From Shigella phage SP18, in the sequence record GQ981382: a DNA stretch of 64,000 nucleotides; one strand, written 5' to 3'. The notes under the pieces were generated by a model. It was not told where the DNA came from. It saw nothing but the letters and a program-made list of their open reading frames with translations, and ran no database searches. Both the position numbers and the translations under genes were made by a program. Position 1 is the first letter of the stretch. Each line of letters begins with the position of its first letter. This document shows positions 1 to 64,000 of this stretch, in pieces.

Positions 1-164
1 CAAAGGTAACCGCTTCAAGGAACGTAGATTTACCCGCGCCATTCTTACCGGTGACCAGAGTTTTTTGGACTTTATCCAGTTCAACAGTAATCGGTTGAGC
101 ACCAACCGACATAATATTTTTATAGATAACTTTCTTAAGCTTAAAAGTCTTCATCGTAATAAGC
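1..164 (-). CDS. 46: Recombination endonuclease subunit gp46 (SbcC/Rad50-like ATPase), N-terminal fragment; gene continues past window start
   Basis: Minus-strand ATG at 164; translation MKTFKLKKVIYKNIMSVGAQPITVELDKVQKTLVTGKNGAGKSTFLEAV with Walker A GKNGAGKST, matches recalled T4 gp46 N-terminus. Confidence 0.9.
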
Positions 165-404
165 ATCCTTGATACATGATTCAGCCATATGGATTAATGT
201 CTCTGGAGTATCATCTTCCATTACATTAAAGCTAAATTCCACGGCCCAATCGGTGACTACATAGACTTTGATAAGTTGACCAGTTTCCCGGTCAGTGATA
301 GCTTCAAACCAATACTTAATAGTATTCGGTTGATTATCGTCGTCAACCACATCACATTCGCGGATATGCTCAAGCCCCGCTTCATTAAAATCATAAAGTC
401 TCAT
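141..404 (-). CDS. Hypothetical protein between 47 and 46 (46.1-like position)
   Basis: 87-aa ORF, co-directional, abuts gp47 stop and overlaps gp46 start. Confidence 0.5.
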   Translation of the reverse strand: MRLYDFNEAGLEHIRECDVVDDDNQPNTIKYWFEAITDRETGQLIKVYVVTDWAVEFSFNVMEDDTPETLIHMAESCIKDAYYDEDF

Positions 405-1447
405 GGTTGCACCTCAAGATATAATTTGTTGGCCAATGCTTTGAGAGCTTTTGATTCTTTCTCATTGGCGTCAGGTAATGCATCGATATATTCTGCCATC
501 ATATCTGTTAAGCGTTTTATGTCTAACTCTTCATCAGAGTCTGACGTATCAACACTGTTATCAACCTTATTGACAACACGCAATTCGTGCACACGCTTTT
601 CTAATTCAGATTCGAACTTGGTCAGGTCTTTATCGACTTTTTCTACAATAACACGGACCGATAAGTCTTTGAAGTCGTCGTAGTTAATAGTTTCGTTTGG
701 ATAGAAAATCTTCCGATGCCAGGTGGTTTCATTCGGAATAAATTTCATCTCTTCGGTTTCGGTATCAAATTCCCAGAACCCGCGTGGGTCGTTCTCATCA
801 CCTGCTGTTAATGTCCATGGTGTTCCTATGTACTTAACGTTTGCAGCTTCTGAAATGGTATGGAAGTGACCAGACCAAACTTGCTTGTACTTCTTAAGGA
901 AATCAGGCTCAAGTCCGTGGGATTTCAATCCTTTATAGAAATAAAACCCGGTTAATTCCCAGTGACCGATGCAATATTCAGCACCAGAAGTTTTGATATG
1001 TTGGTGAATGTCAGTTGCGTTCTCGTCACACATCCATGGAATCATATCAATCTGACAACCGTCAAAATCAACAGTCGTTGGCTTATCGTAGATTTTAACA
1101 TGGTCATACTTATTCAGGAGTTCAGTGATAGCATTAGGATGAATCTTATTCTTCAGATTCATGTCATGGTTCCCGACTATCGTGTGCATAGTAATTCCTG
1201 CTTCACGAAGGAGTTCCATAATCTCACGGCTGAATTCCATCGTCTTATGCGTTACGGCCTTACGGACGTCAAAAATATCGCCATATTGAATCCAGACTTT
1301 AATCCCATTCGCTTTGGAATATGCAATCGCCTGTAAAATACCATCGCGTTGAATGTTTTGAGCCCATGGGTCGTCAGCTTTGACACCTAAGTGCCAATCA
1401 CCTAAATTTAAAATTTTCATAAGCCAAGCACCGTTATCGCAATGCAA
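401..1447 (-). CDS. 47: Recombination endonuclease subunit gp47 (SbcD/Mre11-like phosphoesterase)
   Basis: 348-aa ORF; N-terminus LGDWHLG and GDIFD, internal GNHD metallophosphoesterase motifs; synteny with 46. Confidence 0.92.
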   Translation of the reverse strand: MHCDNGAWLMKILNLGDWHLGVKADDPWAQNIQRDGILQAIAYSKANGIKVWIQYGDIFDVRKAVTHKTMEFSREIMELLREAGITMHTIVGNHDMNLKNKIHPNAITELLNKYDHVKIYDKPTTVDFDGCQIDMIPWMCDENATDIHQHIKTSGAEYCIGHWELTGFYFYKGLKSHGLEPDFLKKYKQVWSGHFHTISEAANVKYIGTPWTLTAGDENDPRGFWEFDTETEEMKFIPNETTWHRKIFYPNETINYDDFKDLSVRVIVEKVDKDLTKFESELEKRVHELRVVNKVDNSVDTSDSDEELDIKRLTDMMAEYIDALPDANEKESKALKALANKLYLEVQP

Positions 1448-1603
1448 AATAAAATTATTGAAATGAACCCGTCAGGAGTGGAAAAGAATCCTATCCAACA
1501 AGCTCGTGTGAATGTATAGAATGCCATGAATAGCACGACATATCCTAAAAATAATTCCATATGTTCTCCTCAGTTGGTTCATTTTATCATCCCGAATATA
1601 AAG

Positions 1604-1628
1604 CAAAAAAGGAAGCACTAGGCTTCCT
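1604..1628 (-). terminator. Rho-independent terminator (minus sense)
   Basis: Hairpin ggaagc-actag-gcttcc; plus-strand A-run 1604-1610 gives U-run after stem in minus sense. Confidence 0.5.
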
Positions 1629-1791
1629 TTCCAATTAATACACCGTACAGAGGTTCGTGAGAAGACCTGAACTTGATAGGCTTATAGGTAATAGTACCTT
1701 CATTTTCTGCTTTAATGCGAGCGGCTTCAAATTGAAGTATCATCTCATTTTTGTCAGATTTAATCTTATCAAAATCCGTCGAATTCGTCAT
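1618..1791 (-). CDS. Small hypothetical protein (about 57 aa)
   Basis: Hand-translated minus ORF MTNSTDFDKIKSDKNEM... ending inside the terminator hairpin; below ORF-track size cutoff. Confidence 0.3.
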   Translation of the reverse strand: MTNSTDFDKIKSDKNEMILQFEAARIKAENEGTITYKPIKFRSSHEPLYGVLIGKEA

Positions 1792-1947
1792 TCATACAGC
1801 CTCTTAAAAATCAGGATGTTCGTCTTGAAATATATTACCCAATCGTTTTAATTCATCAGAAGTAAGAATATCTACATCATCAATAGCCATAATATGCCTC
1901 TTAAACTTTTTCGTATTCGTCTTTCATTAGCCAACCTGTCCATGTTA

Positions 1948-2148
1948 TCATCTCTGCCACCACTTCTTAAGTTGATGAGAATCAACCCAAACCTTGGCTA
2001 CAGGCTCAATCTTAAAAATACCATCAGAATATTGGCCCATCATTTTGTATTCGGTTTCGGTCTGCTTAATACAGATATTACCGTATGAGCGAAGTCTGAA
2101 AGCGGCTCCAATAAGAAGCCGTTTAAAAGGTTTATTTACTAATGCCAT
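1948..2148 (-). CDS. Hypothetical protein (66 aa)
   Basis: ORF track; co-directional with flanking genes. Confidence 0.3.
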   Translation of the reverse strand: MALVNKPFKRLLIGAAFRLRSYGNICIKQTETEYKMMGQYSDGIFKIEPVAKVWVDSHQLKKWWQR

Positions 2149-2443
2149 TTACGATTTCCCAAATTTGTTTGCGAGTAGAATCCCACATCAACTTAATCAG
2201 GTCTTCCGTAACGGGTTGGCGGTAAATCCCACGCAGTTTAACTAAAGCGTATTTGTATGCTTCAAAATTGTTTTCCAGCACTGCGCCTTGAGCATGCTTA
2301 TTCAGTCGTGCAATTTCACGAGCATTCTTTTTCAGAATCTTCGCTGCTTGACTGGTTGCTTCAAGTGCGTTCGCTTCTTCGAGACGTTCCTGTGCTTCTT
2401 CAATCTGCTTATCGGTCAGTTGAGAAATATCTGGAGCTTGCAT
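2132..2443 (-). CDS. Hypothetical protein (103 aa)
   Basis: ORF in the 47-55 interval where T4 carries a-gt; no recognisable motif. Confidence 0.5.
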   Translation of the reverse strand: MQAPDISQLTDKQIEEAQERLEEANALEATSQAAKILKKNAREIARLNKHAQGAVLENNFEAYKYALVKLRGIYRQPVTEDLIKLMWDSTRKQIWEIVNGISK

Positions 2444-2444
2444 A

Positions 2445-2696
2445 TTAATCCTTGGGAGTTAACTCAATTGTAAAATATAGATTAGCATTATCCACATGAT
2501 AACGGTAATCAACGTTATTATCCGGTGAAGTAAATTCCAGATTCCGGACGTTTAAAGGGTCGATATCAATTGGAAGACCTTTTATGTCTCGCAGATAAAG
2601 TTTAATGAAATATGGGAGCGCAGTAAAGTCTTCCTCGATTTTATCTAAAAAATCGGTAATATCAAATTGATGTTTCATATAAAAAATCCAAATCAC
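2445..2696 (-). CDS. Hypothetical protein (83 aa)
   Basis: ORF immediately downstream of gene 55. Confidence 0.5.
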
Positions 2697-3219
2697 CTTC
2701 TTTATCTTTGGCGCTCTTATCAGACCCTGGCGCTTTAACTAAAGAGGATTCGTACTGTGTCATTTTGTCATAGATGTCCTGGATAAATGTTTCATCAGCC
2801 AGAGCCACCATATCGTCATCACGTGAATCGTATACGTTATGGACGAAGTAGCTATATTTCTTTGCCATTTCTTTACGTTCTTTTTTGATACGCTGAACGA
2901 AAGCATTGAAGCAAGCCATTGTTATGTAAGCATGTGGATTATCGTATTTTGTTTCGTCGAAGTTGTGAAGACCTTTTATTGCGGCCTCAATTCCGTCTGC
3001 TATCATTTCTTGCTTCCAGGATTGGGTATATCCGGAGAAGTTGAAACGTTTGCTAAGACCTTCGGCTATAAGCATAATCGCCAGACCAATAACATCGTTC
3101 TGGCGAATAATTTTGTTCGGGTCGGTGTTCGCATTCAGCTTCTGTTTCCACTCCGAAATAGCTTTCAAAAGCTCTTTATTATTTACATAGTTATTCTTGG
3201 TTAATTTAATTTCGTTCAT
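2662..3219 (-). CDS. 55: Late-transcription sigma factor gp55
   Basis: 185 aa; [45 protein letters not shown] and [20 protein letters not shown] match recalled T4 gp55. Confidence 0.93.
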
Positions 3220-3267
3220 ATCGCCTCACTTAGTATATGAATATTATATCATCCTTAATACAAAGCA

Positions 3268-3534
3268 TTAGCGAAGTAAACAGTACGCCTGAAAGACCTT
3301 CTCCATAATTGCCTTAAATTCATGGATGTCAATATAAGGGATAACCTCGGCATCACTAATGAATTCCATCAGACGGTCATGCTCGTTGCGGTATTGTCCT
3401 TCATTCAACATGCCGATATGGGACTCCCACGAGCCATACCCTTCTACGTGTGGGAAGAATGTTATTTTCATGAATTCATCCACCCAAAACGTTCCCAGGT
3501 CCTGGATGGATATCATTGTATGATTGATGTGCAT
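3268..3534 (-). CDS. Hypothetical protein (88 aa)
   Basis: ORF track; tightly packed co-directional early array. Confidence 0.45.
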   Translation of the reverse strand: MHINHTMISIQDLGTFWVDEFMKITFFPHVEGYGSWESHIGMLNEGQYRNEHDRLMEFISDAEVIPYIDIHEFKAIMEKVFQAYCLLR

Positions 3535-3821
3535 CAGTACACCAATTGAGCAGCTTCTAAAACATCATCAAGCTTATCAAACTGGTCAATATAATCAATC
3601 CCACCAACTTCATCTTTAGCATACAACCAATATTGGTGGAATTCATATTCAATAATAAAGTGGTCACCTTCAATCTGGAGAACCCCATCACCATTAAATT
3701 GAACTGCATAACCCGTAAAGCGGACATCATTCAGGAGTTCTTCTTTCATAGTAATCATTTCCAAGTTTTTATCGTAATTAGAGAGTTTTATTTTAATCAT
3801 TAAGATAATCCTCAAATTCAT
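3534..3821 (-). CDS. Hypothetical protein (95 aa)
   Basis: ORF track; stop/start junction with neighbour. Confidence 0.45.
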   Translation of the reverse strand: MNLRIILMIKIKLSNYDKNLEMITMKEELLNDVRFTGYAVQFNGDGVLQIEGDHFIIEYEFHQYWLYAKDEVGGIDYIDQFDKLDDVLEAAQLVY

Positions 3822-4047
3822 TTAATGTCATACCTTCGTTCCATGCTGTTTTCAGGTGCGGCATTCTGTTATACGTCGGCTCCGAGCTTATAGGAAATAT
3901 CCTGAAATCGCGATTACTTCCACCAAGCATATTGGCAGCTTTTATAATAGTTTCACTTTTATTCATTATAGTTGTACGTTGAACACCATGAATAAATGGA
4001 CCTTTAAAAACAATTATGGCTGATACACCTTCTGGTAAATTATTCAT
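3793..4047 (-). CDS. Hypothetical protein (84 aa)
   Basis: ORF track. Confidence 0.45.
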   Translation of the reverse strand: MNNLPEGVSAIIVFKGPFIHGVQRTTIMNKSETIIKAANMLGGSNRDFRIFPISSEPTYNRMPHLKTAWNEGMTLNEFEDYLND

Positions 4048-4370
4048 TTCGCACCCTTAATAATTTTCAGGTCAACAAAACCTTTCTTGCGCTGGGAATT
4101 CATACGCTTGATAGCTTTATCAGAAACTTCTTTGTTTTCACGCGGAAGCGGCAGACCAAACGCTACTACATCAAATTCATTCAGGATATACTGGACAAGG
4201 CTTTCACGAATACGCGCTTTACCCATTGTCTGACCTTCTGCAATAATCAACTTCTGTACATCGCCTTCCCACTGGTCCAGAATCTCAGGGGTAACGAAAC
4301 CAGATTTCATCAGAGTGTTAACTTTAGCAAATGCGAAATTAGTGATGATGTTAGTGATAGATGCAGTCAT
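4044..4370 (-). CDS. Hypothetical protein (108 aa)
   Basis: ORF track; hairpin-promoter cassette immediately upstream. Confidence 0.5.
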   Translation of the reverse strand: MTASITNIITNFAFAKVNTLMKSGFVTPEILDQWEGDVQKLIIAEGQTMGKARIRESLVQYILNEFDVVAFGLPLPRENKEVSDKAIKRMNSQRKKGFVDLKIIKGAK

Positions 4371-4403
4371 GATATATTCCTCAGTCTCATTAAATTAAAA
4401 TTT

Positions 4404-4440
4404 TATTATCCTAGGGTCATTATACCATGACCCCGTTGGT
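4404..4440 (-). promoter_or_regulatory. Early-promoter/stem-loop cassette (PeSL-like)
   Basis: Inverted repeat gggtcat/atgaccc whose loop carries minus-sense TATAAT; sits upstream of the 4370 start. Confidence 0.4.
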
Positions 4441-4442
4441 TT

Positions 4443-4688
4443 TTACTGCGCTTTAGCGCCTTTCCAGCCTTCGTACATCATTGCAACGGATAAAAGCAAT
4501 GCGCCTTCGCATGCAGCATACTTATTATTCCAAAACCAGTTCAGAAAAACTTCATCCTCAATGCCAGAGTGTTTCATGTTCTGGAAAAATTTGGCACGTT
4601 CTTCTGCAATACGTTGTGACAATTTAGATTGTGGATTCATTTTAAATTTTCCAGTTACCGTTTTCATCAATAAATTCAATCCAGTCAT
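4443..4688 (-). CDS. Hypothetical protein (81 aa)
   Basis: ORF track. Confidence 0.45.
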   Translation of the reverse strand: MTGLNLLMKTVTGKFKMNPQSKLSQRIAEERAKFFQNMKHSGIEDEVFLNWFWNNKYAACEGALLLSVAMMYEGWKGAKAQ

Positions 4689-4866
4689 TTACTGACCACT
4701 TGGTTGTATCGCCTTTTGGAGCAGAATTTAAAGCGTATAATCCTTGTTTAAAAAGCATTCGTTTGATATTCATGTTTTCCTCAGCTGTAACGATAGCACT
4801 CGTTTGATTTACGTTTTGCAACACGGTGAGAAGTATTATAATCAAAATCATCCTCAACGTATACAT
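4642..4866 (-). CDS. Hypothetical small protein with hydrophobic N-terminus; start uncertain (overlaps upstream ORF)
   Basis: ORF track; N-terminal LRMILIIILLTVL; possible internal start near 4773. Confidence 0.35.
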   Translation of the reverse strand: MYTLRMILIIILLTVLQNVNQTSAIVTAEENMNIKRMLFKQGLYALNSAPKGDTTKWSVNDWIEFIDENGNWKI

Positions 4867-5074
4867 CTTTTTTCAACTGACGAACTTCTTTACGCAGTTG
4901 ACGATTCATCTCATTCTTGACTTCTGAATCAACGCCACGCATACGCTTCCATTTGTCTGAACGGAAGATATTTTCTTCAACTTGTTCCTGACTTACACCA
5001 TCAGGCGCCTGACGACGCCCTGAATAATAAAAATCTTTTACAGACAATTCTTTGCGACGAATAGTTTTACCCAT
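4781..5074 (-). CDS. Hypothetical basic protein (97 aa)
   Basis: ORF track; Lys/Arg-rich. Confidence 0.4.
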   Translation of the reverse strand: MGKTIRRKELSVKDFYYSGRRQAPDGVSQEQVEENIFRSDKWKRMRGVDSEVKNEMNRQLRKEVRQLKKDVYVEDDFDYNTSHRVAKRKSNECYRYS

Positions 5075-5076
5075 AG

Positions 5077-5331
5077 TTACCTCAGCAGTTTGTATCCAAT
5101 AAGCTTTTTAATGTACTGGATATCTTTGACATCCAAATCCAACTTAAGGTCTTTCAGACGGTCACCCAGGGTCAAAAAGGTTACATGTTTCCAATTCTTC
5201 ACTGAGCAACAATAAGTCTTAGGCCCATTTGCAATTTCAATATTTTTATCTGTGACGGTGATAAAAATCAAACGTTCATCATCAAGATTAAGGGTGGCGA
5301 CATTTTTCATTGAATGTAATTTCAGGCTCAT
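5077..5331 (-). CDS. Hypothetical protein (84 aa)
   Basis: ORF track. Confidence 0.45.
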   Translation of the reverse strand: MSLKLHSMKNVATLNLDDERLIFITVTDKNIEIANGPKTYCCSVKNWKHVTFLTLGDRLKDLKLDLDVKDIQYIKKLIGYKLLR

Positions 5332-5510
5332 AATTTAGGTCCTTTTGCAACTGTATTGAACAAGCTACGGTCACACACCATCAACGGAGCATCAGGCCAT
5401 TTCAAAGGACGATACCATACATCTTGGTCCGTCACTTTGGTTACTTGCACAGGATAGCCATTTACTGAATAATACTGGTCGGCTTTAATTTCTTTATCTT
5501 CAATAACCAT
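5328..5510 (-). CDS. Hypothetical small protein; ATG start at 5510 preferred over the TTG-initiated track start at 5588
   Basis: GAGGAAAACAAA-ATG ribosome site; the longer track ORF begins with TTG and runs through the upstream promoter cassette. Confidence 0.4.
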   Translation of the reverse strand: MVIEDKEIKADQYYSVNGYPVQVTKVTDQDVWYRPLKWPDAPLMVCDRSLFNTVAKGPKL

Positions 5511-5570
5511 TTTGTTTTCCTCATCAGTAGTTGATGGGATAATGATACACCGTTCAAAGGGGCTTGTACA
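5511..5570 (-). promoter_or_regulatory. Early-promoter/stem-loop cassette (PeSL-like) plus gggg/cccc hairpin
   Basis: Shared core ctcatcagtagttgatgggataat and hairpin aaaggggcttgtacacccctttt. Confidence 0.4.
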
Positions 5571-5577
5571 CCCCTTT

Positions 5578-5895
5578 TTAATCTTCAATTAAGTCCTGGT
5601 CATACCCCAGGGATATCAGTTTTGTTTTAAAGGCAGGAATATTTGTCATTTTTTCATCATTGACAAAAATCACTGGGTAACGAATGTTAAGGGTAGGATA
5701 TCCAGCACGCTTAGCCAAAGACACGATTAATGGCCTGTCATAAGCGATTTCAGAGCCTTGTTTGTTAAGGACTGAATAGAATGTATAAGGAAGGTTTAAG
5801 GAGCCCAGAAGGCTCCTGACGTGCATACAACCTGGGCATCGACCGACTTCTTCGGGGATACCATAGATTTCAATCTTAGTCGAGTTTTGGTCCAC
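5578..5895 (-). CDS. Glutaredoxin/thioredoxin-fold protein (NrdH-like)
   Basis: 105 aa; CPGC redox motif near N-terminus; lies just upstream of nrdG/nrdD as NrdH does in T4. Confidence 0.5.
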   Translation of the reverse strand: MDQNSTKIEIYGIPEEVGRCPGCMHVRSLLGSLNLPYTFYSVLNKQGSEIAYDRPLIVSLAKRAGYPTLNIRYPVIFVNDEKMTNIPAFKTKLISLGYDQDLIED

Positions 5896-6175
5896 AGGAA
5901 ATCACTCCTTGGTAGTTCCAGGTTTTAATAACTTCTTCATCGCTGGCAGTTGCGTACGGGACATAAACCTGAATAAGGAAACCCGTGTCATCGAAAGAGA
6001 AATAAACCGTCGGTTTGATTCCATGAATCTCAGACAATGCATAGATGTCTTTAAGGTCTTCTTCCTTACCGACAAAGAATTCCGGGTCCAGGTCACAGTC
6101 GTGGAAGTACCATTCATCACCGAACTTGTCCCATGCGGTCCAATTAGTAGCTACATATTCTTCAAAACGTTTCAT
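5876..6175 (-). CDS. Hypothetical protein (99 aa)
   Basis: ORF track. Confidence 0.45.
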   Translation of the reverse strand: MKRFEEYVATNWTAWDKFGDEWYFHDCDLDPEFFVGKEEDLKDIYALSEIHGIKPTVYFSFDDTGFLIQVYVPYATASDEEVIKTWNYQGVISCGPKLD

Positions 6176-6411
6176 TCTTTCACCTTCAGCATTTTTGCAA
6201 TGGTACTATGAATAGTCTGGATTCTTTTGTTGAATTCAGAGCTTTCGAGGCCAGGATTGGTGCTTAACCAACCGATAATAACAAACAGCAAACCAAACGG
6301 GATAGCCAGAATAAGCAGACAAACGATGAACAACACAAGCGTTATGTTTGCCAGAATATCTGCTGTAGCATTACGAAATTTATTCATATTTACCCTTAAT
6401 TGATTAACCAA
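6172..6411 (-). CDS. Small membrane protein (79 aa)
   Basis: Hydrophobic stretch LVLFIVCLLILAIPFGLLFVIIGWL. Confidence 0.45.
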   Translation of the reverse strand: MVNQLRVNMNKFRNATADILANITLVLFIVCLLILAIPFGLLFVIIGWLSTNPGLESSEFNKRIQTIHSTIAKMLKVKE

Positions 6412-6501
6412 GCATTGATAAACACTAAACTATACTGCGAATAAAATTCTGGACCAAAACGAAAAATCATATCATTTATAGTATCCATAATGTAATTCAA
6501 T

Positions 6502-6972
6502 TTAATCATGTTTCCACACCCCATCGGTATTTGACCAAAGTCGCTGATTATCTGACCCTCGCCACAGTTTTTTGGTCGGAAGATTTTTCTCATACTTCCC
6601 ATCAATAATAACATCAACATATTTAAGCATTTCTAGTTGTTTAATATCTTCAAACTTATATCCCGTCCACATCCAAATGCTTTTATTGGGATAAAGATTT
6701 TTAATAGTTTGAACCACAGAGTGAATAACATCTCGGTTATCAGGATAGAGAGGGTCTCCTCCGGTTATAGTTAATCCTTCTATATAATCATTATTCAAAC
6801 ATTCAATTAATTGTTCTAGTGTTTTACCAGTAAATGGAACACCATTTCTAGCATTCCATGTTGATTTATTATAACACCCTTCGCATTTATGCAAACAACC
6901 TGTAACGAAAAGAACGACCCTACAACCAGGGCCATTCACAAAATCACAAGGATAAATTCTATCATAATTCAT
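6502..6972 (-). CDS. nrdG: Anaerobic ribonucleotide reductase activating protein NrdG (radical SAM)
   Basis: 156 aa; CxxxCxxC-type cluster CLHKCEGCYN; directly downstream of nrdD. Confidence 0.88.
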   Translation of the reverse strand: MNYDRIYPCDFVNGPGCRVVLFVTGCLHKCEGCYNKSTWNARNGVPFTGKTLEQLIECLNNDYIEGLTITGGDPLYPDNRDVIHSVVQTIKNLYPNKSIWMWTGYKFEDIKQLEMLKYVDVIIDGKYEKNLPTKKLWRGSDNQRLWSNTDGVWKHD

Positions 6973-8786
6973 TGATGTTTAACCCTATGCATGATTTCTT
7001 TATTTTTGCCGAGATTAAATCCACGTTCGTTCGGATTCCCCAAATAGCCGCATGTTCTTCTTATTGTGTTCATCTTTTTAGGGTCAGTTTCTCCACAAAT
7101 AGAACAAACAAATCCGTTTTCAGTAGGAGTCATTTCATGGGTACTTCCACACGTAAAACATTTATCTACTGGCATATTAACACCAAAATAATCTAAATGT
7201 TGTGCAGCATAATCCCATACAGCCTCAAGACCTTTTAAGTTATTTTTCATATCAGGAAGTTCAACATAAGAAATGTGACCACCTGTTGCAATGAAATGAT
7301 ACGGTGCTTCGCGAGAAATCTTTTCAAACGGAGTAATATTTTCTTCTACTGAAACGTGGAAACTATTAGTGTACCAGCCTTTATCAGTAACATCTTTTAC
7401 ACTTCCATATTTTTCGGTATCAAGTTTACAGAAGCGATAGCACAGGTTTTCAGCAGGAGTAGAATACAAACTAAAAGCAAATCCGGTTCTTTCAGTCCAC
7501 TGCTTAAGACGAGCATTCATTTTAGTCAAAATTTCTTGTCCAATATCACGACCGACAAGAATATTCAATTCGTGAATACCAATGTATCCTAAGGACACTG
7601 AACTTCTACCGTTTTTAAATAACTCAATTATATCGTCATCGGGTTTAAGACGAACCCCGAATGCACCTTCTTGATAAAGAATAGGAGCAACAGTCGCTTT
7701 AACTCCTTTTAAGGAACTAATTCTACACATCAAAGCTTCAAAACATAAATCCATTCGCTCATTGAACAATTCAGTAAATTTCTGTTCATTGAACTGTGTT
7801 CCAATATAAGAATCTAATGCAATGCGAGGAAGATTCAGTGTTACAACACCAAGATTATTACGTCCATCAAGAATTTCATTACCAGTCGAATCTTTCCATA
7901 CGCCCAAGAAACTACGACAACCCATTGGAGAAACAGGAATAGATGAACCAGTGATAGCTTTGTTATTCTTAGCTGAAATGATATCAGGATACATTCTTTT
8001 GCTTGCACACTCTAAAGCAAGCTGCTTAATATCATAGTTTGGGTCGTCTTTATAAAGATTAACACCTTCTTCAACGAACATAACAAGTTTAGGGAAAATA
8101 GGAGTTATCCCATCACGACCAAGACCTTTAATACGATTTTTCAGAATTGCTTTCTGAATCATTCGTTCGGTCCAGTCAGTTCCGGTACCAAATGTAATTG
8201 TCACAAAAGGAGTCTGACCATTTGAGCTAAAGAGAGTATTTACTTCATATTCATAAGCTTGGAATGCATCGTATACGTCTTTTTCTGTTTTAGATTGGGC
8301 ATAATTCAACGCATCAGTGATTTGCCATTTTTCCGCGTCCTCAATATGTTTCGCATAGGTACGTTTAACATAAGGAGAAAGTACTTTATCTACATTCGCA
8401 AAAGTCGTTCCGCCATATTGATGGGAAGCAACCTGCGCAGTAATTTGTGCCATAATTGCAGTAGCAACACTGATTGATTTAGGAGTTTCAATCTGTGCAT
8501 TACCGAGTTTAAATCCGTTCTCAAGCATTCCTTTTAAATCTACTAAACAGCAATTAGTAAATGGAAGAGCAGGGGAATAATCAATATCATGGAAATGAAT
8601 AATTCCGCTTTCATGTGCTTTCATAATAAAAGACGCGACCATATTTTTGGCAATATGTTTAGATACAATACCAGCCATAAGGTCACGTTGAGTTGGAAAA
8701 ACACGAGAATCTTTATTAGCATTCTCGTTTAAAAGGTCTTTATTAGTTTTATGAATCAATCCTTCAATTTCGTTTTCAATTGTCAT
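6969..8786 (-). CDS. nrdD: Anaerobic ribonucleoside-triphosphate reductase NrdD (class III)
   Basis: 605 aa, uninterrupted; C-terminal zinc ribbon CFTCGS...CSICG and glycyl-radical region RTCGYLG. Confidence 0.93.
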   Translation of the reverse strand: MTIENEIEGLIHKTNKDLLNENANKDSRVFPTQRDLMAGIVSKHIAKNMVASFIMKAHESGIIHFHDIDYSPALPFTNCCLVDLKGMLENGFKLGNAQIETPKSISVATAIMAQITAQVASHQYGGTTFANVDKVLSPYVKRTYAKHIEDAEKWQITDALNYAQSKTEKDVYDAFQAYEYEVNTLFSSNGQTPFVTITFGTGTDWTERMIQKAILKNRIKGLGRDGITPIFPKLVMFVEEGVNLYKDDPNYDIKQLALECASKRMYPDIISAKNNKAITGSSIPVSPMGCRSFLGVWKDSTGNEILDGRNNLGVVTLNLPRIALDSYIGTQFNEQKFTELFNERMDLCFEALMCRISSLKGVKATVAPILYQEGAFGVRLKPDDDIIELFKNGRSSVSLGYIGIHELNILVGRDIGQEILTKMNARLKQWTERTGFAFSLYSTPAENLCYRFCKLDTEKYGSVKDVTDKGWYTNSFHVSVEENITPFEKISREAPYHFIATGGHISYVELPDMKNNLKGLEAVWDYAAQHLDYFGVNMPVDKCFTCGSTHEMTPTENGFVCSICGETDPKKMNTIRRTCGYLGNPNERGFNLGKNKEIMHRVKHQ

Positions 8787-9256
8787 TTTAAACTCTTTCT
8801 AAGCTGCTTCTTAAATGAAGCCATTAATTGTGTTTTGGTGTCAGATTCATTATAAGTCATACCATTCAAAAGCATTTCCCGAATCATTTCTTCTTTTCCC
8901 AGGCGACCGAACTCTTTGGCTTTGTCTGTTACAAAATTGGGGTGAATATTGTTTTCGGTATAATCAGATTTCAGATAGACAAGCAAACTCTCTAACCATT
9001 CCAGGTAGTCAACATCGCGACTTTTTAGACCCGAACGGCTGAACTTATGCTTCATTTGTCCTTCTGTTCCATTGCACAGATTGCATAGTAACCCGCGAAC
9101 CTTACCGGCTTTTGGTCCGTTCAATTCGTGGTCATGGTCAAGATGGTTGGCCTGAACATCAGAGTCCAAATCACGGTGGCAAATTGGACACTTACCAGCT
9201 TGTGCATCATAAAGTTTTTGTTTTTCTTCTTTGTATAATTTGCCAGTCAACAACAT
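8783..9256 (-). CDS. 49: Endonuclease VII (Holliday junction resolvase) gp49
   Basis: 157 aa; near-identical to recalled T4 endo VII (MLLTGKLYKEEKQK..., HLDHDHELNGPKAGKVRGLLCNLCN, C-terminal KKQLRKSLK). Confidence 0.93.
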   Translation of the reverse strand: MLLTGKLYKEEKQKLYDAQAGKCPICHRDLDSDVQANHLDHDHELNGPKAGKVRGLLCNLCNGTEGQMKHKFSRSGLKSRDVDYLEWLESLLVYLKSDYTENNIHPNFVTDKAKEFGRLGKEEMIREMLLNGMTYNESDTKTQLMASFKKQLRKSLK

Positions 9257-9386
9257 AATAAAACCCTTACCATTATTAGATAAGGGTATTTATTAATATC
9301 CTAATAGTTTAGCAGTGCAACTTAGCACTAACAACAATCCGAATAAAGCAACTCCGGCCCAAAATACCGTAATAAGAGCATCCATA

Positions 9387-9563
9387 TCAGACCCCGTAGA
9401 ACGAGCGATGCAAACGTTTAAATTGACGAATCATCTTTTTAGTAGGACGGGTATATAATCCTACACAGGTGGCCATAAACTGGTCAGTAGGGCTTCCTTT
9501 GATAAGAAGTTTCCAGACCTTGTCACCGTTTAACTTTTCGGTATAGACTAATGCAGTTTTCAT
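9387..9563 (-). CDS. Small hypothetical protein (about 58 aa)
   Basis: Hand-translated minus ORF MKTALVYTEKLNGDKVW...; TAATG overlap with upstream ORF; below track cutoff. Confidence 0.3.
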   Translation of the reverse strand: MKTALVYTEKLNGDKVWKLLIKGSPTDQFMATCVGLYTRPTKKMIRQFKRLHRSFYGV

Positions 9564-9832
9564 TAAACAATCCTAAAACAAGGATAATGGCATTCAACGT
9601 TACCATTATCAATTATCATATACTCAGTGATACAGGTCCATGACCCTTCAATTTCTATGGTATCAAAAAGGTATTCATCTGTTTCAACAACGTCCCAAAC
9701 ATTACATTCAACGTCAGGGTCAAAACGTTGTCTTAACGCATGGATAACATCACCATTTTTAAATCCTGCGTCTTGAAGCTCTTTCATAAAACCTGATTGA
9801 GCAGCATGAATATTAACAATTTCTAAAAACAT
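9563..9832 (-). CDS. Hypothetical protein (89 aa)
   Basis: ORF track. Confidence 0.45.
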   Translation of the reverse strand: MFLEIVNIHAAQSGFMKELQDAGFKNGDVIHALRQRFDPDVECNVWDVVETDEYLFDTIEIEGSWTCITEYMIIDNGNVECHYPCFRIV

Positions 9833-10122
9833 TAAAAGACCTCATCAGAAAAGCGGAGTTGGGCTTCAAGCCAATGAATGTAGTCAGCTGCAGCAAAAAT
9901 TAAAGCAGATTCTTCATCGGGTAACTTACGAGAATCTGACAATTCGTAAAGCGAATGCTCAATCAGACGGCCTTTATGGCGGCCAACTTCAATTTTGGTA
10001 CTCATATCCAAACCCCATATCGATTAAATCATTGTTTGAAGGTTCATTATAATCTATTTCGGAATCGTTGTAAACAGGTTCCTCTGGCTCGACAGTTTCC
10101 CATCGAGCGGTATACCATGGTT

Positions 10123-10443
10123 TTATAGCGTAATCCATTCTCTGATAGTTTGGGTTACGACACGTTCTTGGAGCTTAACCAGTTCAACAGTCGGGACCAT
10201 ATGGTCCCAGTCAGTATGATAAGAGCCGGTACGAGTTTCGTTTACAGCCACATGCACATTATGTTTTTTGCTGAAATAAATTGCCTGGCGATATTGGTAT
10301 TTGCCGGTTTGTGTCCATTCGCCTAATTCAACCGGAACCAGGTAGTCCGAAAATTCAAACTCGTATGATTCAGTAAACGCATCATGGTCTTCAATGATTT
10401 CGCTTAAAACAGCATCAACATCTAATTCATTTTCAATAGTCAT
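10123..10443 (-). CDS. Hypothetical acidic protein (106 aa)
   Basis: ORF track. Confidence 0.45.
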   Translation of the reverse strand: MTIENELDVDAVLSEIIEDHDAFTESYEFEFSDYLVPVELGEWTQTGKYQYRQAIYFSKKHNVHVAVNETRTGSYHTDWDHMVPTVELVKLQERVVTQTIREWITL

Positions 10444-10748
10444 TGGTCACTCCAATAGCTTGATACTTCAAAATCAGGCTCGCCGTTTTCCCAGTACCAA
10501 GGACCAACCGGATGCCAATCACCATGCTTATCTTCTTCATATTCTTCAGATTCAAGCCCAACGTATTGCCATTGGACTTCATAAGCAGTGCCGCCGATTA
10601 CAACAGTGTTCTCACCATATGGATTAGCCACAGCAAAGTCAATACCTTCTGCTTTAGCCAGCCAAACCATATATTCGTATAGCTTATATTCCAGGTCATC
10701 TTCGGTACCATCACCTAGAAAAATGGTTTGTTCGTTTAATTCAATCAT
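10440..10748 (-). CDS. Hypothetical acidic protein (102 aa)
   Basis: ORF track. Confidence 0.45.
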   Translation of the reverse strand: MIELNEQTIFLGDGTEDDLEYKLYEYMVWLAKAEGIDFAVANPYGENTVVIGGTAYEVQWQYVGLESEEYEEDKHGDWHPVGPWYWENGEPDFEVSSYWSDQ

Positions 10749-11081
10749 AATTCCACCATAAATTCAAATAGCTGGTCACGTACACAAGTATCAGTCCAAC
10801 CCCATTCGTTGGCTTCTTCTTTTAACCAATCCGGGAGATTTGCCAATACGGTTTCTTTACTAGGCGCAGGAGTATCAAACTCTCTTGCGCAGGTTTCATA
10901 AGCTTTATCAAATTCGGTCATTTAAAGTTCCAGAATGAAGCACCAACCAGAAATAAAGGCCAACAAATCATAGACGTCAGCCACCAGCAAAAGTCACCTG
11001 CACCGAAATCATCTAATTTAGCTAGGGTCTTAGCATAACCAATACCGATGATAAGATACAAAACACCCAACAATAATTCAA

Positions 11082-11345
11082 TCATTTAAAATAAGCTCGC
11101 AGTTGGTCGAAGCCACCAATATGACTTCCATCAGGGGCAAATACCTGTGGCATGGTCAAACCAATTTGAGATTCACGACCAAGCGCAACCAGGAGTTGAG
11201 CAATCTTCTCATCATCAAACACACCTTTTTCAGGCATAACGTTAATGAATTCGTAAGGTTGTTTTTTAACGTCAAGTAAACGTTTTGCATTGTCACAGAA
11301 AACGCAACGATGAATGTTTGAATCGTAGCCATATACTTTAAACAT
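11082..11345 (-). CDS. nrdC: Glutaredoxin/thioredoxin NrdC
   Basis: 87 aa; MFKVYGYDSNIHRCVFCDNAKRLL and C-terminal QVFAPDGSHIGGFDQLRAYFK nearly identical to recalled T4 NrdC; CVFC active site. Confidence 0.9.
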   Translation of the reverse strand: MFKVYGYDSNIHRCVFCDNAKRLLDVKKQPYEFINVMPEKGVFDDEKIAQLLVALGRESQIGLTMPQVFAPDGSHIGGFDQLRAYFK

Positions 11346-11346
11346 A

Positions 11347-11604
11347 TTATTCCTTAATTCCTAATACTTGTTTGAAGGTCTCAGTATAATCGGAGTATTG
11401 ACCGGTTTGTTCTTTATGTTTGACCATAATACCATAAACTTCTGAACGCATATTATTATATGAACGAGTTAAAGCAGATTTCAATACTGAATAACTATCC
11501 GGAAGTTTACCGTGTTCTTTATAATAGGCCAGAGTTAATTCACGGACCGCCTTATCAGCAGTCTCAAGATATTCTTTACGCTTTGCCATTTTCTTCTCGC
11601 TCAA
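11347..11604 (-). CDS. Hypothetical protein (85 aa)
   Basis: ORF track. Confidence 0.45.
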
Positions 11605-11869
11605 ATTTGTGTTTGCAATGTCTGCATTTATAACGAAGATTACTAGTCTGCCAATGGACTAACTGGACCTGTTCAGTTCCACATTCTGGACAGTTTGGAA
11701 CGCTCTTAGAAGCACGTTCCCGGCGGCGAACCATAGCCATTACCATATCCCAATCAGGAACCTGACTATAATCATCAGTCCAGTTTATAAGACCTTTATT
11801 AACCCCCGCTGCGGGGGTCCATTCTGGAAATGCAGTTTCTGCAATATCTTCAGCTAAACGTTGTTTCAT
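11576..11869 (-). CDS. Hypothetical zinc-ribbon protein (97 aa)
   Basis: CPEC...CRHC Cys4 motif. Confidence 0.45.
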
Positions 11870-12855
11870 TTCAGCAGCTCCAGAGCCTGTTCCAGTTTAT
11901 CCAGACGATTAGTTGATTCTTCCCAAAGTCGCTTGGCTTTGGTATAGTCTTCAGTTGCCTTTTTATTAACAGCAAGAGCTTCATTATACGCCGTTTCCAG
12001 GGCAACAATTTCAGGCGCTTTTTGTTTCACCGGCTCGTTGTTCAGATTATCAATCAGGTCTTCAAGGGTGGTTTCTTGTGGTGCATTCATAATTTCCTCA
12101 CTTTTCTTTTTATAAATTTCTGCAACAGTTGGTTGTTTTGCACATTTAACTTCGTGTAATGTCACCACAATTTTCCAACCTTTCCAACCATGAGCACTGG
12201 TGATAGGGTCTACTTTAATTTTTTCAACAGTGCGCATATAGTTAAGGGCACACTGCATCTGTGAAGTAAGCGTGCTCGCAGCATCAAGATACTTTTTGAC
12301 ATTTTCTGGAGTAGCTACTGGAGTAAAGAACTCATGCTTAACTGTAATAATTACCTGGTTTTCCCCAGACTCTTTAACCTTGACCATGTGCTCAGCCAAA
12401 TGGGAGATAGTGCGATAATCACCATCCATCAATTTTGTCGCTGATTTTATGATAGACATTTTGTTATCTCTGAATTCACGCGCCCAGCGATGGGCGAATT
12501 CAGAAACAGTATAGCCTTGTTTATCAAGGTAGTATTTTTCAACGTCACCAAACCAATGATAGCCAATTGTACCTTTGCCGCGGTTGGATTCAACACCAAA
12601 CTTATGAAGAAGGTCTTTATTAACCAGGTATGACAGGACTCGGGAACCTTTAAAAGTTTTCTTGATATCATCGTTACCTGCACGACTCGCAATAGTTGCA
12701 ATGTCTTTCTTGAAGCGACCAGATGCAACAATCGTCGAGTCAATCTGATTTAACCAGAAATTGATAATCGAAAGGATAGACAATTCACCTGTTAATGGTT
12801 TTACTTTTGCGTCGATAGTGGTGTTAAAGGCCTGGATATATTCGTTACGTGTCAT
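11866..12855 (-). CDS. Hypothetical protein (329 aa) with C-terminal coiled coil
   Basis: Long ORF; no recognisable catalytic motif; hairpin-promoter cassette upstream at 12861-12913. Confidence 0.55.
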   Translation of the reverse strand: MTRNEYIQAFNTTIDAKVKPLTGELSILSIINFWLNQIDSTIVASGRFKKDIATIASRAGNDDIKKTFKGSRVLSYLVNKDLLHKFGVESNRGKGTIGYHWFGDVEKYYLDKQGYTVSEFAHRWAREFRDNKMSIIKSATKLMDGDYRTISHLAEHMVKVKESGENQVIITVKHEFFTPVATPENVKKYLDAASTLTSQMQCALNYMRTVEKIKVDPITSAHGWKGWKIVVTLHEVKCAKQPTVAEIYKKKSEEIMNAPQETTLEDLIDNLNNEPVKQKAPEIVALETAYNEALAVNKKATEDYTKAKRLWEESTNRLDKLEQALELLK

Positions 12856-12913
12856 AGTGTTCTCCTCATAAAGTAGGAATTCATTATACTCCCTCCATCC
12901 TTGGAAGTAAACA

Positions 12914-13291
12914 TTATTTTAATGCTAAAATCGCCGCCTGCAATTTATTGCGTTGTGTTTCCATGTTCTTGATGCGATTCAGAACATCCTGGATACCCTT
13001 TTTCTCATCTTCAATCAGACCATTTAAGCGGTTGACTGATTCCTGGATAGCATCAGCATGATGTTTCTCAATAGGCTTCATTGATGGGTTAAAGATTCCA
13101 AGAGAGCTAGCCGGTTTGACTTTCCATTGGTACATATTTTTAACGTCCAGCGGTGAAATAGGCTGTGTTTTATATTGACCTGCAAATGCTGGACCATATG
13201 ATGCGGATGATGCGATAGGGGTACGTTCTGTCATTTCTGGTTCCTTTTTCTCCTGATAAGGAGCGTAAGACAAAAGATATTCTTTAGTCAA
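12914..13291 (-). CDS. Hypothetical protein (125 aa)
   Basis: ORF track. Confidence 0.45.
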   Translation of the reverse strand: MTKEYLLSYAPYQEKKEPEMTERTPIASSASYGPAFAGQYKTQPISPLDVKNMYQWKVKPASSLGIFNPSMKPIEKHHADAIQESVNRLNGLIEDEKKGIQDVLNRIKNMETQRNKLQAAILALK

Positions 13292-13305
13292 TTTAATATC
13301 AATGG

Positions 13306-13818
13306 TTATAGTTTTAAGGAATTTTCCGTTTGGTGGATATAATTTGTATCTTCTTCAAACGTGTATGCTTCAACAGCATGGCGCATATAAAACAGCGCAA
13401 TACCCATAACCTCTTTAAAGGTATCACAAAGAGCAACATCACCCTTGGTGGTTGGCTTGAACTTAATCTGCACACCATCATTCTTGATATTGATAATCAA
13501 GTTACTGGAGGTAAAATTATAGTTCTTGATGTTAACTGGAGCTTTACGAATACGAAGTCCAGCTGCCAGGATTTCCTTGATACTCTTACGAACTGTGACA
13601 CCAAACAAAAACGCAGGGCGGCGGCAGTAATCATTCAGAGAGTTAATTCTTACAATACGTTGACCATACCCCTGGGTGGCAGAACCAGATTTGATTTTGC
13701 CAAAGTTAACCAGAGAATTCATCGCAATAAGACGGGTTGCACGTCCTTCACGCTGTTCAAATCGAGAATATTCTTTACGTGTTTTAATGTTCATATCAGA
13801 GTCCAAATAATTTTTCAT
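13306..13818 (-). CDS. Hypothetical protein (170 aa)
   Basis: ORF track. Confidence 0.5.
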   Translation of the reverse strand: MKNYLDSDMNIKTRKEYSRFEQREGRATRLIAMNSLVNFGKIKSGSATQGYGQRIVRINSLNDYCRRPAFLFGVTVRKSIKEILAAGLRIRKAPVNIKNYNFTSSNLIINIKNDGVQIKFKPTTKGDVALCDTFKEVMGIALFYMRHAVEAYTFEEDTNYIHQTENSLKL

Positions 13819-14011
13819 AGAGTTTAGCGATAGGCCACAGAATTAGCATACATAACCAGGCAAAGCAAAATACTGGCCATACAAATGTAATGAATACCGC
13901 ATCATAGCTTGATTCAATTTTAACCGGGTTCCATGCGCCTGTTTTATGCGCAATCAAAGCAGTAATAAATCCTATCACAAGATAAGCAAGAATAAAACCA
14001 ATAATTTCCAT
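13796..14011 (-). CDS. Small membrane protein (71 aa, two hydrophobic helices)
   Basis: IIGFILAYLVIGFITALIA and WPVFCFAWLCMLILWPIA segments. Confidence 0.45.
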   Translation of the reverse strand: MEIIGFILAYLVIGFITALIAHKTGAWNPVKIESSYDAVFITFVWPVFCFAWLCMLILWPIAKLYEKLFGL

Positions 14012-14013
14012 AA

Positions 14014-14859
14014 TTAATCCTTAAGAAGATTTAGGATATCGATATATTTCTGACGTTCAGCCTTGGCTTTAGCATTCAGACCGGAGAGTCGGAAAATCTC
14101 ATCATCTTGTTGTTGAATTGTAACATTCAAGCAAGTAAGCAAATTGCTAAAATACTCAATCTGGACTTGATGCTTCTCATTGCTTCGCACTGGAACAGGT
14201 TCCATTTTAGGAGCTTGTTCTGAAGAGTCTTCAGCCAGGTCTTTAATTTTATAAAGTTTAATACGCTGACCTGCTCCAGTTTCGGCATCACCAAAACTAA
14301 GAACACCGTGCTGTTCTAATTCAGACAAGGCCAATCGGAGATGGAACTTCCAGTTGTCGTATTGACATCCACTGTAATGGGAAATGGTATACTCATTTTC
14401 ATTTCTGGGGTGGTTAACAATACTAAAGATAATCCAATCACCCGAACCATTGGTCTTAAAGGTCATTTGTTTATCTTGACCTTTTGCAAGGCGAGCACCA
14501 AGAGCCAGTAAACGTCGTTGGTTGGCATGAAGGTCTTTAACCACTTCATCAAACGTCATGGTGCTAATCGCACGACCATAAAGGTCGTAACCTTTGTTAT
14601 AATTTTTAAGAATAATTCTGGCATTAGCACGAGACAACATACCTGTTTTACGAAGAGTTTTCATGACTCGGTCTTCTAACGTAAACGAACCTTTAGTCTT
14701 GTCAAAGATTTTAGTGAAGTCATTTTTAACAGTACAAACATTGAACTTGTCCCACATCATATATAGAACCTTTTCAACCACATCTTTAGTGCTTGGAATA
14801 CTGTTAAATTTAACAACTTTTTTAACTTCAGAACGAATTTCATTAATTGCTTGTGACAT
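14014..14859 (-). CDS. Hypothetical protein (281 aa)
   Basis: ORF track. Confidence 0.55.
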   Translation of the reverse strand: MSQAINEIRSEVKKVVKFNSIPSTKDVVEKVLYMMWDKFNVCTVKNDFTKIFDKTKGSFTLEDRVMKTLRKTGMLSRANARIILKNYNKGYDLYGRAISTMTFDEVVKDLHANQRRLLALGARLAKGQDKQMTFKTNGSGDWIIFSIVNHPRNENEYTISHYSGCQYDNWKFHLRLALSELEQHGVLSFGDAETGAGQRIKLYKIKDLAEDSSEQAPKMEPVPVRSNEKHQVQIEYFSNLLTCLNVTIQQQDDEIFRLSGLNAKAKAERQKYIDILNLLKD

Positions 14860-14922
14860 AATAATTTCCTCAATAGATTAATCAAAGGTCAGAACCATTA
14901 TACCATCCTTGGTATAAAGCGT

Positions 14923-15447
14923 TTATGCGAGAACCGTCTTTAAACGCTCTTCAAACTTCTGAAGGAGTACCTGGCGCTCTGCTCTTTGTTTGGTATAGGT
15001 TTCAATACGCTCTGAAGTGAGATTGTATTGTTCATTAACTGATTCCCTCATGAATTCAGGAATCTCTTTACACGCCTTGATTTCATTGAACTTATCAAGC
15101 ACCGCTTGTTGTTCAGCAATCAGACCATCATAATATTGGATATCTGATTTGATGTTTTGTACATCAGATTCAGTAGGCATATTTTTCTTTGCTCTTGTCG
15201 CTTGATATTCTGCATTAGTCTCTCTTGACCAGAACAAAGAACGGTTTTTGTTGGTGTTTTTATACACATCAACAATACCAACTGAATCAACAGTCACAAT
15301 CCAGTTCCAGGCGTTTTTATAAGTCTGACCACCTGATACTGTAATCTCACCTGCACAAGCAACATCATTAAAGAACTTACTTTGTGCTTCTGATTTAAAA
15401 TTACCATTATTGTAATTAATCAGATTAAAGATTGATTTGGCTTCCAT
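14923..15447 (-). CDS. Hypothetical protein (174 aa)
   Basis: ORF track; promoter cassette directly upstream. Confidence 0.5.
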   Translation of the reverse strand: MEAKSIFNLINYNNGNFKSEAQSKFFNDVACAGEITVSGGQTYKNAWNWIVTVDSVGIVDVYKNTNKNRSLFWSRETNAEYQATRAKKNMPTESDVQNIKSDIQYYDGLIAEQQAVLDKFNEIKACKEIPEFMRESVNEQYNLTSERIETYTKQRAERQVLLQKFEERLKTVLA

Positions 15448-15515
15448 TTTATTCTCCAGTATTTGGTAACTCAGTATGGGAACATTATACGTTTATCCCC
15501 ATACTATGTACACAT
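15448..15515 (-). promoter_or_regulatory. Early-promoter/stem-loop cassette (PeSL-like)
   Basis: tttattctcc...ggtaactcagtatgggaacattatacg...ccccatactatgtacac; near-identical copy at 16021-16092. Confidence 0.5.
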
Positions 15516-15818
15516 TTAATTAAAAGTTCTTTCAGTATTTTCACCGCTGAACCAGACGCTCTTAACGGCTTGCTGTGCGCGATGGAGCTGCTCTGCCATA
15601 TAAACACCAAGGGCCTCAGCTTTACGCGTCCTGTGGGCTTCTGCGGCGACCATTTGCAGCTTATCCATCATGATAAGAGCTTTACATTTCTCCTTCAGAG
15701 CATATCGCTTCTTCTCTTCTGGAGTTTTGACCATTCCTCTTAACTTGTGCATTTTCAGCTTAAAATGGTCAGCAGATTTCAGACATGCCTCAATCATGTC
15801 AAGTTCATACTTTTTCAT
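15516..15818 (-). CDS. Hypothetical protein (100 aa)
   Basis: ORF track. Confidence 0.45.
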   Translation of the reverse strand: MKKYELDMIEACLKSADHFKLKMHKLRGMVKTPEEKKRYALKEKCKALIMMDKLQMVAAEAHRTRKAEALGVYMAEQLHRAQQAVKSVWFSGENTERTFN

Positions 15819-15824
15819 AATTCC

Positions 15825-16019
15825 TCACTTGCGACGACGTTTTGGTAATGGCATTGCTTTACCTGCAGGGGTCAAAGTCACACGCAAAGCATTACCAATA
15901 CCAAGGGATGCTTTAACCAGACCTTTGGCTTTTAACTCACCAAATGCTTGACGTTGTTCAGGGTCACGAGTGTTAACCATCAGACCTTTTTCACCAGCAG
16001 CTTTGATTAATTCTAACAT
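15825..16019 (-). CDS. Hypothetical basic protein (64 aa)
   Basis: ORF track; promoter cassette directly upstream. Confidence 0.4.
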   Translation of the reverse strand: MLELIKAAGEKGLMVNTRDPEQRQAFGELKAKGLVKASLGIGNALRVTLTPAGKAMPLPKRRRK

Positions 16020-16020
16020 T

Positions 16021-16092
16021 TTATTCTCCGTTTGTTTATTTGGTAACTCAGTATGGGAACATTATACGTCTATCCCCATACTATGTACACTA
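16021..16092 (-). promoter_or_regulatory. Early-promoter/stem-loop cassette (PeSL-like)
   Basis: Repeat of the 15448-15515 element with minus-sense TATAAT in the hairpin loop and GGAGAATAAA before the ATG. Confidence 0.5.
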
Positions 16093-16320
16093 CTTTATAT
16101 AATTTTTAATATCAATCCTGCCCTGGTAGTGCTTGGCAGTTTCCTTCATCTTTTCTATGTCGATACCAACAATCACCTCACATGATTGACTTCCATGATG
16201 GCGTTTAAAATGTTCAATCGCTTCTTCTCGCGTTTGTTTGGATACGCGAGGTCTCATATGATTCATAATGGCTCCTTAGTAAAAATTCATTATGCATCAA
16301 CAGAGACAAGTTTGTACACC

Positions 16321-16350
16321 TTTAAAATAAAAAGGACCCCGAGGGGTCCT
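16321..16350 (-). terminator. Rho-independent terminator (minus sense)
   Basis: Hairpin aggacccc-gag-gggtcct followed in minus sense by a U-rich run. Confidence 0.55.
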
Positions 16351-16592
16351 TAGATTGCACTCCAAAAATTATGGAATCTTATAGTATTGATAGCCCAGTT
16401 AACAAACCTGCGAGTTTGCTTGGAAGTTGGTTTACATGTGTACTTGATATTGACCCGACGCCCAGTTTCCCGACAGACCGCTTCGAGATACCAGCGCCGA
16501 CCTTTATTGGGTCTTCCATATGATAAGAAGACCTTGATTTCCTGGTTATCGATAATAGGAATTGTGGTTGTCAAGATATACCTCTTCAACAA
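16350..16592 (-). CDS. Hypothetical basic protein (80 aa)
   Basis: ORF track; overlaps the 3' end of the nucleotidyltransferase ORF. Confidence 0.35.
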   Translation of the reverse strand: MLKRYILTTTIPIIDNQEIKVFLSYGRPNKGRRWYLEAVCRETGRRVNIKYTCKPTSKQTRRFVNWAINTIRFHNFWSAI

Positions 16593-17556
16593 ACTTGTCC
16601 CAGAACTTCATGTCCACCTTCTCAGGCATACCATTCTTAGCGGCCCAGATAGCATTAGTTTCGACTTCATCAACGATAGCTTCAAGTTCGGCCTGCACAT
16701 CTTTAAAAGCATGAAGCCCTTGTTTGATTTCAAGGATAAATGGTGCTGTACGTAAAGGATATTGGAGGTCGCCAGTCATATAGATTTCCTTCAACTGGTA
16801 TCCAGCCCGATAAGCATGGCTCAGAGCTTTCCAGTCGATACCTTCATTAGCTTCAGCCTTACGAGCGCGCTCGCCATATTCCGCATCGAGCTTATTCAGA
16901 GATTGCTTGAGCTCGATTAAAGACAAGGTGGTTTGGTACTTACGTCCAAGAACAGTATAGAACGTTTGAGGACCAGTTTTCTCGTGGTTATGGAATACCC
17001 ATTCACAAAACTCGTTTTCAGGGAGTCTGTGTTTGATATCTTCTACCTTAGTTCGACGTTGCTTAGTCGAACCGTCTTCTTGATAATCGACCCACTGTTC
17101 AGGAATCTGGTTAACGATTGCCAGTACACCACGTAGAGCGGCCAGTCGAGAACCTTTAACACCATATTTGGAAGCTTGCTTACGGACATACCCCAAATAG
17201 GCTTTCATGTTGGTTGTATAGAACCGCGAACGGTTATCCTGAATAAACTTCCATACATCTGGTAAATCGGATTTGACAACCAGGTCAGCCGGTGTGTGAA
17301 TCATGTCCAGGGCAACGGTTTCGCCATCGGCTGCCAGTTTAAAGAAATATTTCAGACTATAAAGTTCATGGTCAACATCATCTTTTGTATTTTTGGTAGC
17401 CGTGTTATTCGTGTTCAGGTTTGTATGGTTCATCGCGGTTCCGAGCAGGATATCTCGCGGATGAGGAACGAAGATTTCTTTAAAATCAACATCAGATTCC
17501 GGAGTACTTGTTCCATAAAGGTGGGAGCCAAAATATCCCTTCATAACAGTTCTCAT
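16546..17556 (-). CDS. Putative nucleotidyltransferase (Pol-beta-like fold)
   Basis: N-terminal GS-x10-DVD motif (YFGSHLYGTSTPESDVDF) and downstream acidic VALDMIH; start set at the MRTVMKGYF Met to avoid overlap. Confidence 0.55.
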   Translation of the reverse strand: MRTVMKGYFGSHLYGTSTPESDVDFKEIFVPHPRDILLGTAMNHTNLNTNNTATKNTKDDVDHELYSLKYFFKLAADGETVALDMIHTPADLVVKSDLPDVWKFIQDNRSRFYTTNMKAYLGYVRKQASKYGVKGSRLAALRGVLAIVNQIPEQWVDYQEDGSTKQRRTKVEDIKHRLPENEFCEWVFHNHEKTGPQTFYTVLGRKYQTTLSLIELKQSLNKLDAEYGERARKAEANEGIDWKALSHAYRAGYQLKEIYMTGDLQYPLRTAPFILEIKQGLHAFKDVQAELEAIVDEVETNAIWAAKNGMPEKVDMKFWDKFVEEVYLDNHNSYYR

Positions 17557-18005
17557 TTTTTGTCCTCGAAGTGGATTACAGGGCACATCTTAGATTTACG
17601 AGCTTTAATGTATTGAATAACGATGTTTTCTTTAGTTTCCTTTCCTTCACGTTTGGCTAGAATACGTTGCCATTCCTTTTCTTCTTTACGTAAATCATAC
17701 CAGGACCATAAATTCATTAGACCATACATTAAACCAAATGCTACCGCCAGAATAAGAGCCAGTGTAGCTAGTCCTAAAATAAACCCTAAACCTAAACCAA
17801 CCGGGGTACTTAATACAAAGAAATGCTCTAATACACCAGCCCCCGCGACAGTGAATCCAAAAACCACACTACCGATAAAAATGGCACAAACAAAACAGGC
17901 CCAAACCATTTTCCAAAAGTAAGCACACAATGAGTGTGGACGAGAATGGCGGTCATAAAATTTATCGTGGAAACGAGCATGCCAAGAGTTTGCATTGATA
18001 ATCAT
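17553..18005 (-). CDS. Multi-pass membrane protein (150 aa)
   Basis: Three or more hydrophobic helices; C-terminal basic tail. Confidence 0.5.
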   Translation of the reverse strand: MIINANSWHARFHDKFYDRHSRPHSLCAYFWKMVWACFVCAIFIGSVVFGFTVAGAGVLEHFFVLSTPVGLGLGFILGLATLALILAVAFGLMYGLMNLWSWYDLRKEEKEWQRILAKREGKETKENIVIQYIKARKSKMCPVIHFEDKK

Positions 18006-18015
18006 AATATTTTCC

Positions 18016-18576
18016 TTAAGAGTTCATAGTTGGGATAACCGAGTTCAGATAAGAGACTAAAACTTTTAGCTCGTCTTTAGTAAATACAACTTCACTTTCA
18101 CCGTCATGTCTTTGGACAATGGACAACAAGTCACGGCCGTTATGTTGATACACAGTCAGTTCAGTATTATAATCTAATTCCTCTTCATCGCCTTCAAACG
18201 TTTCGCTAGATCGAATCAGTGCGTCTTGACCAGGGACTTTCCATTCAACTTCTGGCTTGCATTCTTCCTGGAACAGTTTGAAAATACAATCAAAGAATTT
18301 ATCAGAATCGCTGATGCTCAGACATTTTTCATCTGTTTCAATATTAAACCCAGCGTCGTGCTTATAAATGCGAGCACATACATCGTCGGTAATATCAAAT
18401 ACACCACTAAAACTACCGTTAAGATATTCATCTTTATCCAAAACCATTAAATCATAAAGTGGTTTAATATCAGCGATAGTCAGTACGATTTTATCGTCTT
18501 CTTGACAAAGCTCAATTGCGTTATTAACTACTTCAGCGGTCAGTTCGCCAAACAATTCAGTTGTTTCAATAATCAT
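18016..18576 (-). CDS. Hypothetical acidic protein (186 aa)
   Basis: ORF track. Confidence 0.5.
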   Translation of the reverse strand: MIIETTELFGELTAEVVNNAIELCQEDDKIVLTIADIKPLYDLMVLDKDEYLNGSFSGVFDITDDVCARIYKHDAGFNIETDEKCLSISDSDKFFDCIFKLFQEECKPEVEWKVPGQDALIRSSETFEGDEEELDYNTELTVYQHNGRDLLSIVQRHDGESEVVFTKDELKVLVSYLNSVIPTMNS

Positions 18577-18586
18577 TTTCTGTTCC

Positions 18587-18877
18587 TCAACGGTTATGTT
18601 TTAAAATACTATAAAGCGCTTCTACTTGGCTTGCATCCAGGTAAATAACATCATCATCTTGCTCAATGGAAATCCCGCCAGTATTACCTTTAACAAAATT
18701 ACATTCGCACACTTCAACTGGGCGGTATACGTCACCAACTGGATGCTCAGGCTCCAGAACAATCACACCATTTTCAGAATTACCACTTGGGTCATATAAC
18801 ATTACAGTTTCCTCGCTAACCATGAAAAGAATAAACCAATTAAAACAGGCCCTACAGCCATTGTTAACCAAGCCCAA
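18587..18877 (-). CDS. Hypothetical protein (96 aa)
   Basis: ORF track. Confidence 0.45.
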   Translation of the reverse strand: MGLVNNGCRACFNWFILFMVSEETVMLYDPSGNSENGVIVLEPEHPVGDVYRPVEVCECNFVKGNTGGISIEQDDDVIYLDASQVEALYSILKHNR

Positions 18878-18893
18878 GGTTCAAGATAGTAAA

Positions 18894-19151
18894 TCATCTC
18901 ATGCTCCTGTGCCAGCAATTTCGTGGCTCACGTTTAAAAATTTTGTCGTGCATTGATTGACAACCAACACAATATATCACACCTTTAATCGCTTGTCTCC
19001 GCGCTTCAGGAATTTTTTCGTCGCAGTCAAAACAGAATTCAGCAGACTCCCTTTCAACTGCAACTTGCGCTCTCGCATGGGTGATAGCGGCTTGGACAAC
19101 CGCTTCCATCTCTAACTGTTCAGCACCATCTTTTGCAAATCCAACAGCCAT
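18894..19151 (-). CDS. Zinc-finger protein, DksA/TraR-like C4 type
   Basis: CFDC-x17-CVGC arrangement. Confidence 0.45.
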   Translation of the reverse strand: MAVGFAKDGAEQLEMEAVVQAAITHARAQVAVERESAEFCFDCDEKIPEARRQAIKGVIYCVGCQSMHDKIFKREPRNCWHRSMR

Positions 19152-19333
19152 TATTCTTTCAACTCATTCAGATACTCAACCAAGGCTGCTTTAGAGTTAG
19201 CCAAATCTCGTTTACACTGTTCTATTCCAGAATATGAATAACCTTCACAATATTCAACAGCCAGGTCATTGGATGCATTTTCAATGTGCCAGGCGAGTTT
19301 GATAATTTTTTCAATCTGTTCAGTAGTTAACAT
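19151..19333 (-). CDS. Hypothetical protein (60 aa)
   Basis: ORF track. Confidence 0.4.
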   Translation of the reverse strand: MLTTEQIEKIIKLAWHIENASNDLAVEYCEGYSYSGIEQCKRDLANSKAALVEYLNELKE

Positions 19334-19337
19334 AATA

Positions 19338-19574
19338 TCACCAGTATTTTTTGATGGTAGAAATTAATTCTTGGACTTGAGTGTTCTTCAGCTTGCACCC
19401 ACAACCTTTTAAGGTGTCTTTAAGGAGCCATGGTTCCTTGAGCTCGTCCTTTTCCAGGCGGATTCTATATCCTCTGTAATCAGCAAATATGCTTCCGTCA
19501 TCAAATATCTTAATTTCAAGAATATGATTATTGGTTTCATATTCCAATGAAACCATGGTATTTGTAAGTTTCAT
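19338..19574 (-). CDS. Hypothetical protein (78 aa)
   Basis: ORF track. Confidence 0.4.
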   Translation of the reverse strand: MKLTNTMVSLEYETNNHILEIKIFDDGSIFADYRGYRIRLEKDELKEPWLLKDTLKGCGCKLKNTQVQELISTIKKYW

Positions 19575-19777
19575 TATTCCACCACATATGATAATGAGAA
19601 AATTGCTGATGAAAGATGGGTAGCATCTTCTTCACACAGTTCAAATGGAGCTTTCTGTAAGAGTTCAACCACTTCTTCATCAGTGGCACTGTCCATAAAG
19701 ATTGCATAATCATTAAGATAGATAACAACCTCATCACCAGTATTAACTGCATCAATCTTGATATTTTTAATTCTCAT
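19574..19777 (-). CDS. Hypothetical acidic protein (67 aa)
   Basis: ORF track; ATG at 19777 preceded by GAGGAGAACAC and a promoter cassette at 19781-19810. Confidence 0.45.
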   Translation of the reverse strand: MRIKNIKIDAVNTGDEVVIYLNDYAIFMDSATDEEVVELLQKAPFELCEEDATHLSSAIFSLSYVVE

Positions 19778-19839
19778 TGTGTTCTCCTCAGTAGTTGATG
19801 GGATAATAGTACACCCTTTTTATGGTGTTGTAAACCCCC

Positions 19840-19872
19840 TAAATGAAAAAAGGTCCACCCGAAGGCAGACCT
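19840..19872 (-). terminator. Hairpin terminator, possibly bidirectional
   Basis: aaaaaaggtccacccgaaggcagaccttttg; A-run on one side and T-run on the other. Confidence 0.4.
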
Positions 19873-19878
19873 TTTGAA

Positions 19879-20262
19879 TTACTCTAATGTTAACAGATAC
19901 TTAGTCTGAAAGAAAACTCCAACGATATCGTCCAGGGTCGATTGAATAGCCTTGGGTACAACTTTATAGACTCTTTCCGAGCTTTTAATCATTTCATCTA
20001 AAAACAAAATTGTATCTTTCGGCAAGTCCGAGGCGGACGGTAATGCAGCTTTGTATTGTTTCCCGCTGTAACCTAACCATTGCTCACTGAACTGGTCGAG
20101 TGGACCTTGGATTTCTGTGAAGTAGAAATCATAAGCTTTATGGCGGGCGTAACTTTTGGTTTCAAGATGGGCGGACTTAAAATAAGCCAAAGAGACTAAC
20201 AACCACCCAATATATGAATCCACCTCAGACCCACGACCCGTTACGAAATCATCAAATTTCAT
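19879..20262 (-). CDS. Hypothetical protein (rI.-1 position)
   Basis: 127-aa ORF directly downstream of the rI-like gene. Confidence 0.45.
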   Translation of the reverse strand: MKFDDFVTGRGSEVDSYIGWLLVSLAYFKSAHLETKSYARHKAYDFYFTEIQGPLDQFSEQWLGYSGKQYKAALPSASDLPKDTILFLDEMIKSSERVYKVVPKAIQSTLDDIVGVFFQTKYLLTLE

Positions 20263-20545
20263 CTTCCAATTTTACCTTCATTAATTTAGCGTACTCTCTC
20301 GCCGCAGCTTTACCATCGCTTTTGCAGGTAATTTCAGTTTCGCATTGGCTTTTGTTGTTCCATTCAGTCTTGATAAACGCCCAGAACTGTTCGGATTGGT
20401 GTACGCTTGGTTCTTTGAATTGCGAATAAATCTTCATCGCACTATCTGCATATTGGGTAAACTTCCCATCTGTTGCAGAGGACAGATTTGGACCTAAACA
20501 GCCCAGGATTATTAGACTTAATGAAAGTCCTCGAATAAGGTCCAT
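20252..20545 (-). CDS. rI: Lysis inhibition regulator RI-like membrane protein
   Basis: 97 aa; N-terminal signal anchor; HQSEQFWAFIKTEW...CETEITC...AREYAKLMKVKLEDEI resembles recalled T4 RI; adjacent to tk as in T4. Confidence 0.65.
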   Translation of the reverse strand: MDLIRGLSLSLIILGCLGPNLSSATDGKFTQYADSAMKIYSQFKEPSVHQSEQFWAFIKTEWNNKSQCETEITCKSDGKAAAREYAKLMKVKLEDEI

Positions 20546-20617
20546 AAGGACTCCTATTGTTGGTCATGATTACGCTTTGCAGCCTTAACATAGCGGAATA
20601 CTAGTTAGTAACTGTAT

Positions 20618-20893
20618 TTATAGACGTTTAAAATTAAAGCAGTACTCTGAAAATAAACCTGCAAAATTACGTTCAACCCAGACCCGTTGTTTTGGACTGG
20701 TGACCGTTGACAAATAGTATGCTTGTTGCAGGCTTATTCCGTTTTTATTGGGGCACTCTTTGTTGAACGAGTGATAGGTACTTGCAACGATTTCGACTTC
20801 GCGCTCATACCTTTCCTGGTCCTGTTGCATAGGAACAAAAACCAAAACCAGGAATATCAAAATAGAGATATACGTCCAAACCTTGTATACCAT
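20618..20893 (-). CDS. Small membrane protein (rI.1 position)
   Basis: 91 aa; N-terminal hydrophobic helix; between tk and rI. Confidence 0.45.
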   Translation of the reverse strand: MVYKVWTYISILIFLVLVFVPMQQDQERYEREVEIVASTYHSFNKECPNKNGISLQQAYYLSTVTSPKQRVWVERNFAGLFSEYCFNFKRL

Positions 20894-20900
20894 GTGAACC

Positions 20901-21473
20901 TCAGCTTGTTAATTCGAGCCAATGTTTTCTGCACAAAGATACGTACGATTCATTCCCACCGACCAATACTTGCTCGCCGTCCTTTACAGCAGCACCGTCG
21001 ATTACTCGAGCGGTCATGGTTGCTTTCCGGCCGCAATGGCAGACGCCCTTTAATTCAACCAGTTTATCCGAAATAGCCAGAAGTCTGGCCGAACCGGGAA
21101 ATAATTGACCCCGAAAATCTGTTCTTAACCCGTAACACATAACGGGGATATTGTAATTATCAACCACTTGAGCTAACTGGTCAATTTGCTCTGGTAACAA
21201 AAATTGAGCTTCATCGACCAGGACACAATGGATATCCTTTTGAGACTCGGCCCATTTATAGAATTCAAACAGGTTCATGTCGGCCGTTACCAGGTTTGCT
21301 TCCTGGCTAATACCGATGCGTGATTTAATTTCGCCTTCCGAGTCCCGATTATCAATAACAGGTTTTAGCAAAAGCACACTCATTCCACGCTCTTTATAGG
21401 AATAAGCTGCAGTCAGCAATGAAGCTGTTTTGCCTGCATTCATTGCTGCGTAATGATAAATTAAACTCGCCAT
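20901..21473 (-). CDS. tk: Thymidine kinase
   Basis: 190 aa; P-loop NAGKTASLL, VDEAQFL and C-terminal CxxC zinc motif CHCGRKAT. Confidence 0.92.
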   Translation of the reverse strand: MASLIYHYAAMNAGKTASLLTAAYSYKERGMSVLLLKPVIDNRDSEGEIKSRIGISQEANLVTADMNLFEFYKWAESQKDIHCVLVDEAQFLLPEQIDQLAQVVDNYNIPVMCYGLRTDFRGQLFPGSARLLAISDKLVELKGVCHCGRKATMTARVIDGAAVKDGEQVLVGGNESYVSLCRKHWLELTS

Positions 21474-21482
21474 ATCACCTTC

Positions 21483-21668
21483 TTAAAGCGTATTCACATA
21501 AGCTATTAATTCGTTTTCTTTCGCATCAAATCGATTAGCAAATTCTTCCTGATGTTCGGCATCTATTGGACCGTATTCATCATAAAAGGCGTTTGCTTCT
21601 GTATGCTCATCCAAAAGCTCATGGATAAGCTCAAATAATCTACTTTTCTGACTAATGCTTAAACTCAT
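21483..21668 (-). CDS. Hypothetical acidic protein (61 aa)
   Basis: ORF track. Confidence 0.4.
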   Translation of the reverse strand: MSLSISQKSRLFELIHELLDEHTEANAFYDEYGPIDAEHQEEFANRFDAKENELIAYVNTL

Positions 21669-21892
21669 TTCGGTTCCCCATATCGCACAAATTTAGGATG
21701 TTCGCAATAACCAGAATGAAAACCTTCACCCTTATGATTGGAACACCCTTTATTGGAACAGTACCACCAGTAATCATATTCGCAATTCATTTCATCGTTG
21801 CATAAAGCTGCGATTACTGGCCATTCACATTTTTCACATTTGGCCGTTTTAAGAATTCGGGCTTGGCTCATAACCATTGCACCTTTAAGCAA
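21665..21892 (-). CDS. Cys-rich putative zinc-binding protein (75 aa)
   Basis: CEKCEW...CNDEMNCEYDYWWYCSNKGCSNHKGEGFHSGYCEH. Confidence 0.4.
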   Translation of the reverse strand: MLKGAMVMSQARILKTAKCEKCEWPVIAALCNDEMNCEYDYWWYCSNKGCSNHKGEGFHSGYCEHPKFVRYGEPK

Positions 21893-22080
21893 TATTCTTC
21901 TACGTGCTGTTTACGTTTATTTTTATCTATAAAAGTATATTCAACATATTCACCGATATACCATTTATCAGTGTTGTGTTGACTTTTTATAGGACATTTG
22001 GTTACTCGAGTTTCGGTCCAGCGTCGAATAATTTCCGCTTTGTTTTTAGGGTCAAACGGATGTGGGTAATGTGCTTTCAT
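21868..22080 (-). CDS. Hypothetical protein (70 aa)
   Basis: ORF track. Confidence 0.4.
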   Translation of the reverse strand: MKAHYPHPFDPKNKAEIIRRWTETRVTKCPIKSQHNTDKWYIGEYVEYTFIDKNKRKQHVEEYCLKVQWL

Positions 22081-22531
22081 AATCCACCACTATTAAATCA
22101 ATGTCAGGAGTAAACATATCAATTAATTGAGATACCTTATCCCAATCACCACCAGCAATACCACAACCAATACGTGGAATATAAATTACCGGTTTAAACA
22201 AAAGGGTTTCTGCTTGTAGATTTAATTCTATCATACAATTTACTAAAGCGCCATAATCAAGATTAGGGCCTGGTTCGTATTGCGTATACAAGTTATAGCA
22301 CATGCCAAAACCTGTAGGCTTATGTTTAAAAACAATAGACATATCGCCTAATTTATCACGAGAACCGTATTCAGTAGTGGTTTTATCTATTTCTAAAACT
22401 TTTGGATAAGCCTTCGCCAACTGTCCAGCTACACCGGAACCCATTGTATGAAAGCAGTTGCAACCATGTGCAATAATATTGCCTTGAAGAAAGAGGGCGA
22501 CGATATCGCCCTTAATATACTGGGTAATCAT
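22052..22531 (-). CDS. Macro-domain protein (ADP-ribose binding/processing)
   Basis: 159 aa; Gly-rich nucleotide-binding signature HGCNCFHTMGSGVAGQLA and GCGIAGGDW typical of macro domains. Confidence 0.6.
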   Translation of the reverse strand: MITQYIKGDIVALFLQGNIIAHGCNCFHTMGSGVAGQLAKAYPKVLEIDKTTTEYGSRDKLGDMSIVFKHKPTGFGMCYNLYTQYEPGPNLDYGALVNCMIELNLQAETLLFKPVIYIPRIGCGIAGGDWDKVSQLIDMFTPDIDLIVVDYESTLPTSV

Positions 22532-22887
22532 TTAGAGTTCAATCCTCTATTATATGAATCCACTAACCTGTCAACCATACTGGTGCAGGCCGCCTTGTAT
22601 TTTGCACTTGATAGAATGCAATCCATTTCAAATAATTTCTTTTCATATTTGTTGGATAATACATTCTTTTTCAAAAGCGTATGTTCAACATCATTTTGAC
22701 CATCTTTATAGGCTGCGGTGAGCTTGGCACTGAACTGGATTATACAATCCACATTGCTTGCTGCGCAATAATCTTTAGCCGTCCTCGTTGCATATTCTAT
22801 GATGCTGTTGTTGTCGTCGCTCTGTACTGAAGCTATTCCTCCCATGCTGAATACTAACCCTATGACTAAAGTGATAACTCTTACCAT
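22528..22887 (-). CDS. Secreted/periplasmic hypothetical protein (119 aa)
   Basis: N-terminal signal-like VITLVIGLVFSMGGIASV. Confidence 0.45.
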   Translation of the reverse strand: MVRVITLVIGLVFSMGGIASVQSDDNNSIIEYATRTAKDYCAASNVDCIIQFSAKLTAAYKDGQNDVEHTLLKKNVLSNKYEKKLFEMDCILSSAKYKAACTSMVDRLVDSYNRGLNSK

Positions 22888-22889
22888 TT

Positions 22890-23432
22890 TTAATCCACCG
22901 TTTTTAATAGGCCTCGTGATTTTAAGTAGTTAGCTTTTTCTAGGACCTGTGAAGCATACTTATTACCAGCTTTCACATTCCATCCTGCGTTATATGATGA
23001 TAGCGTTTTTCTTATATCCCCCTTATGAATATTCAACCAGTATGAAAGCTCAATATAAGCCCAGCGTGCACTGTTCTCTCTCTTGCTTATCATCTTGATT
23101 ATTTCTTTATCTGTCATTGTCCACCCAACCTGTTTCACTCGTTCGCGTACGGTTGGAAGATAATTTTGGAATATACCATATGCATGATGCTTATCTTTAT
23201 TTAATCCAGTATTAACCCCAGCAGAACTTTCCTGCCAGGTTAAACCAGCCATGATATATCCCAAACCATTACGTTGGTGTGGATTTTCTTTGTACTTGCC
23301 ATTTTTCTGGAACTGTTCTCCAAACGCATAAGCATATTGAAGGTTCTCCATTTGTTCATTACTGAAAGTAGGCTCTACGCTATGGGCAGACATACTAACT
23401 GTCAATAGTAAGGTGGCGATTACTTTTTTCAT
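22890..23432 (-). CDS. Secreted lytic-transglycosylase-like (SLT-domain) protein
   Basis: Signal peptide MKKVIATLLLTVSMSAHS; SLT-like motifs ES, GIFQ and YNAG. Confidence 0.45.
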   Translation of the reverse strand: MKKVIATLLLTVSMSAHSVEPTFSNEQMENLQYAYAFGEQFQKNGKYKENPHQRNGLGYIMAGLTWQESSAGVNTGLNKDKHHAYGIFQNYLPTVRERVKQVGWTMTDKEIIKMISKRENSARWAYIELSYWLNIHKGDIRKTLSSYNAGWNVKAGNKYASQVLEKANYLKSRGLLKTVD

Positions 23433-23442
23433 GAATTCCCCA

Positions 23443-23901
23443 TTAGATATAAATCACTTTTGTGCTAATTTTTCCTTCCAGACGATTAGAGTTAACAAAC
23501 GCCATACGACAACACATGGTTGGAGACTTCCCAGGAATAGCTGGATTAACTGTCATTCCTAACCATAGGTTCTTGTCTGTGATTTCCAGACGAAGTGGAC
23601 GGTAGTTCACATTCGGGTCAATTTGTGCTTCAACTTCCGGGAGTGGTTTCATCTCCAGGAATTCAACGATTTCTTTTACATGTGGTGTGATTTTTCCAAA
23701 CAAGTCAAAAACATATTGTTCATCAATTTCACGTTGGATTGCACGGTCCAATAGGTGTGGACTGTACTTAATGAAGAATACTTCAAGGCCTGCTTCTTTA
23801 CAAGCCTTGTTGATAGCATTATTAATTTTGAGGAACTCCGTTTCAAAAATGCGACGAAGTTTATTGCGGCGAATGTAAACACTTGAATCGATAGTAGTCA
23901 T
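23443..23901 (-). CDS. regB: RegB site-specific endoribonuclease
   Basis: From internal Met: MTTIDSSVYIRRNKLRRIFETEF...YSPHLLDRAIQREIDEQYVFDLF...RLEITDKNLWLG...CCRMA matches recalled T4 RegB; GGAG ribosome site before ATG 23901. Confidence 0.85.
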   Translation of the reverse strand: MTTIDSSVYIRRNKLRRIFETEFLKINNAINKACKEAGLEVFFIKYSPHLLDRAIQREIDEQYVFDLFGKITPHVKEIVEFLEMKPLPEVEAQIDPNVNYRPLRLEITDKNLWLGMTVNPAIPGKSPTMCCRMAFVNSNRLEGKISTKVIYI

Positions 23902-23950
23902 GATTATCTCCTTTTGTTTGATGGGATAATCATAACTCATTTCAATCTGC
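23902..23950 (-). promoter_or_regulatory. Early-promoter cassette (PeSL-like) upstream of regB
   Basis: gtttgatgggataatcat...cttgtacactac shared core. Confidence 0.4.
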
Positions 23951-23957
23951 TTGTACA

Positions 23958-24537
<580 letters not shown>

Positions 24538-24541
<4 letters not shown>

Positions 24542-24771
24542 TTCACTTCCTCGCCAGTTGCGATATCATATTCTACCAAACGAAGGCCTTCAGTCCAACC
24601 TTGCACGGAGATATAGGTAGACGGGTAAATCATTTCTTTACCATTCCACCGACCGCCATCCCAGACTTCCAGAAAGTCTTGTTCACCTGGTCCATTAAAC
24701 CATTCAACAAATCTTTTCAGAGCTTCATCAGAGCCTTCAATTGTCAATTTAGACATATTTTTTCCAGTCAC
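24538..24771 (-). CDS. Hypothetical protein (77 aa)
   Basis: ORF track. Confidence 0.45.
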
Positions 24772-25045
24772 TAATTAATCGCACATCCTGGTCATAGGTC
24801 AGGAGGCTACGAGTGATAATACCCTTACACGGTCCAGAAATAAATTCCAGAGTAAAGTAAGGAACCTGTTTCATTAATCGGATACTTGGAGCATGACATC
24901 TAAAACGAGAGCCCTTAAAGGGCCCTGACATGAATACATATTCTAATGGATAGAAATAAGCATATTCAAAATTTGTAGTAAGGTCCTCTCTTCGGACCTT
25001 ACGTGAGAAATAACAGAACTCAAAAAGTTCTTCATCAGTCATCAT
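24749..25045 (-). CDS. Hypothetical protein (98 aa)
   Basis: ORF track. Confidence 0.45.
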   Translation of the reverse strand: MMTDEELFEFCYFSRKVRREDLTTNFEYAYFYPLEYVFMSGPFKGSRFRCHAPSIRLMKQVPYFTLEFISGPCKGIITRSLLTYDQDVRLISDWKKYV

Positions 25046-25569
25046 TGCATTCCTATCACAAAGAACAGTGGCAGAGGTTTAGAACCTTGGCACATAAATT
25101 TATTCATCATTGTCTGATAAGCTTCATAGAACTTATCCATCGCTGGTAGGCGAATAGGCTCTTCAATAATAATCAATAATCGGGTAACAGACAGTCCACG
25201 ATATTTGTGAAAATGATCTTCATCTAAAAATGAACGAACAGTATCATATACAACAAAACCAGGTCGTTCAACATTAAGATGTGGCTGTGCTTTAGAAACC
25301 CGCTTTATTATATCACAGATTTCTCGTGAGCGATGCGAAGAACTCGACATAACAATCACATCATTACCTTTGGAAACCCAATCCGCAGCAAACTGTGCAA
25401 TGGCACTTGTTTTACCTGTTTGTCGCCCACCGTCAAGTCTCAGAGTGCCAAACTCTTGCATTCTTGAAGCGGGTTCATACCAGGTGTATTGGTCTGAATC
25501 TAAACGTTCAATGGCGCGTTCAGCGAAGGCGTGCATTAAGGTTAGATAAATGGGAGTTAAAAATTTCAT
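25042..25569 (-). CDS. Small P-loop NTPase-like protein (175 aa)
   Basis: Walker A-like GGRQTGKTS, hydrophobic-stretch-plus-acidic LLIIIEEP resembling Walker B. Confidence 0.45.
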   Translation of the reverse strand: MKFLTPIYLTLMHAFAERAIERLDSDQYTWYEPASRMQEFGTLRLDGGRQTGKTSAIAQFAADWVSKGNDVIVMSSSSHRSREICDIIKRVSKAQPHLNVERPGFVVYDTVRSFLDEDHFHKYRGLSVTRLLIIIEEPIRLPAMDKFYEAYQTMMNKFMCQGSKPLPLFFVIGMQ

Positions 25570-25730
25570 AATTGTCTCTTAGTTGGTGGGGCCGTTCCTT
25601 GGCACATAATTCATCCATGTATCCGTATGTAAACCCTTTACCGCACTTGGGCTCGACCTTATTACAGGTAGGGAAAGGTCCATCACTCAGAGGACGCGAC
25701 GTTCATGAGGAGAGGGCCGGCTTGCCTTTA

Positions 25731-26030
25731 TTAGAAAGAACCAGAGCCTTTAATTGTGTTCTGGCGACCTTTATTTTCTAATTCAGAATGGTCAATTTCA
25801 TATGCTTGTGCTACACCAAAAGCCTTTTTAACTTTAGCTAAAGAACCTTTAGATGTAACAATATTAAAAGTATTACCTTTGGTAAAATCAACCAAATCCA
25901 CTTGTACACCTTGTTTACCGAGGCTTGCGACAATAGCATCAACATATTGTTGGTCTAAATTGCCCTGGACTCCAATTTGGAATGCTTTAGGAGCTTTAGC
26001 TTCTGTGATAAATTCTTGATAAGTTTTCAT
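25731..26030 (-). CDS. Internal-protein-like capsid-targeted protein (MKTYQEFITE N-terminus)
   Basis: N-terminus MKTYQEFITEAK matches the T4 IPI/IPII/IPIII capsid targeting sequence with a protease-type ITE site. Confidence 0.7.
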   Translation of the reverse strand: MKTYQEFITEAKAPKAFQIGVQGNLDQQYVDAIVASLGKQGVQVDLVDFTKGNTFNIVTSKGSLAKVKKAFGVAQAYEIDHSELENKGRQNTIKGSGSF

Positions 26031-26038
26031 TTATTCTC

Positions 26039-26078
26039 TCCAAGTTGATGGGATAATTATGCACTATCCCATCAAAAA
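26039..26078 (-). promoter_or_regulatory. Early-promoter/stem-loop cassette (PeSL-like)
   Basis: 9-bp inverted repeat gatgggata/tatcccatc with minus-sense TATAAT-like loop. Confidence 0.45.
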
Positions 26079-26086
26079 GTAAACAG

Positions 26087-26350
26087 TTATGCTTTACCGC
26101 CAGAAACAATACCAAAGGTCTCAAAGTCCCATTCAATATCGTCAACATCAACTTTCTTACCAGCAACCACGAATGCGATTTCGCGACGTTTTGCATAGGT
26201 GACAATTTCTTTACCGTCACCACCAAAGAAAGAATAACCATTGCGCTTCATGGTGCCAAAGTCTTCAGCATCACCAGCAAACGCGCGGACTTTAAAGGAA
26301 CCGGCAGGAGCTTTAGTAGATTCAGTAATAAATTCTTGATAAGTTTTCAT
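26087..26350 (-). CDS. Internal-protein-like capsid-targeted protein
   Basis: N-terminus MKTYQEFITESTKA. Confidence 0.7.
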   Translation of the reverse strand: MKTYQEFITESTKAPAGSFKVRAFAGDAEDFGTMKRNGYSFFGGDGKEIVTYAKRREIAFVVAGKKVDVDDIEWDFETFGIVSGGKA

Positions 26351-26363
26351 AATGTCTCTTTAA

Positions 26364-26678
26364 TTACTCTTTAGGGAAATCGCGCAAAAACGCATCATAA
26401 AGTTTATTACCAATGCGACGGAATGCTTTTGCCGCATGAACGTTATCCGGATTTGCAATTTTAATTTGCATTACATGACTACCGGCCCATGATTTGGCTT
26501 CATCATAATAGCCTTTAATTTCTTTAATAGTCTTACGTTTTCCGCCAGGACCATCAACAGTAATTTTCCACGAACCGGTGCTTGTTTCACTTGGTGGGGT
26601 TAATTGTTCAATCCAGACATAACCGCCTTCAACACGTTTTTGGGTAGATTCAGTAATAAATTCTTGATAAGTTTTCAT
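26364..26678 (-). CDS. Internal-protein-like capsid-targeted protein
   Basis: Start moved to internal Met giving MKTYQEFITESTQ; conserved leader DNA cagtaataaattcttgataagttttcat. Confidence 0.65.
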   Translation of the reverse strand: MKTYQEFITESTQKRVEGGYVWIEQLTPPSETSTGSWKITVDGPGGKRKTIKEIKGYYDEAKSWAGSHVMQIKIANPDNVHAAKAFRRIGNKLYDAFLRDFPKE

Positions 26679-26726
26679 TTTATATTCCATTGTTTGGTTG
26701 ATAAAATCATTATACAACCTTTTTAG

Positions 26727-27143
26727 TTAAGCGTACACAGCTTTCCCATAGTATTTGTACCAGGTAGGCTTTTGAGAAATTTTCTCATTCAGTCTGGCTT
26801 GACTGATTTTAATTGACCAGATTGATGGTTGATAATCATTCTTCCATTCATCAGGAATATCATTTAAATCTTGGGTAGAAATATCTTTTATGTTAAACCC
26901 TCGCTTTAAACATTCCGCAATAAGTTCTTGATGACGGTTTTTAAGGAACAAAAGTTTATCATAAAAGAAGGTGACATGACCAGTCCCTAGAAGAAAAGAT
27001 GATGGGATTTTAAAGTCAGAAACCTTTTTACCATTTTGTACATGCTTACGAACAGCACCAAAAACGCGAGGAAGCTCACGATATTCAGCCATAAGATGTT
27101 GGTCAGCAAGTTCAGATACCAGAGTTAAATTAATGCGAGTCAT
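26727..27143 (-). CDS. denV: Endonuclease V (pyrimidine-dimer DNA glycosylase) DenV
   Basis: 138 aa; [35 protein letters not shown]...[13 protein letters not shown] nearly identical to recalled T4 DenV. Confidence 0.93.
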
Positions 27144-27150
27144 GTTTGTT

Positions 27151-27198
27151 CTCCGTAGTTGATAGGGTCATTATAACCCTACCATTTGGAGATGTACA
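27151..27198 (-). promoter_or_regulatory. Early-promoter/stem-loop cassette (PeSL-like) upstream of denV
   Basis: gtagttgatagggtcattataaccct...gatgtacactaat. Confidence 0.4.
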
Positions 27199-27687
27199 CT
27201 AATATGCGTCAAAAGTTCCAGTACGGAAAGTTTCGATAACTCGTTTGGCTCGGTTCGGAGTCTGGACTTTATACCATCTCGAGTCGGCCAGTTCCTTAGC
27301 GGCGGCTTCCCATGATTTAGCCTTCAGCAATCGCATACCCTTAGGAAAACCAGCAACACCAGCAACACCCATCTGGAATACCATATTAATGAGCGCACAC
27401 CGACGGACTTCATCCAGTACATCATAAACAGGTTTTAAGACAGGATGCCTCAAGATTCCAGCTTTAGCCTTTTCGACCGAACGGTTAAACAGTGTTTCAG
27501 CTTCGTGCTGGGTTATACGGCCATTACAGACACGACCCATGAGCTTGTCGAGCTCGGCACGAGCAACATCTTTTGATGGGTTCTTAGTTATCAGTTGCCC
27601 GATACCAATGGTCCAAAAGCCTTCGGTATCTTTATACAAATCCAACTTACAACCTTCATCTATGCGTAACATTTCGAATATATTCAT
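27199..27687 (-). CDS. e: Endolysin (T4 lysozyme e)
   Basis: 162 aa; [58 protein letters not shown] match recalled T4 lysozyme. Confidence 0.93.
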
Positions 27688-27713
27688 AATACCCCCTTAT
27701 ATAGGGGTATTTA

Positions 27714-28172
27714 TTATCCGAAAATTTGAGTCAGTACCTTATACATCGATTTGCCCATCACGTACTGCCATTGGCTCGGTTTAATCAGAGCAAACGCATC
27801 AAACTCTGGGACCGAACTGCCATCCGGGAAGGTATGATAGGCAGAGCATTTACTATGTCTGAACTGCTCATGCTCGACCGGAACCGTGTACAAAAACAGG
27901 TGAAGGTTTTTATTATCTGAATAACGGAACTCACCGAGGTCTTTTAAGAATGCTGGGTCATATTGGGTAAACCCGGTTTCTTCTTCGGTTTCACGGATAG
28001 CAGCTTCAATCGGGGATTCATCAGCTTCAACATGACCCTTAGGGATGTCCCATTTGTGCGCAGGCATACCTGGTTTACGAGAACCGGTCACACGACCCAT
28101 GAATAACTCTTTATCTTCAGTCATGAAAATAATGCCAGCAGATAATTCTTTCACCTTGTTTTTCTTACTCAT
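27714..28172 (-). CDS. nudE: Nudix hydrolase NudE
   Basis: Nudix box GHVEADESPIEAAIRETEEETG; position next to e as in T4. Confidence 0.85.
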   Translation of the reverse strand: MSKKNKVKELSAGIIFMTEDKELFMGRVTGSRKPGMPAHKWDIPKGHVEADESPIEAAIRETEEETGFTQYDPAFLKDLGEFRYSDNKNLHLFLYTVPVEHEQFRHSKCSAYHTFPDGSSVPEFDAFALIKPSQWQYVMGKSMYKVLTQIFG

Positions 28173-28401
28173 CGTCTCGTTTCCATGATTGGTTAAAAAT
28201 ATCGCTCATTAAAAATTCAAGTCTATTTTCCAATGAAGGGCTTTCACTATCAGAAACTTGAATCATATAATCAGAAATAGGTCGGAACATATCCAAGTCG
28301 CTTTCTAAATCTTCTTTGATTTTCTCTTCTGATGTTCCGGTGTCATAGGAATACAGATAAGAATCACACGACTCAGATTTAATATAAATTGCAATACTCA
28401 T
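28165..28401 (-). CDS. Hypothetical acidic protein (78 aa)
   Basis: ORF track. Confidence 0.45.
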   Translation of the reverse strand: MSIAIYIKSESCDSYLYSYDTGTSEEKIKEDLESDLDMFRPISDYMIQVSDSESPSLENRLEFLMSDIFNQSWKRDDE

Positions 28402-28982
28402 TTACGGCATTCCTCAATAAAAGAATTTAATGTATTTTTCTTAGCGATATCGTCGTATACCTTTTTAACTTTAGAAATACGAAAAGGTACTTCAATAGTC
28501 ATAGTCCATAAAAATGATGCAATAAGTCCAACAGCAGCAGAAGAAATGCACGCGCCCATTACAGCCACAGGCGCTTCATTTTTACCTGTCAGGAAAAACC
28601 ACAGGATTGGTAAAAATAAGATTCCAGACCAAGCATAAAACCTGGAACAAATTAACTTATCAAATTCATCTTTCCAGGTACGAAATCCATATTTCTTGCT
28701 ATAAGAAATTAATGGGTCGGGCGTCTGTTCTTTGAGTGGTTCTGGTTGATACCCATTAATGATGTATCCCATTTTATATTCCTTAATTAAAAGCTCTTTC
28801 ACATGACGATTGCATCGCGACCAATCAACATTTTCCACCTTGATTCCTTCATCACCATCATCAAGGTTCGCCCAATATTTTTTGGTAATCATAAATTCAT
28901 CTCTTGATACAATTATACCTGCATTTTCTGCCCGACGGATGAAGTTTACATCAACACCCATACAACCAGGTTCATACAGCAT
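28398..28982 (-). CDS. Membrane protein with C-terminal FIEEC motif (194 aa)
   Basis: Two hydrophobic helices; C-terminal NSFIEECRK shared with other ORFs in the window. Confidence 0.5.
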   Translation of the reverse strand: MLYEPGCMGVDVNFIRRAENAGIIVSRDEFMITKKYWANLDDGDEGIKVENVDWSRCNRHVKELLIKEYKMGYIINGYQPEPLKEQTPDPLISYSKKYGFRTWKDEFDKLICSRFYAWSGILFLPILWFFLTGKNEAPVAVMGACISSAAVGLIASFLWTMTIEVPFRISKVKKVYDDIAKKNTLNSFIEECRK

Positions 28983-29667
28983 TACCAGCCCTCCATAGGA
29001 AATTCCAGATATACTTGAGCATTAACGCGGATTTCATTGGTGATTTTATTAACGCGGTCAGTTTTACGAGATACACGACCAAACCAGCGCCAACCATTAC
29101 CAACTGTTTTTGTTCCAGTATGCCAGGTCTGCCAGTTGAATTCACACAACGTGCGGTCAGGAGCTTCTTGAACTAAAAGTTCACCCGCCTTGATTTTTTC
29201 CAGAACTTCCTGGTGCCACTGGCGATAGATAAGTTCGCCATCAGGAATCTGACTGAATTCTGAAGTTCCCAGAGCAAAATGAGTAGGGCAAACAGAAGCG
29301 TTAACCAGACCCAGGATGTGTTCAGAATGGTAACGAGGGTTATCATAATCAGGTTGTCCTGCTGTAATAAAATGTTGTCCTGCTGGAATATCTGGACGTG
29401 GTACATCATCATGGTGATACCCAGGGATAGCAGGATACCAACCAGGCATCAACATATGGACGCGAGAGTCAAATACAACATCACGATTGGTCCAGTCCAG
29501 TGGTAATGCAGCAATAAAGCTACGGGTAATTAAACCGCCTTTATCCCAGGCAAAACTTAAATCACAATTAAAGAACATCGGTTCATTTTTGATTTCGTCA
29601 TTACTGACATATTGAGCAAATTGACCAACTTCACGCATTTGACTATTAAAAGTTTTTGAGCTATTCA
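28982..29667 (-). CDS. Hypothetical protein (about 228 aa from internal Met)
   Basis: Track ORF 28982-29806 trimmed to the MNSSKTF Met so it does not overlap the upstream ORF. Confidence 0.5.
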
Positions 29668-29678
29668 TGATATTTTCC

Positions 29679-29903
29679 TCAGTATTCTTCATCATATTCA
29701 AAGTCTTCATCAAACTCGGGTTCCAGAGAAATTTCTTCTTCTGGGTGGAATTCACAAGGGAAATATTCCACTTCACCACAATCGGCGTCATAGGACTGGA
29801 AATCAATTTGGATTACGGTTTCGGATACAACAATAACTTCAGCAACCAAGTCACCTGCAATTTCCATTCCAACTTTAACATCTTTAGCTTTGATAGTATT
29901 CAT
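29679..29903 (-). CDS. Hypothetical acidic protein
   Basis: Start set at MNTIKAKDV Met preceded by GGAGAATAAA; promoter cassette upstream. Confidence 0.45.
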   Translation of the reverse strand: MNTIKAKDVKVGMEIAGDLVAEVIVVSETVIQIDFQSYDADCGEVEYFPCEFHPEEEISLEPEFDEDFEYDEEY

Positions 29904-29968
29904 TTTATTCTCCAATTTGGTAACTCAGTATGGAATCATTATGCACTGACTCCATACTGATGTACACA
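29904..29968 (-). promoter_or_regulatory. Early-promoter/stem-loop cassette (PeSL-like)
   Basis: ttttattctcc...ggtaactcagtatggaatcattatgcac...gatgtacacac. Confidence 0.45.
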
Positions 29969-29969
29969 C

Positions 29970-30929
29970 TTATTTTGTGAAAGGACGAATTAAATGTTGG
30001 TTAGCCTTAAAGCGTTTAACATAGTCTTCGCGCCCCAGGGTGTTGTACATATTAACCACTTCCTGGTAATGTTCCCAGGCATACTCACGGAACCATCCAG
30101 ACGTAATGGAGGTGCAGACTTTTTCCAGCGCAATATGGAAGCTCACAGATGGAGAGATATTGAACTCATTAGGAACCTGCGAACGCTCCAGAGCGAGCAC
30201 ACATGCTTCTTCATAAACCCCTGCCAGTTTAATAACATCAGGGAGCGCTTCAAATTTTTCACGCGAGGTCATGACTTCTGAATCATCCTTCATATAGAAC
30301 TTATATGCAGGCTTATCAGCAAGCGCCACGGCCTCGTGGATGGAGTCATGGTCAAGGGTATAGATTGTATCATTAAAGAAAGTTTTCTTGCCCACGTCTA
30401 GTTTAGGGTGACTGTATGACAGTGTTTCTGTCTGACGATGCAGCATGATTTTCTGCAGTTCATCATTAAGAACAATACCCTTATTGCGAAGGTAATTAAT
30501 ATGACTCATGGTCTTCAGGAAGAATGGATTGTTCTTCAGGTAACGATGAGACAATTTGATTGCCAAACAAATATCAGGGGTCGCCCAGTAAAAACCAGAT
30601 AGACGGTCTCTCTGAATATTTGCCTTCGCATATTTGAGCAGACGATAACTGGAGGTAAAATCTTCGTCTTGAAGCTCATCAGTCAACTCACGAACACTTG
30701 TCAGTGCGCGGACGATGTACGCTTCAAAATAGGTTTCTTTACCATTGTGCATACATTTAAAAGCTTGAACATCTGGGTTATCCACATGCACGTGCTGCCC
30801 CATCATCTGGGTTTTAAAACTGTTCCAAGAACCCTGGTCAGCGATAAAGTCCCAATCAGAGTTTTCAATTTTCTGACTTTCAATCAGACCAGCGTTATGT
30901 AATGCACGAGAACCAATAACTAACATCAT
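29970..30929 (-). CDS. Hypothetical protein (319 aa), possible nucleotidyltransferase-like N-terminus
   Basis: N-terminal VIGSRAL...SDWDF loosely resembles GS...DxD; otherwise unrecognised. Confidence 0.5.
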   Translation of the reverse strand: MMLVIGSRALHNAGLIESQKIENSDWDFIADQGSWNSFKTQMMGQHVHVDNPDVQAFKCMHNGKETYFEAYIVRALTSVRELTDELQDEDFTSSYRLLKYAKANIQRDRLSGFYWATPDICLAIKLSHRYLKNNPFFLKTMSHINYLRNKGIVLNDELQKIMLHRQTETLSYSHPKLDVGKKTFFNDTIYTLDHDSIHEAVALADKPAYKFYMKDDSEVMTSREKFEALPDVIKLAGVYEEACVLALERSQVPNEFNISPSVSFHIALEKVCTSITSGWFREYAWEHYQEVVNMYNTLGREDYVKRFKANQHLIRPFTK

Positions 30930-30942
30930 AATATTTTCCTCA

Positions 30943-31110
30943 TTAGTAAAGACGAGTTACTTCATATTTTCCAAGTGCCGATTTTTTCGCTTCAATTCGT
31001 GAGGCAGCAAGATTGGCGGCCTCTAGTGAAGAAAATTGAACCACTTGAGAAGTATTCTGTCTTACTCCGCCTTGCGGGTGAGTGACAAAAACAATAAGAA
31101 CATTATACAT
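30943..31110 (-). CDS. Small hypothetical protein (about 55 aa)
   Basis: Hand-translated MYNVLIVFVTHPQGG...; coordinates approximate. Confidence 0.3.
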   Translation of the reverse strand: MYNVLIVFVTHPQGGVRQNTSQVVQFSSLEAANLAASRIEAKKSALGKYEVTRLY

Positions 31111-31120
31111 AATATTTTCC

Positions 31121-31321
31121 TCAAATAATACCGTATGCGTAAATATCTTTTTTAATGCAGGAAACTACTTCTTCCAGAGAATCACAAACACGTTCTGTGA
31201 CGCCTGCGTAATCACCACTGATGGTTACTTTAATGCCATCAGAAACTTCCTGGAGATTAACCTCCAGTTGGTTGACTTTGGCTTCGTTCAGAACTTTGAT
31301 TAATTCGTTTGCGATAGACAT
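31121..31321 (-). CDS. Hypothetical protein (66 aa)
   Basis: ORF track. Confidence 0.4.
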   Translation of the reverse strand: MSIANELIKVLNEAKVNQLEVNLQEVSDGIKVTISGDYAGVTERVCDSLEEVVSCIKKDIYAYGII

Positions 31322-31385
31322 TTTTATTCTCCTGTTCTGATAACGTGATTGTCATCAGTTGATAGGAGTATAGTAACACAGTTTT

Positions 31386-31730
31386 TTAGACTTGTATACT
31401 GCTTCTACAATATTCTAAAAATAATTTATCGTTGTCTACCTTATCCCAACGACGACAAGATGGATTCCAGACCAGAGCGTTGTCACCACAACCATTGAGT
31501 TTAAAATGGTCGTAGTACATAACTATATGCCTGGTTTCGTCACTGGAGAACCCCGGTATAGGTTCTCCGTGGGTGTGATACCTATGATGATGCATTGAGA
31601 GGTCGCATTTGTAAAACATCTCACGTTTACCGCGAACGAACAAGAAAGCTTGCCCATTCATATAGAATTCTTTATCTGTTTTCAAAAGATATTTGAATAC
31701 CGAATCTTTATGCATAATTCCTCCTACCAC
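31386..31730 (-). CDS. Hypothetical His/Cys-containing protein (114 aa)
   Basis: ORF track. Confidence 0.45.
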   Translation of the reverse strand: MVGGIMHKDSVFKYLLKTDKEFYMNGQAFLFVRGKREMFYKCDLSMHHHRYHTHGEPIPGFSSDETRHIVMYYDHFKLNGCGDNALVWNPSCRRWDKVDNDKLFLEYCRSSIQV

Positions 31731-31745
31731 ATCCTTGTGATTAAA

Positions 31746-31973
31746 TTATTTTCCTAACGAAATGCGAGTAGGTTTTTTACCGAAATATTCTTCATAGGAA
31801 CCATCTAAACGACCCGCTTTAGACCGACAATACGAATCATACTTTTTGTAATAAGTCAACTCGGTATTGTAACGTGGATGTCTATCAGCCATAATAATAC
31901 TTAACGGCCAACCTTTGGCGTAATCACGAAGACCATTTATTTTACGAATATATCTTTTCTTTAATTTTAACAT
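31746..31973 (-). CDS. Hypothetical basic protein (75 aa)
   Basis: ORF track. Confidence 0.4.
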   Translation of the reverse strand: MLKLKKRYIRKINGLRDYAKGWPLSIIMADRHPRYNTELTYYKKYDSYCRSKAGRLDGSYEEYFGKKPTRISLGK

Positions 31974-32200
31974 GAACTTGGGTACCAGATTTTACCATCG
32001 GCACTAGCAACGAAGGTGCGACCAGCTTCTTCCCCATAACAAGAGCTGTTCAACCAGTCTTCAAGACGGACTTCGCCGTCATAATCATCAAGCTCAACAC
32101 CAAAATCTTGAGCAGAAGCCATATCTTTTACTTTCTTATACAGTGCAGCCAGTTCAAGGGCGGCTTTTTCTAATTCAGCACGTTCAACAGCAGTAGTCAT
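31967..32200 (-). CDS. Small paralog family member, C-terminal ...WYPSSC
   Basis: 77 aa; ends GKIWYPSSC; one of five tandem paralogs. Confidence 0.5.
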   Translation of the reverse strand: MTTAVERAELEKAALELAALYKKVKDMASAQDFGVELDDYDGEVRLEDWLNSSCYGEEAGRTFVASADGKIWYPSSC

Positions 32201-32209
32201 TTTATCACC

Positions 32210-32437
32210 TTAGCAAGACATAGAGGAGTTAAACCAGAAACCTTTACCATCTGGGATACCGTAATCACCACGAATCCAGTCATACTCTTCGTATTCTGGA
32301 CAACCCGCAGGAATATATCGTTGAAGACTGTCAGCATACACATGAAAGTATTCACCAGTTTTATCGGCCAGTTGTTCACCTTCACAGATTAGTGCACGGA
32401 TTTGGTCTTCAATTTCTTTAACAGTTTTAGCAGTCAT
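32210..32437 (-). CDS. Small paralog family member, C-terminal ...FWFNSSMSC
   Basis: 75 aa; ends GKGFWFNSSMSC. Confidence 0.5.
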   Translation of the reverse strand: MTAKTVKEIEDQIRALICEGEQLADKTGEYFHVYADSLQRYIPAGCPEYEEYDWIRGDYGIPDGKGFWFNSSMSC

Positions 32438-32446
32438 TTTATTTCC

Positions 32447-32644
32447 TTAGCATTCATAAGAGGAGGACACCCAGGAGCCACCCGTAATTGTAATACAGCC
32501 ATTGTAAATCGTGATATGACGGTCCAGATGGTTTTCACCTTCGATATAGATGTCGGCTTCTTCACGTTCTTCTTTACAAATCTGGATAACGTTTTCAATA
32601 GCTGCCGCGGCAGTACGGATTGCACAATCTAATTCACGAGACAT
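32447..32644 (-). CDS. Small paralog family member, C-terminal ...WVSSSYEC
   Basis: 65 aa; ends GGSWVSSSYEC. Confidence 0.5.
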   Translation of the reverse strand: MSRELDCAIRTAAAAIENVIQICKEEREEADIYIEGENHLDRHITIYNGCITITGGSWVSSSYEC

Positions 32645-32653
32645 AATAATTCC

Positions 32654-32935
32654 TTAACATTCAGAAGAGGAGGACACCCAACCACCTTTTTCCAGGTCAG
32701 TTGTATAGTCATGAGTATTAACAATAGCCCATTCAGGATGACCATGTTCTTCCCAATGGGCAAGGTCTGCTTTCAGGGCGCCAGGAGAATAATAGTCACC
32801 GCCCATACCGCGAGCAGGGTATATATTAAAATGAGTCTCATATTTGTCTGCAATTTCCTCGGCACGACGAATAGCTTTATGGATGTCATTTACTGCGTTA
32901 GCCAGTTCTTTATTTTTACGGTAATCATTCATCAT
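32654..32935 (-). CDS. Small paralog family member, C-terminal ...WVSSSSEC
   Basis: 93 aa; ends KGGWVSSSSEC. Confidence 0.5.
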   Translation of the reverse strand: MMNDYRKNKELANAVNDIHKAIRRAEEIADKYETHFNIYPARGMGGDYYSPGALKADLAHWEEHGHPEWAIVNTHDYTTDLEKGGWVSSSSEC

Positions 32936-32944
32936 AACGTTTCC

Positions 32945-33235
32945 TTAGCACATTGCCGAAGAGGAGACCCAAGCACCAACTGTAACGACACCGTTTTCAA
33001 CTTCACCGCCGTTGTTTTCAATTTCATTTTTAAACCACTGGGAGCATTCATAACCGACAGGATAATATGTACGGCCCGAACCATAATCACCGGTACCAAA
33101 TTGGATACCATATTCATCTGCGATTTCTTCACAGTGTTTTTCAATTTCAGAGGTCTTATTTAGAAGAGAATAGATAGCTTTTTCTGCAGATTTCTCATCA
33201 TAATACTTGGGGATAGCAATTTCAATTTTATTCAT
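32945..33235 (-). CDS. Small paralog family member, C-terminal ...WVSSSAMC
   Basis: 96 aa; ends VGAWVSSSAMC. Confidence 0.5.
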   Translation of the reverse strand: MNKIEIAIPKYYDEKSAEKAIYSLLNKTSEIEKHCEEIADEYGIQFGTGDYGSGRTYYPVGYECSQWFKNEIENNGGEVENGVVTVGAWVSSSAMC

Positions 33236-33585
33236 GATTTACATTCCTTAATAAAGGTTTCAAGTTCATTGCGTTTTGTTTTGTCTAGGAACTTATTATA
33301 CTCAGCCATTGCTGAAGCATATCTCTTCCGACTAGGAGCATTCACGGCATTTGTGTGACAGATATCATACACAACAGGGATAAAATAAGACACAACAGCC
33401 GGAGCGATTATCATAAAGAAGCCCATCTCAATAGGCATCACTCCCTCGATTGCAGCCATAACCGTGGTCATTACCAGACCAACCAGGCCGCCAAGCATGG
33501 CGGTGACAATCCCTAATAATAAATTGGCACCAATATCATATTCAGCCAATTGATAAACATGTGATGCAAGACTAGGCCGTTCCAT
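33232..33585 (-). CDS. Membrane protein with C-terminal FIKEC motif
   Basis: Start moved to the MERPSLASHV Met; hydrophobic helices; C-terminal ETFIKECKS. Confidence 0.45.
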   Translation of the reverse strand: MERPSLASHVYQLAEYDIGANLLLGIVTAMLGGLVGLVMTTVMAAIEGVMPIEMGFFMIIAPAVVSYFIPVVYDICHTNAVNAPSRKRYASAMAEYNKFLDKTKRNELETFIKECKS

Positions 33586-33967
33586 TACGAACCTCCTTAA
33601 TAAATTCTTCGGCGCATTTAATTTTGTGCTCTTCTTGTAGGGAAACACATTTTTGTTCCCACTCTTTAACTCGTCCACGATATCCTTTATTCATATGATT
33701 TTGATGCCACACATTTATCAATATCATACACAGGACCGTAATAAAAGGAGCTGCAATTACTAGCGTCCAGGCGACTCCAACACTAATGATATTCATATCC
33801 CCACAAAGCACCATCATTATAACCCCAACGATGCACATGGACAGAGCCCCAAATGGAGGCATAAGGTCTTTATCAATCTTGTCCGCGTACACAAATTTTT
33901 CTGGTTTACTTGGCAGATATAACGTTCGCATTTTGAACCCCTTTAGCATATTCACGACATTCAGCAA
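33572..33967 (-). CDS. Membrane protein (131 aa; start uncertain)
   Basis: Two hydrophobic helices; C-terminal EEFIKEV. Confidence 0.45.
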   Translation of the reverse strand: MLNVVNMLKGFKMRTLYLPSKPEKFVYADKIDKDLMPPFGALSMCIVGVIMMVLCGDMNIISVGVAWTLVIAAPFITVLCMILINVWHQNHMNKGYRGRVKEWEQKCVSLQEEHKIKCAEEFIKEVRNGTA

Positions 33968-34460
33968 TAAAACGATTAAGCTTACGTTTCCGTTTACGAC
34001 TCTCTAATGTGTACTCAGCCGCCAAATCAAGAAGCTCATCTTTATCATAATTTTTAATATCAGTATAAGTTGGACGACGGTCAACCATTCCAAAGTGGTC
34101 ACCATTTTCTAACATCAAATAACATACCAAATGGTCATCATCATCCGCATTAATAAGTTGTTTATAATCGCTAGGGTCGTTTAAAGCATATACTGAATAA
34201 CTCAGCCCAGCGAATTCCACTCGTTGAATACCCAGATTTACGTCAATAATTTCCAGGGCATCTGTGAAAGAAAGGTCTTCAGCTAAAGCAAAAATAAAAG
34301 GCAATTTTGTAGTATCACCGCGGCTAGTTGTTCTTCTTAAGAAATCATTGGAATAACCCAAGTCACCGCGGATTCTATAAAGAACTGTGTTAGTTTCAGT
34401 GGCAAGACCACTACCGCCAAACCAGTCTACATTTGATAGAAGGTCAGTATATAAGCTCAT
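33906..34460 (-). CDS. Hypothetical protein with C-terminal FIAEC motif
   Basis: Start at the MSLYTDLL Met (ATG 34460); C-terminal RKRKRKLNRFIAECRE. Confidence 0.5.
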   Translation of the reverse strand: MSLYTDLLSNVDWFGGSGLATETNTVLYRIRGDLGYSNDFLRRTTSRGDTTKLPFIFALAEDLSFTDALEIIDVNLGIQRVEFAGLSYSVYALNDPSDYKQLINADDDDHLVCYLMLENGDHFGMVDRRPTYTDIKNYDKDELLDLAAEYTLESRKRKRKLNRFIAECREYAKGVQNANVISAK

Positions 34461-34503
34461 AATATTCTCCTCTCCCAATTAGGGGGCAAAGCCCCCTTTT
34501 ATC

Positions 34504-35097
34504 TTACTTAAGCGAATTGATATATTCTTCAATGTCAGCGGACGTGGTATCCACACCAACCTGTGGGCCTTTGAAGGTTTCAACACGCATCAGAGTGTCT
34601 TCAATATCAATCTTAGTCAATGCAGCGATTTCAACAACATCATCTGCGGTTGCAATACCCAGTGCAGACACCTTACGGGTTTCGCGGATGTATTCCAGTT
34701 TAACAGCTAGTTCCTGACGAGAGTCATCCAGCTCTTTAACTTTCAATTTAATTTCATTACGCATTTCAACATAATCATCTGCCTTCTTACGAAGTTGTTT
34801 AGCAGTGCGACGATACAGGAGACCCAGTTTAGCATGGACCTGGACATCTGCACCATCAGCAATCAGTTTTCGGATTTCACGCTCTTTTGAAGCGGCGAGC
34901 TGGTCTTTTTCATTCGCTAACTCGCGGATGCGTTTTTCTTCATTAACAGACTTAACGTGGGCAGTCTGGAGCTCAGTAATCTTATCAATCAGGGTAGAAG
35001 CAGCTTTAGTATATTGGTCTTCAATAGACAGGTTTTGCGCCATTGCAGTACCCAGTTTGGAGCGGATGAATTCAACAAGTTTCTTTAAAGTATTCAT
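34504..35097 (-). CDS. Coiled-coil protein (197 aa)
   Basis: Heptad-rich, Glu/Lys/Arg-rich sequence throughout. Confidence 0.5.
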
Positions 35098-35169
35098 GGT
35101 ATTTCCTTCAGTTAGTTAATGTTTTATTATCCCGGGAACATACTATCATGTTCCCGTTAAAGCACTAAT

Positions 35170-35475
35170 TTAGATTTTGTTTTCCTGCACACCATAATAA
35201 AGTTCATCAGACACAATATCCAGGATGCGGCGAACATATTCATCATGGTATTGACAGTCAAAATCAAATGTAACAGTAGTTTCCGCTTCACGAGTGAATT
35301 TAACTTGCACATTCAGGTGATTAACAACGTTAGTTAATTTATCAGTAAAGAACTCTTTTGCTACCGCCTGTTGGACTTGCACTTTGAACTTGGTGTTACG
35401 AATCATATTTTCAGCAGATGCGAAATTACCAGTTTTATCAAAGTCAACAAGCGCCATGTTGATGATGAATTTCAT
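35170..35475 (-). CDS. Hypothetical protein (101 aa)
   Basis: ORF track; ATG at 35475 after GGAGAATAAA. Confidence 0.5.
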   Translation of the reverse strand: MKFIINMALVDFDKTGNFASAENMIRNTKFKVQVQQAVAKEFFTDKLTNVVNHLNVQVKFTREAETTVTFDFDCQYHDEYVRRILDIVSDELYYGVQENKI

Positions 35476-35556
35476 TTTATTCTCCAGTGTTTTATTGTGT
35501 AACTCAGTATGGAATCATTATGCCTTAAAGCAGGGGGCTTGTATACCCCCTTTTTG
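35476..35556 (-). promoter_or_regulatory. Early-promoter/stem-loop cassette (PeSL-like) with gggg/cccc hairpin
   Basis: ttttattctcc...gtaactcagtatggaatcattatgcc...cagggggcttgtataccccctttttg. Confidence 0.45.
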
Positions 35557-35558
35557 AA

Positions 35559-36002
35559 TTAAATTTCAAATTCTTTGCGGAAGTTGGAAGCATAAGACTG
35601 AACTGATGCTTTGTTGAATCCAAACTCACGCACAATCATATCAATAACAGCCCTACGAGCGGCACCATTAGACATATTGACAGTTTTGAACATATCATAG
35701 CATAAATCTTTGTTGCTCATACCGGAGCGTTTAGGTGTCTTACGTTCAGTTTTTGGTTCAGTCTTAGGAGTAGGTTTAACTTCTGGTTTAACCTGTCCAT
35801 CATTCAGACCTTTAAAAATTTTACCTGCCAGAGTTGCCAGTTTAGCAGCTTCGCCACGAGTGATACCAAATACTGCCGGGTTAAATGAAATACCTTCAGC
35901 TGTCAGACGTTTAAAGAACATACGTGCGGCGGATTGTGCTTCAGCTTCAGAAGAGTTGTTTAATGCCAGTTTAACATACTTAACCAGTTTTGAAGTTTTC
36001 AT
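35559..36002 (-). CDS. Hypothetical protein, paralog A with conserved C-terminal domain (...AARRAVIDMIV...VQSYASNFRK)
   Basis: Start at the MKTSKLVKY Met; C-terminal 50 aa closely similar to the 36086-36511 product. Confidence 0.55.
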   Translation of the reverse strand: MKTSKLVKYVKLALNNSSEAEAQSAARMFFKRLTAEGISFNPAVFGITRGEAAKLATLAGKIFKGLNDGQVKPEVKPTPKTEPKTERKTPKRSGMSNKDLCYDMFKTVNMSNGAARRAVIDMIVREFGFNKASVQSYASNFRKEFEI

Positions 36003-36060
36003 TTTATTATCCCGTTTGTTTATTTGGTAACTCAATATGGGATAATTATACACTATCCCA
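36003..36060 (-). promoter_or_regulatory. Early-promoter/stem-loop cassette (PeSL-like)
   Basis: ttttattatcccgtttgtttatttggtaactcaatatgggataattatacactatccc. Confidence 0.45.
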
Positions 36061-36085
36061 CCTGGAAGTAAAACACTTTTCTCAA

Positions 36086-36511
36086 TTATTTTTGAGCTTT
36101 GCGGAAGTTGGATGCATATGACTGAACAACAGTCTTTTTGATATCATGGGTGGTAACCAGAACATCAATCAGAGCGCGACGAGCTGCATTATCATTCATA
36201 TCAATTTCTGAAAATGCCTGGAAGCAAATGTCACGAGCGTTACCAGATTTGGACTGGATTTTTTCTTCTTTAACTTCTTCAATTGGGAATTCAATCATTT
36301 CAGCTTGGATTAATTCAATGATAGATTCTTTTGACTGTTTGGTGTTTACCTTCAGTTCAGAATTAAGGGACTTGGCGATGGCAACAATCTGGGTTGAAGT
36401 CAGATGAATAAGTGCATCTTCACGAATGCAGATTTCACATACTTCGTCAGCAACCATTTTGTTGGTGATGCGGGTAACAGAGAATGCAGAGGTCAGGGTC
36501 AGGAAGTTCAT
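36086..36511 (-). CDS. Hypothetical protein, paralog B with conserved C-terminal domain (...AARRALIDVLV...VQSYASNFRK)
   Basis: Start at the MNFLTLTSAF Met; shared C-terminal domain with paralog A. Confidence 0.55.
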   Translation of the reverse strand: MNFLTLTSAFSVTRITNKMVADEVCEICIREDALIHLTSTQIVAIAKSLNSELKVNTKQSKESIIELIQAEMIEFPIEEVKEEKIQSKSGNARDICFQAFSEIDMNDNAARRALIDVLVTTHDIKKTVVQSYASNFRKAQK

Positions 36512-36600
36512 TTTATTTCTCCAAAGTTTTGTTTGATTCAGTGTGTAACTCAGTATGGAATCATTATGCACCCGGTCAATTCGGATGTACACTACTTTTT
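36512..36600 (-). promoter_or_regulatory. Early-promoter/stem-loop cassette (PeSL-like)
   Basis: ttttatttctcc...gtgtaactcagtatggaatcattatgcac...gatgtacactac. Confidence 0.45.
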
Positions 36601-36628
36601 GAAGAAAATTTCAAATTTATTCGGGGTA

Positions 36629-36659
36629 TAAAAAAAGCCCCAACCTTTCGGAAGGGGCT
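36629..36659 (-). terminator. Rho-independent terminator (minus sense) ending the tRNA/ncRNA region
   Basis: Hairpin gcccc-aacctttcggaa-ggggc; plus-strand A7 gives U-run in minus sense. Confidence 0.55.
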
Positions 36660-36665
36660 ATACCT

Positions 36666-36960
36666 TGTCGGGGTTCCACCTGCAAGGCAAGTGTTTGTAC
36701 GAAACGCCGGGATTCGAACCCGGTTATTAAGCAGTTGACGCTACTCAATATTTTTAAAAGGCCATATCTCGACCATATCCGAACGTTCCGTCAAAAACGC
36801 TACTCGGCTTACGGCAAAGATATTTCCTCGAATCGATAATTCGGTGCGCCGTTTCAGCTGTGAGATAAGGGACTTTAAGAGGTCAACTCATGTACGCCTT
36901 AAAGTCGGGTCTTATTCAGGGAACTTCAGTCCGACGACTTACCGGTAGCGACCCGGTTTC
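36666..36960 (-). ncRNA. Structured non-coding region with tRNA-like T-arm; candidate stable RNA(s) (T4 rnaC/rnaD-like position)
   Basis: About 290 nt without an ORF next to the tRNA cluster; minus-sense CCGGG-TTCGAAT-CCCGG T-arm at 36700-36724 but no canonical cloverleaf found by eye. Confidence 0.3.
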
Positions 36961-37200
36961 TCATTCAATTGTAATAGCTAATTTGACTTTAACAACCTTA
37001 TAATTGGAATCAAGGTCATTGAATTCCATAAAATTTGTTGCTAATCTGCGAGTCGGGAAACTTAGATATTTATTATGCTCAGGTGGAGCAGTTAATGCAA
37101 ACCATGGGACTTGTTTATCATTTTCATCAAACTCATCAAAGCTATAAACCAGCTCGTTGCTGGTTATATCCATAACTGCATATGATTCACTAATAACCAT
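36961..37200 (-). CDS. Hypothetical protein (79 aa)
   Basis: ORF track; between tRNA-Arg and the non-coding region. Confidence 0.4.
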   Translation of the reverse strand: MVISESYAVMDITSNELVYSFDEFDENDKQVPWFALTAPPEHNKYLSFPTRRLATNFMEFNDLDSNYKVVKVKLAITIE

Positions 37201-37214
37201 AATATCCTCAGTAA

Positions 37215-37290
37215 TTGGTCGAGACAGTAGGGATCGAACCTACGACCTAGGACTTAGAAGGTCCTTGCTCTTCCTTCTGAGCTATGCCTC
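37215..37290 (-). tRNA. tRNA-Arg (anticodon UCU)
   Basis: Minus-sense cloverleaf CGAGGCA...CTTCTAA...GTAGGTTCGATCCCTAC...TGTCTCGACCA; anticodon loop CU-UCU-AA. Confidence 0.8.
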
Positions 37291-37295
37291 GTAAT

Positions 37296-37369
37296 TTGCG
37301 GACACACATGGATTCGAACCATGGACCAATTGATTAACAGTCAACTGCTCTACCACTGAGCTATGCATC
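37296..37369 (-). tRNA. tRNA-Asn (anticodon GUU)
   Basis: Minus-sense GGATGCATAGCTCAGTGGTAGAGC...CTGTTAA...CATGGTTCGAATCCATG; anticodon GTT. Confidence 0.75.
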
Positions 37370-37373
37370 CAAA

Positions 37374-37448
37374 TTGGTGGCCCTTGCTGGTTTCGATCCA
37401 GCTACCTATCAGTTATGAGCTGACAGCTCTCCCATTGAGCTAAAGGGC
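37374..37448 (-). tRNA. tRNA with CAU anticodon (Met or lysidine-modified Ile)
   Basis: Minus-sense GGCCCTTTAGCTCAATGGGAGAGC...CTCATAA...GCTGGATCGAAACCAGC AAGGGCC ACCA; T-loop reads AUCGAAA. Confidence 0.75.
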
Positions 37449-37542
37449 CAATTCTATTATGAAAGGCTCTTTGAGGGAAGAACCTTTGGTAATAGAGGGT
37501 ACTTATTAATAATAACACATAACTCTTAAAGCATATTACTTG

Positions 37543-37944
37543 TTAACCTTCATCAACAATAGTATGTGTATTGGCATTGACAATCTGCCACCAGTCAAAA
37601 CGGTTGGAACCATAACAAGGCTTCTTCTCGTTTTCTTTAATGATAACGCGCAGTTCATCTTCAGTCGCAGCCTTTGCGATTAAGTCAGCATAACCGCCAC
37701 GAGGATAATAGCTATCACCCGCGAACAAAAGGAAATTTACCTTCCCAGAAGGGATATAGGCTTCCTTTGGATACTTGTTTCCTGCATGGTCTACCACTTC
37801 AATATAACGATAAGGAATATCAGTATTTTCAATCCATTGCCACGCCGCGGCAGGAGAATCAAAAGCATCTACACCTAAACGGTTATCTTCATCTTTAGAC
37901 GGGTTATTTTCATAATCCGCATATACATAATATTCAACGTTCAT
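37543..37944 (-). CDS. Hypothetical protein (133 aa)
   Basis: ORF track. Confidence 0.5.
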   Translation of the reverse strand: MNVEYYVYADYENNPSKDEDNRLGVDAFDSPAAAWQWIENTDIPYRYIEVVDHAGNKYPKEAYIPSGKVNFLLFAGDSYYPRGGYADLIAKAATEDELRVIIKENEKKPCYGSNRFDWWQIVNANTHTIVDEG

Positions 37945-38140
37945 TATTCACCTTTAGAGATTTTATCCATAACGAAAGAGATTGAACCAATTAAAAATGC
38001 AACTACTAAAGAGATTATATTCTCAGAAGTTGAAAGCATATTCAACATAAAGCCAGCAAACATGCTAAAACCAAAAAGCGGTAACAGCAACAAGGGCAGT
38101 AACATTTCTAATTAATTCGCAACGTTTCATTTTATTCTCC

Positions 38141-38187
38141 TCAGTAGTTGATGGGATAATCATACTACAGTTATCCCATCACGTACA
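38141..38187 (-). promoter_or_regulatory. Early-promoter/stem-loop cassette (PeSL-like)
   Basis: ctcctcagtagttgatgggataatcatactacagttatcccatcacgtacact; 10-bp inverted repeat. Confidence 0.45.
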
Positions 38188-38466
38188 CTAAATTTTTGTA
38201 TATTGTCCAGCTTTAACTTTTTTCAGTTCACGAGGGCTTACCGCGTAAGTGAATGGAGCATTCCAGGAAGAACTGACTTTGTAACCTTTAGTCAACATCA
38301 TTGCTGAAACTTTCTTGTTATCAGGACCGTTTTCGCCTTTAACAAGAAACAACTCAAATGCGCCACCATCAACCGGTTTGGCCTTAACCATCAGATATCC
38401 TTTCAGGTCTTCCAGCATATCCGGGTGACTAATTGATTCGTTAATAAATTCTTGATAAGTTTTCAT
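38188..38466 (-). CDS. Internal-protein-like capsid-targeted protein
   Basis: N-terminus MKTYQEFINES. Confidence 0.7.
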   Translation of the reverse strand: MKTYQEFINESISHPDMLEDLKGYLMVKAKPVDGGAFELFLVKGENGPDNKKVSAMMLTKGYKVSSSWNAPFTYAVSPRELKKVKAGQYTKI

Positions 38467-38470
38467 TAGT

Positions 38471-38520
38471 AGCTCCAGTAGTTGATGGGATAATTATACT
38501 GCAACTATCCCATCACGTAC
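38471..38520 (-). promoter_or_regulatory. Early-promoter/stem-loop cassette (PeSL-like)
   Basis: agtagttgatgggataattatactgcaactatcccatcacgtacat. Confidence 0.45.
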
Positions 38521-38529
38521 ATTACATTT

Positions 38530-38812
38530 TTACATTTTTGAACCACGAATTACACCATAAGCGGCGAAGTCGTCAGAAATATCTTTAGGAGAGTTCTTAC
38601 CAGTTTCAATGAAGGCAATGCTTGACTTCTGACTAAAAGAGGTAATTTTGTTATAGTTGGAGTCAAGGAAGGTATAACCATTTTTACGCAGCTGGTCAAA
38701 GTCTTCAGCGTCGCCTTTACCTTTGAAGTCAACCCATTTGTAGGTGTTTTTCTTCTGAAGACCCAGAGGCCAGGTAATTGTTTTCTACCAAAAATTCATG
38801 AAAAGTTTGCAT
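38530..38812 (-). pseudogene. Internal-protein-like gene interrupted by a +1 frame change at an A5 run
   Basis: N-terminal frame MQTFHEFLVENNYLASGSSEEKHLQMG stops; the adjacent frame continues ...WVDFKGKGDAEDFDQLRKNGY...IAFIETGKN... paralogous to the 26087-26350 product; removing one A restores a 93-aa ORF. Confidence 0.5.
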
Positions 38813-38820
38813 TTGAAATC

Positions 38821-39093
38821 CTATTTTAGATAAATTGCGTATTTTTTATAACCAGCCGTCTCATGACGGAGACCCTTGTCATTGGCAAAACGCTCAATGT
38901 TATTAATTTGGTTCTGGTCAAGTTCTGAAATGTCAAACGCGAAAAAGTTGCGTTTGTTACCAATTGTTATATGGTCAGTCAAGTCAATGCTATACAAGTG
39001 ATTGATATTGTCAATCATAGCTTTGACTGCTTTACTAATTTTTACTTCTTCGTTCAGTTGGGACTCGTTGAAAAATTCATTGAAAGTTTTCAT
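38821..39093 (-). CDS. Internal-protein-like capsid-targeted protein
   Basis: N-terminus MKTFNEFFNES; late-promoter motif TATAAATA 11 nt upstream. Confidence 0.65.
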   Translation of the reverse strand: MKTFNEFFNESQLNEEVKISKAVKAMIDNINHLYSIDLTDHITIGNKRNFFAFDISELDQNQINNIERFANDKGLRHETAGYKKYAIYLK

Positions 39094-39101
39094 AAGAAAC
39101 C

Positions 39102-39434
39102 TTATTTATAAAGTTTTGCCAGTTCTTTACGTCCACGAGCAGACATAATAAATTGTTCATCGCCAATTTTAAAATAAGCCATACCACCGTCAACAGCGAT
39201 ACCAATTTCTTTAGTACCTTCTTTGCCTTTCCACTTGCCACCAGATTTCAGGACAGCTTCAACTGCAGCTTTGGAATATTTGGACGTTTGAAAACGTTCA
39301 TTACCAATCTGAAAGAAAACACCATCTGCATTTTTGGTTAAACCAAATTTCAGAGAGCCTTCACTATCATCAATTGATTTGGTCTCATTGATGGCGGATT
39401 CGGCTAAAAACTCGTTGTAAGTTTTGACGCTCAT
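39102..39434 (-). CDS. Internal-protein-like capsid-targeted protein
   Basis: Start at internal Met giving MSVKTYNEFLAES. Confidence 0.6.
   Translation of the reverse strand: MSVKTYNEFLAESAINETKSIDDSEGSLKFGLTKNADGVFFQIGNERFQTSKYSKAAVEAVLKSGGKWKGKEGTKEIGIAVDGGMAYFKIGDEQFIMSARGRKELAKLYK
39103..39110 (-). promoter_or_regulatory. T4-type late promoter TATAAATA (minus sense)
   Basis: Plus-strand tatttata is TATAAATA in minus sense, upstream of ATG 39093. Confidence 0.5.
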
Positions 39435-39494
39435 TTTAACTCCGTTTGTTCGTTGGTGTAGGAACATATTACTGCACCTACACTCATTTGTACA

Positions 39495-40182
<688 letters not shown>

Positions 40183-40183
<1 letters not shown>

Positions 40184-40860
40184 TATATTACCTTATTAAT
40201 TTTATCAAAAAGTTCATCGAGTGTGCCATCGTTTTTAATAACAATGTCACTAGCTAGTGGTGGAAGTCCAGCTTCCGTAATGTGTGTATCAGTAGAATGA
40301 TTTGCTTCATCGCGTTCTACAAAGATTATTGTAGCACCCATCGCCCGAAGCGAATCAAGTTCGTTCTTTTGGCGAACATCTGGGACAACGTAATATTTAT
40401 ATCCAGAATAGAGGTTGTCAAGATAGTTGCATGCAAAAGTTTTAATCCAAAACATGCTGTCGAACTCTGTACAAACGATGTCAGTTCCAAGGGTCTGCAT
40501 GAAACGTCTAACTGTCCAGGGCTCAACATTATTTAGTGTGTGAAATTCAATAATTTTACGAACCATATCTGGATTCGGAAGGTCAAGATTGTATTGTTGT
40601 TTCAACCATTCAAGAGCATCAACCAGAAGAATATAAGCTTCGGTGTTGTTCATTATCAAGGTTTTTTCACGGTCATAACCTTGTCCATCAAAATTTTCCA
40701 GGGTCAAATTGTGTGGCAGGTCTTGACGAATCCACGCGTTATAAAGCGCTTCTTTAATCGGACCTGCAAGCTGCCACTTTGTTCCATTTTGACTAATAAC
40801 ATAATCAGCAGTCGTATCTTTACCACTGCGTTTTTTACCCACAATCGCAATTAATTTCAT
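40183..40860 (-). CDS. 1: Deoxynucleoside monophosphate kinase gp1
   Basis: 225 aa; P-loop GKKRSGKDTTADY, QLAGPIKEAL, DTHITEAGLP match recalled T4 gp1. Confidence 0.9.
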
Positions 40861-41457
40861 ACGTTTCTCATAGATGGATGCATTGACTTAGACCTGATTT
40901 CCTGTTGCATTGCTGCATTACTATCAATCTGTGGTCTACCTTCTATTATTATACCATCAATTTCTACAGCAAAAGACTTAAAGTTGAAAGTTGCTGTTGC
41001 GTTGATAGCGGGGTCAGAATCTTCTTTATATGAATACTGAATCTCTGACAGGTCGGACGGCCATGCTCCATAGTAATGGATTGACATGACAATTTTGTCC
41101 TTGTTGTTATCTAAGATATGAAGCGTAACCGCTTCAGGACGACCCTTTGGATGCCATGCTTTTGATTCGTGTGTGATGTAGTTGTTGAGCGAGAGCATCC
41201 ATTTATAGATATCAAGCCATGCTCTTAAGTCTTTGTCGCACAGAAAGTTAACAATCAACGGGTCGAATTCTATTGTACTACCAGGAAGACTGGAGCGATT
41301 TATACCTTGTGTTCCCCCAGGGACATCCGTCACAGGAATGTGAACTCCTGGAAGGGTAACGTCTTGAACGTTGAGTTTAAAGGTCTGTGTGAGGTTTGAA
41401 TCGCTTACCTCTAATATAAAGTTAGTCGTGTTAGTTTGATTATATAAACCTGACATA
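40857..41457 (-). CDS. 3: Tail completion/sheath stabiliser gp3
   Basis: Position between genes 1 and 2; start set at the MSGLYNQTNTTNF Met (track ORF has an unlikely 59-aa extension). Confidence 0.7.
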
Positions 41458-41541
41458 GTGCACCTTGTTTGCTTTAAAACAATCAGTGTTATAATGGTTC
41501 TAGACCTTTTGTCCTTACCAATAACACTGACCGATAATAGA

Positions 41542-42375
41542 TTATGAATTTCTCCAAACTTTTTGTGCAGAGAATTTTTTGCCTTTGCTGTAAAAAGCTT
41601 GCAACGGAAGCATAACAACGTTTGCCCAGTCACTGGGCTTGATTTCAGTGATAGTACCTTTTATATTGCCAGGTATATATGCTTTAATCATCTGGTCAGC
41701 CCCTTTAAATCCCTTCACCTTTGACCAATCAATTTTCAGATGAGTCTTGTTCGTAATCGTAGGAGTATTAGCATATTGCTTAAGAAGTTCCTCAAGGAAC
41801 TCTTGACGCGCCTTCGGCGGAATATAGTGCAAGTTCAAACCATACATCAAATTGTGCTTACCTAGCCCAAGATAAATGATTAACGGATATTTGTCCCAGT
41901 ACGGAAGAGTATCCTTATGCTTTGCATCATAGATATAAGCATAAATTTTACCCGGTTGAGGTTTAGCCGTTACGTGGCCACGAACTGATTTCTTAATTGT
42001 CTCAGCGAACCATCTGGCAGATTTGGTGTTGCTTGCTGCACCTTCGTTAGCAATCTTATCTCTTATGCTCTTTCTAAAGCTATTCACCATTATCAGCTGG
42101 CGTTCAGCCTTCGTAAGTTTACCAGCAGGTTTCTTTTTGAGTTTGGATACTTTATAAGCAGTCTGAATTCTCGAATTGTATCTTGACATGCTTTTGGTAA
42201 AGGTCGAATAGTTGATTCCTTTCTCTTCAGCAAACTTCTTCGAAGTCATTCCCTTTTCTTTTGCTGTATAAAATTCAACCCCTATCTCAACCCATTGTTG
42301 TTCGGATTTACTGGGTTTTGGACCTGGTTTATCTGCAGATTCATTGATAAATGTAAAAATACTCATCCTTTCCAT
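41542..42375 (-). CDS. 2: DNA end protector protein gp2
   Basis: 277-aa basic protein; synteny 4-2-3 as in T4. Confidence 0.75.
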
Positions 42376-42812
42376 CCTAATTTTTTCAGTGAGTTTTCAG
42401 TGATTATCCTGAACGTTATACCCATCTTATCCGCGGTAGCTTGTGCAGCTTTCCATTTGTCAGAGTTAACGCTCCAGGTGTACATTTCGTTAATAAATCT
42501 CTTTTTACTCGCAGTGGTATTATTGGCCGGTTTGGTTGGGGGTCTTGTTTCTTTTAATGGCTTAACTTCGAAAAAGAACTGCTGTCCTGTATCGAACTTA
42601 ACCCAGAAATCCATATAATATCTGCGCTTTTTACCTTCAGCATTGCAGAAGTATGGAATAATCACAGTCTCAGAGCCCCATTGAACAACGTTCGGATGGT
42701 TGTCGAGCCATCTCATCAACCAAGCCTCCCAGCTTGACCGGTATTGTATTTTCTTCCAGTCGCCCTTATATTTTTCTATGTTGGTGGGCTTGAATTTCCC
42801 GGAGTATGCCAT
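42363..42812 (-). CDS. 4: Head completion protein gp4
   Basis: 149 aa; synteny; late promoter and GGAGG immediately upstream. Confidence 0.8.
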
Positions 42813-42840
42813 ATAGCCTCCTAATAAATATTGATATACT

Positions 42841-42848
42841 TATTTATA
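42841..42848 (-). promoter_or_regulatory. T4-type late promoter TATAAATA (minus sense) for gene 4
   Basis: Minus-sense TATAAATA-AGTATATCAATATTTATTA-GGAGG-CTAT-ATG. Confidence 0.6.
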
Positions 42849-42852
42849 AATG
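42845..42852 (+). promoter_or_regulatory. Late-promoter-like TATAAATG (plus sense) for gene 53
   Basis: tatttataaatGGAGGctttATG; 7 of 8 match to TATAAATA. Confidence 0.45.
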
Positions 42853-42860
42853 GAGGCTTT

Positions 42861-43463
42861 ATGCTTTTTTCATTTTTTAACCCTATTGATTATGATGCGA
42901 AAACAATCAGAAAAAACTCGGCATCATTGACGAAAGAAGATGTCTTAAGCATTCCAATGACTGACATCTTCAGAAACTACCGCGCTTATTTCGATAAGGT
43001 CGCTGCTAATTATACACCCAAAACCTATTACATTGCAGGAGCTCCGAGACCCGAAGAATTGGCATATCAGCTCTATGGTAACACACAACTCTATTGGGTT
43101 CTCCTGATGATTAATGACATCTATGACCCTTATTATGGTTGGCTTGGTTCTCAGGAATCATCCTATCAGGCATCTATTCAGAAATATTCGAATGTCGGTG
43201 GTAACCAGGTCCTTTATCATGTGAATGAAGATGGTGAGAAGTTCTGGAACCTTGTATCTTATCCTGATAATCCATACACCTGGTACGATAAAGGTGATAA
43301 GAACAAATTATACCCGCAGTATGAAGGTCCATTAGCTGCAGTGGATATCTATGAAGATGCTATCCGTAAAAATGAATACAAACGCGAAATAAAAATAATT
43401 GACCCGGAAGACATTGAGTCATTTATTTCCGCGCTTATCCGTGAAATGGAGAAGGCTTTATGA
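42861..43463 (+). CDS. 53: Baseplate wedge protein gp53
   Basis: MLFSFFNPIDYDAKTI...MTDIFRNYRAYF...GNTQLYWVLLMINDIYDPYYGW matches recalled T4 gp53; ATG at 42861 rather than the TTG at 42831. Confidence 0.88.
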   Translation: MLFSFFNPIDYDAKTIRKNSASLTKEDVLSIPMTDIFRNYRAYFDKVAANYTPKTYYIAGAPRPEELAYQLYGNTQLYWVLLMINDIYDPYYGWLGSQESSYQASIQKYSNVGGNQVLYHVNEDGEKFWNLVSYPDNPYTWYDKGDKNKLYPQYEGPLAAVDIYEDAIRKNEYKREIKIIDPEDIESFISALIREMEKAL

Positions 43464-45247
43464 TTAATATGTCAGATAATGTAAGTTGGTTCGTCGGGGT
43501 TGTCGAAGACCGAATGGACCCACTTCAGCAAGGTCGTGTGCGTGTTCGTGTATGGGGTATGCATCCATATGAGAAAGCACAAGGGCCTGTTAAAGGTATC
43601 AGAACCGAAGACCTTCCTTGGATGTCTGTATTGATGCCGACATCATCTGCATCAGTTTCTGGGATTCAAACTGCCATGACTGGTATGGTCCCAGGTACTC
43701 AAGTATATGGTCACTTTTTAGACAAGTGGAAGCTCAACGGTCTTGTTATTGGTACGTATGGTTCAGCCTCAAGACAAAAGGCAAATCCTAACGAAGGCTT
43801 CTCTGACCCTACAGGACAATACCCGCTTTATGTTGGTAATGATGCTGCAGCGCTTAACCGTGGCGGTGAAGTCGGTTATGATGCAACTTCGAACGTAATT
43901 CAGGATGCGAACCTTGACCTTGGTATTAACCCAGATGGTCTTGATTTGAGCCAGGTTAAGCCTGATGATAATCCTAATTTCACAATTGAAAATATGCTCC
44001 ACCGTGATGAAGGTCTTCGACTGAAGGTATATTGGGACACCGAAGGTTATCCTACTATAGGCATAGGACACTTAATTGCACCACAACCTATTAGAGATAT
44101 GAATCAGATAAACAAAATATTATCTAATCAAATAGGCCGTGAAGTTAAAGGTAACCCTGGTGCAATATCAATGGACGAGGCTTCTAAGTTATTCCAAGAA
44201 GACCTTAAAAAAGTCCAAAACGATATAGGTAGGCATAGTGTTGTGGGTCCGGTTTATAATAAAGAAAACCGTTCGAGACAAATGGCTCTTGAAAACATGG
44301 CTTTCCAAATGGGATTAGGTGGATTGGCTAAATTCCGTGGAATGCTTAGCGCAATGTTAGTAGGTGATTATAAAAAAGCATTTGAGGAAGCTCGTAATTC
44401 AGTATGGTTTAACCAAACTAAAGGACGTGCATCAAGGGTATCAATGATTATCCTTACCGGTAATATGGAATCATATGGTATTATGGCTCCTAAAGAAAGG
44501 TCATTTAAAGGGCGTTCATATAGGATGATTCAAACCTTTGCAGCCCCTGCAAATTCTGACCCAGCCGACCCATGGACTCCAGAAGATACACGGATTCTAT
44601 TTAAAGAGCCAGAATCAAGTTACAAGGGCGAATATCCTTACGTGCAGACAATGCAAACTGAAGGCGGTCATATTCAGGAATTCGATAACACCCCTGGACA
44701 AGAACGTTATCGACTGATTCACCCAACCGGTTCCTACGAGGAAGTTGCACCAGATGGTCGTAAGACTTCGAAGACAGTGGCCGATGGTTATTATATGACC
44801 CAGGGTGATTCGAGTACTTACGTTGGTGGTAATAATAAAGTCAACGTTGGCGGTGATGAAACCTATTATAATATGGCTAATGTTCGTCGTCAGACCGATG
44901 GAAACGAAAGCATTCATATTCGTGGGAATGAAACCAAAACTGTAGAAGGTAATGGAACTTTGCTTGTTAAAGGAAATGTTAAAATAGTTATTATGGGTAC
45001 TGCTGATATAACTGTTGAACAAGAAGCATATATTACGGTTGAAAAAGATACAACAGTTAATGTCAACCAGAATGCAGATATAAGTGTTAAACAAAAGGCC
45101 ACAATCAATGCTCAAAATATGGATGTAAATGTCGAACAAGATTTAAATTTTGCAGCGACGAACATTAATTTAAACGCATCAAATACTGTGCATATGGATG
45201 GTGGTTCATTAGCTAAAGTATCTGGTGGCAACGTACAGGTCGGTTAA
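43460..45247 (+). CDS. 5: Baseplate hub subunit and tail lysozyme gp5
   Basis: 595 aa; N-terminal VGVVEDRMDPLQQGRVRVRVWGMHPYEKAQGP, lysozyme domain DEGLRLKVYWDTEGYPTIGIGHLI, C-terminal repetitive beta-helix region. Confidence 0.93.
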   Translation: MINMSDNVSWFVGVVEDRMDPLQQGRVRVRVWGMHPYEKAQGPVKGIRTEDLPWMSVLMPTSSASVSGIQTAMTGMVPGTQVYGHFLDKWKLNGLVIGTYGSASRQKANPNEGFSDPTGQYPLYVGNDAAALNRGGEVGYDATSNVIQDANLDLGINPDGLDLSQVKPDDNPNFTIENMLHRDEGLRLKVYWDTEGYPTIGIGHLIAPQPIRDMNQINKILSNQIGREVKGNPGAISMDEASKLFQEDLKKVQNDIGRHSVVGPVYNKENRSRQMALENMAFQMGLGGLAKFRGMLSAMLVGDYKKAFEEARNSVWFNQTKGRASRVSMIILTGNMESYGIMAPKERSFKGRSYRMIQTFAAPANSDPADPWTPEDTRILFKEPESSYKGEYPYVQTMQTEGGHIQEFDNTPGQERYRLIHPTGSYEEVAPDGRKTSKTVADGYYMTQGDSSTYVGGNNKVNVGGDETYYNMANVRRQTDGNESIHIRGNETKTVEGNGTLLVKGNVKIVIMGTADITVEQEAYITVEKDTTVNVNQNADISVKQKATINAQNMDVNVEQDLNFAATNINLNASNTVHMDGGSLAKVSGGNVQVG

Positions 45248-45248
45248 T

Positions 45249-47312
45249 ATGAATTACTACGATAAAGTTGATGAAGTGGTAGGGACTGTAACAAGTCCCT
45301 GTGATGACGCAGTAGGACCCGGTGAATATCGCCGGGTTAAATGGGAATTATATAACCCAACAGGTGCTTTTATTCAACCTGGGAATGGCGTTGAATGGGA
45401 TACCGAGATTATTCCACTAGCTACACATTTATACACACAAAATCCATTTGGTAATAAGTCCGAAACTTTTCCTGCACCTCCGCCGCCGGAAGATGGAACA
45501 AGTCAAGGTATCTGGTGTGCTAAACTCGGAATATTCTTTATTACGCAATTGGATTTAGAAAATTATGTAGAATCGATTGGTGCAACTCTTTTGTCCGGTA
45601 ATGATTGGTACGGTGCTGATTTATCAAAATCCGTATTGTATAAAACATCTATTGAATATGATATGTATCGCATCGAAAACTGTGGCGGTGTATGGACGTC
45701 ACAAGGCCCTAGAATGGACCCCAGGACGATGATTGCAGTTACGGCTGATTATCATATGTATGTCAACTTTAACGGCCTTGGTGACTCCCGCAGGGCTTAT
45801 TTGAAGTACTATGAGACAAAACCTTGTACTTATGTTGGACTGGTATTAAATCTAGATGTTGATATGAGTATCCCAGGAACTCCGATTCCGGGACCGGTAT
45901 CCATTGGGTCTTTACCGCCAGAAATAACCGGGCGAGCCAGGGCAATAAGCTGTGTTCCTTTTACAGCGGAATTCCCTTACAACGGATTGACCAATGCGAT
46001 TATGGCTTCATGGAATACATCTAGGAATTCATTCAAATTATATTGGGATATGCTCCCTGGATGGCCATCATCTGGTGGAACCGATTGGGAAAAATTCTTC
46101 GATTCTGGTTATAGTAAGCTATCGGTCGCAATGGAAGAGCTAGGCAACTCAGCTGTTGCTATGTGTCAATATGTTCAGCAAATGGCTTTTCTTGCATTTA
46201 AAGATGCCATATCACAGGTCTTGAATATTGTTGGCGGTGGGTGGGACTTACTTAAAAGCTTTTTACCCTCGATTACTATTATGGGCATGACTATTGACCT
46301 GGAAGACCTCTGCACTTCAGGTGATGGTGTACAGAAATTAAAAGAAGCATGGAAAAACTTTAATTTAGAAGAAACCATCCAATCGATTTATTCTGCCATT
46401 GGGTCGGCATACGATTATTCGGTTGAACGCGTCAAGATGTATTCGCGTGACCTTATTGATGCAATTACAGACTTGTATGACTGGGCCTGGTCTCAATTGC
46501 TTATGGCTGGTGTTGCATTATCAAAACTGTGTGTAGACCTCGCTCAAATATGGAGTATGCCTCCTATAGTTCCGAACCCAGTTTGGAGCGTTATTACTGC
46601 GGTCAAGGAAATGATGAAGCAAGTTAAACCACTGGACATGATAATGAGCGGTAACTTTCCAGGATTCACAGCATCAGATGTTTATCAAATGGTTATGGAA
46701 AAGGTAGACCAGAAAATAGACGAAGCTTATGCAATGATTGAGGCTCTTAAAACCAAGGCACTCAATCTGTGGAATGAGATTAAGCTCAAAAAGCAAGAAG
46801 TACAAAAACAAGCTATTGAATTTAAACAATATCTTTCAGGAATGTACGAAAAAGTTACAGACGAGCTAACTGCTCAGAAGGAAGCCGCATTATCACAAGC
46901 TGAAGCTGCACTTGAACTTTTAAAGAATAAATATAATCAGATTAAGAACTCTATTACCGAAAGTCAAACCTCTGTTTCTGATGTATTAGATATGGCTTTA
47001 GAAGAATTCAAAAAACTTCCTATTGTGGCTCAAATGGAAGAACTTCTCGGTATGCTCGGAGCTACTGTAGATGATATCATGGTTATATACGAGAACTCAG
47101 TAACTAAAGCAAAATCTTTATATCACGAATTTACTGATGGTTCCAGGTCAATGAAAGACTTGTGCAAATCAATGTATAACCAAATATCAACATTATCCTT
47201 AAGTAAGGTGGTACAATGGATTAATAAGATGCTGGGAATATTCGGTTTAACGATTGCATTTCCATCCCTTTCCATTTGCATACCTTGTTTAGAATCTCCT
47301 ACTAGGAATTAA
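45249..47312 (+). CDS. Large hypothetical protein (687 aa) in the gene 5 to gene 6 interval; coiled-coil and C-terminal hydrophobic segment
   Basis: Single uninterrupted ORF from ATG 45249 (MNYYDKVDEV) to 1 nt before gene 6; no PAAR-like Gly-rich repeats recognised. Confidence 0.7.
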   Translation: MNYYDKVDEVVGTVTSPCDDAVGPGEYRRVKWELYNPTGAFIQPGNGVEWDTEIIPLATHLYTQNPFGNKSETFPAPPPPEDGTSQGIWCAKLGIFFITQLDLENYVESIGATLLSGNDWYGADLSKSVLYKTSIEYDMYRIENCGGVWTSQGPRMDPRTMIAVTADYHMYVNFNGLGDSRRAYLKYYETKPCTYVGLVLNLDVDMSIPGTPIPGPVSIGSLPPEITGRARAISCVPFTAEFPYNGLTNAIMASWNTSRNSFKLYWDMLPGWPSSGGTDWEKFFDSGYSKLSVAMEELGNSAVAMCQYVQQMAFLAFKDAISQVLNIVGGGWDLLKSFLPSITIMGMTIDLEDLCTSGDGVQKLKEAWKNFNLEETIQSIYSAIGSAYDYSVERVKMYSRDLIDAITDLYDWAWSQLLMAGVALSKLCVDLAQIWSMPPIVPNPVWSVITAVKEMMKQVKPLDMIMSGNFPGFTASDVYQMVMEKVDQKIDEAYAMIEALKTKALNLWNEIKLKKQEVQKQAIEFKQYLSGMYEKVTDELTAQKEAALSQAEAALELLKNKYNQIKNSITESQTSVSDVLDMALEEFKKLPIVAQMEELLGMLGATVDDIMVIYENSVTKAKSLYHEFTDGSRSMKDLCKSMYNQISTLSLSKVVQWINKMLGIFGLTIAFPSLSICIPCLESPTRN

Positions 47313-47313
47313 A

Positions 47314-49272
47314 ATGGCTACTCCTACGAATTACCAATTAACAAGAACCGTTAACGCAATCCCAAAAGTATTTGTGGGAGCTACGTTTGAAGAAATTAAA
47401 AAGAACATCATTGACTGGTTATCAAGCCAGGATGAATTTAAGGATTATGATTTCGTAGGTTCGCGAATGAATATCCTGATTGATATGCTTGCATACAATA
47501 CATTGTATATGCAACAGTTTGCTAACACGGCAGTTTACGAATCATTTATCGGAACTGCAAACCTAAGGTCTTCGGTTGTTCAAGCTGCACAGGATAATGG
47601 TTATCTTCCATCTTCGCGTTCGGCCGCAAAGACTTCGGTTATGCTGACATGTTCTCACGCTCTCCAACCATCGAATATTGAAATCCCGCGTGGGACTAAG
47701 TTCCTGGCTTATGCTCGTGATACATCAGCTGACCCTTATATGTTTGTCACAACGGATAATGTAATCGCGGTAAAAGACATTAACAACCAATATCTGCCGA
47801 TTGTATCCCTTGCACAAGGTCGTATTATTCGTACTGAACTTTTGTATGACCCGAAACAACCTATTCTTATTCGTGACCCGGATATTGACCGAAAAGAAGT
47901 TAAGCTTTTTGTGAACGGTATCGAGTGGACTGACTGGACAAACAAATCAATGGTTCATGCTGGCTCAACGTCCACCATTTTCTATATGCGTGAAACTGTT
48001 GATGGTAATACCGAATTCTTCTTCGGTGAAGGTGAATCGACCAAATCTGTTGCCGGTGGCGTATTGGAAGCCAACTATATTGGTGGATTGAAACCCGTAC
48101 AGGATTCGACAATTGTTATCGAATATCTTCGCACATCAGGGGCCGATGCAAATGGTGCAGTTGATTTCAGCTATGCAGACTCCTTGACTTATATCACTGT
48201 TGACAAGATTACAGAAAACTACAATAACGATAAAGATTACGTTGGAGCTGATGGCGGTGGTGACCCGGAAGATATTGAACGAATCCGTGAACTGGCTGTA
48301 GTTAAACGTGAAGCGCAGATGCGTGCTGTCACCGGGACCGATTATGATACATTCGTATCAGAAAGATTCGGCTCAATCGTACAAGCCGTACAGACGTTTA
48401 CAGACCCAAATAAACCTGGATATGCGTTTATATCAGTTAAACCTAAATCGGGCTTGTATCTCACCGCAGTGCAGCGTGAGGACATCAAAAACTACCTTAG
48501 TGAGTTCAACGTATCGACAATTACACCATCAGTTATTTCTCCTGATTATTTGTTCCTTAAACACAATATCAAAGTGTCTTATGCGCTGAATAAATTACAG
48601 GAATCTGAACAGTGGTTGCAAGCACAAATCATTAACCAGATTGACCGCTATTATATTGATGAAGTTGAATTGTTTAACCACAGTTTTGCTAAATCGAAAC
48701 TGCTCACTTATGTAGATAATACCGACCATAGTATTTTGGGTTCGTCTGCAACGGTGACAATGGTTCGCGAGGTCTTGAACTTCTTTAAGACTCCAGAATC
48801 CGGCATTAAATATTATAATCAATATACTAATAGGTCGGTGGAATCAAGCGAATTTGAATTCGTTCCAACAAACCAAAGCGATACCGTTACCTCATATAAC
48901 GTCCGTATTGTAGCGACTGACCGCAACTCATCTGGTGATGGTAAAATGGTCATTGGTCCGTTCCGTCCAGGTGATGTTCAGCTTAATGCGAATATTCAAC
49001 CTTACACAGGTAATGACTTTAATAAGATGGTTGCACCAGCTGACCAGACTCAATACTTTGTAATCGGTGAAATCGATTATTGGTCTGATTATATCTTCTG
49101 GGACATTGCCGCGATTGGTTTGACTTCGGACCGTTTTGAAGTGCAATCAATCGAACTGTATGCGGGTCCAGACCAGGACAACATCTACACAAAAGACGGT
49201 TCGCTTATCGTATTCGAAAATGACCTTCGTCCACAGTATACGACTATTAATTTAGAACCAATTACATTATAA
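47314..49272 (+). CDS. 6: Baseplate wedge protein gp6
   Basis: 652 aa; long collinear match to recalled T4 gp6 (NYQLTRT, GADGGGDPEDIERIREL, PGYAFI, LIVFENDLRPQY). Confidence 0.93.
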   Translation: MATPTNYQLTRTVNAIPKVFVGATFEEIKKNIIDWLSSQDEFKDYDFVGSRMNILIDMLAYNTLYMQQFANTAVYESFIGTANLRSSVVQAAQDNGYLPSSRSAAKTSVMLTCSHALQPSNIEIPRGTKFLAYARDTSADPYMFVTTDNVIAVKDINNQYLPIVSLAQGRIIRTELLYDPKQPILIRDPDIDRKEVKLFVNGIEWTDWTNKSMVHAGSTSTIFYMRETVDGNTEFFFGEGESTKSVAGGVLEANYIGGLKPVQDSTIVIEYLRTSGADANGAVDFSYADSLTYITVDKITENYNNDKDYVGADGGGDPEDIERIRELAVVKREAQMRAVTGTDYDTFVSERFGSIVQAVQTFTDPNKPGYAFISVKPKSGLYLTAVQREDIKNYLSEFNVSTITPSVISPDYLFLKHNIKVSYALNKLQESEQWLQAQIINQIDRYYIDEVELFNHSFAKSKLLTYVDNTDHSILGSSATVTMVREVLNFFKTPESGIKYYNQYTNRSVESSEFEFVPTNQSDTVTSYNVRIVATDRNSSGDGKMVIGPFRPGDVQLNANIQPYTGNDFNKMVAPADQTQYFVIGEIDYWSDYIFWDIAAIGLTSDRFEVQSIELYAGPDQDNIYTKDGSLIVFENDLRPQYTTINLEPITL

Positions 49273-49288
49273 GCCTCTTCGGAGGCTT
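49271..49288 (+). other. UUCG-tetraloop hairpin between genes 6 and 7
   Basis: aagcctc-ttcg-gaggctt; no T-run follows. Confidence 0.35.
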
Positions 49289-49300
49289 TAAGGAATCTTA

Positions 49301-52300
49301 ATGACTGTTAAAGCCCCTTCTGTTACTAGCTTGCGGATTGATAAACTATCTGCTAACCAGGTTAGTATTAAATGGGATGATGTAGGCTCCAACTTTTACT
49401 ATTTTGTGGAGATTGCCCAAATCACAGAAAATGGAGTACGCATCCCAACTAGAGATTTAATTTGGCGCGACCTTGGTTATACCGCAGACAATGAATGGTT
49501 CGAGCAGGAATATATTCGTCCGTTGACAAGTTATCAGATGCGTGTGTCTGTTGCGGCAATGGGCTTCGAACGGTCTGATTGGGAATATACCGAGGAATTT
49601 GAAACCTTTGCAACGAACGCATATACTTTTGAACATATGCGCGAATTTAGTTTGGCCAATAAATTCATTGAAGAAAAATTCACCAATAAAAATCAGAGCT
49701 ATATCAACTTTAACAATGATATTATTATGGCTTCATTGATGTCCGAAGACTTTACATGGACTTCTGCTTATTCTCATTTGTCTTCAATTTCGAACTATGT
49801 TTTGCAAGAAGACCAATATCATGAAATCCAGGGACCGATTCAAGCAGTTTGTGTTGACCAAAACCGTACGATGCTTGCTGAACTTGGTGGCGTGCTTTAT
49901 CTGTTCGAACGCTTTCAGCCGATGGTTAAAGTCTCCAATGACAAAGGTCAGAACTGGTATTATATAAGACTCTTTAATGAGCGTATCGGTAACCCTGTGT
50001 CAAGGACTGTATATTATCAGACTGATACCACAACTTACGTTCTGGGCTATGACCGCATATTCTATGGTCGCCAATCAAGCGATATAAGATGGTCTGCGGA
50101 TGATGTTCGATTCAGTTCTGAAGACATTACATTTGCTAAAGTCGGTTCAGATATTAACCTTGGATTTGATATTGAAATCTTCGGGAACTATGCAAGACTT
50201 CCGGCCTATATTTCACAAATAGCTGAAGCTATCACGGTTTCGGATGAATTCATTTATGTTGCGGCGCGCGGTCGTGTATATAAAGCAAAAACCTCTGATG
50301 CACCGATTGATACAACTCCAGGGTCTCCGACCTTCGGTGAAAAACTATTTGAAACTGGTTACAGTACAATTACGACAAACCCTAAAGCAGTTTGTTATAA
50401 AATGGATTCAGTTCAAGGTCATACGTTTGCATTAATTACGGGTGAAGTTAAAGAAGAAAGACAAGACCCAACTAAACCTGAAAACGTTGTTGACTCTCTG
50501 GATAAAGGCGTTTATAAATTAGACCCCGATACTGATACATGGACGAGAGTTTTTGGCAATACAGAAGAAGAACGTCGTCGAATCGAACATGGTTATGCGA
50601 GCATGTCAACTGATGGCATCGAAGTGTTCTTTAGCTCCAGTAACTTCAAATATTCGGTTGAGCCTGATACTGAACTACCTCTTAAATATCCTGATGAAGT
50701 TAATGAAGCAGTCAAATACGTTTACGATGAGCAATGGATACATGATAAGCATTACCTGATGATGAGCTTCAGAGCTGGCGAAGATTCTGGCTTCGAAGAG
50801 TTCAAACCAGGCCGTATGACTTACTATGCAGAGCCGTTCTTTAACTGGTCAAGACGTGACGATACTCGTTGTTGGATTACGACTTCAGACCGAGCAATGG
50901 TTGTCTATAACGATATTCTTTATCAGTACATCATCGATACATTTGGTGGAACTTCCCCGGAACGTATCGTGCATGAATATTGGAACAAAGGTCGAGTAAC
51001 GATTACTGCACCTAACATCGAATTCAACGGCTTTAAAAAATATGCGTCCGGGATTATGCTTCATAAAAATACCGGGGAATTAATTGGCTATTTTGAATTT
51101 GACTATCGCGTGCGTGATGAAGTGCGTATCATCTGGAAGCCAAAAGAAATTATGCTTATGGCTGAACTACAAAATCAGGAACATGATATTCCGTGGACTC
51201 CGGAAAATGAGAATAAGGAAAAAGACCCGGACTTGCAACCACTGTTAACGAAGATGATTCCAGATAGTTATCTTTTACAGGATAGTAAATTTGAAAAATT
51301 CTGTGAATACTATTTGCAGTTCATCAGTGATGGTTCCGGTACATATTATAACAACCTGTTGAATCTTATTCGTAATCAATATCCGCGCGAGGAAGATGCA
51401 TGGGAATATCTCTGGAGCGAAATGTACAAACGCAACATTTACCTCTCCAAGGAAAAACGTGACGAAGCTGTTCGATTCTTCCAGGCCCGACAGTCTGATT
51501 TTTGGGCAACAAAAGGTACAGAAGCGTCTTATAAATTCCTGTTCAAATTACTGTATAATGAAGATGTTGAAATTGACATCGAATCCAAGAACGGAACCGA
51601 GTATGATATCGTAGTTGAATCTGATAATATCAGTGAAGACATTGTAGGCCAAACCATTTATACCGCAACTGGGCGCAGTAATGTGACTTATATGGAGCGC
51701 GATTATAAAGATGGTAAATTAAGATGGCGTATTACTATTCATAACCTCCTGGGACGTTTTATTGTTGGACAAGAAATTAAATCAGAAAGAACCTCATTCG
51801 AGGGGATGATTGTACAAGGTGTTCGTGGTAAAGAGTTGTTGAGTAACAACATCGATTATATTAACCGTAATCGCTCTTATTACGTAATGACAATTAAGTC
51901 AAACCTTCCGACCTCCCGTTATCGTAATGACGTTTTGAGATTCGTTCACCCGGTTGGATTTGGATTCATCGGTATCACGTTGCTGACAATGTTTGTTAAC
52001 GTTGGTTTGACTCTTAAACATACCGAGACAATCATTAATAAATTAAGTAACTATAGATGGTCTTCTGGTATTCCATCAGAATGGAATGACCGAGTTGCGG
52101 TGATTGGTGTTGATGGCACTATTGAGAAAAACCCTATCACAGGTGAAGCAATATATAACATCGCTCCTAATGCTGGCCAGCCTTTCCCGTTACCAGCCGA
52201 TTATGACGCCGAGAACGATTTCTCTATGTTCTATGGATTGTTACCGTCACAACGTCGTGGAAAATATAGTCCACTGTTTGACCAGTCAGCTGTTACATTC

Positions 52301-52396
52301 TCGAACTGGAGAGCATTAGTTGACCAACGTCTTAAAGATGATATTGGTAATCCAAGAGACCCGGTTAATCCTACACAGGTAAATGTAAATGAATAA
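49301..52396 (+). CDS. 7: Baseplate wedge protein gp7
   Basis: 1031 aa (T4 gp7 is about 1032 aa); synteny 6-7-8. Confidence 0.9.
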   Translation: MTVKAPSVTSLRIDKLSANQVSIKWDDVGSNFYYFVEIAQITENGVRIPTRDLIWRDLGYTADNEWFEQEYIRPLTSYQMRVSVAAMGFERSDWEYTEEFETFATNAYTFEHMREFSLANKFIEEKFTNKNQSYINFNNDIIMASLMSEDFTWTSAYSHLSSISNYVLQEDQYHEIQGPIQAVCVDQNRTMLAELGGVLYLFERFQPMVKVSNDKGQNWYYIRLFNERIGNPVSRTVYYQTDTTTYVLGYDRIFYGRQSSDIRWSADDVRFSSEDITFAKVGSDINLGFDIEIFGNYARLPAYISQIAEAITVSDEFIYVAARGRVYKAKTSDAPIDTTPGSPTFGEKLFETGYSTITTNPKAVCYKMDSVQGHTFALITGEVKEERQDPTKPENVVDSLDKGVYKLDPDTDTWTRVFGNTEEERRRIEHGYASMSTDGIEVFFSSSNFKYSVEPDTELPLKYPDEVNEAVKYVYDEQWIHDKHYLMMSFRAGEDSGFEEFKPGRMTYYAEPFFNWSRRDDTRCWITTSDRAMVVYNDILYQYIIDTFGGTSPERIVHEYWNKGRVTITAPNIEFNGFKKYASGIMLHKNTGELIGYFEFDYRVRDEVRIIWKPKEIMLMAELQNQEHDIPWTPENENKEKDPDLQPLLTKMIPDSYLLQDSKFEKFCEYYLQFISDGSGTYYNNLLNLIRNQYPREEDAWEYLWSEMYKRNIYLSKEKRDEAVRFFQARQSDFWATKGTEASYKFLFKLLYNEDVEIDIESKNGTEYDIVVESDNISEDIVGQTIYTATGRSNVTYMERDYKDGKLRWRITIHNLLGRFIVGQEIKSERTSFEGMIVQGVRGKELLSNNIDYINRNRSYYVMTIKSNLPTSRYRNDVLRFVHPVGFGFIGITLLTMFVNVGLTLKHTETIINKLSNYRWSSGIPSEWNDRVAVIGVDGTIEKNPITGEAIYNIAPNAGQPFPLPADYDAENDFSMFYGLLPSQRRGKYSPLFDQSAVTFSNWRALVDQRLKDDIGNPRDPVNPTQVNVNE

Positions 52397-53393
52397 CTCT
52401 ACCGTAGTTTACCGTTCGATTGTTACATCAAAATTCAGAACGGAAAAAATGTATAACTTCTACAGCGTCATCGGAGATGGCGCCAATGAAAATACAATGT
52501 ATGTCACGTTCGGTCGTGCAGAACCATGGGCTGCAAACGAGAACGACCCGGGCTTTGCTCCACCTTATCCGGTTGATGATGCCCAAGGTGTTGAAGATGT
52601 TTGGACTAATATGATGGGTGCAGTCAAGGTGTATAAATCCATGCTTGACTGCGTGGTTCCTCGTAAGGATTGGGGTGATGTTCGTTATCCTAACCCGCTG
52701 AACTTTCAGATTGGCGAAATCGTCGTAAGTAATACCGCACCATATAACCGAACTGATGTTGGTAAAGGTTGGATGGTTTATCGTTGTGTGGATGTTCCTG
52801 AATCTGGGACCTGTTCGATTTATTCCATCACTAATAAGCAAGAATGTCTTAAGCTTGGTGGTAAATGGACTTCAGACTATGCTTCCAGCCGAGCACCATC
52901 AGGGACTGGTGATACTGAAGGACGTGTTGATATGGGTGATGGTTATCTCTGGGAATATCTCTATGAGATTCCACCTGACGTATCCATTAACCGTTGTACA
53001 AACGAATATATCGTTGTCCCATGGCCAGAAGAAATTGCAGAAGACCCTGAACGTTGGGGATACAAAGATAACCTGACATGGCAGCAAGATGATTATGGTT
53101 TAATCTATCGTATCAAGGGAAATACAATTCGATTCAAGGCTTTCATGGATTCGATTTATTTCCCTCAGTTCAGTCTTCCAGGTAACAAAGGTTTTAGACA
53201 AATTTCAATTGTCGCTAACCCTCTGGAAATTAAAGCTGCTCCTAATGACCCGAATATCAAAGCAACAAAAGAATATTACGATGCTATTGATTTGAGTCGA
53301 CATTCTGGTGAAATGATTTACATGGAAAACAGACCACCTGTTTATCGTGCGATGGACCAAACCGAAGAAGTAAATATTATTTTTGAATTCTAA
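52389..53393 (+). CDS. 8: Baseplate wedge protein gp8
   Basis: 334 aa; N-terminus VVYRSIVTSKFRTEKMYNFY...FGRAEPW...GFAPPYP matches recalled T4 gp8. Confidence 0.92.
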   Translation: MNNSTVVYRSIVTSKFRTEKMYNFYSVIGDGANENTMYVTFGRAEPWAANENDPGFAPPYPVDDAQGVEDVWTNMMGAVKVYKSMLDCVVPRKDWGDVRYPNPLNFQIGEIVVSNTAPYNRTDVGKGWMVYRCVDVPESGTCSIYSITNKQECLKLGGKWTSDYASSRAPSGTGDTEGRVDMGDGYLWEYLYEIPPDVSINRCTNEYIVVPWPEEIAEDPERWGYKDNLTWQQDDYGLIYRIKGNTIRFKAFMDSIYFPQFSLPGNKGFRQISIVANPLEIKAAPNDPNIKATKEYYDAIDLSRHSGEMIYMENRPPVYRAMDQTEEVNIIFEF

Positions 53394-53396
53394 CTA

Positions 53397-53420
53397 GGGA
53401 CCTTCGGGTCCCTTTTTATT
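53397..53420 (+). terminator. Rho-independent terminator
   Basis: gggacc-ttcg-ggtccc followed by ttttta. Confidence 0.65.
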
Positions 53421-53422
53421 TT

Positions 53423-53430
53423 ATAAATAT
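53423..53430 (+). promoter_or_regulatory. T4-type late promoter TATAAATA upstream of gene 9
   Basis: tataaata followed by GAGG ribosome site and ATG 53457. Confidence 0.65.
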
Positions 53431-53456
53431 AGCTATATCAATAATGAGGCTTACCT

Positions 53457-54326
53457 ATGATTAATCAAACCCCAAAACTTTTAATAGATGTCGGCGAAAT
53501 TGGTAACGCCAGCACCGGCGATATCTTATATGATGGTGGTCGTAAAATTAACGAAGATTTTAATAACGTCTATAATACCTTCGGTGACCAACGTCTTTAT
53601 TCAATCGATAACGGCCAGAACTCTCAGGTCTTGCATGCTACAGGTTATTATCAAAAAGCAACAAACATAATCGAATGGAACACTCCTGTTGCGCTTGGTT
53701 CTCTCCGCGATGTCGATACCTCCAAGGGTGTTGTTACTGCCAGGATTGCCCGCGGTAAAATGGGTGAAGGTATTATCTTCATTAACTCTAACGGGACTTT
53801 ATCACCAACTCAATCTCTGGAAATCGAACTTCAAGGCACAGATACTTTCGTTTCGGCTCCGACCAACAAAATTCGCTTCACAAGCCCTTATACAAAGATT
53901 ACTCTTTGGTGTATCGATGACGCAAACGGCGTTGGCACCTGGGATTATTCAATCGAAAATATGTTTGGTGTAAAACATATTCCTTTGGACCGAACTTATA
54001 ATATCGGTCTGAACGCAAGAGATATTCCGATTGCATTGCGCGGTGATTTCAAAACAATGAAACTTTTGTTAACCGCTATATCTACTGATGAAACTAAATA
54101 CAAAGCATCAGAGGTCATGCTCTTTGTAGACACTCAAGCTAACCAAGTGTATAGCACAGAATACGGTGTATTGCGTCGTGGTCACGTGGATGACGATGAT
54201 GAGTTATATACCATTAACTTTAAAATAGGCGCTGACAACTTCGTTACGGCGACCGTAAGCGCACCAGTCTCCATGAAGCTCGCCATTAAGGTAGCCGAGA
54301 CACAAACCATTGGGGTAGCAATCTAA
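53457..54326 (+). CDS. 9: Baseplate wedge / long-tail-fibre socket protein gp9
   Basis: 289 aa; GEIGNASTGDIL, HATGYYQK, YSIENMFG, VSAPVSMKLAIKV resemble recalled T4 gp9. Confidence 0.9.
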   Translation: MINQTPKLLIDVGEIGNASTGDILYDGGRKINEDFNNVYNTFGDQRLYSIDNGQNSQVLHATGYYQKATNIIEWNTPVALGSLRDVDTSKGVVTARIARGKMGEGIIFINSNGTLSPTQSLEIELQGTDTFVSAPTNKIRFTSPYTKITLWCIDDANGVGTWDYSIENMFGVKHIPLDRTYNIGLNARDIPIALRGDFKTMKLLLTAISTDETKYKASEVMLFVDTQANQVYSTEYGVLRRGHVDDDDELYTINFKIGADNFVTATVSAPVSMKLAIKVAETQTIGVAI

Positions 54327-56136
54327 TGAAACAAAATTTAAAAATAGGCGTGATGGTCGATGATGGTACCGGCGATTATCTTCGTCTCGGCGGCCAAAAA
54401 TTAATAATAACTTTGATGACCTTTACTACCAGCTCGGTGATGGAGAAAATCCTCATGCTGCTGGTGCATGGAAAACATGGTCAGTAGCCGACGGTACAAC
54501 TCTGGAAGCCGTTATGGGTCGTAGCTATGCAGTGAATACCTCAAATGGTATGATTACTGTTAAGCTTCCTAAAGGAACTCCGTCTGAATATAATTACGTT
54601 ATTCGTTTGCGTGATGTGTTTGCAACTTGGCAAGTCTCCCCGGTGACGATTGTTCCGGCTGTTGGCGACACAATGAAAGGTTCTCCTGACCCTGTTGTTA
54701 TCCGTCGTAACCTGGCAGATATCGAACTGGTTTATTGCTCTCCTGGCCGTTGGGAATATATTGACAACAAACAGATTGACAAGATTTCGAATAACGACGT
54801 GGCAACTGTTGAGACCCAGCAATTCATCGCAACAGAAGGTCAAACGGACTTCCTGGATGTGTTTAATGGTCGTCCTTATAACATTGCAAGTCTCGAAGTT
54901 AAACATCGTGGTAACGACCTGTTTTATGGCAAAGATGATATTTTCGACCCGGTGAATGCTGAATTCGGTTCGCCTGGTGCAGCGCCTGGTGAAATTGTAA
55001 CCCTTGACGGTCGCAATATTCGTTTACGTATGCCTTGTGCAGCTGGTGACACGGTTATTGTCAGAACATTCAACGATGGTATTGCTCAGTATCGTAGTTC
55101 TTATAACCGTCGAGATGTTCAAATCCGTGATTCGAAATTTACTCTTGAAACCCCGGTCGAAGGCTCTTTGGTTGTAGCTGATTTATCTACTAAACACACA
55201 TTTATGGTTACTGAACTTGCGGTATCTCCTAGCAGTCCAATTAACCCGAATGCATGTGAAGTTTATATCAACAGCATATTACAGCACGAAGCAGGAACTG
55301 CAAACTATCCAGCTTATACATGCGAAGGTGCTAATGGTGACACTGCAGAAGAGTGTACAGATAATGGTGGTCAATGGGCTAAATCAAAAGAAGACTATAT
55401 AACAACCTTTGATGAAGACAACCGTATTGAATCTTTTGAGTTTGCTCGCACATTTGAAGATGGTGATATTCTGTCTATCGTTTGGTATAATAACGATATT
55501 GGCACCACAATGACTCTTGATGAAATTACAGATGAAACAAATAACATCTATGTTTCCCAGGGTCCAGAAGTTTCAATCACCGGTGATATAAGAATTACGG
55601 ATTACGATAATCCATTTGCTCCTAACCTGGAACCGGTTGACCCGAGCGAAATTAAACCATCTGCTGTTTCGATTCTCTTTAATATGTTCCATCCAATTGG
55701 CACAATTTACGAGAATACGACTAACCCAAATAACCCTGCGACATATATGGGTATGGGAACATGGAAGCGACTTGAAGAGCGTGTTTTGATTGGTTGGTCT
55801 GCTGACCCAGCCTCAAACTTCCATACAAACAATAACGACCTGGATTCTTCTGGTGTTCCGCAGGCAACCGCAGGGGGTACTGGTGGTAATGTACAAATTC
55901 ACATTAAACCAACCAATATTCCTAAAATTCAGACCGATGAAAAAGTATTGGTAGCTGATGCAACTGGCCCAATTATTGTTGGTGGTTGCCTGATTGACCC
56001 GGATGCACAAGGTCCTGCTTATACAAACTATCGCGAAGATTATGCGACTATTAATGAAGCTCTTGACCCACTGGCACAGCCAATAGATACGCTTCCTCCA
56101 TATTTGATTGTTTACCGTTGGGTAAGGATTGCATAA
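54326..56136 (+). CDS. 10: Baseplate wedge protein gp10; reading frame interrupted at an A5 run near 54393-54397
   Basis: Frame from ATG 54326 gives MKQNLKIGVMVDDGTGDYLRLGG then stops at 54485; the adjacent frame continues NNNFDDLYYQLGDGENPHAAGAWK...YLIVYRWVRIA collinear with recalled T4 gp10; one extra A would restore a 603-aa ORF. Confidence 0.85.
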
Positions 56137-56801
56137 TGACTACGTTGACAAATAAAAAGGCGAGTGTAATATCTCGCCATGCTGGTTACCTCCAGTTTGA
56201 TTATACCACTACCGATTCCACTGCTGTAGCGGGTAACCGCTATATCGGTGGTCCATCTGCTAACCAGACAAATGACGGTGTATTCTATCCGACAGTCCAG
56301 AGCGCAATTGATGATATTGCATTTCGTGCAGAACTTCCTGTCGGGTCGATAATTACTCGTCATGAGAATACTGCTCCTGGATTTATTAGTCAGTCAGATA
56401 AGATTAAGTTCACCGGGTCTATTTCTGGCGAAAACCTTGGCGAAACGGTTCTTATTAAAGTATTCGGTTTCCCGGTAGAAGTTATTGTCGGTGACTCGAG
56501 CGTGCTGGTTGCATCGAAAGTCAATGACGTTCTTTTGACTGCAATTTCACAGGGAATGATTATTTCTGCGACTGCTATCGATGCACTGGACCAGTCTATA
56601 TTAAATATTACATATAACGACTATCAGAATCACATCTTTGCTCCCATGACTCAATATGGTTGTGTTATGGAACAAACTATTGTTCAACAACCACGTGCCG
56701 GGTATGGGCAATGGGAATATCTTGGTTTACAAGATGTAACATTGCAAGGCGGTTCGGTTAATGGTCCAACATCTCTTTACTACTATAAGCGAGTCTACTA
56801 A
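56136..56801 (+). CDS. 11: Baseplate wedge protein gp11
   Basis: From ATG 56136 (TAATG overlap with gene 10): KASVISR, ITYNDYQNHI, PRAGYGQWEYLG resemble recalled T4 gp11. Confidence 0.88.
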   Translation: MTTLTNKKASVISRHAGYLQFDYTTTDSTAVAGNRYIGGPSANQTNDGVFYPTVQSAIDDIAFRAELPVGSIITRHENTAPGFISQSDKIKFTGSISGENLGETVLIKVFGFPVEVIVGDSSVLVASKVNDVLLTAISQGMIISATAIDALDQSILNITYNDYQNHIFAPMTQYGCVMEQTIVQQPRAGYGQWEYLGLQDVTLQGGSVNGPTSLYYYKRVY

Positions 56802-58333
56802 TGACAACGACTAACACGCTAAAACATATTAGCGATAAATCCGAATATAAAACATTTGACCCGGTGGGAACTTCATTTCCTCCGTCGGTAACAAATGTTC
56901 AGGAAGCATTGGGAGCTTTGGCTCCTATTGCTATTGATGGATTTATCCCAGAATCTACGGTTGCAGTACCAGGTATTATTCGCCTGGCGACCGAACAAGA
57001 AGTTATTGATGGCATAGGCAATAACACTGCGGTAACCCCCGAAACTCTTAAAGCTCGTTTGAATATTCCAACTCAGGCCACAGAGACTGTTGTCGGAATT
57101 ACCCGTTACGCAACCGATGTAGAAGCTATTGATGGCACAGTAACCGATGCAGCTATTGTCCCATCAAGTCTTAAAGCTTCTATTGATAATACATTTAATA
57201 CCCGCACTTCTACAGAAGACCGTAATGGTGTAATTAAGATTTCGACTCAAGCCGCTGCTCTGGCAGGAACAGATGATACAACGGCAATGACTCCTTTGAA
57301 GGTTTCATTGGCCATCGGTGCAGCAACTGCAGCTCTTCCAACTTATAGCACAGCAACAACCACTGTACAGGGGATTGTTAAAATTGCAACCCCAGCCGAG
57401 GTTCAAGCCGGTGCAATGAATAACGGTGTGGCAGTTTCTCCACTTGGACTTATTTCATTGACTGCAAATGCCTCTCGCAGAGGGTTGGTCCAATTGGCTT
57501 CCAGTGCTGAAGCAATTACAGGTACGGATGCAACAAAAGCAATTACCCCACAAGCTCTTCAGGCAAAAACTGGTAATACCGGACGACTTGGTATTGTCAA
57601 ACTGACAACTACCGTTGGTTCAGGGGATGGTAACACTGCTCTTGCATATAATGCAAACGTAATTTCAACCACTGGTGGTACAATTACTGGAACTCTTAAC
57701 GTCAACGGAACTTTACGTAGAAATGGCCAGGACGTTGTAACCCGCAATGAAATTAAAGATGATGTTCCAATCGGAACTATTATTATGTGGGGTGGACAGA
57801 CAGGAAATATTCCTTCTGGTTGGGAAATTTGTGACGGTGGTAATGTCGGTGATGCTGGTTTCCGAAATGTCGTTGGTAGTAAATGGGGCGCAACTGGTAA
57901 TAAGCCAGATTTTCGTGGATTATTCCCTCGCGGTTCCAATAGCTCTAACGATGGCGCTATGAAGGAATGGGAAACAAACATTAATATAAGAAACGCCAAG
58001 GGAAATGATTCCAAACAAAAACCTAAATTGGGTCAAGGTGTTGGTTCATATGGCCATGGTACAGTGCAGGCACAACAACTCCGTTTCCACAAGCACGCAG
58101 GTGGGTTTGGTGAATTTTCTGATGACGGCTCTTTTGGTAATAGCATACGTTCTAATTTTGTAGGGACTAGCAAAAAAATAGACTGGGATAACCGCTCATA
58201 TTATACCAACGAGGGATATGAAATAGATGGTAATAATCGCACCCCTAAAAGTACATTAAACAGCGAAGGTCTGATAGGTAATGAAAGCCGCCCATGGTCC
58301 ATGTCCATTCTTTTTATTATTAAGGTCAGATAA
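56801..58333 (+). CDS. 12: Short tail fibre protein gp12
   Basis: 510 aa; KTFDPVGTSFPP, IRLATEQEVIDG, GVIKISTQAAALAGTDDTTAMTPLK, QQLRFHKHAGGFGEF, NESRPWSMSILFIIKVR match recalled T4 gp12. Confidence 0.93.
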   Translation: MTTTNTLKHISDKSEYKTFDPVGTSFPPSVTNVQEALGALAPIAIDGFIPESTVAVPGIIRLATEQEVIDGIGNNTAVTPETLKARLNIPTQATETVVGITRYATDVEAIDGTVTDAAIVPSSLKASIDNTFNTRTSTEDRNGVIKISTQAAALAGTDDTTAMTPLKVSLAIGAATAALPTYSTATTTVQGIVKIATPAEVQAGAMNNGVAVSPLGLISLTANASRRGLVQLASSAEAITGTDATKAITPQALQAKTGNTGRLGIVKLTTTVGSGDGNTALAYNANVISTTGGTITGTLNVNGTLRRNGQDVVTRNEIKDDVPIGTIIMWGGQTGNIPSGWEICDGGNVGDAGFRNVVGSKWGATGNKPDFRGLFPRGSNSSNDGAMKEWETNINIRNAKGNDSKQKPKLGQGVGSYGHGTVQAQQLRFHKHAGGFGEFSDDGSFGNSIRSNFVGTSKKIDWDNRSYYTNEGYEIDGNNRTPKSTLNSEGLIGNESRPWSMSILFIIKVR

Positions 58334-58342
58334 GGAATAAAA

Positions 58343-59920
58343 ATGATTAACAAATTAGAATTAGCGAATCTTCCGTTTGTCGATGGTGTACCAGAAGCTG
58401 ACCAGAAACGAATTGAATGGATTCGCAATGGTGATTGCTTAACTGCAGCCACTACCAAATATGGGCACGATGGTGCCCTTAACGCCGCAGCTTTTGGCGT
58501 ACAGACCAACGTTGAAACTCTGGAAAAGAATGACACAACCACTAAGGACAAAGTAAACGAAATTGTCGATAGTGTTAACCAGATTAAAGAAGCTCTGGAT
58601 ATTTCCACTGATGCAAGCGTTATCCAACAGATTGAAACCAACCGTCTTAATATTGTAAGTCTCCAGACGGGTTTAGCCGAAACTGATATTGCTTTACTTG
58701 ATACCAGCACAAATCTCGGTGAATTACAGGAAGATGTTGGTTATTATAACCCACTGGAAGATGGACCATATTTGACCGTTCGTGCTAATATTAACCGTAT
58801 TAAGCATGAAATGGGCCATTATGCAAACCAAGATATCAATGGTGACCCATTGCCTGAAGGCGAAACTAATGATGCCACCGGGATGAAACGTATTATCATC
58901 GATAACAGTACAGCAATTGCAACTACGCAACGTCGTCTTACTATTCTCGAGGAAAATTACAATGATTCTGATGTAGGTGGGCTCACGATTAAATTAAATG
59001 AGATACGCGAAGAATTAGGTCCGCGTACAGAAGGTATTGGTAAATCTCCTGTTTATACTCGTTTAACTGCAGTCGAAGCTAAAGCCGGAACTAATGAAAC
59101 TGATATAGGGAATATCAAAACCGCAATTGGTTTTGGCCAAGGTCAAAGTATCGCAAACCGTGTCGGGACTCTGGAAACCAAGGCAACAAATTTAGAAAAT
59201 ACCACTTCTGGTATGAATACAAGATTGTCGAAAGTTGAAACAGATATTGGTACTGATGCCGAACCGACTTCCATTAATGGTCGTCTAAAAACGTTGCGTG
59301 ATGACATGACAGGTGTTCGTGTTGTTATCGGGGAAAATACAAGCAGTGGTTTACAGGGACAAGTTGTTGCCCTTAACGTTGCAGTAGGTATTAGTGATAG
59401 CCCGGCACCGACTTCCTTAATTCCTCGTATGCGTGAAGTCGAAACTTCTAGTCGTGCGAACGCTGCAGCTATTCAGGATATTCAGGCTGAAATCGGTAAC
59501 AATCAGTCAGGCATCAAAGGTTCTATCCTGACTATTAAATCACAAATCGATGGGACCAACCCAAACGGTTCGACTGTTGCTGAAAAAGGTATTCTCCCGA
59601 CTGTTGAAGGTCTGGTCAATGAAATGCTGACTAAGCTCAGTGATGCACCATCTGATACGAAGATTTACGGTCGCCAAGACGGTGCTTGGGCCGAAATCGT
59701 TGGTGGTGATATTCCTGCTCTAGTATCACGTGTGGATGGTATCGAATCGCGCACCAGTGGAGCCGAGATACTGATAACTGAACTTGAAGGTAAAGTATCA
59801 GCCTTAGAAACAGAGCTCGCCAAAAGGCCTCCTGTCGCTCCTACGACTGACGGACTTCCTTATGTGCTCGTTGATAATGCATGGGTTCCTTTGTCGACAT
59901 TCGTGACTGTTGGACCATAA
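58343..59920 (+). CDS. wac: Fibritin (whisker protein) wac
   Basis: 525 aa; N-terminal LANLPFVDGVPEADQKRIEWIRNG; GENTSSGL, IQAEIGNNQSGIKG; C-terminal foldon-like YVLVDNAWVPLSTF. Confidence 0.9.
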   Translation: MINKLELANLPFVDGVPEADQKRIEWIRNGDCLTAATTKYGHDGALNAAAFGVQTNVETLEKNDTTTKDKVNEIVDSVNQIKEALDISTDASVIQQIETNRLNIVSLQTGLAETDIALLDTSTNLGELQEDVGYYNPLEDGPYLTVRANINRIKHEMGHYANQDINGDPLPEGETNDATGMKRIIIDNSTAIATTQRRLTILEENYNDSDVGGLTIKLNEIREELGPRTEGIGKSPVYTRLTAVEAKAGTNETDIGNIKTAIGFGQGQSIANRVGTLETKATNLENTTSGMNTRLSKVETDIGTDAEPTSINGRLKTLRDDMTGVRVVIGENTSSGLQGQVVALNVAVGISDSPAPTSLIPRMREVETSSRANAAAIQDIQAEIGNNQSGIKGSILTIKSQIDGTNPNGSTVAEKGILPTVEGLVNEMLTKLSDAPSDTKIYGRQDGAWAEIVGGDIPALVSRVDGIESRTSGAEILITELEGKVSALETELAKRPPVAPTTDGLPYVLVDNAWVPLSTFVTVGP

Positions 59921-59924
59921 CAAA

Positions 59925-59945
59925 AGGGCTTCGGCCCTTTTTTCG
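59925..59945 (+). terminator. Rho-independent terminator
   Basis: agggc-ttcg-gccct followed by ttttt. Confidence 0.65.
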
Positions 59946-59953
59946 TATAAATA
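59946..59953 (+). promoter_or_regulatory. T4-type late promoter TATAAATA upstream of gene 13
   Basis: tataaata then AAGAGG and ATG 59972. Confidence 0.65.
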
Positions 59954-59971
59954 CAGTAAAGAGGAAAACAT

Positions 59972-60910
59972 ATGGCAACTGAATCATACAACCCGAAACA
60001 ATTAAAAGATGCAATCCTTCGTCGTCTTGGTGCTCCAATCACGAATATCGAAGTTACGACCGAACAGGTTTATGATTGTATCCAGCGCGCATTAGAATTA
60101 TATGGCGAATATCATTATAATGGCTATAACAAAGGTTATCAGGCTTTTTATATCGGTCATGATGAAGTTTCACAACAGAAATTCCGTGATGGTGTTTTCG
60201 ATTTAAAAGGTCGTAATATTTTTGCAGTAACGCAGATTATTCGTACTAACGTCGGTTCATTAACTTCGATGGATGGTCAAGCAACATATCCATGGTTCAC
60301 AGATTTCGTTCTGGGGCTGGCTGGTATTAATGGTGGAATGGGTAGTTCGTGTAATAGTTTTGGTCCAAATGCTTTTGGGGCAGACCTTGGTTATTTTACA
60401 CAGCTTATGCAATATCGTTCGATGATGCAAGACCTGATGGTTCCACTTCCAGATTACTGGTATAATGACGATACGGAACAACTTAAAATTATGGGCAACT
60501 TCCGTCAGGGAGATGTTATTGTAATTGAAGTTTACACCAAATCCTTTAATGGTGTTGATGCAATGGCCAGCAATACTGCGGGTTACGGTTATGCTTCTGG
60601 TGATTGTTCAAATCCATGGAATGCTGGTGCACAGTGGGATAACCCTGCACGCAGAATAAGCGGTATGAGAGCCGGTGAGGACTTCGGACTTCAAGATGGC
60701 GCATACAACAACCGTTGGGTGAAAGACTATGCCACGGCACTCGTTAAGGAAGTTAACGGCAACGTATTGGCTAAACACCAGGGAATGATGATGCCAGGTG
60801 GTGTCACAGTTGATGGTGTCCGTTTAATCGAAGAAGCTCGCATGGAAAAAGAACGTCTTCGCGAAGAACTTGACCTGCTGGATGCACCGGCTGGAATACT
60901 AATTGGGTGA
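59972..60910 (+). CDS. 13: Neck protein gp13
   Basis: 312 aa; synteny wac-13-14. Confidence 0.85.
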
Positions 60911-60913
60911 TTA

Positions 60914-61549
60914 ATGACTACATACTATAGACTTTATGTATCAACATTTGAAACATCTAATGGGATAATGGTATATGGCGGTAAACGCCATTCACATTAT
61001 GAAGATTCTAAAGCGGATAGTTATTTCGGTTCTGGTACTATTGTCAAGCGAGCTAAACAAAAATACGGAAGGAAATGTTTAGTCGACATTACATGGTCTA
61101 AACCTTTTGAATCGCCTGCTCTATTAAAAGAAGCCGAAGCCTTACTAGTCAGTGAGCTTTTAGAAAGTTTCGATAATTGTGCAAATTTACATCCAACAGG
61201 GGGAGGTGGACCAGAAGGTTATAGTTGTCCAGAAGATTCCCCTGCCTTTGGTAAAAAGAGAACAGCAGAATCAAGAAAACGAATGTCAGACGCAGCAAAA
61301 CAAAGGGAATGGTCAGAAGAAGGATTAAAACGTCGTAAAGAATCAACAGCTCGAATGTGGATTGATTTTAAGGACAGACATCCAGATTTTTCTGATGATA
61401 AAAATCCGGCCGCGCGTAAAATTATTACCGGCGACCTAGAATTTTGTACCGGAAGAAAATGTGCAGAATATTATTCGATAACACCGGCGACGGTCATTTA
61501 CAGATGTAAAAGTACAGCCGAAAAATGGAAATTATGGAATTATGCGTAA
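60914..61549 (+). CDS. Putative GIY-YIG homing endonuclease (Seg-like), free-standing between genes 13 and 14
   Basis: 211 aa; N-terminal YYRLYV...GIMVYGGKR...YFGSG...E-rich helix...N fits GIY-YIG spacing; basic repeats [33 protein letters not shown] resemble NUMOD3-type DNA-binding modules. Confidence 0.6.
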
Positions 61550-62330
61550 TTCTTATGATGCAAGCTTATTCGCTCGGCTCGAAGATGGAACCGGGTATGA
61601 CAATACAAACTCGTCAGAGATACTCAACCAATATGTAAACTTTATGCATCATGAAAATACCCAGACTTTAGCAGATGCTATTGTTGCTGAAAGTATTCAG
61701 ATGCGCGGAATGTCTCTCTATTATATCCCAAGACAATTCGTTAAACCAGATTTGTTATTCGGTGAAGACCTCCAGAGTAAATTTGATAAAGCATGGAAAT
61801 TTGCTGGTTATCTGGATACGTTCGATGCTTATCAGGGTGATGGTTCTATCTTTAGTAAATGGGGTATGTCTGTGAACGATGAAATCACAATATCGATTAA
61901 CCCTAATCTGTTTAAACACCAATGCAATGGAACTGAACCTATTGCCGGGGATTTGATTTATTTCCCTCTTGATAACAGCCTGTTCGAGATAACCTGGGTG
62001 CAACCTTATGACCCGTTCTATCAGGTAGGTCAAAACGCCATTCGTAAAATAACTGCGAGCAAATACATTTACTCCGGGGAAGAGCTTAAACCTGAATTAC
62101 AACGAAATGAAGGTATTAATATTTCAGAATTCAGTGAGCTCGATTTGCAACCAATCCACAATATCGATGGCCTTACAGATATCAGCGATATCCCTTATGC
62201 AGAATCCGATGAGATTAACGCAGAAGCGGCTGAATATGTTAAACCATATTTTGTGCAGAACGGTCGTGGACTTGAGTCTCCTCCTAAGGCAAAACAGGAT
62301 AGCTTTGACGATAGTTTCTTTGACGAATAA
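61542..62330 (+). CDS. 14: Neck protein gp14
   Basis: 262 aa; synteny; start overlaps the endonuclease gene end. Confidence 0.85.
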
Positions 62331-62344
62331 ATACATTTATTAAT

Positions 62345-62361
62345 GCGCCCGAACTGGGCGC
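62345..62361 (+). other. Hairpin between genes 14 and 15
   Basis: gcgccc-gaact-gggcgc directly followed by GGAGG of gene 15. Confidence 0.35.
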
Positions 62362-62373
62362 CTGGAGGTTACT

Positions 62374-63249
62374 TTGTTTGGGCATTTTTATAATTCGTCT
62401 CTGCGTCGCTATATCGTTTTAATGGGCGATTTATTTTCCCATGTACAAGTGGCCAGAACCAGAGAAGACACTGGACTTAAATATATTAAGGTCCCTATTT
62501 CTTATGCGTCAAAAGAAAAATTCATGATGCAGCTTGGAAAATGGACCGCTATTCAGAATACACCGACTCCTGACATGTCGCCACAAGAACGTGCTGCTCA
62601 GAAGGCTAAAATCGAGACCGTATTGCCCCGTATGAACCTACATATGGTTGACTTGATGTATAACGGACAATATAAAACGGCTCTCCAGAATCACACACAG
62701 GCGCGATTTGCTAATAACGACCCTCGCAAGCAGATATCTCAATATTCTCCTGTGCCGGTCAAAATGATTTTCGAGCTTGGAATATATACAAGGCATCAAG
62801 ATGATATGTTCCAGATTATCGAACAAATCATGCCTTACTTCCAGCCACACTTTAATACAACCATCACCGAACTTTATACGAATGAAATTACGTTCGAACG
62901 TGATATAAGAATTGTATTGCAGTCCATAGCAATGGATGAGCAAATTGAAGGTGATGCAATGACTCGTCGTAGACTCGAATGGTCCATTATGTTCGAAGTT
63001 AACGGTTGGTTATATCCACCGGTCAAGGAAGTAGCCGGGGAAATCCGTACTATCTATCTTGACTTCTTTGCAAATTCCAGAGAGCTTGCACCGGAAGGTA
63101 ATTTCGAATCTGTTGACTCGGAAGCCGTTCCACGAGACGTCGACCAAGAAGACTGGCAAGGCGAATCTGTTCAAACCTATTCGCAGGATATTCCTGTACC
63201 GGTTGACCCAGCACCTCCAGCTCCAAGAAAAAATAGGGTACCATTATGA
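62374..63249 (+). CDS. 15: Tail sheath stabiliser / tail completion protein gp15 (apparent TTG start)
   Basis: [21 protein letters not shown]...[11 protein letters not shown]...[16 protein letters not shown] matches recalled T4 gp15; first codon TTG 5 nt after GGAGG; no in-frame ATG upstream. Confidence 0.88.
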
Positions 63250-63737
63250 GTGAACTTGATATTAACAAATTGATGGATATAACAGACCTTCCCGGGATTG
63301 CCGGGGAGGAAGTTACTGCATACGAACCATTAGTATTAAAAGAAGTCGAAAGTAATCCAAATAACCGTACTCCAGACCTCGAGGACGACTATTCTGTTGT
63401 TCGTAAAAACTTACACTTCCAACAACAGATGTTGATGGATGCGGGTAAGATATTCCTTGAAGCAGCTAAGAATGCCGAATCACCGCGGCATATGGAAGTC
63501 TTTGCAACTCTTATGGGGCAAATGACTACCACGAACAAAGAGCTGTTAAAACTTCATAAAGAAATGAAAGAAATCACCGCTGAACAAATCGGCACAAAAG
63601 GTGGTGCACCATCACAGACAAATATTGAAAATGCAACTATTTTCATGGGGTCTCCTGCTGATTTGATGGATGAGGTTGGTGACTCATACGAAGCTCAGGA
63701 AAGACAAGAGAAAATAATTAATGGAACAGCCGGTTAA
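63246..63737 (+). CDS. 16: Terminase small subunit gp16
   Basis: 163 aa; [45 protein letters not shown] match recalled T4 gp16. Confidence 0.93.
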
Positions 63738-64000
63738 CGTATTAAGCGACGACCATCCGCTGAATATAGGCGATAACATTGCAATCCGTCCTCCCGGTTC
63801 ATTGGAGACAAAAGTTGAGGACGGAATACACTGGATTAAATCGCAGTGGGATGGTAAGTGGTATCCGGAGAAGTTTGATGAATATCTTAAAATTAATAAA
63901 ATTGTAAAAATTCCATCGAACGCGGATAAGCCAGAATTATTTCAAACCTTTAAAGATAAGAATAACCCACGCACCCGTTATAATGCGTTTCCTAACCTGA
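63721..64000 (+). CDS. 17: Terminase large subunit gp17, N-terminal fragment (continues beyond window)
   Basis: [15 protein letters not shown]...[20 protein letters not shown]...KIVKIP...[14 protein letters not shown] matches recalled T4 gp17 N-terminus. Confidence 0.92.

What the first reader, a model, noticed from the sequence alone, without database searches (positions are those of the whole stretch)
22052..22531. Macro-domain protein in the tk to regB interval
The 159-aa protein has the Gly-rich phosphate-binding signatures of macro domains (HGCNCFHTMGSGVAGQLA and GCGIAGGDW). Macro domains bind or hydrolyse ADP-ribose adducts, so a phage-encoded macro domain is a plausible counter to host ADP-ribosylation-based immunity or to NAD-derived signalling. 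It could also regulate the phage's own ADP-ribosyltransferases.
Basis: partly seen in the sequence, partly recalled or inferred. Interest (0 to 1): 0.55.

Follow-up and report, generated by a model that had tools for sequence, protein, structure and literature searches.

The report
T-even phage Tk.4/AdfM macrodomain, anti-DarT2
This gene is the counterpart of phage T4 tk.4 (adfM), a small ADP-ribose-removing enzyme already shown genetically to protect T4 from the bacterial DarTG2 defence, so the finding is real but essentially known.

Summary

Three details go beyond the literature I found.
- The window protein is only 57% identical to the tested T4 protein. It belongs to a second allele class (about 317 phage records, against 224 for the T4 type). 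That class has been swapped as a cassette between otherwise near-identical phages such as RB6 and T4.
- The catalytic Lys of TARG1 and DarG is an invariant Gln (Q84) here, as in SCO6735 (Gln85). SCO6735 is an active hydrolase of thymidine-linked ADP-ribose on DNA, so this is not a loss of catalysis.
- The biochemically characterised PhiKZ "AdfM" is a different, Lys-type, DarG-like lineage.

Most likely function: removal of ADP-ribose placed on thymidine in phage DNA by DarT2. This is inferred, not shown, for this allele.

The parts
22052..22531 (-). CDS of 159 aa: single macrodomain protein, syntenic orthologue of T4 tk.4 / adfM (window-type or 'RB6-type' allele)
22415..22468 (-). Loop-1 / first Gly-rich motif H22-A39 (HGCNCFHTMGSGVAGQLA). 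It includes invariant H22, G23, N25, C26, G33 and A35.
   Evidence: Invariant columns in an 88-sequence alignment. H22, G23 and N25 align with SCO6735 His24, Val25 and Asn27. N25 aligns with PhiKZ AdfM Asn23, whose mutation reduces activity.
22280..22294 (-). N80-L-Y-T-Q84: the strand end carrying the invariant Gln at the position of the catalytic Lys of TARG1 (K84) and DarG (K80)
   Evidence: Q84 aligns with SCO6735 Gln85. The register is validated because chain residues V45 and Q105, minus a 20-aa tag, give the Val25 and Gln85 named in PMC9411070. The family profile aligns Q84 with the TARG1 'ITK' lysine and with the BT1257 'IGQ' glutamine. Poa1p has Ser there.
22142..22168 (-). Loop-2 / diphosphate-binding motif G122-W130 (GCGIAGGDW)
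   Evidence: G122, G124 and W130 are invariant. The motif aligns with SCO6735 PRIGCGLAGGTW (Gly126/Gly128) and with TARG1 PRIGCGLDRLQW, where Asp125 is replaced by A126 here.
22528..22531 (-). ATGA overlap between the stop codon of vs and the start codon of tk.4. A possible Shine-Dalgarno GAGGA lies at 22543-22547, 11 nt upstream.
   Evidence: Read directly from the sequence and ORF coordinates. No promoter or terminator signal above chance in 20800-24400, which fits co-transcription within the regB-to-tk leftward array.
22052..22080 (-). 29-nt overlap between the 3' end of tk.4 and the start of tk.3 (DUF7202). This is the right-hand edge of the exchanged cassette.
   Evidence: ORF coordinates. 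RB6 has the same 29-nt overlap, whereas T4 has a 4-nt overlap. RB6-T4 DNA identity recovers here.

Best explanation
The gene encodes a stand-alone, single-domain macrodomain of the TARG1/DarG/SCO6735 (ALC1-like) class. It is the orthologue of T4 Tk.4 (AdfM).

Proposed mechanism: during infection it binds ADP-ribose that the host toxin DarT2 has attached to the N3 of thymidine in single-stranded phage DNA. It then hydrolyses the ribose-base bond. This releases ADP-ribose, restores replicable DNA and neutralises DarTG2 abortive defence.

The active site is of the SCO6735 type. Gln84 is held by Asn25 and positions the distal ribose. A backbone-positioned water (near Gly23) acts in place of the nucleophilic Lys used by TARG1 and DarG.

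What is shown here: the fold, the class, synteny with T4 tk.4, and conservation of the SCO6735-type residues. What is shown in the literature for the T4 orthologue: a genetic requirement for resistance to DarTG2. What is inferred: that this 57%-identical allele has the same target, and that it acts by hydrolysis.
For: - Domain and fold: Pfam Macro above its gathering score. AF2 model pLDDT 93.8.
- Class by sequence: the family profile against PDB gives BT1257 5e-19, TARG1 3e-16, SCO6735 7e-15, Poa1p 4e-14 and DarG 7e-12.
- Orthology: same position and gene order as T4 tk.4. 57% identity, E=1e-69, no gaps.
- T4 genetics: tk.4 was the single HIDEN-SEQ hit on a DarTG2 host, and a clean knockout sensitised T4 to DarTG2 (10.1101/2025.11.20.689424). 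T4 lacking adfA and adfN stays DarTG2-resistant, which had predicted a further factor (PMC11825919).
- Active site: H22, N25, Q84, G122 and G124 are invariant in 88 homologues. They align with SCO6735 His24, Asn27, Gln85, Gly126 and Gly128.
- SCO6735 precedent: Q85A is inactive and N27S nearly so. The enzyme cleaves thymidine-linked ADP-ribosylated DNA and protects against DarT (PMC9411070).
- Related activities: TARG1 also reverses thymidine-linked ADP-ribosylation (PMC8883491). A phage macrodomain, PhiKZ gp104, removes DarT2-installed ADP-ribose from DNA in vitro (PMC13309987).
Against: - No biochemical assay exists for any Tk.4-type protein. The T4 evidence is genetic and comes from a preprint.
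- This allele is only 57% identical to the tested T4 protein.
- SCO6735's DNA-positioning lysines Lys34 and Lys89, and its 5-residue longer mobile loop, are not conserved (S32 here, and no insertion).
- The protein is acidic (pI 4.9, against 5.9 for T4 Tk.4).
- The SCO6735 water-mediated mechanism itself rests on molecular dynamics plus mutagenesis.
- The match to DarG models is weak: 28 bits against an NCBIfam cut-off of 250.
- Members of this class are often promiscuous, acting on Glu/Asp-linked protein ADP-ribose, phosphate-linked nucleic-acid ADP-ribose, O-acetyl-ADP-ribose and Appr1p. DNA need not be the only substrate.
Confidence: 0.7

Rival explanations
1. The window-type allele has a different or broader target than the T4-type allele. 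Candidates are another DarT2 clade with a different sequence motif, or another nucleic-acid or protein ADP-ribosylating toxin. Under this reading the allele classes at this locus reflect specialisation in an arms race.
For: The gene is exchanged as a discrete cassette. RB6 and T4 are 93-100% identical in tk, tk.3, vs and vs.1 but only 58% in tk.4. RB6 tk.4 is 93% identical to the window's even though their flanks are only 45-76% identical. At least three allele classes are common, with 317, 224 and 159 records. Differences include a loop-2 change (GIAGGDW here, GIGKGNW in T4) and a one-unit pI shift.
Against: Every family-invariant active-site residue is shared by both alleles. Mosaicism is common in T-even phage genomes and need not be adaptive; a second mosaic patch lies just downstream. 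No substrate data exist for either allele.
Confidence: 0.15
2. It is a small-molecule ADP-ribose metabolite enzyme, which is the basis of the database label 'phosphatase'. It would act as an ADP-ribose-1''-phosphate phosphatase like yeast Poa1p, or as an O-acetyl-ADP-ribose deacetylase, and would have no dedicated anti-defence role.
Against: At the key position Poa1p has Ser, while this family has an invariant Gln as in the DNA hydrolase SCO6735. Loop 2 matches SCO6735 (PRIGCGLAGGTW) rather than Poa1p (PQINSGIAGVPW). T4 genetics gives a specific DarTG2 phenotype. To my knowledge T4 infection has no known source of Appr1p.
Confidence: 0.08
3. It neutralises DarT2 mainly without catalysis, by binding the toxin directly ('interaction-inhibition') or by binding ADP-ribosylated DNA.
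For: Catalytically dead SCO6735 Q85A, DarG K80A and TARG1 K84A all inhibit DarT in vitro, and SCO6735 inhibits most strongly (PMC9411070).
Against: The protein lacks DarG's C-terminal DarT-binding domain. It has 159 aa, and the DarG models match only positions 3-144 of their 329-338. Strict invariance of the catalytic-type residues N25 and Q84 across 88 homologues argues for enzymatic selection.
Confidence: 0.05
4. It reverses or tunes modifications made by the phage's own ADP-ribosyltransferases (Alt, ModA, ModB).
For: T-even phages encode ADP-ribosyltransferases (mentions Alt and ModA). NAD/ADP-ribose-network domains tend to co-occur in DNA-virus genomes (PMC9503650).
Against: Those transferases are arginine-specific (my own knowledge). 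Arginine-linked ADP-ribose is reversed by ARH1-type enzymes, whereas TARG1-class macrodomains act on acidic residues and nucleic acids (PMC8883491). tk.4 was non-essential except on the DarTG2 host.
Confidence: 0.02

Closest known systems
T4 Tk.4 = AdfM (anti-DarT factor Macrodomain; bioRxiv 10.1101/2025.11.20.689424)
   Same: Same locus between tk.3 and vs, same orientation, and similar size (155 against 159 aa). 57% identity with no gaps. All family-invariant residues are shared, including H22, N25, Q84, G122, G124 and W130.
   Different: It is a different allele class. Identity falls to about 45% after residue 40. Loop 2 reads GIAGGDW here and GIGKGNW in T4. There is a 4-residue C-terminal extension that overlaps tk.3 by 29 nt. 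The protein is more acidic. The anti-DarTG2 phenotype has been tested only for the T4 allele.
Streptomyces coelicolor SCO6735 (PDB 5e3b), a hydrolase of thymidine-linked ADP-ribosylated DNA
   Same: It has Gln at the TARG1-Lys84/DarG-Lys80 position (Q84 = Gln85). Asn27, His24, Gly126 and Gly128 are conserved. Loop 2 reads PRIGCGxAGGxW. Like the window protein, it consists of a single macrodomain with no extra domain.
   Different: The window protein lacks the 5-residue longer mobile loop with Lys89, and has Ser32 in place of Lys34. Gly replaces Val25, although that residue acts through its backbone. Overall identity is low. SCO6735 is bacterial and SOS-regulated, not a phage gene.
DarG antitoxin macrodomain (PDB 5m31, 5m3i, 7omu)
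   Different: DarG uses a catalytic Lys (FPTK), where this protein has Gln. DarG has a C-terminal DarT-binding domain and is encoded next to darT; neither applies here. The protein scores 28 bits against the NCBIfam DarG cut-off of 250.
PhiKZ gp104 'AdfM' (Cell Rep 2026, PMC13309987)
   Same: It is a phage-encoded stand-alone macrodomain that counters DarTG2. Its conserved Asn23 aligns with N25.
   Different: It belongs to a different lineage. gp104 is DarG-like (PDB 5m3i E=9e-25; NCBIfam DarG 138 bits) and keeps the catalytic Lys (FPTKDNW). Pairwise similarity to the window protein is marginal (23 bits). The shared name hides two independent acquisitions.
Human TARG1/OARD1 (PDB 4j5r)
   Same: It is the best Foldseek match (E=3.7e-10, TM 0.72-0.82) and is also able to reverse thymidine-linked ADP-ribosylation.
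   Different: The Lys84/Asp125 catalytic dyad is replaced by Gln84/Ala126.
Yeast Poa1p (PDB 6lfq-6lfu) and Bacteroides BT1257 (PDB 2afc/2fg1)
   Different: BT1257 has no known function. Poa1p has Ser at the Gln position and a different loop 2, and it acts on a small molecule.

Membership tests
Macro domain (Pfam PF01661) | Profile match above the curated gathering score | tested here: met
   33.2 bits against a gathering score of 22, E=5.4e-8, covering profile positions 2-117 of 118.
Macro domain (Pfam PF01661) | Alpha/beta/alpha sandwich fold with a central mixed sheet, and two Gly-rich ADP-ribose-binding loops | tested here: met
ALC1-like / TARG1-DarG-SCO6735-Poa1p macrodomain class | Closer in sequence and structure to TARG1, DarG, SCO6735 and Poa1p than to MacroD, PARG or viral macrodomains | tested here: met
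TARG1-type hydrolase | Lys84/Asp125 catalytic dyad | tested here: not met
   Q84 and A126 occupy these positions.
DarG antitoxin | Catalytic Lys (K80 in T. aquaticus) in the macrodomain | tested here: not met
   DarG has FPTKKHW. The window protein has LYTQYEP, with the Gln invariant in 88 homologues.
DarG antitoxin | C-terminal DarT-binding domain (protein of about 330-400 aa) and a score above the equivalog cut-off | tested here: not met
   The protein has 159 aa. The PADLOC DarG model matches only its positions 4-144 of 329. NCBIfam NF048014 gives 28.2 bits against a cut-off of 250.
DarG antitoxin | Encoded next to a darT toxin gene | tested here: not met
   The neighbours are vs and tk.3 (DUF7202).
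SCO6735-type (Gln) hydrolase of thymidine-linked ADP-ribosylated DNA | Gln at the catalytic-Lys position, held by a conserved Asn; His24; loop-2 Gly126 and Gly128 | tested here: met
   Q84=Gln85, N25=Asn27, H22=His24, G122=Gly126 and G124=Gly128. The register is validated by the Val25/Gln85 numbering.
SCO6735-type (Gln) hydrolase of thymidine-linked ADP-ribosylated DNA | DNA-positioning Lys34 and Lys89 and the extended mobile loop | tested here: not met
   S32 aligns with Lys34. The 5-residue 'gmktg' insertion that carries Lys89 is absent.
SCO6735-type (Gln) hydrolase of thymidine-linked ADP-ribosylated DNA | Hydrolysis of thymidine-linked ADP-ribose on ssDNA | not testable with these tools
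   This requires an in vitro assay.
AdfM (T4 Tk.4 sense) | Orthology with T4 tk.4: homology plus conserved position between tk.3 and vs | tested here: met
   57% identity, E=1e-69. Identical gene order in T4, RB6, phage 212 and the window.
AdfM (T4 Tk.4 sense) | Required for phage growth on a DarTG2-expressing host | not testable with these tools
   This is shown only for the T4 allele.
Poa1p-type ADP-ribose-1''-phosphate phosphatase | Poa1p active-site configuration: His23, Ser at the Lys/Gln position, and loop 2 PQINSGIAGVPW | tested here: inconclusive
   His is conserved (H22). The Ser position is Gln here. Loop 2 resembles SCO6735 more than Poa1p. The paper on the Poa1p mechanism is not in the library.

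The most novel reading that the evidence does not exclude
The tk.4 locus may be a hot-swappable anti-defence slot. Its allele classes (window/RB6 type, T4 type, and a third type 80-90% identical to T4) would be Gln-type macrodomain hydrolases tuned to different ADP-ribosylating toxins. Those toxins could be different DarT2 clades or motifs, or ADP-ribosyltransferases that target RNA or other bases. Under this reading the window allele would protect against a system that the T4 allele does not. The Gln-based, Lys-independent chemistry would then be the dominant mechanism among phage anti-DarT macrodomains.
Probability: 0.2. Interest if true: 0.55.

Novelty: already known. Interest (0 to 1): 0.25.

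Why it matters
DarTG systems stop phage replication by ADP-ribosylating DNA, and T-even phages stack several counter-measures against them: AdfA, AdfN and AdfM. Recognising this ORF as the Tk.4/AdfM orthologue explains why phages of this lineage should resist DarTG2, which is relevant when choosing therapeutic phages. The incremental points found here are cheap to test. They are a Gln-type, SCO6735-like active site rather than a DarG-like one, two unrelated lineages sharing the name AdfM, and cassette-like exchange of alleles. Testing them would clarify how this enzyme class works without the canonical lysine, and whether allele diversity tracks toxin diversity.

Tried and rejected
- The promoter/terminator scan of 20800-24400 found nothing above shuffled expectation (11 promoter-like sites against 12.0±2.8). 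I claim no dedicated promoter.
- The Rfam gathering scan of the whole window found only three tRNAs. No RNA element is associated with the gene.
- The genomic context of one bacterial homologue (Pelagimonas P0104, 39% identity) shows a stand-alone gene with no darT or other toxin nearby. It gives no evidence on an antitoxin origin for this lineage.
- Direct BLASTP against the biochemically characterised PhiKZ AdfM gave only marginal local matches. I therefore did not transfer its biochemistry by homology and used it only as a functional precedent.
- I looked for the paper on the Poa1p structure and mechanism, but it is not in the library. The Poa1p comparison rests on PDB entry titles and alignments.
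- I considered and rejected the idea that the Lys-to-Gln change means an inactive, binding-only macrodomain. The Gln is invariant, and the equivalent Gln is essential in an active enzyme.

Full report
**Observation.** The ORF is real. The ORF listing gives an ATG-initiated reading frame at 22052..22531 on the minus strand, 159 aa long, and its translation contains both quoted motifs. All its neighbours lie on the same strand. They are thymidine kinase (20901-21473), three small ORFs (DUF7438, Phage_zn_bind, DUF7202), the macro ORF, the valyl-tRNA synthetase modifier Vs (22528-22887), Vs.1 (22890-23432) and RegB (23443-23958). The start codon overlaps the vs stop codon (ATGA), and the 3' end overlaps the next gene by 29 nt. 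A consensus promoter/terminator scan found nothing above shuffled expectation. The gene therefore looks like one cistron in a tightly packed leftward array.

**Identity of the window.** The region is 98.6% identical to Escherichia phage 212 and 90-98% identical to many other T4-like coliphages. The gene order is that of T4 (tk, tk.1-tk.4, vs, vs.1, regB). The macro ORF occupies the tk.4 position, and T4 annotates tk.4 as 'phosphatase; contains A1pp phosphatase motif'. Homologues occur in 2,750 of 50,697 phage records. They are annotated variously as hypothetical protein, phosphatase, macro domain protein, Poa1p-like or O-acetyl-ADP-ribose deacetylase.

**Fold and class.**
- The protein matches Pfam Macro above its gathering score (33.2 bits against 22).
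- An AlphaFold2 model built on an 88-sequence alignment is confident (pLDDT 93.8, pTM 0.89).
- Foldseek against PDB ranks TARG1, BT1257, Poa1p and the DarG macrodomains first.
- A family profile searched against PDB sequences gives the same grouping: BT1257 5e-19, TARG1 3e-16, SCO6735 7e-15, Poa1p 4e-14, DarG 7e-12 and 7.5e-10.

The protein is therefore a single-domain member of the ALC1-like (TARG1/DarG/SCO6735/Poa1p) macrodomain class.

**What is already known.**
- Tk.4 orthologues were noted to match the A1pp (macro) domain in 2006 (PMC1524935).
- The HIDEN-SEQ preprint then found tk.4 as the single significant hit when a T4 transposon library was grown on a DarTG2 host. A clean tk.4 knockout sensitised T4 to DarTG2. 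The authors named the gene adfM and proposed, without biochemistry, that it removes ADP-ribose from DNA (10.1101/2025.11.20.689424).
- Independently, a chimallivirus macrodomain, PhiKZ gp104, was also named AdfM. It was shown in vitro to remove DarT2-installed ADP-ribose from a TNTC oligonucleotide, and an Asn23 mutant was impaired (PMC13309987).
- The T2 Tk.4 protein has been detected by proteomics (10.64898/2026.06.19.733364).

**Catalytic residues.**
- In 88 homologues the invariant positions are H22, G23, N25, C26, G33, A35, D49, N80, Y82, Q84, P119, G122, G124 and W130.
- The family profile aligns Q84 with the lysine of TARG1 'LITK' (Lys84) and A126 with TARG1 Asp125. The TARG1 dyad is therefore absent.
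- DarG and PhiKZ gp104 both keep the lysine (FPTK).
- SCO6735 aligns as H24/V25/N27 with H22/G23/N25, and 'NMIGQ' with 'NLYTQ'. Subtracting a 20-residue tag from the chain numbering reproduces exactly the Val25 and Gln85 named in the paper, which validates the register.
- SCO6735 Gln85 is described as the equivalent of TARG1 Lys84 and DarG Lys80. Q85A abolishes activity and N27S nearly does so. The enzyme cleaves thymidine-linked ADP-ribose from DNA and protects against DarT. A mechanism based on a backbone-positioned water was proposed for it (PMC9411070).
- BT1257 also has the Gln, whereas Poa1p has Ser.
- Loop 2 (PRIGCGIAGGDW) matches SCO6735 (PRIGCGLAGGTW) rather than TARG1 (PRIGCGLDRLQW) or Poa1p (PQINSGIAGVPW).

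The window protein, and T4 Tk.4 which shares all these residues, therefore has the SCO6735-type active site. This is an active configuration, not a degenerate one. There are differences from SCO6735: its DNA-positioning Lys34 and Lys89 and its longer mobile loop are missing.

**Membership.**
- The protein is a Macro-domain protein of the ALC1-like class, and an orthologue of T4 Tk.4.
- It is not a DarG. It has no catalytic Lys, no C-terminal DarT-binding domain and no adjacent darT. It scores only 28 bits against the NCBIfam DarG equivalog cut-off of 250, whereas PhiKZ gp104 scores 138 bits on the macrodomain part.
- The two phage proteins called AdfM thus come from different macrodomain lineages, one Gln-type and one Lys-type. 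They are barely alignable with each other.

**Divergence and mosaicism.**
- The window protein is only 57% identical to T4 Tk.4.
- This is not simply because the phage is distant from T4. RB6, a Tequatrovirus, is 99.5%, 93%, 100% and 100% identical to T4 in Tk, Tk.3, Vs and Vs.1, but only 58% in Tk.4.
- RB6 Tk.4 is 93% identical to the window protein, even though the flanking proteins of RB6 and the window are only 45-76% identical.
- Sliding DNA identity places the junctions about 115 nt into tk.4, just after the conserved loop-1 coding region, and at the tk.4/tk.3 boundary.
- In the phage collection, 317 records carry a window-type allele (at least 90% identity). 224 carry a T4-type allele, and 159 carry a third class that is 80-90% identical to T4.
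- The two alleles differ in loop 2 (GIAGGDW here, GIGKGNW in T4) and in net charge (pI 4.9 against 5.9).
- Whether this reflects selection by different toxins or ordinary T-even mosaicism cannot be decided here. A second mosaic patch lies immediately downstream.

**Mechanism and rivals.**
- Best explanation, confidence about 0.7: hydrolytic removal of DarT2-installed ADP-ribose from thymidine in single-stranded phage DNA, using SCO6735-like Gln/Asn/water chemistry.
- Allele-specific or broader target range: 0.15.
- Poa1p-like small-molecule phosphatase or deacetylase, the source of the 'phosphatase' annotation: 0.08.
- Non-catalytic inhibition of DarT: 0.05.
- Reversal of the phage's own arginine-specific ADP-ribosyltransferases: 0.02. 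This is disfavoured because arginine-linked ADP-ribose is reversed by ARH1-type enzymes rather than TARG1-class macrodomains.
- A bacterial homologue examined in context is a stand-alone gene with no toxin neighbour.

**Verdict.** The kind of element is already known: the macro annotation dates from 2006, and the anti-DarTG2 function of the T4 orthologue from 2025. The residual interest lies in three things: the Gln-type active site, which the preprint's comparison to DarG does not bring out; the collision of the name AdfM between two lineages; and the cassette-like allele exchange at this locus.

Noticed in passing
window 22052-22531, compared with L001 (T4) 4423-4890 and L005 (RB6) 2001-2480: tk.4 behaves as an exchangeable cassette. 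RB6 and T4 are 93-100% identical in the flanking proteins but only 58% in Tk.4. RB6 Tk.4 is 93% identical to the window's despite flanks that are only 45-76% identical. The junctions lie about 115 nt into the gene and at the tk.4/tk.3 boundary. The allele classes are found in 317, 224 and 159 phage records.
   Followed up: partly
window 21483-21892 (ORFs 21483-21668 DUF7438 and 21665-21892 Phage_zn_bind): A second mosaic patch lies between tk.3 and tk. The window's zinc-binding ORF has no BLASTP match to T4 tk.2, and its tk.1-like ORF is only 32% identical to T4 tk.1. RB6 carries two extra small ORFs here. RB6 matches the window at 81-98% DNA identity in the part next to tk.
   Followed up: partly
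literature: T4 Tk.4 versus PhiKZ gp104: Two groups independently gave the name AdfM to two phage macrodomains from different lineages. T4 Tk.4 is Gln-type and SCO6735/BT1257-like, scoring 28-30 bits to the NCBIfam DarG model. PhiKZ gp104 is Lys-type and DarG-like, scoring 138 bits.
   Followed up: yes
window 22528-22887 (vs): The Vs homologue is only 45% identical to T4 Vs, although RB6 Vs is 100% identical to T4 Vs. HIDEN-SEQ reports that T4 vs is the gene most depleted in minimal medium, and its role remains unexplained.
   Followed up: no
window 22052-22080: The 3' end of tk.4 overlaps the start of tk.3 (DUF7202) by 29 nt in the window and in RB6, but by only 4 nt in T4. The window-type allele carries a 4-residue, low-confidence C-terminal extension, with pLDDT below 50 for residues 155-159.
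   Followed up: partly
window 37216-37449: The 64-kb window contains only three tRNA genes (Arg-tct, Asn-gtt, Met-cat), clustered on the minus strand. From my own knowledge T4 has eight, so the cluster appears reduced in this lineage.
   Followed up: no
window 22385-22387 (codon for D49 of the macro protein): Asp49, in helix 44-52, is invariant in all 88 family members. It has no assigned counterpart among the residues studied in SCO6735, TARG1 or DarG, and its role is unknown.
   Followed up: no
window 22890-23432 (vs.1): The Vs.1 homologue (180 aa, PHROG 600, no Pfam hit at E<=0.01) has a hydrophobic, signal-peptide-like N-terminus. Some deposited genomes annotate it as an SLT / lytic transglycosylase domain protein. 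A 2006 survey reported weak SLT matches for vs.1.
   Followed up: no

Follow-up and report, generated by a model that had tools for sequence, protein, structure and literature searches.

Phage gene vs.1 probably encodes a Sec-exported, periplasmic lytic transglycosylase of the SLT/GH23 family

We analyzed a 64,000-nucleotide stretch of DNA from Shigella phage SP18 (sequence record GQ981382; hereafter the window). A single ORF with an ATG start occupies exactly positions 22890..23432 on the minus strand, and encodes 180 residues followed by a stop codon (22890-22892, minus strand, checked by script). In BLASTP, the product aligns over its full length with ORF 61.4 (Vs.1) of phage T4 at 66% identity (E=2e-89), and residues 1-178 match PHROG 600 (E=9e-68). 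The upstream neighbor is regB (23443..23958, minus strand; Pfam REGB_T4 E=4.6e-72 and the VR7 annotation), and a Shine-Dalgarno-like GGGG (23437..23440, minus strand) is located directly past the regB stop, 5 nt 5' of the ATG. Downstream, vs (22528..22887, minus strand; PHROG 1256), annotated as 'valyl-tRNA synthetase modifier', begins 2 nt past the stop of the ORF, with the junction GAT TAA AA ATG. Since regB is the upstream neighbor, the synteny is fixed as regB–vs.1–vs–tk.4, an order common to the window, the T4 record, and the annotated VR7 record. The regB–tk.4 block shares 98.5% nucleotide identity with Escherichia phage 212. Sequence and gene order identify the ORF as vs.1, orthologous to T4 vs.1 (ORF 61.4) and carried by a T4-like (Gaprivervirus/VR7-like) phage. 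T4 Vs.1, an 'uncharacterized 20.7 kDa protein' of PHROG 600, has the signal peptide and all the motifs described below in common with the window protein, and the divergence between the two is merely that typical between genera (Tequatrovirus and Gaprivervirus-like). The vs.1/vs junction differs, with a 2 nt gap in the window and an 8 nt overlap in T4. The original prediction did not recognize the gene as T4 vs.1, whose resemblance to SLT was reported by Nolan et al. in 2006. The SLT match of vs.1 is already known from that publication, and databases carry the name.

The N-terminus of the product was judged by heuristics alone, namely the layout of the n-, h-, and c-regions and Kyte-Doolittle hydropathy. 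Residues 1-18, MKKVIATLLLTVSMSAHS (23379..23432, minus strand), form a predicted Sec (SPase I) signal peptide. K2 and K3 constitute a positive n-region, the 13 residues V4-A16 form an h-region within the usual 7-15 residues (mean Kyte-Doolittle value of 2.39 for the best 10 residues), and A16 and S18 are the small residues at positions -3 and -1, with predicted cleavage after A16-H17-S18. This layout is found in 122 of the 143 Met-starting family members, though the N-terminal sequence varies. The AlphaFold2 (AF2) model has low confidence over the signal peptide, with block means of 61 and 65. After the signal peptide, the product has no second hydrophobic segment (maximum hydropathy 1.26), and the mean hydropathy of its 19-residue windows never exceeds 1.12. 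The predicted mature periplasmic protein (residues 19-180; 22893..23378, minus strand) has 162 residues, a computed mass of 18.7 kDa, a pI of 9.5, and no Cys. Since there is no Cys, the product has no lipobox, and we rejected the idea that it is a lipoprotein. A SAR-domain reading was likewise rejected, since the h-region, flanked by K3 and H17/E20, lacks the length of a membrane span or SAR domain and is followed by the A-x-S motif. We infer that the product would be cleaved and exported to the periplasm by Sec, in agreement with the original description of a 180-residue protein bearing a signal peptide.

Pfam SLT (PF01464) matches residues 60-158 of the product with 14.9 bits (E=0.02), which is below the gathering threshold of 21.3 bits, and T4 Vs.1 clears this threshold with 25.1 bits. 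SLT is also matched by 43 of 47 close and 85 of 147 distant relatives (E<=0.01, best 2.2e-10), with no competing Pfam family among the SLT-matching relatives. A word-indexed search detected 90 homologs at E<=4e-31, and an exhaustive search detected 479 cluster representatives at E<=1e-3. By tblastn, matches were obtained in 2068 of 50,697 phage records and in none of 72,556 plasmids, and a conjugation or T4SS-type origin of vs.1 was therefore rejected. Against the PDB, the single sequence gave only a chance RuBisCO match, and a profile of 47 sequences gave marginal matches (goose lysozyme, E~1); a search of NCBIfam with the product gave nothing meaningful. The link to the PDB became significant only with a 147-sequence profile (A2) built from the exhaustive search, which matched EtgA (PDB 8urn) with E=4e-6 over all four motifs and goose-type lysozymes with E values of 0.07-0.35. 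The family profile and the transitive evidence thus support the predicted membership of vs.1 in SLT/GH23.

The AF2 model of the product, with a mean pLDDT of 85.7, places E68 in a helix (residues 58-74) preceding a β-hairpin (residues 84-90); it is poor over residues 74-78, the loop that follows the catalytic helix. The first 15 PDB matches ranked by Foldseek comprise only MltD, Slt/Slt70, and g-type lysozymes (probability 0.57-0.99), with weak E values (0.065-1) and modest TM scores (0.41-0.51 on a query including the signal peptide). The matches in BFVD are vs.1 homologs and 'LT_GEWL'/SLT proteins. Since no single Foldseek score is decisive, the fold call rests on the consistent top matches together with the profile alignment, and a lysozyme-like α+β fold is supported for the modelled protein. 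The product almost certainly has the fold and active site of a lytic transglycosylase. The original designation as lytic-transglycosylase-like is borne out by the profile match to EtgA, the T4 ortholog above the SLT cut-off, and the fold matches to MltD and Slt.

The SLT/goose-lysozyme-like catalytic domain, delimited by Pfam SLT, the family profile, and Foldseek, covers approximately residues 58-172 (22917..23261, minus strand, as are the motifs that follow). Motif I is E68-S69 (23226..23231), in which E68 would serve as the only catalytic acid/base. Motif II, G86-I-F-Q89 (23166..23177), is the equivalent of GLMQ and lines up with GIMQ in EtgA and with GLMQ in goose lysozyme. Motif III, Y147-N-A-G150 (22983..22994), is the equivalent of AYNAG and is aligned to YNAG of EtgA and the goose lysozymes; with the preceding Ser, SYNAG spans residues 146-150. 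The motif IV Tyr, Y159 (22956..22958), is aligned to the Tyr of 'YA' in the same enzymes. Conservation was counted over 147 diverged members of the vs.1 family. E68, Y147, G150, and Y159 are each present in 147/147, and position 69 is Ser or Thr in all 147. G86 is retained in 143 and N148 in 128 of the 147 members, and position 89 is Gln in 82 and His in 48. Down to ~25% identity, S69, G72, G86, W132, and S146 are near-invariant in the relatives. The family also has features of its own, consisting of an N-terminal helix with F23..Q27..Y35..G38 (Q27 in 144/147) and the residues E128/W132. The ES, GIFQ, and YNAG stretches originally read as SLT-like motifs are located at E68-S69, 86-89, and 147-150.

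In the profile alignment to solved structures, E68 aligns to Glu73 of goose lysozyme (GEWL) and to the Glu of the ES motif of EtgA, and the catalytic Glu on which the original prediction turned is present here and in all 147 diverged relatives. No second catalytic carboxylate aligns in the family. Asp86 of GEWL sits in an insertion missing from the vs.1 family, and Asp97 aligns to Y91. The Asp of YDIG in EtgA (Asn in entry 4xp8), its catalytically important Asp60, aligns to A84, a position occupied by Asp in only 24 of the 147 family members. Since none of these carboxylates has an aligned counterpart, a transglycosylase is favored over a hydrolase.

The family 1 lytic transglycosylases (E. 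coli Slt70, P. aeruginosa Slt and MltD) have the same four motifs and a single catalytic Glu in E-S. The solved members share ~15% identity with the product, which is devoid of the superhelical, LysM, or lipid-anchor modules of cellular lytic transglycosylases. EtgA, the lytic transglycosylase of EPEC type III secretion (8urn, 4xp8), is the best solved sequence relative of the vs.1 family. Both proteins are small, single-domain, and exported (predicted for Vs.1), and their ES, GxxQ, YNAG, and motif IV Tyr are aligned, but EtgA carries the YDIG Asp where the vs.1 product has A84. The gene for EtgA belongs to a secretion-system locus, and the rod protein activates the enzyme. Unlike EtgA, VirB1, and the P19 type, whose genes are in loci of trans-envelope machines, vs.1 is located in a phage pre-replicative gene block. 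GEWL (PDB 153l, 1gbs, 3gxk; ~185 aa) is alike in size and fold and has the Glu73/E68 pair, YNAG, and the C-terminal Tyr in common with the product; since the equivalents of its Asp86 and Asp97 are missing, hydrolytic chemistry is not expected.

The window also encodes the e lysozyme (27199-27687, minus strand) and gp5 (43460-45247, plus strand), both identified by Pfam Phage_lysozyme. Neither shows any BLASTP similarity to the vs.1 product. The e lysozyme and the lysozyme domain of gp5 (GH24) act on the same glycosidic bond as the predicted target of the vs.1 product but belong to a different family. The e lysozyme stays in the cytoplasm up to holin triggering, and gp5 belongs to the virion. 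Unlike both, the vs.1 product carries its own predicted export signal. A third peptidoglycan-active protein in the window beside these two is thus supported, and its separateness from the endolysin and the gp5 lysozyme, as originally proposed, holds at the level of both BLASTP and Pfam family. Another small early T4 protein with a signal peptide, Spackle, likewise acts in the periplasm, on chemistry related to peptidoglycan (PMC7677548). Spackle inhibits gp5 lysozyme and is not an enzyme, whereas the vs.1 product is a predicted enzyme.

A scan for promoters and terminators performed no better than on shuffled sequence. No exact copy of the T4 late-promoter motif, TATAAATA, lies near vs.1, and the frequency of this motif in the window equals chance. 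Since the count of this motif is at chance level, the timing of vs.1 rests on published T4 data, in which vs.1 RNA is early and the protein, detected by proteomics, is classed as middle (PMC9697503). This timing fits the original suggestion of export during infection, with export itself being a prediction.

Transposon insertions in T4 vs.1 are tolerated at 46 of 52 sites, and the gene is scored as 'Non-essential'. In liquid culture, the insertion mutants are ~10-fold under-represented relative to neighboring genes, and on the clinical strain CFE299 they are significantly depleted (log2FC -1.20, adjusted p 0.015). Knock-down of T4 vs.1 with dCas13d was scored as 'Semi-Fit'. Polarity on vs, the next gene downstream, which overlaps vs.1 in T4 and gives a similar picture, could account for these fitness effects. 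In two recent genome-wide screens of T4, vs.1 is listed among the genes of unknown function, and its effect on fitness is mild. Gene e is nearly free of insertions in the transposon library (mean 2.5 reads per site) while vs.1 is intact. Since gene e is still needed under these conditions, Vs.1 is no substitute for the endolysin. Our literature searches for the enzymology, localization, or clean deletion of Vs.1, or for a study dedicated to it, found none.

We consider it likely that vs.1 encodes a Sec-exported periplasmic lytic transglycosylase of the GH23/SLT type, acting as an accessory enzyme and not as the lysis enzyme. By analogy with T4 and from the shared synteny, vs.1 would be transcribed with the pre-replicative regB–vs.1–vs–tk.4 block. 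Sec would export the product and free it into the periplasm as a soluble basic enzyme, as its N-terminus and composition suggest. A groove lined by GIFQ, SYNAG, and Y159 may bind glycan strands of the sacculus, as judged from the alignment to solved relatives. E68, as the single acid/base, would then cut the MurNAc-β-1,4-GlcNAc bond and leave a 1,6-anhydroMurNAc end, a chemistry suggested by the absence of the second carboxylate. As an outcome, the wall of the infected cell may be remodelled or thinned to a limited extent, which would raise phage fitness without being required. T4 makes this predicted wall-cutting protein before the late phase. Homologs of vs.1 are found in ~4% of sequenced phage records, on top of any endolysin and virion lysozyme that these phages encode; the carriers, from Straboviridae, Ackermannviridae, and Ounavirinae, are virulent myoviruses of large size. 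The predicted active site (E68 and no second carboxylate) gives the T4 vs.1 phenotypes a testable biochemical handle, and Vs.1 offers a defined target for asking how infected cells hold the wall intact yet primed for lysis.

Other readings concern either the chemistry or the role of Vs.1. The roles originally suggested, in superinfection, lysis timing, or periplasm remodelling, find neither support nor contradiction in our analysis. A true muramidase, that is, a hydrolase like goose-type lysozyme, appears quite improbable: the GEWL Asp86/Asp97 and EtgA YDIG Asp positions are non-acidic (insertion absent, Y91, and A84), and Pfam puts the vs.1 relatives in SLT, even though goose-type lysozymes rank high in both the fold and the profile comparisons and the family-specific acidic E128 is kept in 128/147. 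The position of the window protein under the Pfam SLT cut-off might point instead to a dead peptidoglycan-binding protein. However, the invariance of the catalytic Glu and motif residues in the 147 diverged members implies that catalysis is under selection. A variant of this idea, in which a membrane anchor or SAR domain takes the place of a cleaved signal peptide, is opposed by the 13-residue h-region and the A-x-S cleavage motif, and we regard both forms as very unlikely. A more plausible but still rather unlikely role for an active Vs.1 is that of an auxiliary lysis or lysis-timing enzyme. It would build up in the periplasm early or in the middle period and nick glycan strands, so that the wall fails faster once holin T releases the e lysozyme or so that lysis works on endolysin-resistant walls. 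The predicted cut at the endolysin's bond, from the periplasmic side and before holin triggering, is consistent with such a role, as are the mild fitness cost of T4 vs.1 insertions and two gene orders in other phages, alc–vs.1-like–i-spanin–o-spanin–pseT in Nanhuvirus and rIIA–rIIB–vs.1-like–pseT–x–i/o-spanin in Ounavirinae. On the other hand, vs.1 is not near t, e, or the spanin genes in the window or in T4, and in Ackermannviridae, Slopekvirus, and Ishigurovirus it is flanked by genes for nucleotide metabolism or by unknowns. The requirement for gene e despite an intact vs.1 also argues against it, and no lysis phenotype has been reported for vs.1.

EtgA, VirB1, and FlgJ are specialized transglycosylases that make space for secretion systems and flagella. 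By pure analogy, Vs.1 might open local gaps in the sacculus that let phage assemblies across the periplasm form, either the spanin complex or the periplasmic domains of the holin and antiholin. The secretion-system-dedicated EtgA is the best solved relative of the family (E=4e-6), the product is small, single-domain, and predicted to be exported like the specialized enzymes, and a vs.1-like gene adjoins spanin genes in two unrelated phage groups. Such linkage is not seen in T4-type genomes, no partner-binding element was identified in the product, and the 72,556 plasmids, where secretion-associated enzymes abound, hold 0 homologs; we consider this function improbable. Compared with these alternatives, the accessory lytic transglycosylase remains our preferred reading of vs.1.

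The downstream gene raises the possibility that Vs.1 acts in a pair with Vs, both being exported and Vs serving as a periplasmic partner, regulator, or inhibitor, comparable to Spackle acting on gp5 lysozyme. The vs ATG is only 2 nt beyond the vs.1 stop in the window and the genes overlap by 8 nt in T4, the four conserved Cys of Vs are placed to staple two helical hairpins, and T4 mutants with insertions in either gene are ~10-fold under-represented and lose ground in M9 glucose. Such a pairing nevertheless seems unlikely. The shared phenotypes of vs and vs.1 insertions may be due to polarity, and the structural matches of the Vs model include neither Spackle nor any lysozyme inhibitor. Furthermore, Vs homologs occur in only 798 phage records versus 2068 for Vs.1, so that Vs.1 mostly functions in the absence of Vs. 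In classical studies, Vs was assigned to valyl-tRNA synthetase. In an extended form that we hold to be quite doubtful, vs.1 and vs would encode a co-translated exported pair, a transglycosylase and a disulfide-stapled four-helix partner, that conditions the envelope of the infected cell and matters most in minimal medium and clinical hosts; the label 'valyl-tRNA synthetase modifier' would then reflect a secondary property of Vs, or an association that arises once cells are broken, and not where Vs acts. As a candidate Spackle-like or other known lysozyme inhibitor, Vs was rejected on the basis of AF2 and Foldseek, which returned generic helical-bundle noise (E>=1.5). In its AF2 model, Vs forms a bundle of four helices, and the N-terminus is disordered. 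In alignments, Vs also looks exported, with a signal-peptide-like N-terminus and four conserved Cys.

The minus-strand ORF at 22890..23432 (ATG start, 180 codons plus stop) is the known gene vs.1, since its neighbours fix its identity. regB (Pfam REGB_T4, E=4.6e-72) is the 5' neighbour, vs (PHROG 1256) lies on the 3' side, and the macro-domain gene tk.4 follows in the same block, 3' of both. This 2.3 kb block recurs with 98.5% identity in Escherichia phage 212 and with about 91% in phage VR7 (Gaprivervirus), whose annotation calls the gene vs.1. Vs.1 shares 66% full-length identity with T4 ORF 61.4 (= vs.1) and matches PHROG 600 ("unknown function", E=9e-68). A Shine-Dalgarno-like GGGG is located 5 nt 5' of the vs.1 ATG, directly past the regB stop codon. 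The mechanical ORF of regB itself (23443-23958, minus strand) comprises 171 aa from a GTG start. Since the REGB_T4 profile aligns from residue 23 onwards and VR7 regB is annotated with 152 aa, the true start is probably an internal ATG (MTTIDSS...) near 23901. In the window, the T4 tk.4 ortholog occupies 22052-22531 (minus strand; Pfam Macro, E=5e-8). A 2025 preprint gives tk.4 the name AdfM, as an anti-DarT2 factor; many records still list it as "phosphatase" or hypothetical.

Neither vs.1 nor its SLT resemblance is new. For 6/6 T4-like phages, Nolan et al. (2006) described the match to SLT as "marginally significant" and referred to PSI-BLAST matches obtained earlier for T4, and UniProt-derived names of homologues, like some GenBank records, already read "Transglycosylase SLT domain-containing protein". 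Our literature search found no enzymology or localisation study of Vs.1.

The family evidence, not the single sequence, settles the SLT-likeness of Vs.1. Alone, the protein scores 14.9 bits (E=0.02) against Pfam SLT, below the cut-off of 21.3, and retrieves nothing from the PDB or NCBIfam. T4 Vs.1 reaches 25.1 bits, above the cut-off, and SLT is matched at E<=0.01 by 43 of 47 close and 85 of 147 diverged homologues; no other family recurs in either set. The 147, with identity down to about 25%, form the conservation alignment and come from 479 cluster representatives found at E<=1e-3 by exhaustive profile search. E68, Y147, G150, and Y159 (22956-22958) are invariant among them, and S/T69, G72, G86, W132, S146, and Q27 nearly so. 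The motifs named in the original prediction are all present in the 180-aa protein, with the register checked by script, as for Y159: ES (E68-S69, 23226-23231), GIFQ (residues 86-89, 23166-23177), and YNAG (147-150, 22983-22994), all on the minus strand. The 147-member profile finds EtgA (8urn), a transglycosylase of solved structure, at E=4e-6 with all four motifs covered; goose-type lysozymes come next. Because E68 is conserved in the family and aligns to goose lysozyme Glu73, the catalytic glutamate on which the prediction depended is present.

The AlphaFold2 model of Vs.1 (pLDDT 85.7) places E68 within helix 58-74, which precedes a short beta-hairpin (84-90). In a Foldseek search of the PDB, MltD, Slt/Slt70, and g-type lysozymes fill all of the top 15 places, at probabilities of up to 0.99, with weak E-values (0.065-1) and TM-scores of 0.41-0.51. 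Among predicted viral structures, the model retrieves 'LT_GEWL'/SLT proteins as well as homologues of vs.1.

GH23 lytic transglycosylases are characterised by a single-carboxylate site. Asp86 of goose lysozyme lies inside an insertion that the Vs.1 family is without, and Asp97 aligns to Y91. The Asp of the EtgA YDIG motif, the catalytically important Asp60, is replaced by Asn in entry 4xp8 and has A84 as its counterpart in Vs.1. Of the 147 members, 78 have Ser at position 84, 37 have Ala, and only 24 have Asp. Judged from these alignments, and subject to where the Vs.1-family-specific E128 (128/147) lies in the fold, the apparent single-carboxylate site of Vs.1 favours a putative non-hydrolytic, lytic transglycosylase cleavage.

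The N-terminus, MKKVIATLLLTVSMSAHS, is built like a cleavable Sec signal peptide, as had been proposed: a pair of lysines is followed by a hydrophobic core of 13 residues and by A-x-S ahead of the predicted cut. The N-terminus contains no cysteine, and Vs.1 has no second hydrophobic segment. The predicted mature protein is Cys-free, with 162 aa, a computed mass of 18.7 kDa, and a pI of 9.5. The e lysozyme (endolysin; 27199-27687, minus strand) and gp5 (43460-45247, plus strand) both carry Pfam Phage_lysozyme and, each compared with Vs.1, show no similarity to it, so its description as a third, separate peptidoglycan-active protein is fair. A 149-aa ORF adjoining gp53 and gp5 (42363-42812, minus strand), presumably at the position of T4 gene 4, matches Pfam Tn7_TnsA-like_N, a TnsA-like endonuclease N-terminal domain (E=2.4e-21).

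The original observation is thus confirmed and its SLT-like interpretation supported. We consider it likely that Vs.1 is an accessory wall remodeller of the pre-late phase, which would be exported via Sec as a soluble protein and would cleave the wall as a single-Glu GH23 lytic transglycosylase. The T4 vs.1 transcript is early; its protein product was detected and classed as middle. Knock-down with dCas13d scored T4 vs.1 as "Semi-Fit", and the authors placed it among genes "of purely unknown function". A T4 transposon library tolerated insertions at 46/52 vs.1 sites ("Non-essential"). Insertions in liquid LB averaged 22.6 reads per site for vs.1 and 26.6 for vs, against 180-650 for regB, tk.4, and vs.3. 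On the uropathogenic strain CFE299, vs.1 was among 11 significantly depleted genes (log2FC -1.20, adjusted p 0.015); M9 glucose gave a downward trend (log2FC -0.87, adjusted p 0.155), and vs was the strongest hit in that medium. The vs.1 insertion effects may be polar on vs.

Among candidate roles, auxiliary lysis or wall pre-conditioning ranks first, as a tentative proposal. Gene e was nearly without insertions in the T4 transposon library, which makes Vs.1 no replacement for the endolysin. The vs.1-like gene of Nanhuvirus (Cronobacter phage LPCS28; locus L002, 3468-4650) lies between alc and the two spanin genes, i-spanin and o-spanin, with which it is directly contiguous. In Ounavirinae (Felix O1-like; loci L003 and L006), it lies between rIIB and pseT, with spanins two genes away. 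This recurrent, not universal, proximity weakly hints at a link to envelope disruption. A role in making space for trans-envelope complexes of the phage appears improbable, and a two-protein module with Vs equally so. Vs (22528-22887, minus strand), whose ATG follows the vs.1 stop after 2 nt in the window, resembles a disulfide-bonded protein exported to the periplasm: its variable, hydrophobic N-terminus is of signal-peptide type (MVRVITLVIGLVFSMGGIASVQS in the window; MTKILVLCIGLISFSASASA in T4, with ASASA at its end and then a charged stretch), four cysteines (C41, C48, C90, and C101) are conserved, and the C-terminus SMVDRLVDSYNRGL is almost invariant. AF2 models Vs as a bundle of four helices behind a disordered N-terminus, with the cysteines where helix 1 meets helix 2 and helix 3 meets helix 4; the model finds no fold match in the PDB. 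Vs is universally annotated as "valyl-tRNA synthetase modifier", and its exported look is odd for a protein that would partner a cytoplasmic enzyme.

By tblastn, Vs.1 homologues occur in 2068 of 50,697 phage records and in none of 72,556 plasmids; carriers among the records inspected belong to Straboviridae, Ackermannviridae, and Ounavirinae/Felixounavirus. At the loci inspected, vs.1-like genes always lie amid pre-replicative or nucleotide-metabolism genes. In several GenBank records, among them Salmonella phage kage (locus L004, 3456-4073) and match records H26, H57, H69, H73, and H76, the homologue is called "RegB" or "endoribonuclease", as it is under some UniRef names. Since Pfam assigns the kage protein to SLT (21.6 bits) rather than to REGB_T4, the name is an annotation-transfer error from the adjoining gene. 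Enterohepatic Helicobacter carry a cellular, chromosomal branch of the family (6001-6996 of loci L009-L011, from H. fennelliae and metagenome contigs), mostly annotated as hypothetical. In H. fennelliae, the gene lies outside any prophage, between tRNA-synthetase genes of glyS and alaS type (Pfam), and the Helicobacter protein has a lipobox-like LVGC near its N-terminus and a long low-complexity C-terminal tail.

Follow-up and report, generated by a model that had tools for sequence, protein, structure and literature searches.

Two recurrent C-terminal modules in the region of Shigella phage SP18 that corresponds to the T4 lysozyme-to-tRNA stretch

Proteins encoded between positions 28,173 and 36,511 of the SP18 window (64,000 nucleotides of sequence record GQ981382, the whole stretch analysed) carry two recurrent C-terminal sequences. 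On comparison, a short tail, found in genes A to D, and a larger domain, found in genes E and F (Table 1), appear to be distinct modules, each kept by purifying selection on the protein sequence. The SP18 stretch belongs to Gaprivervirus, a T4-like group, and the region corresponds to the stretch of T4 that runs from lysozyme to the tRNAs. The joint explanation that fits best, put forward tentatively, is that the tail serves as a shared docking helix and that E and F act early, binding nucleic acid at a common target.

Table 1. Genes, C-terminal modules and promoter cassettes of the region, in window coordinates
Feature	Position	Strand	Description
Gene A	28398..28982	-	194 aa; full-length T4 e.2 counterpart
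A tail motif LNSFIEECR	28404..28430	-	protein ends ...LNSFIEECRK, stop
Gene B	33232..33585	-	117 aa; T4 e.3 counterpart; phrog_2330
B tail motif LETFIKECK	33238..33264	-	protein ends ...LETFIKECKS, stop
Gene C	33572..33931	-	119 aa; T4 e.4 counterpart; phrog_2604; two membrane helices
C degenerate tail EEFIKEVR	33587-33613	-	without Cys (Val instead)
Gene D	33906..34460	-	184 aa, soluble; at T4 e.5 position; phrog_8788
D tail motif LNRFIAECR	33954..33980	-	
e.6 homologue	34504..35097	-	197 aa, helical; 75% identical to T4 e.6
Stem-loop (35532-35551) and promoter cassette directly after E stop	35494..35561	-	
Gene E	35559..36002	-	147 aa; phrog_18416
E C-terminal domain ...AARRAVID...VQSYASNFRK	35562..35732	-	residues 91-147
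Early-promoter cassette upstream of E	36022..36072	-	TTTACT, 16 nt, TATAAT
Gene F	36086..36511	-	141 aa; phrog_9997
F C-terminal domain	36089..36262	-	residues 84-141; predicted helices 92-100, 108-122, 126-140
Early-promoter cassette upstream of F	36540..36607	-	TTGACC, 16 nt, CATACT

The initial annotation had E and F share a C-terminal domain behind unrelated N-termini, and this was borne out: BLASTP with composition adjustment aligns 73 residues at 42% identity (E=1e-17), and no alignment was found between the two N-termini. In E, a helical N-terminal part that may resemble DUF2786, in which KYINLALNNSSEGEA presumably resembles the DUF2786 motif, is joined by a Lys/Pro-rich linker to the three-helix C-terminal domain; one of eight E-type proteins matches DUF2786 (PF10979), weakly and below threshold (E=0.043). 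In F, a strand-plus-helix domain (residues 1-78), for which a Rho_N/SAP-like helix-extension-helix relationship was considered as a candidate, and a linker precede the three-helix domain. Full-length matches assign E to phrog_18416 (E=1.5e-92) and F to phrog_9997 (E=2.4e-71), with cross-matches limited to the C-terminal domain (5e-16), and the domain stands alone in phrog_17275, where the match covers 19-69 of 71 positions. All three clusters are annotated as unknown function. The shared modules do not define new families as had been suggested, since the clusters are already in PHROGs, with function not annotated. Among 1.84 billion proteins, 15 representatives of the E/F domain family were found, always C-terminal and either alone or behind at least three unrelated N-termini, in agreement with the domain shuffling that had been proposed. 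Such shuffling is old and not local, as E-type and F-type genes are conserved as neighbours in unrelated phages, in four groups including Morganella, Erwinia and ~45-kb metagenomic phages, and the tails described below occur in T4 e.2-e.5, Aeromonas phage 65 and RB43.

Structure prediction, which had been proposed as a check, gave an AlphaFold2 model of F with a mean pLDDT of 85.6, in which the C-terminal domain is modelled as three helices; this predicted fold can be superposed on known homeodomain-like helix-turn-helix members. No match to the domain was found in Pfam or NCBIfam. Profile matches to homeodomains in the PDB gave E=0.059, 0.34 and 0.56 (hhalign P=0.01), and the sequence matches are not significant; the ATBF1 homeodomain 2da3 was found by two independent profiles in one register, as the top (E=0.059) and the second (E=0.34) match. 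Unlike homeodomains, the E/F domain has Y-A at the W48/F49 pair and an invariant Cys in helix 1. Based on the predicted three-helix, homeodomain-like fold, binding of nucleic acid by this domain is likely. An alternative is that its target is not nucleic acid but a conserved protein of the host, such as a factor of transcription or replication. The last helix, VQSYASN[FY]RK, is almost invariant across phages of Escherichia, Erwinia, Morganella and Acinetobacter, as would be expected for a very conserved target; protein binding is frequent among small three-helix bundles; and Foldseek returned no significant match, DNA-binding structures included. A host-protein target is nevertheless unlikely, given that the best structural neighbours of the domain are DNA-bound helix-turn-helix domains and that both profiles place the Asn and Arg of SN(F/Y)RK on homeodomain positions N51 and R53. 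With the nucleic-acid-binding reading preferred, the domain of ~50 residues would be a homeodomain-like helix-turn-helix through whose last helix E and F, as early proteins, may reach the same target, differing in what their N-terminal domains do.

Each gene had been described as standing behind its own promoter cassette, which is the case for E and F. The cassette is a repeat of 33-63 nt, present in four copies with at least 88% identity over 33 nt, that precedes E, F and two other ORFs; one copy carries a GGGGG...CCCCC stem-loop, and the copy directly after the E stop is the predicted promoter of the next ORF (35170-35475). In their promoter-like hexamers, repeat and stem-loop, the flanks of E and F conform to the promoter-early/stem-loop (PeSL) cassette as defined by Arbiol et al. 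2010 (PMC2839356), in which a repeated, sigma-70-like early promoter stands next to a stem-loop and precedes an ORFan within a hyperplastic region, and the cassettes before E, F and the two other ORFs resemble those of T4-type hyperplastic regions. Such cassettes would explain the movement and expression of E and F, but not the protein domain that they share. The tail genes, in contrast, lack PeSL cassettes and overlap each other in a translationally coupled run, so that the description does not extend to them.

The tail genes follow e.6, and the order e.6, D, C, B is that of e.6, e.5, e.4, e.3 in T4. Orthology of A, B and C to T4 e.2, e.3 and e.4 is based on this matching order downstream of e.6 together with significant similarity (BLASTP E=2e-14 over residues 31-73 for A, E=1e-9 for B and E=6e-16 for C). 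Unlike in T4, B and A are separated by a 4.2-kb block of ~12 genes, and T4 e.2 is interrupted by two in-frame stops but A runs to full length. No function for T4 e.2, e.3, e.4 or e.5 is recorded in the annotations or literature searched. Hydropathy and charge give A a soluble N-terminal part, then two hydrophobic helices and a basic C-terminal tail, and it matches the 'membrane protein' cluster phrog_2203 (E=2e-67); B has two membrane helices and the tail. Gene C had been placed at 33572-33967, but alignment with T4 e.4 and annotated orthologues indicates that its start is most likely the ATG at 33931. No hydrophobic segment was found in D by hydropathy, and its single-chain structure model reached a pLDDT of 39. 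As an orthologue of T4 e.5 by body similarity, D was rejected: the position is conserved, but 15 C-terminal residues align and nothing else (BLASTP E=9e-4), and D lies outside the homology chain formed by T4 e.5, JS09, Marfa and CHI14.

The tails reported on these four genes are all present, with the consensus [LI]xxF[IV]KECR. A protein was taken as tail-bearing when [LI]xxF[IV]xxC[RK] lies within ~25 residues of the stop and its gene belongs to the run that follows e.6; this applies in full to A, B and D, and C is degenerate. The tail is at the protein end in A and B as described, but not in D, which ends in LNRFIAECREYAKGVQNANVISAK with the motif 15 residues before the stop and thus not at its extreme end; C ends in EEFIKEVRNGTA. 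In a composition check set beforehand, F[IV]x[ED]C[RK] was found three times when the 64 kb was read in six frames, each time in a tail gene. Residue shuffles of the six frames gave a mean of 0.19 matches; with counting restricted to the 25 C-terminal residues of ORF segments of 80 aa or more, the shuffled mean was 0.006 and none of 1000 shuffles reached three (P<0.001). T4 has the same tails, confined within its first 76 kb to the e.2 remnant, e.3, e.4 and e.5, where the protein ends read ...FITECRKLK (e.2 remnant), ...FVIDCRKIK, ...FVKESRCKSQS and ...FVKECREYVK... In total, 23 tail instances were collected from nine genera, always just downstream of e.6, with F conserved in 23/23, I/V in 22/23, C in 19/23 and R in 21/23.

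Overlap of the tail with the ribosome-binding site or start of the next coupled gene raises an explanation at the nucleotide level, in which the peptide is a by-product and the conserved junctions may double as short homology patches for gene shuffling. The x-E codons of A, B and C (GAGGAA, AAGGAA, AAGGAG) are the downstream ribosome-binding site, GAGGAA in A serving the gene with its ATG at 28401, and in T4 e.2/e.3 and MP1 that site falls within the C-R-K/R codons. The last codons of C are fixed by overlap with the ribosome-binding site and start of B, and the end ...KEVRNGTA recurs as ...KEVQNGTA in the Dhakavirus D protein because both overlap B's start; the SP18 and Dhakavirus junctions, ~13/16 identical, fit recombination at this point by which e.4 was lost or gained. 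In each of the 15 tail instances read as DNA, Phe has the codon TTT. The nucleotide-level explanation is quite improbable all the same. Arg is encoded by five codons from two unrelated families (CGT/CGC/CGG/AGG/AGA) and Cys by both of its codons (TGT/TGC), synonymous variation that argues for selection at the protein level, and the Ile/Val exchanges (ATT/ATC/GTT/GTG) are conservative in protein but not in DNA. The ribosome-binding site moreover shifts, overlapping the motif at a place that varies from gene to gene, or not at all: in D the motif ends 22 nt upstream of the C start codon, outside the ribosome-binding site of C, and ORF395 of Aeromonas phage 65 has it 24 codons ahead of the stop. 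Ribosome binding cannot account for F, I/V and C either, since these are not rich in purines.

The tail might also be a relic of descent, a structural membrane-proximal helix without a shared partner, if a single gene for a two-helix membrane protein gave rise to e.2, e.3 and e.4 through tandem duplication and e.5 gained the tail by fusion. The proteins had been called otherwise unrelated, which applies to A, B and D, alike in the tail alone (hhalign aligns 18 columns between A and B and 13 between D and B), but not to B and C, which share 58 columns comprising the second membrane helix and the tail (P=1e-5). Cross-matches of B to phrog_2203 (E=5e-4, residues 37-116) and of C to phrog_2330 (E=1e-3) favour such descent, as does the one architecture common to A, B and C, in which a K/R-rich C-terminus of 31-57 residues comes after two hydrophobic helices. 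Descent as the whole explanation is unlikely all the same, since these proteins, otherwise diverged beyond recognition, are best conserved in the tail, at least five genera have it on soluble proteins with differing bodies, and F, I, C and R are kept from Aeromonas phage 65 to T4, which is unexpected of a neutral relic.

T4 head assembly starts at the inner membrane, and the prohead protease cuts after (L/I)-x-E. Mimicry of the capsid-targeting sequence or protease site by the tail, which would then target or tether proteins to the head core assembling on the membrane or be cut after Glu, is suggested by the F-I-x-E that it has in common with MKTYQEFI(A/T/N)E, the start of internal proteins of T4 and of the SP18 stretch. 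Four residues are shared and no more, F[IV]xE is frequent by chance, and E is replaced in 6/23 tails; the targeting sequence, a concept outlined in PMC3012670, stands at the N-terminus and not, like the tail, at the C-terminus, and it lacks C and R, the most conserved residues of the tail. A further difference is that internal-protein genes conserve MKTYQEFIAE in their DNA. The likeness is probably a coincidence, and mimicry is very improbable.

A docking or assembly helix common to the run is the preferred reading. L, F, I/V and C at i, i+3, i+4 and i+7, followed by Arg, would line one side of a short helix, although in helical hydrophobic moment the tails stand out only moderately (top 2-15% of shuffles). 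The run after e.6 encodes soluble e.5-type proteins, some of which have just the tail in common, and two-helix inner-membrane proteins of e.4, e.3 and e.2 type, whose basic, tail-bearing C-termini are predicted to be cytoplasmic. The tail may thus gather these co-translated products at the inner membrane or dock them on a single partner, and a common interaction partner is plausible.

The best candidate partner would be e.6, encoded directly upstream of the tail genes at every locus and genus examined and resembling a diverged membrane-associated protein of the Vipp1/PspA type. The three best PDB matches of the e.6 profile are Vipp1 (E=0.005-0.014, with high composition bias on E=0.005), in co-linear alignment of residues 1-143 with 1-144. 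The profile scored 21.1 bits against real Vipp1 and -1.2 +/- 2.1 bits against 1000 heptad-preserving shuffles, none of which reached the real score; it scored 0 bits against an approximate sequence of E. coli PspA. Pfam PspA_IM30 (PF04012) found no match in eight e.6 homologues at E<=1. The weak Vipp1/PspA match of the e.6 profile, above its controls, makes e.6 a candidate. As in the Psp system, in which the small membrane proteins PspB and PspC recruit PspA and the C-terminal part of PspC binds PspA, a helical, putatively Vipp1/PspA-like protein is encoded beside small inner-membrane proteins with predicted cytoplasmic C-terminal helices. PspB and PspC, however, have no demonstrated sequence similarity to the tails, and the Psp system has no counterpart of the soluble tail-bearing e.5-type protein, so that the link would be one of analogy, not membership. 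Stronger, and rather improbable, is the proposal that e.6 is a phage member of the PspA/Vipp1 (ESCRT-III-type) superfamily and the tails are its inner-membrane adaptors, forming a virus-encoded, Psp-like membrane-maintenance module. If true, such a module would be conserved throughout the T4 superfamily, and the variable bodies of the tail-bearing proteins would be interchangeable sensors or effectors.

Phage SP18 belongs to the T4-like genus Gaprivervirus, and the 28-37 kb part of the window, with 93-97% identity to Escherichia phages P479, 212 and EAWsc9, carries its genes on the minus strand throughout; the equivalent region of T4 is bounded on one side by lysozyme e/nudE and on the other by the tRNA cluster. 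Six ORFs are considered here, A to D with a short FIxECR-type C-terminal tail (degenerate in C), E and F with a common C-terminal domain (AARRA...VQSYASNFRK). Both observations, made in an initial annotation, were confirmed and extended, and the interpretation attached to them proved right in part. No significant Pfam, NCBIfam or PADLOC match was obtained for A-F, and B matched SieB weakly (E=0.13). The product names holin, VirB3, ubiquitinyl hydrolase and H15, found in one deposited record, are unsupported by these analyses. Between F and the tRNA genes are located homologues of rnaC and rnaD, for which no matching Rfam model was found; a tRNA-like repeat at 36701-36720 was rejected as a tRNA, being part of the rnaC homologue.

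Features of the locus and of related junctions (positions in the SP18 window unless a record is named; T4 matches by BLASTP against T4 proteins)
Feature	Location	Strand	Remarks
Internal-protein genes (four)	25731-26678; 38188-38466	minus	
A	28398-28982	minus	T4 e.2, E=2e-14, confined to N-terminal half
Promoter-like repeat	upstream of ORF 29679-29915		
Tandem small genes (five)	31967-33235	minus	65-96 aa
B	33232-33585	minus	T4 e.3, E=1e-9
C	33572-33931	minus	T4 e.4, E=6e-16
D	33906-34460	minus	T4 e.5 position; e.5 similarity in last 15 residues only
Hairpin	34481-34497		between e.6 homologue and D
e.6 homologue	34504-35097	minus	75% identity to T4 e.6
Promoter-like repeat	upstream of ORF 35170-35475		
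E	35559-36002	minus	between e.6 and rnaC homologues; T4 counterpart absent; promoter-like repeat upstream
F	36086-36511	minus	as E
rnaC homologue	36698-36836	minus	98.6% identity to T4 small stable RNA over 139 nt
rnaD homologue, partial	36843-36964	minus	
tRNA Arg(tct), Asn(gtt), Met(cat)	37216-37449	minus	three genes
T4 e.2	NC_000866 67472-67960	minus	two in-frame stop codons
Third E/F-domain copy, stand-alone	VR25, NC_028925 164306-164521		71 aa, phrog_17275
D-B region, Dhakavirus dhabil	L011 5972-6854		junction near-identical to C/B junction of window
D-B region, Dhakavirus QL01	L012 6044-6854		junction near-identical to C/B junction of window

All four tails were found on the genes to which they had been assigned. 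Three occurrences of the strict pattern F[IV]x[ED]C[RK] were counted in the six frames of the 64 kb, in A, B and D, other, loose matches lying in non-coding frames. After residue shuffling the mean was 0.19 in six frames; in long ORF segments, counted within their last 25 residues, it was 0.006, and three occurrences were reached in 0 of 1000 shuffles. In T4, the first 76 kb hold four matches only (six frames): e.3, e.5, a degenerate form in e.4, and an in-frame remnant downstream of e.2. The two stop codons shorten e.2, whose frame runs on into the remnant …IEMPWRLRRQQKIFDEKKYAQNLNNFITECRKLK before the next stop; since this remnant shows clear homology to the C-terminal end of the gene where it is full-length, in the window and in QL01, e.2 of T4 has the appearance of a truncated gene or a pseudogene. 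Further genera were read with e.6 (1109 phage records) as the anchor, namely Dhakavirus dhabil and QL01, Mosigvirus JS09, Klebsiella phage Marfa, Serratia phage CHI14, Morganella phage MP1, Aeromonas phage 65 and RB43, and the motif was found in the gene or genes immediately downstream of e.6 at every flank. The consensus from 23 instances is [LI]xxF[IV]KECR[KE], with F in all 23, I/V in 22, R in 21, C in 19 and E in 17. Judged by this distribution of sequences, the tail is ancient and belongs to a single gene run. Scanning IMG/VR with the D/e.5 alignment brought up close relatives only, and a literature search on e.3/e.4/e.5 and the e-segB intergenic region found nothing.

Other short motifs also recur in the window. 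The five tandem small genes end in a second tail, …G(G/A/S)WVSSSxxC or …FWFNSSMSC/…IWYPSSC, in which Cys comes last, and the DNA at their junctions forms a repeat (family D2); in Marfa, CHI14 and JS09, too, genes of this family follow the e.3-like gene. At the start of the four internal-protein genes stands the capsid-targeting sequence MKTYQEFI(T/N)E, whose F-I-x-E core, common to the FIxECR-type tail, is probably a coincidence.

The tail-bearing proteins had been regarded as otherwise unrelated. This holds for the families of A and B, which align over 18 tail columns only (P=1.4e-4, hhalign), and for D and B (13 columns only, P=1.2e-3), but fails for B and C, which align over 58 columns from the second membrane helix through the tail (P=1e-5), in agreement with PHROG cross-hits. 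In A, B and C alike, a pair of hydrophobic helices precedes a C-terminal stretch of 31-47 residues that is rich in K/R, and no basic residues occur between the helices; by the positive-inside rule, their tails are predicted to be cytoplasmic. D and its positional counterparts are soluble. The e.5 proteins of T4, JS09, Marfa and CHI14 form a chain of weak homology, with which D, the Aeromonas phage 65 pair, the MP1 pair and RB43 have only the tail in common. An AlphaFold2 model of D (14 close homologues) was unusable, with a pLDDT of 39.

A promoter cassette of its own had been ascribed to each gene, which is correct for E and F; the tail genes have none, and D/C, C/B and B/next gene overlap by 26, 14 and 4 nt. 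A 33-63 nt repeat with sigma-70-like hexamers is present in four copies, one with a GGGGG…CCCCC stem-loop, and these fit the PeSL cassettes described for the hyperplastic regions of T4-type phages (PMC2839356). Because the tails are located at translationally coupled junctions, the motif might merely be the ribosome-binding site of the downstream gene, and the x-E codons of A, B and C (GAGGAA, AAGGAA, AAGGAG) do coincide with that site. Yet the site falls on the C-R-K codons (AGGAAA) in T4 e.2/e.3 and on the R-R codons (GGAGAA) in MP1, the motif of D has none and ends 22 nt before the next start, and in ORF395 of Aeromonas phage 65 the motif stands 24 codons ahead of the stop. Furthermore, Arg is encoded by CGT, CGC, CGG, AGG or AGA, Cys by TGT or TGC, and Ile exchanges with Val. 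A ribosome-binding site thus cannot be the sole reason for the motif, a reading judged unlikely from the codons, and selection acts on the tail peptide. The C ending KEVRNGTA is fixed by its overlap with the start of B. This ending recurs on the Dhakavirus D protein, which directly adjoins B because e.4 is missing, and the near-identical junctions suggest that e.4 was gained or lost by recombination between two similar ribosome-binding-site regions.

In the tail, L, F, I/V and C (positions i, i+3, i+4 and i+7) occupy a single helix face, after which comes Arg, and the hydrophobic moment is moderately high; the tail may act as a docking or assembly helix, and the obvious candidate for its partner is e.6, the invariant upstream neighbour. 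A profile built from eight e.6 homologues gave Vipp1/IM30 as its best three PDB matches (E=0.005-0.014), co-linear from residue 1 to about 143. Real Vipp1 scored 21.1 bits against this profile, versus -1.2 +/- 2.1 (maximum 11.2) for 1000 shuffles preserving the heptad register. The Pfam PspA_IM30 model was not matched by e.6, and an approximate E. coli PspA sequence scored 0 bits. It is possible from these comparisons that e.6 is a PspA/Vipp1-like phage protein. In the Psp system PspB and PspC recruit PspA, to which the tail and e.6 can be likened by analogy only. Nothing relevant was found in the literature on phage-encoded PspA/ESCRT-III. Between e.6 and D lies a perfect G+C-rich hairpin, AGGGGGCAAAGCCCCCT, which is not an obvious terminator since the coding (minus) strand has no T-run.

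The C-terminal domain proposed for E and F was borne out, with 42% identity over 73 residues (E=1e-17), and the 31 nt encoding VQSYASNFRK are 94% identical. The domain is rare, with 44 phage records by tblastn and 15 representatives among 1.84 billion proteins in a HMMER representative search; a word-indexed search for homologues, in which the 58-residue domain was the sole query, gave no match. It is C-terminal in every case, behind at least three unrelated N-termini: the E type (KYINLALNNSSEGEA…), the F type (strands plus helix-extension-helix) and a third type in two proteins from the homologue search (P0020, P0023). It also stands alone in 69-74 aa proteins, and tandem copies of a related stretch occur in P0033, a protein with a weak match (E=7e-4). 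E- and F-type genes adjoin in Gaprivervirus, Morganella MP1, Erwinia RF1 and ~45-kb metagenomic phage contigs; in these contigs, by reading of the sequence, they form a small divergent island with promoter-like hexamers before each and a G+C-rich stem-loop after the F-type gene; Acinetobacter phages have the F type only. A search of the window revealed no third copy; in Gapriverviruses this copy lies directly upstream of motA, ~74 kb from E/F.

In the AlphaFold2 model of F, made from a 20-sequence alignment (mean pLDDT 85.6), a strand-plus-helix N-domain is joined by a disordered linker to three C-terminal helices. The F-type and E-type profiles independently found the ATBF1 homeodomain, as top match (E=0.059) and second match (E=0.34), both aligning VVQSYASN(F/Y)RK to VVQVWFQNTRAR with Asn placed at homeodomain position 51 and Arg at 53. 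Foldseek with the F model gave no significant match in the PDB and family members only among viral models, exposing the 71-aa stand-alone paralogue. Since the profile, hhalign (P=0.01) and Foldseek scores are each non-significant alone, the claim is limited to fold-level resemblance, and nucleic-acid binding is the most likely activity on the modeled fold. Three PHROG families of unknown function thereby acquire a fold and a likely activity, with E/F as a conserved two-gene early module, mobile between unrelated phages.

Neither module has a described function, and the tail with its e.6 link is the newer of the two results. Few viruses have been studied as well as T4, but its e.2-e.6, the ORFs between lysozyme e and the tRNA cluster, are without assigned function. 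From Aeromonas phage 65 to T4, ten residues are kept in several consecutive genes while the remainder of the proteins drifts or is replaced, which marks the tail as the functional core; together with e.6 it gives experiments a direct handle. If e.6 is truly Vipp1/PspA-like, a phage-encoded system with the host inner membrane as its target would be indicated.
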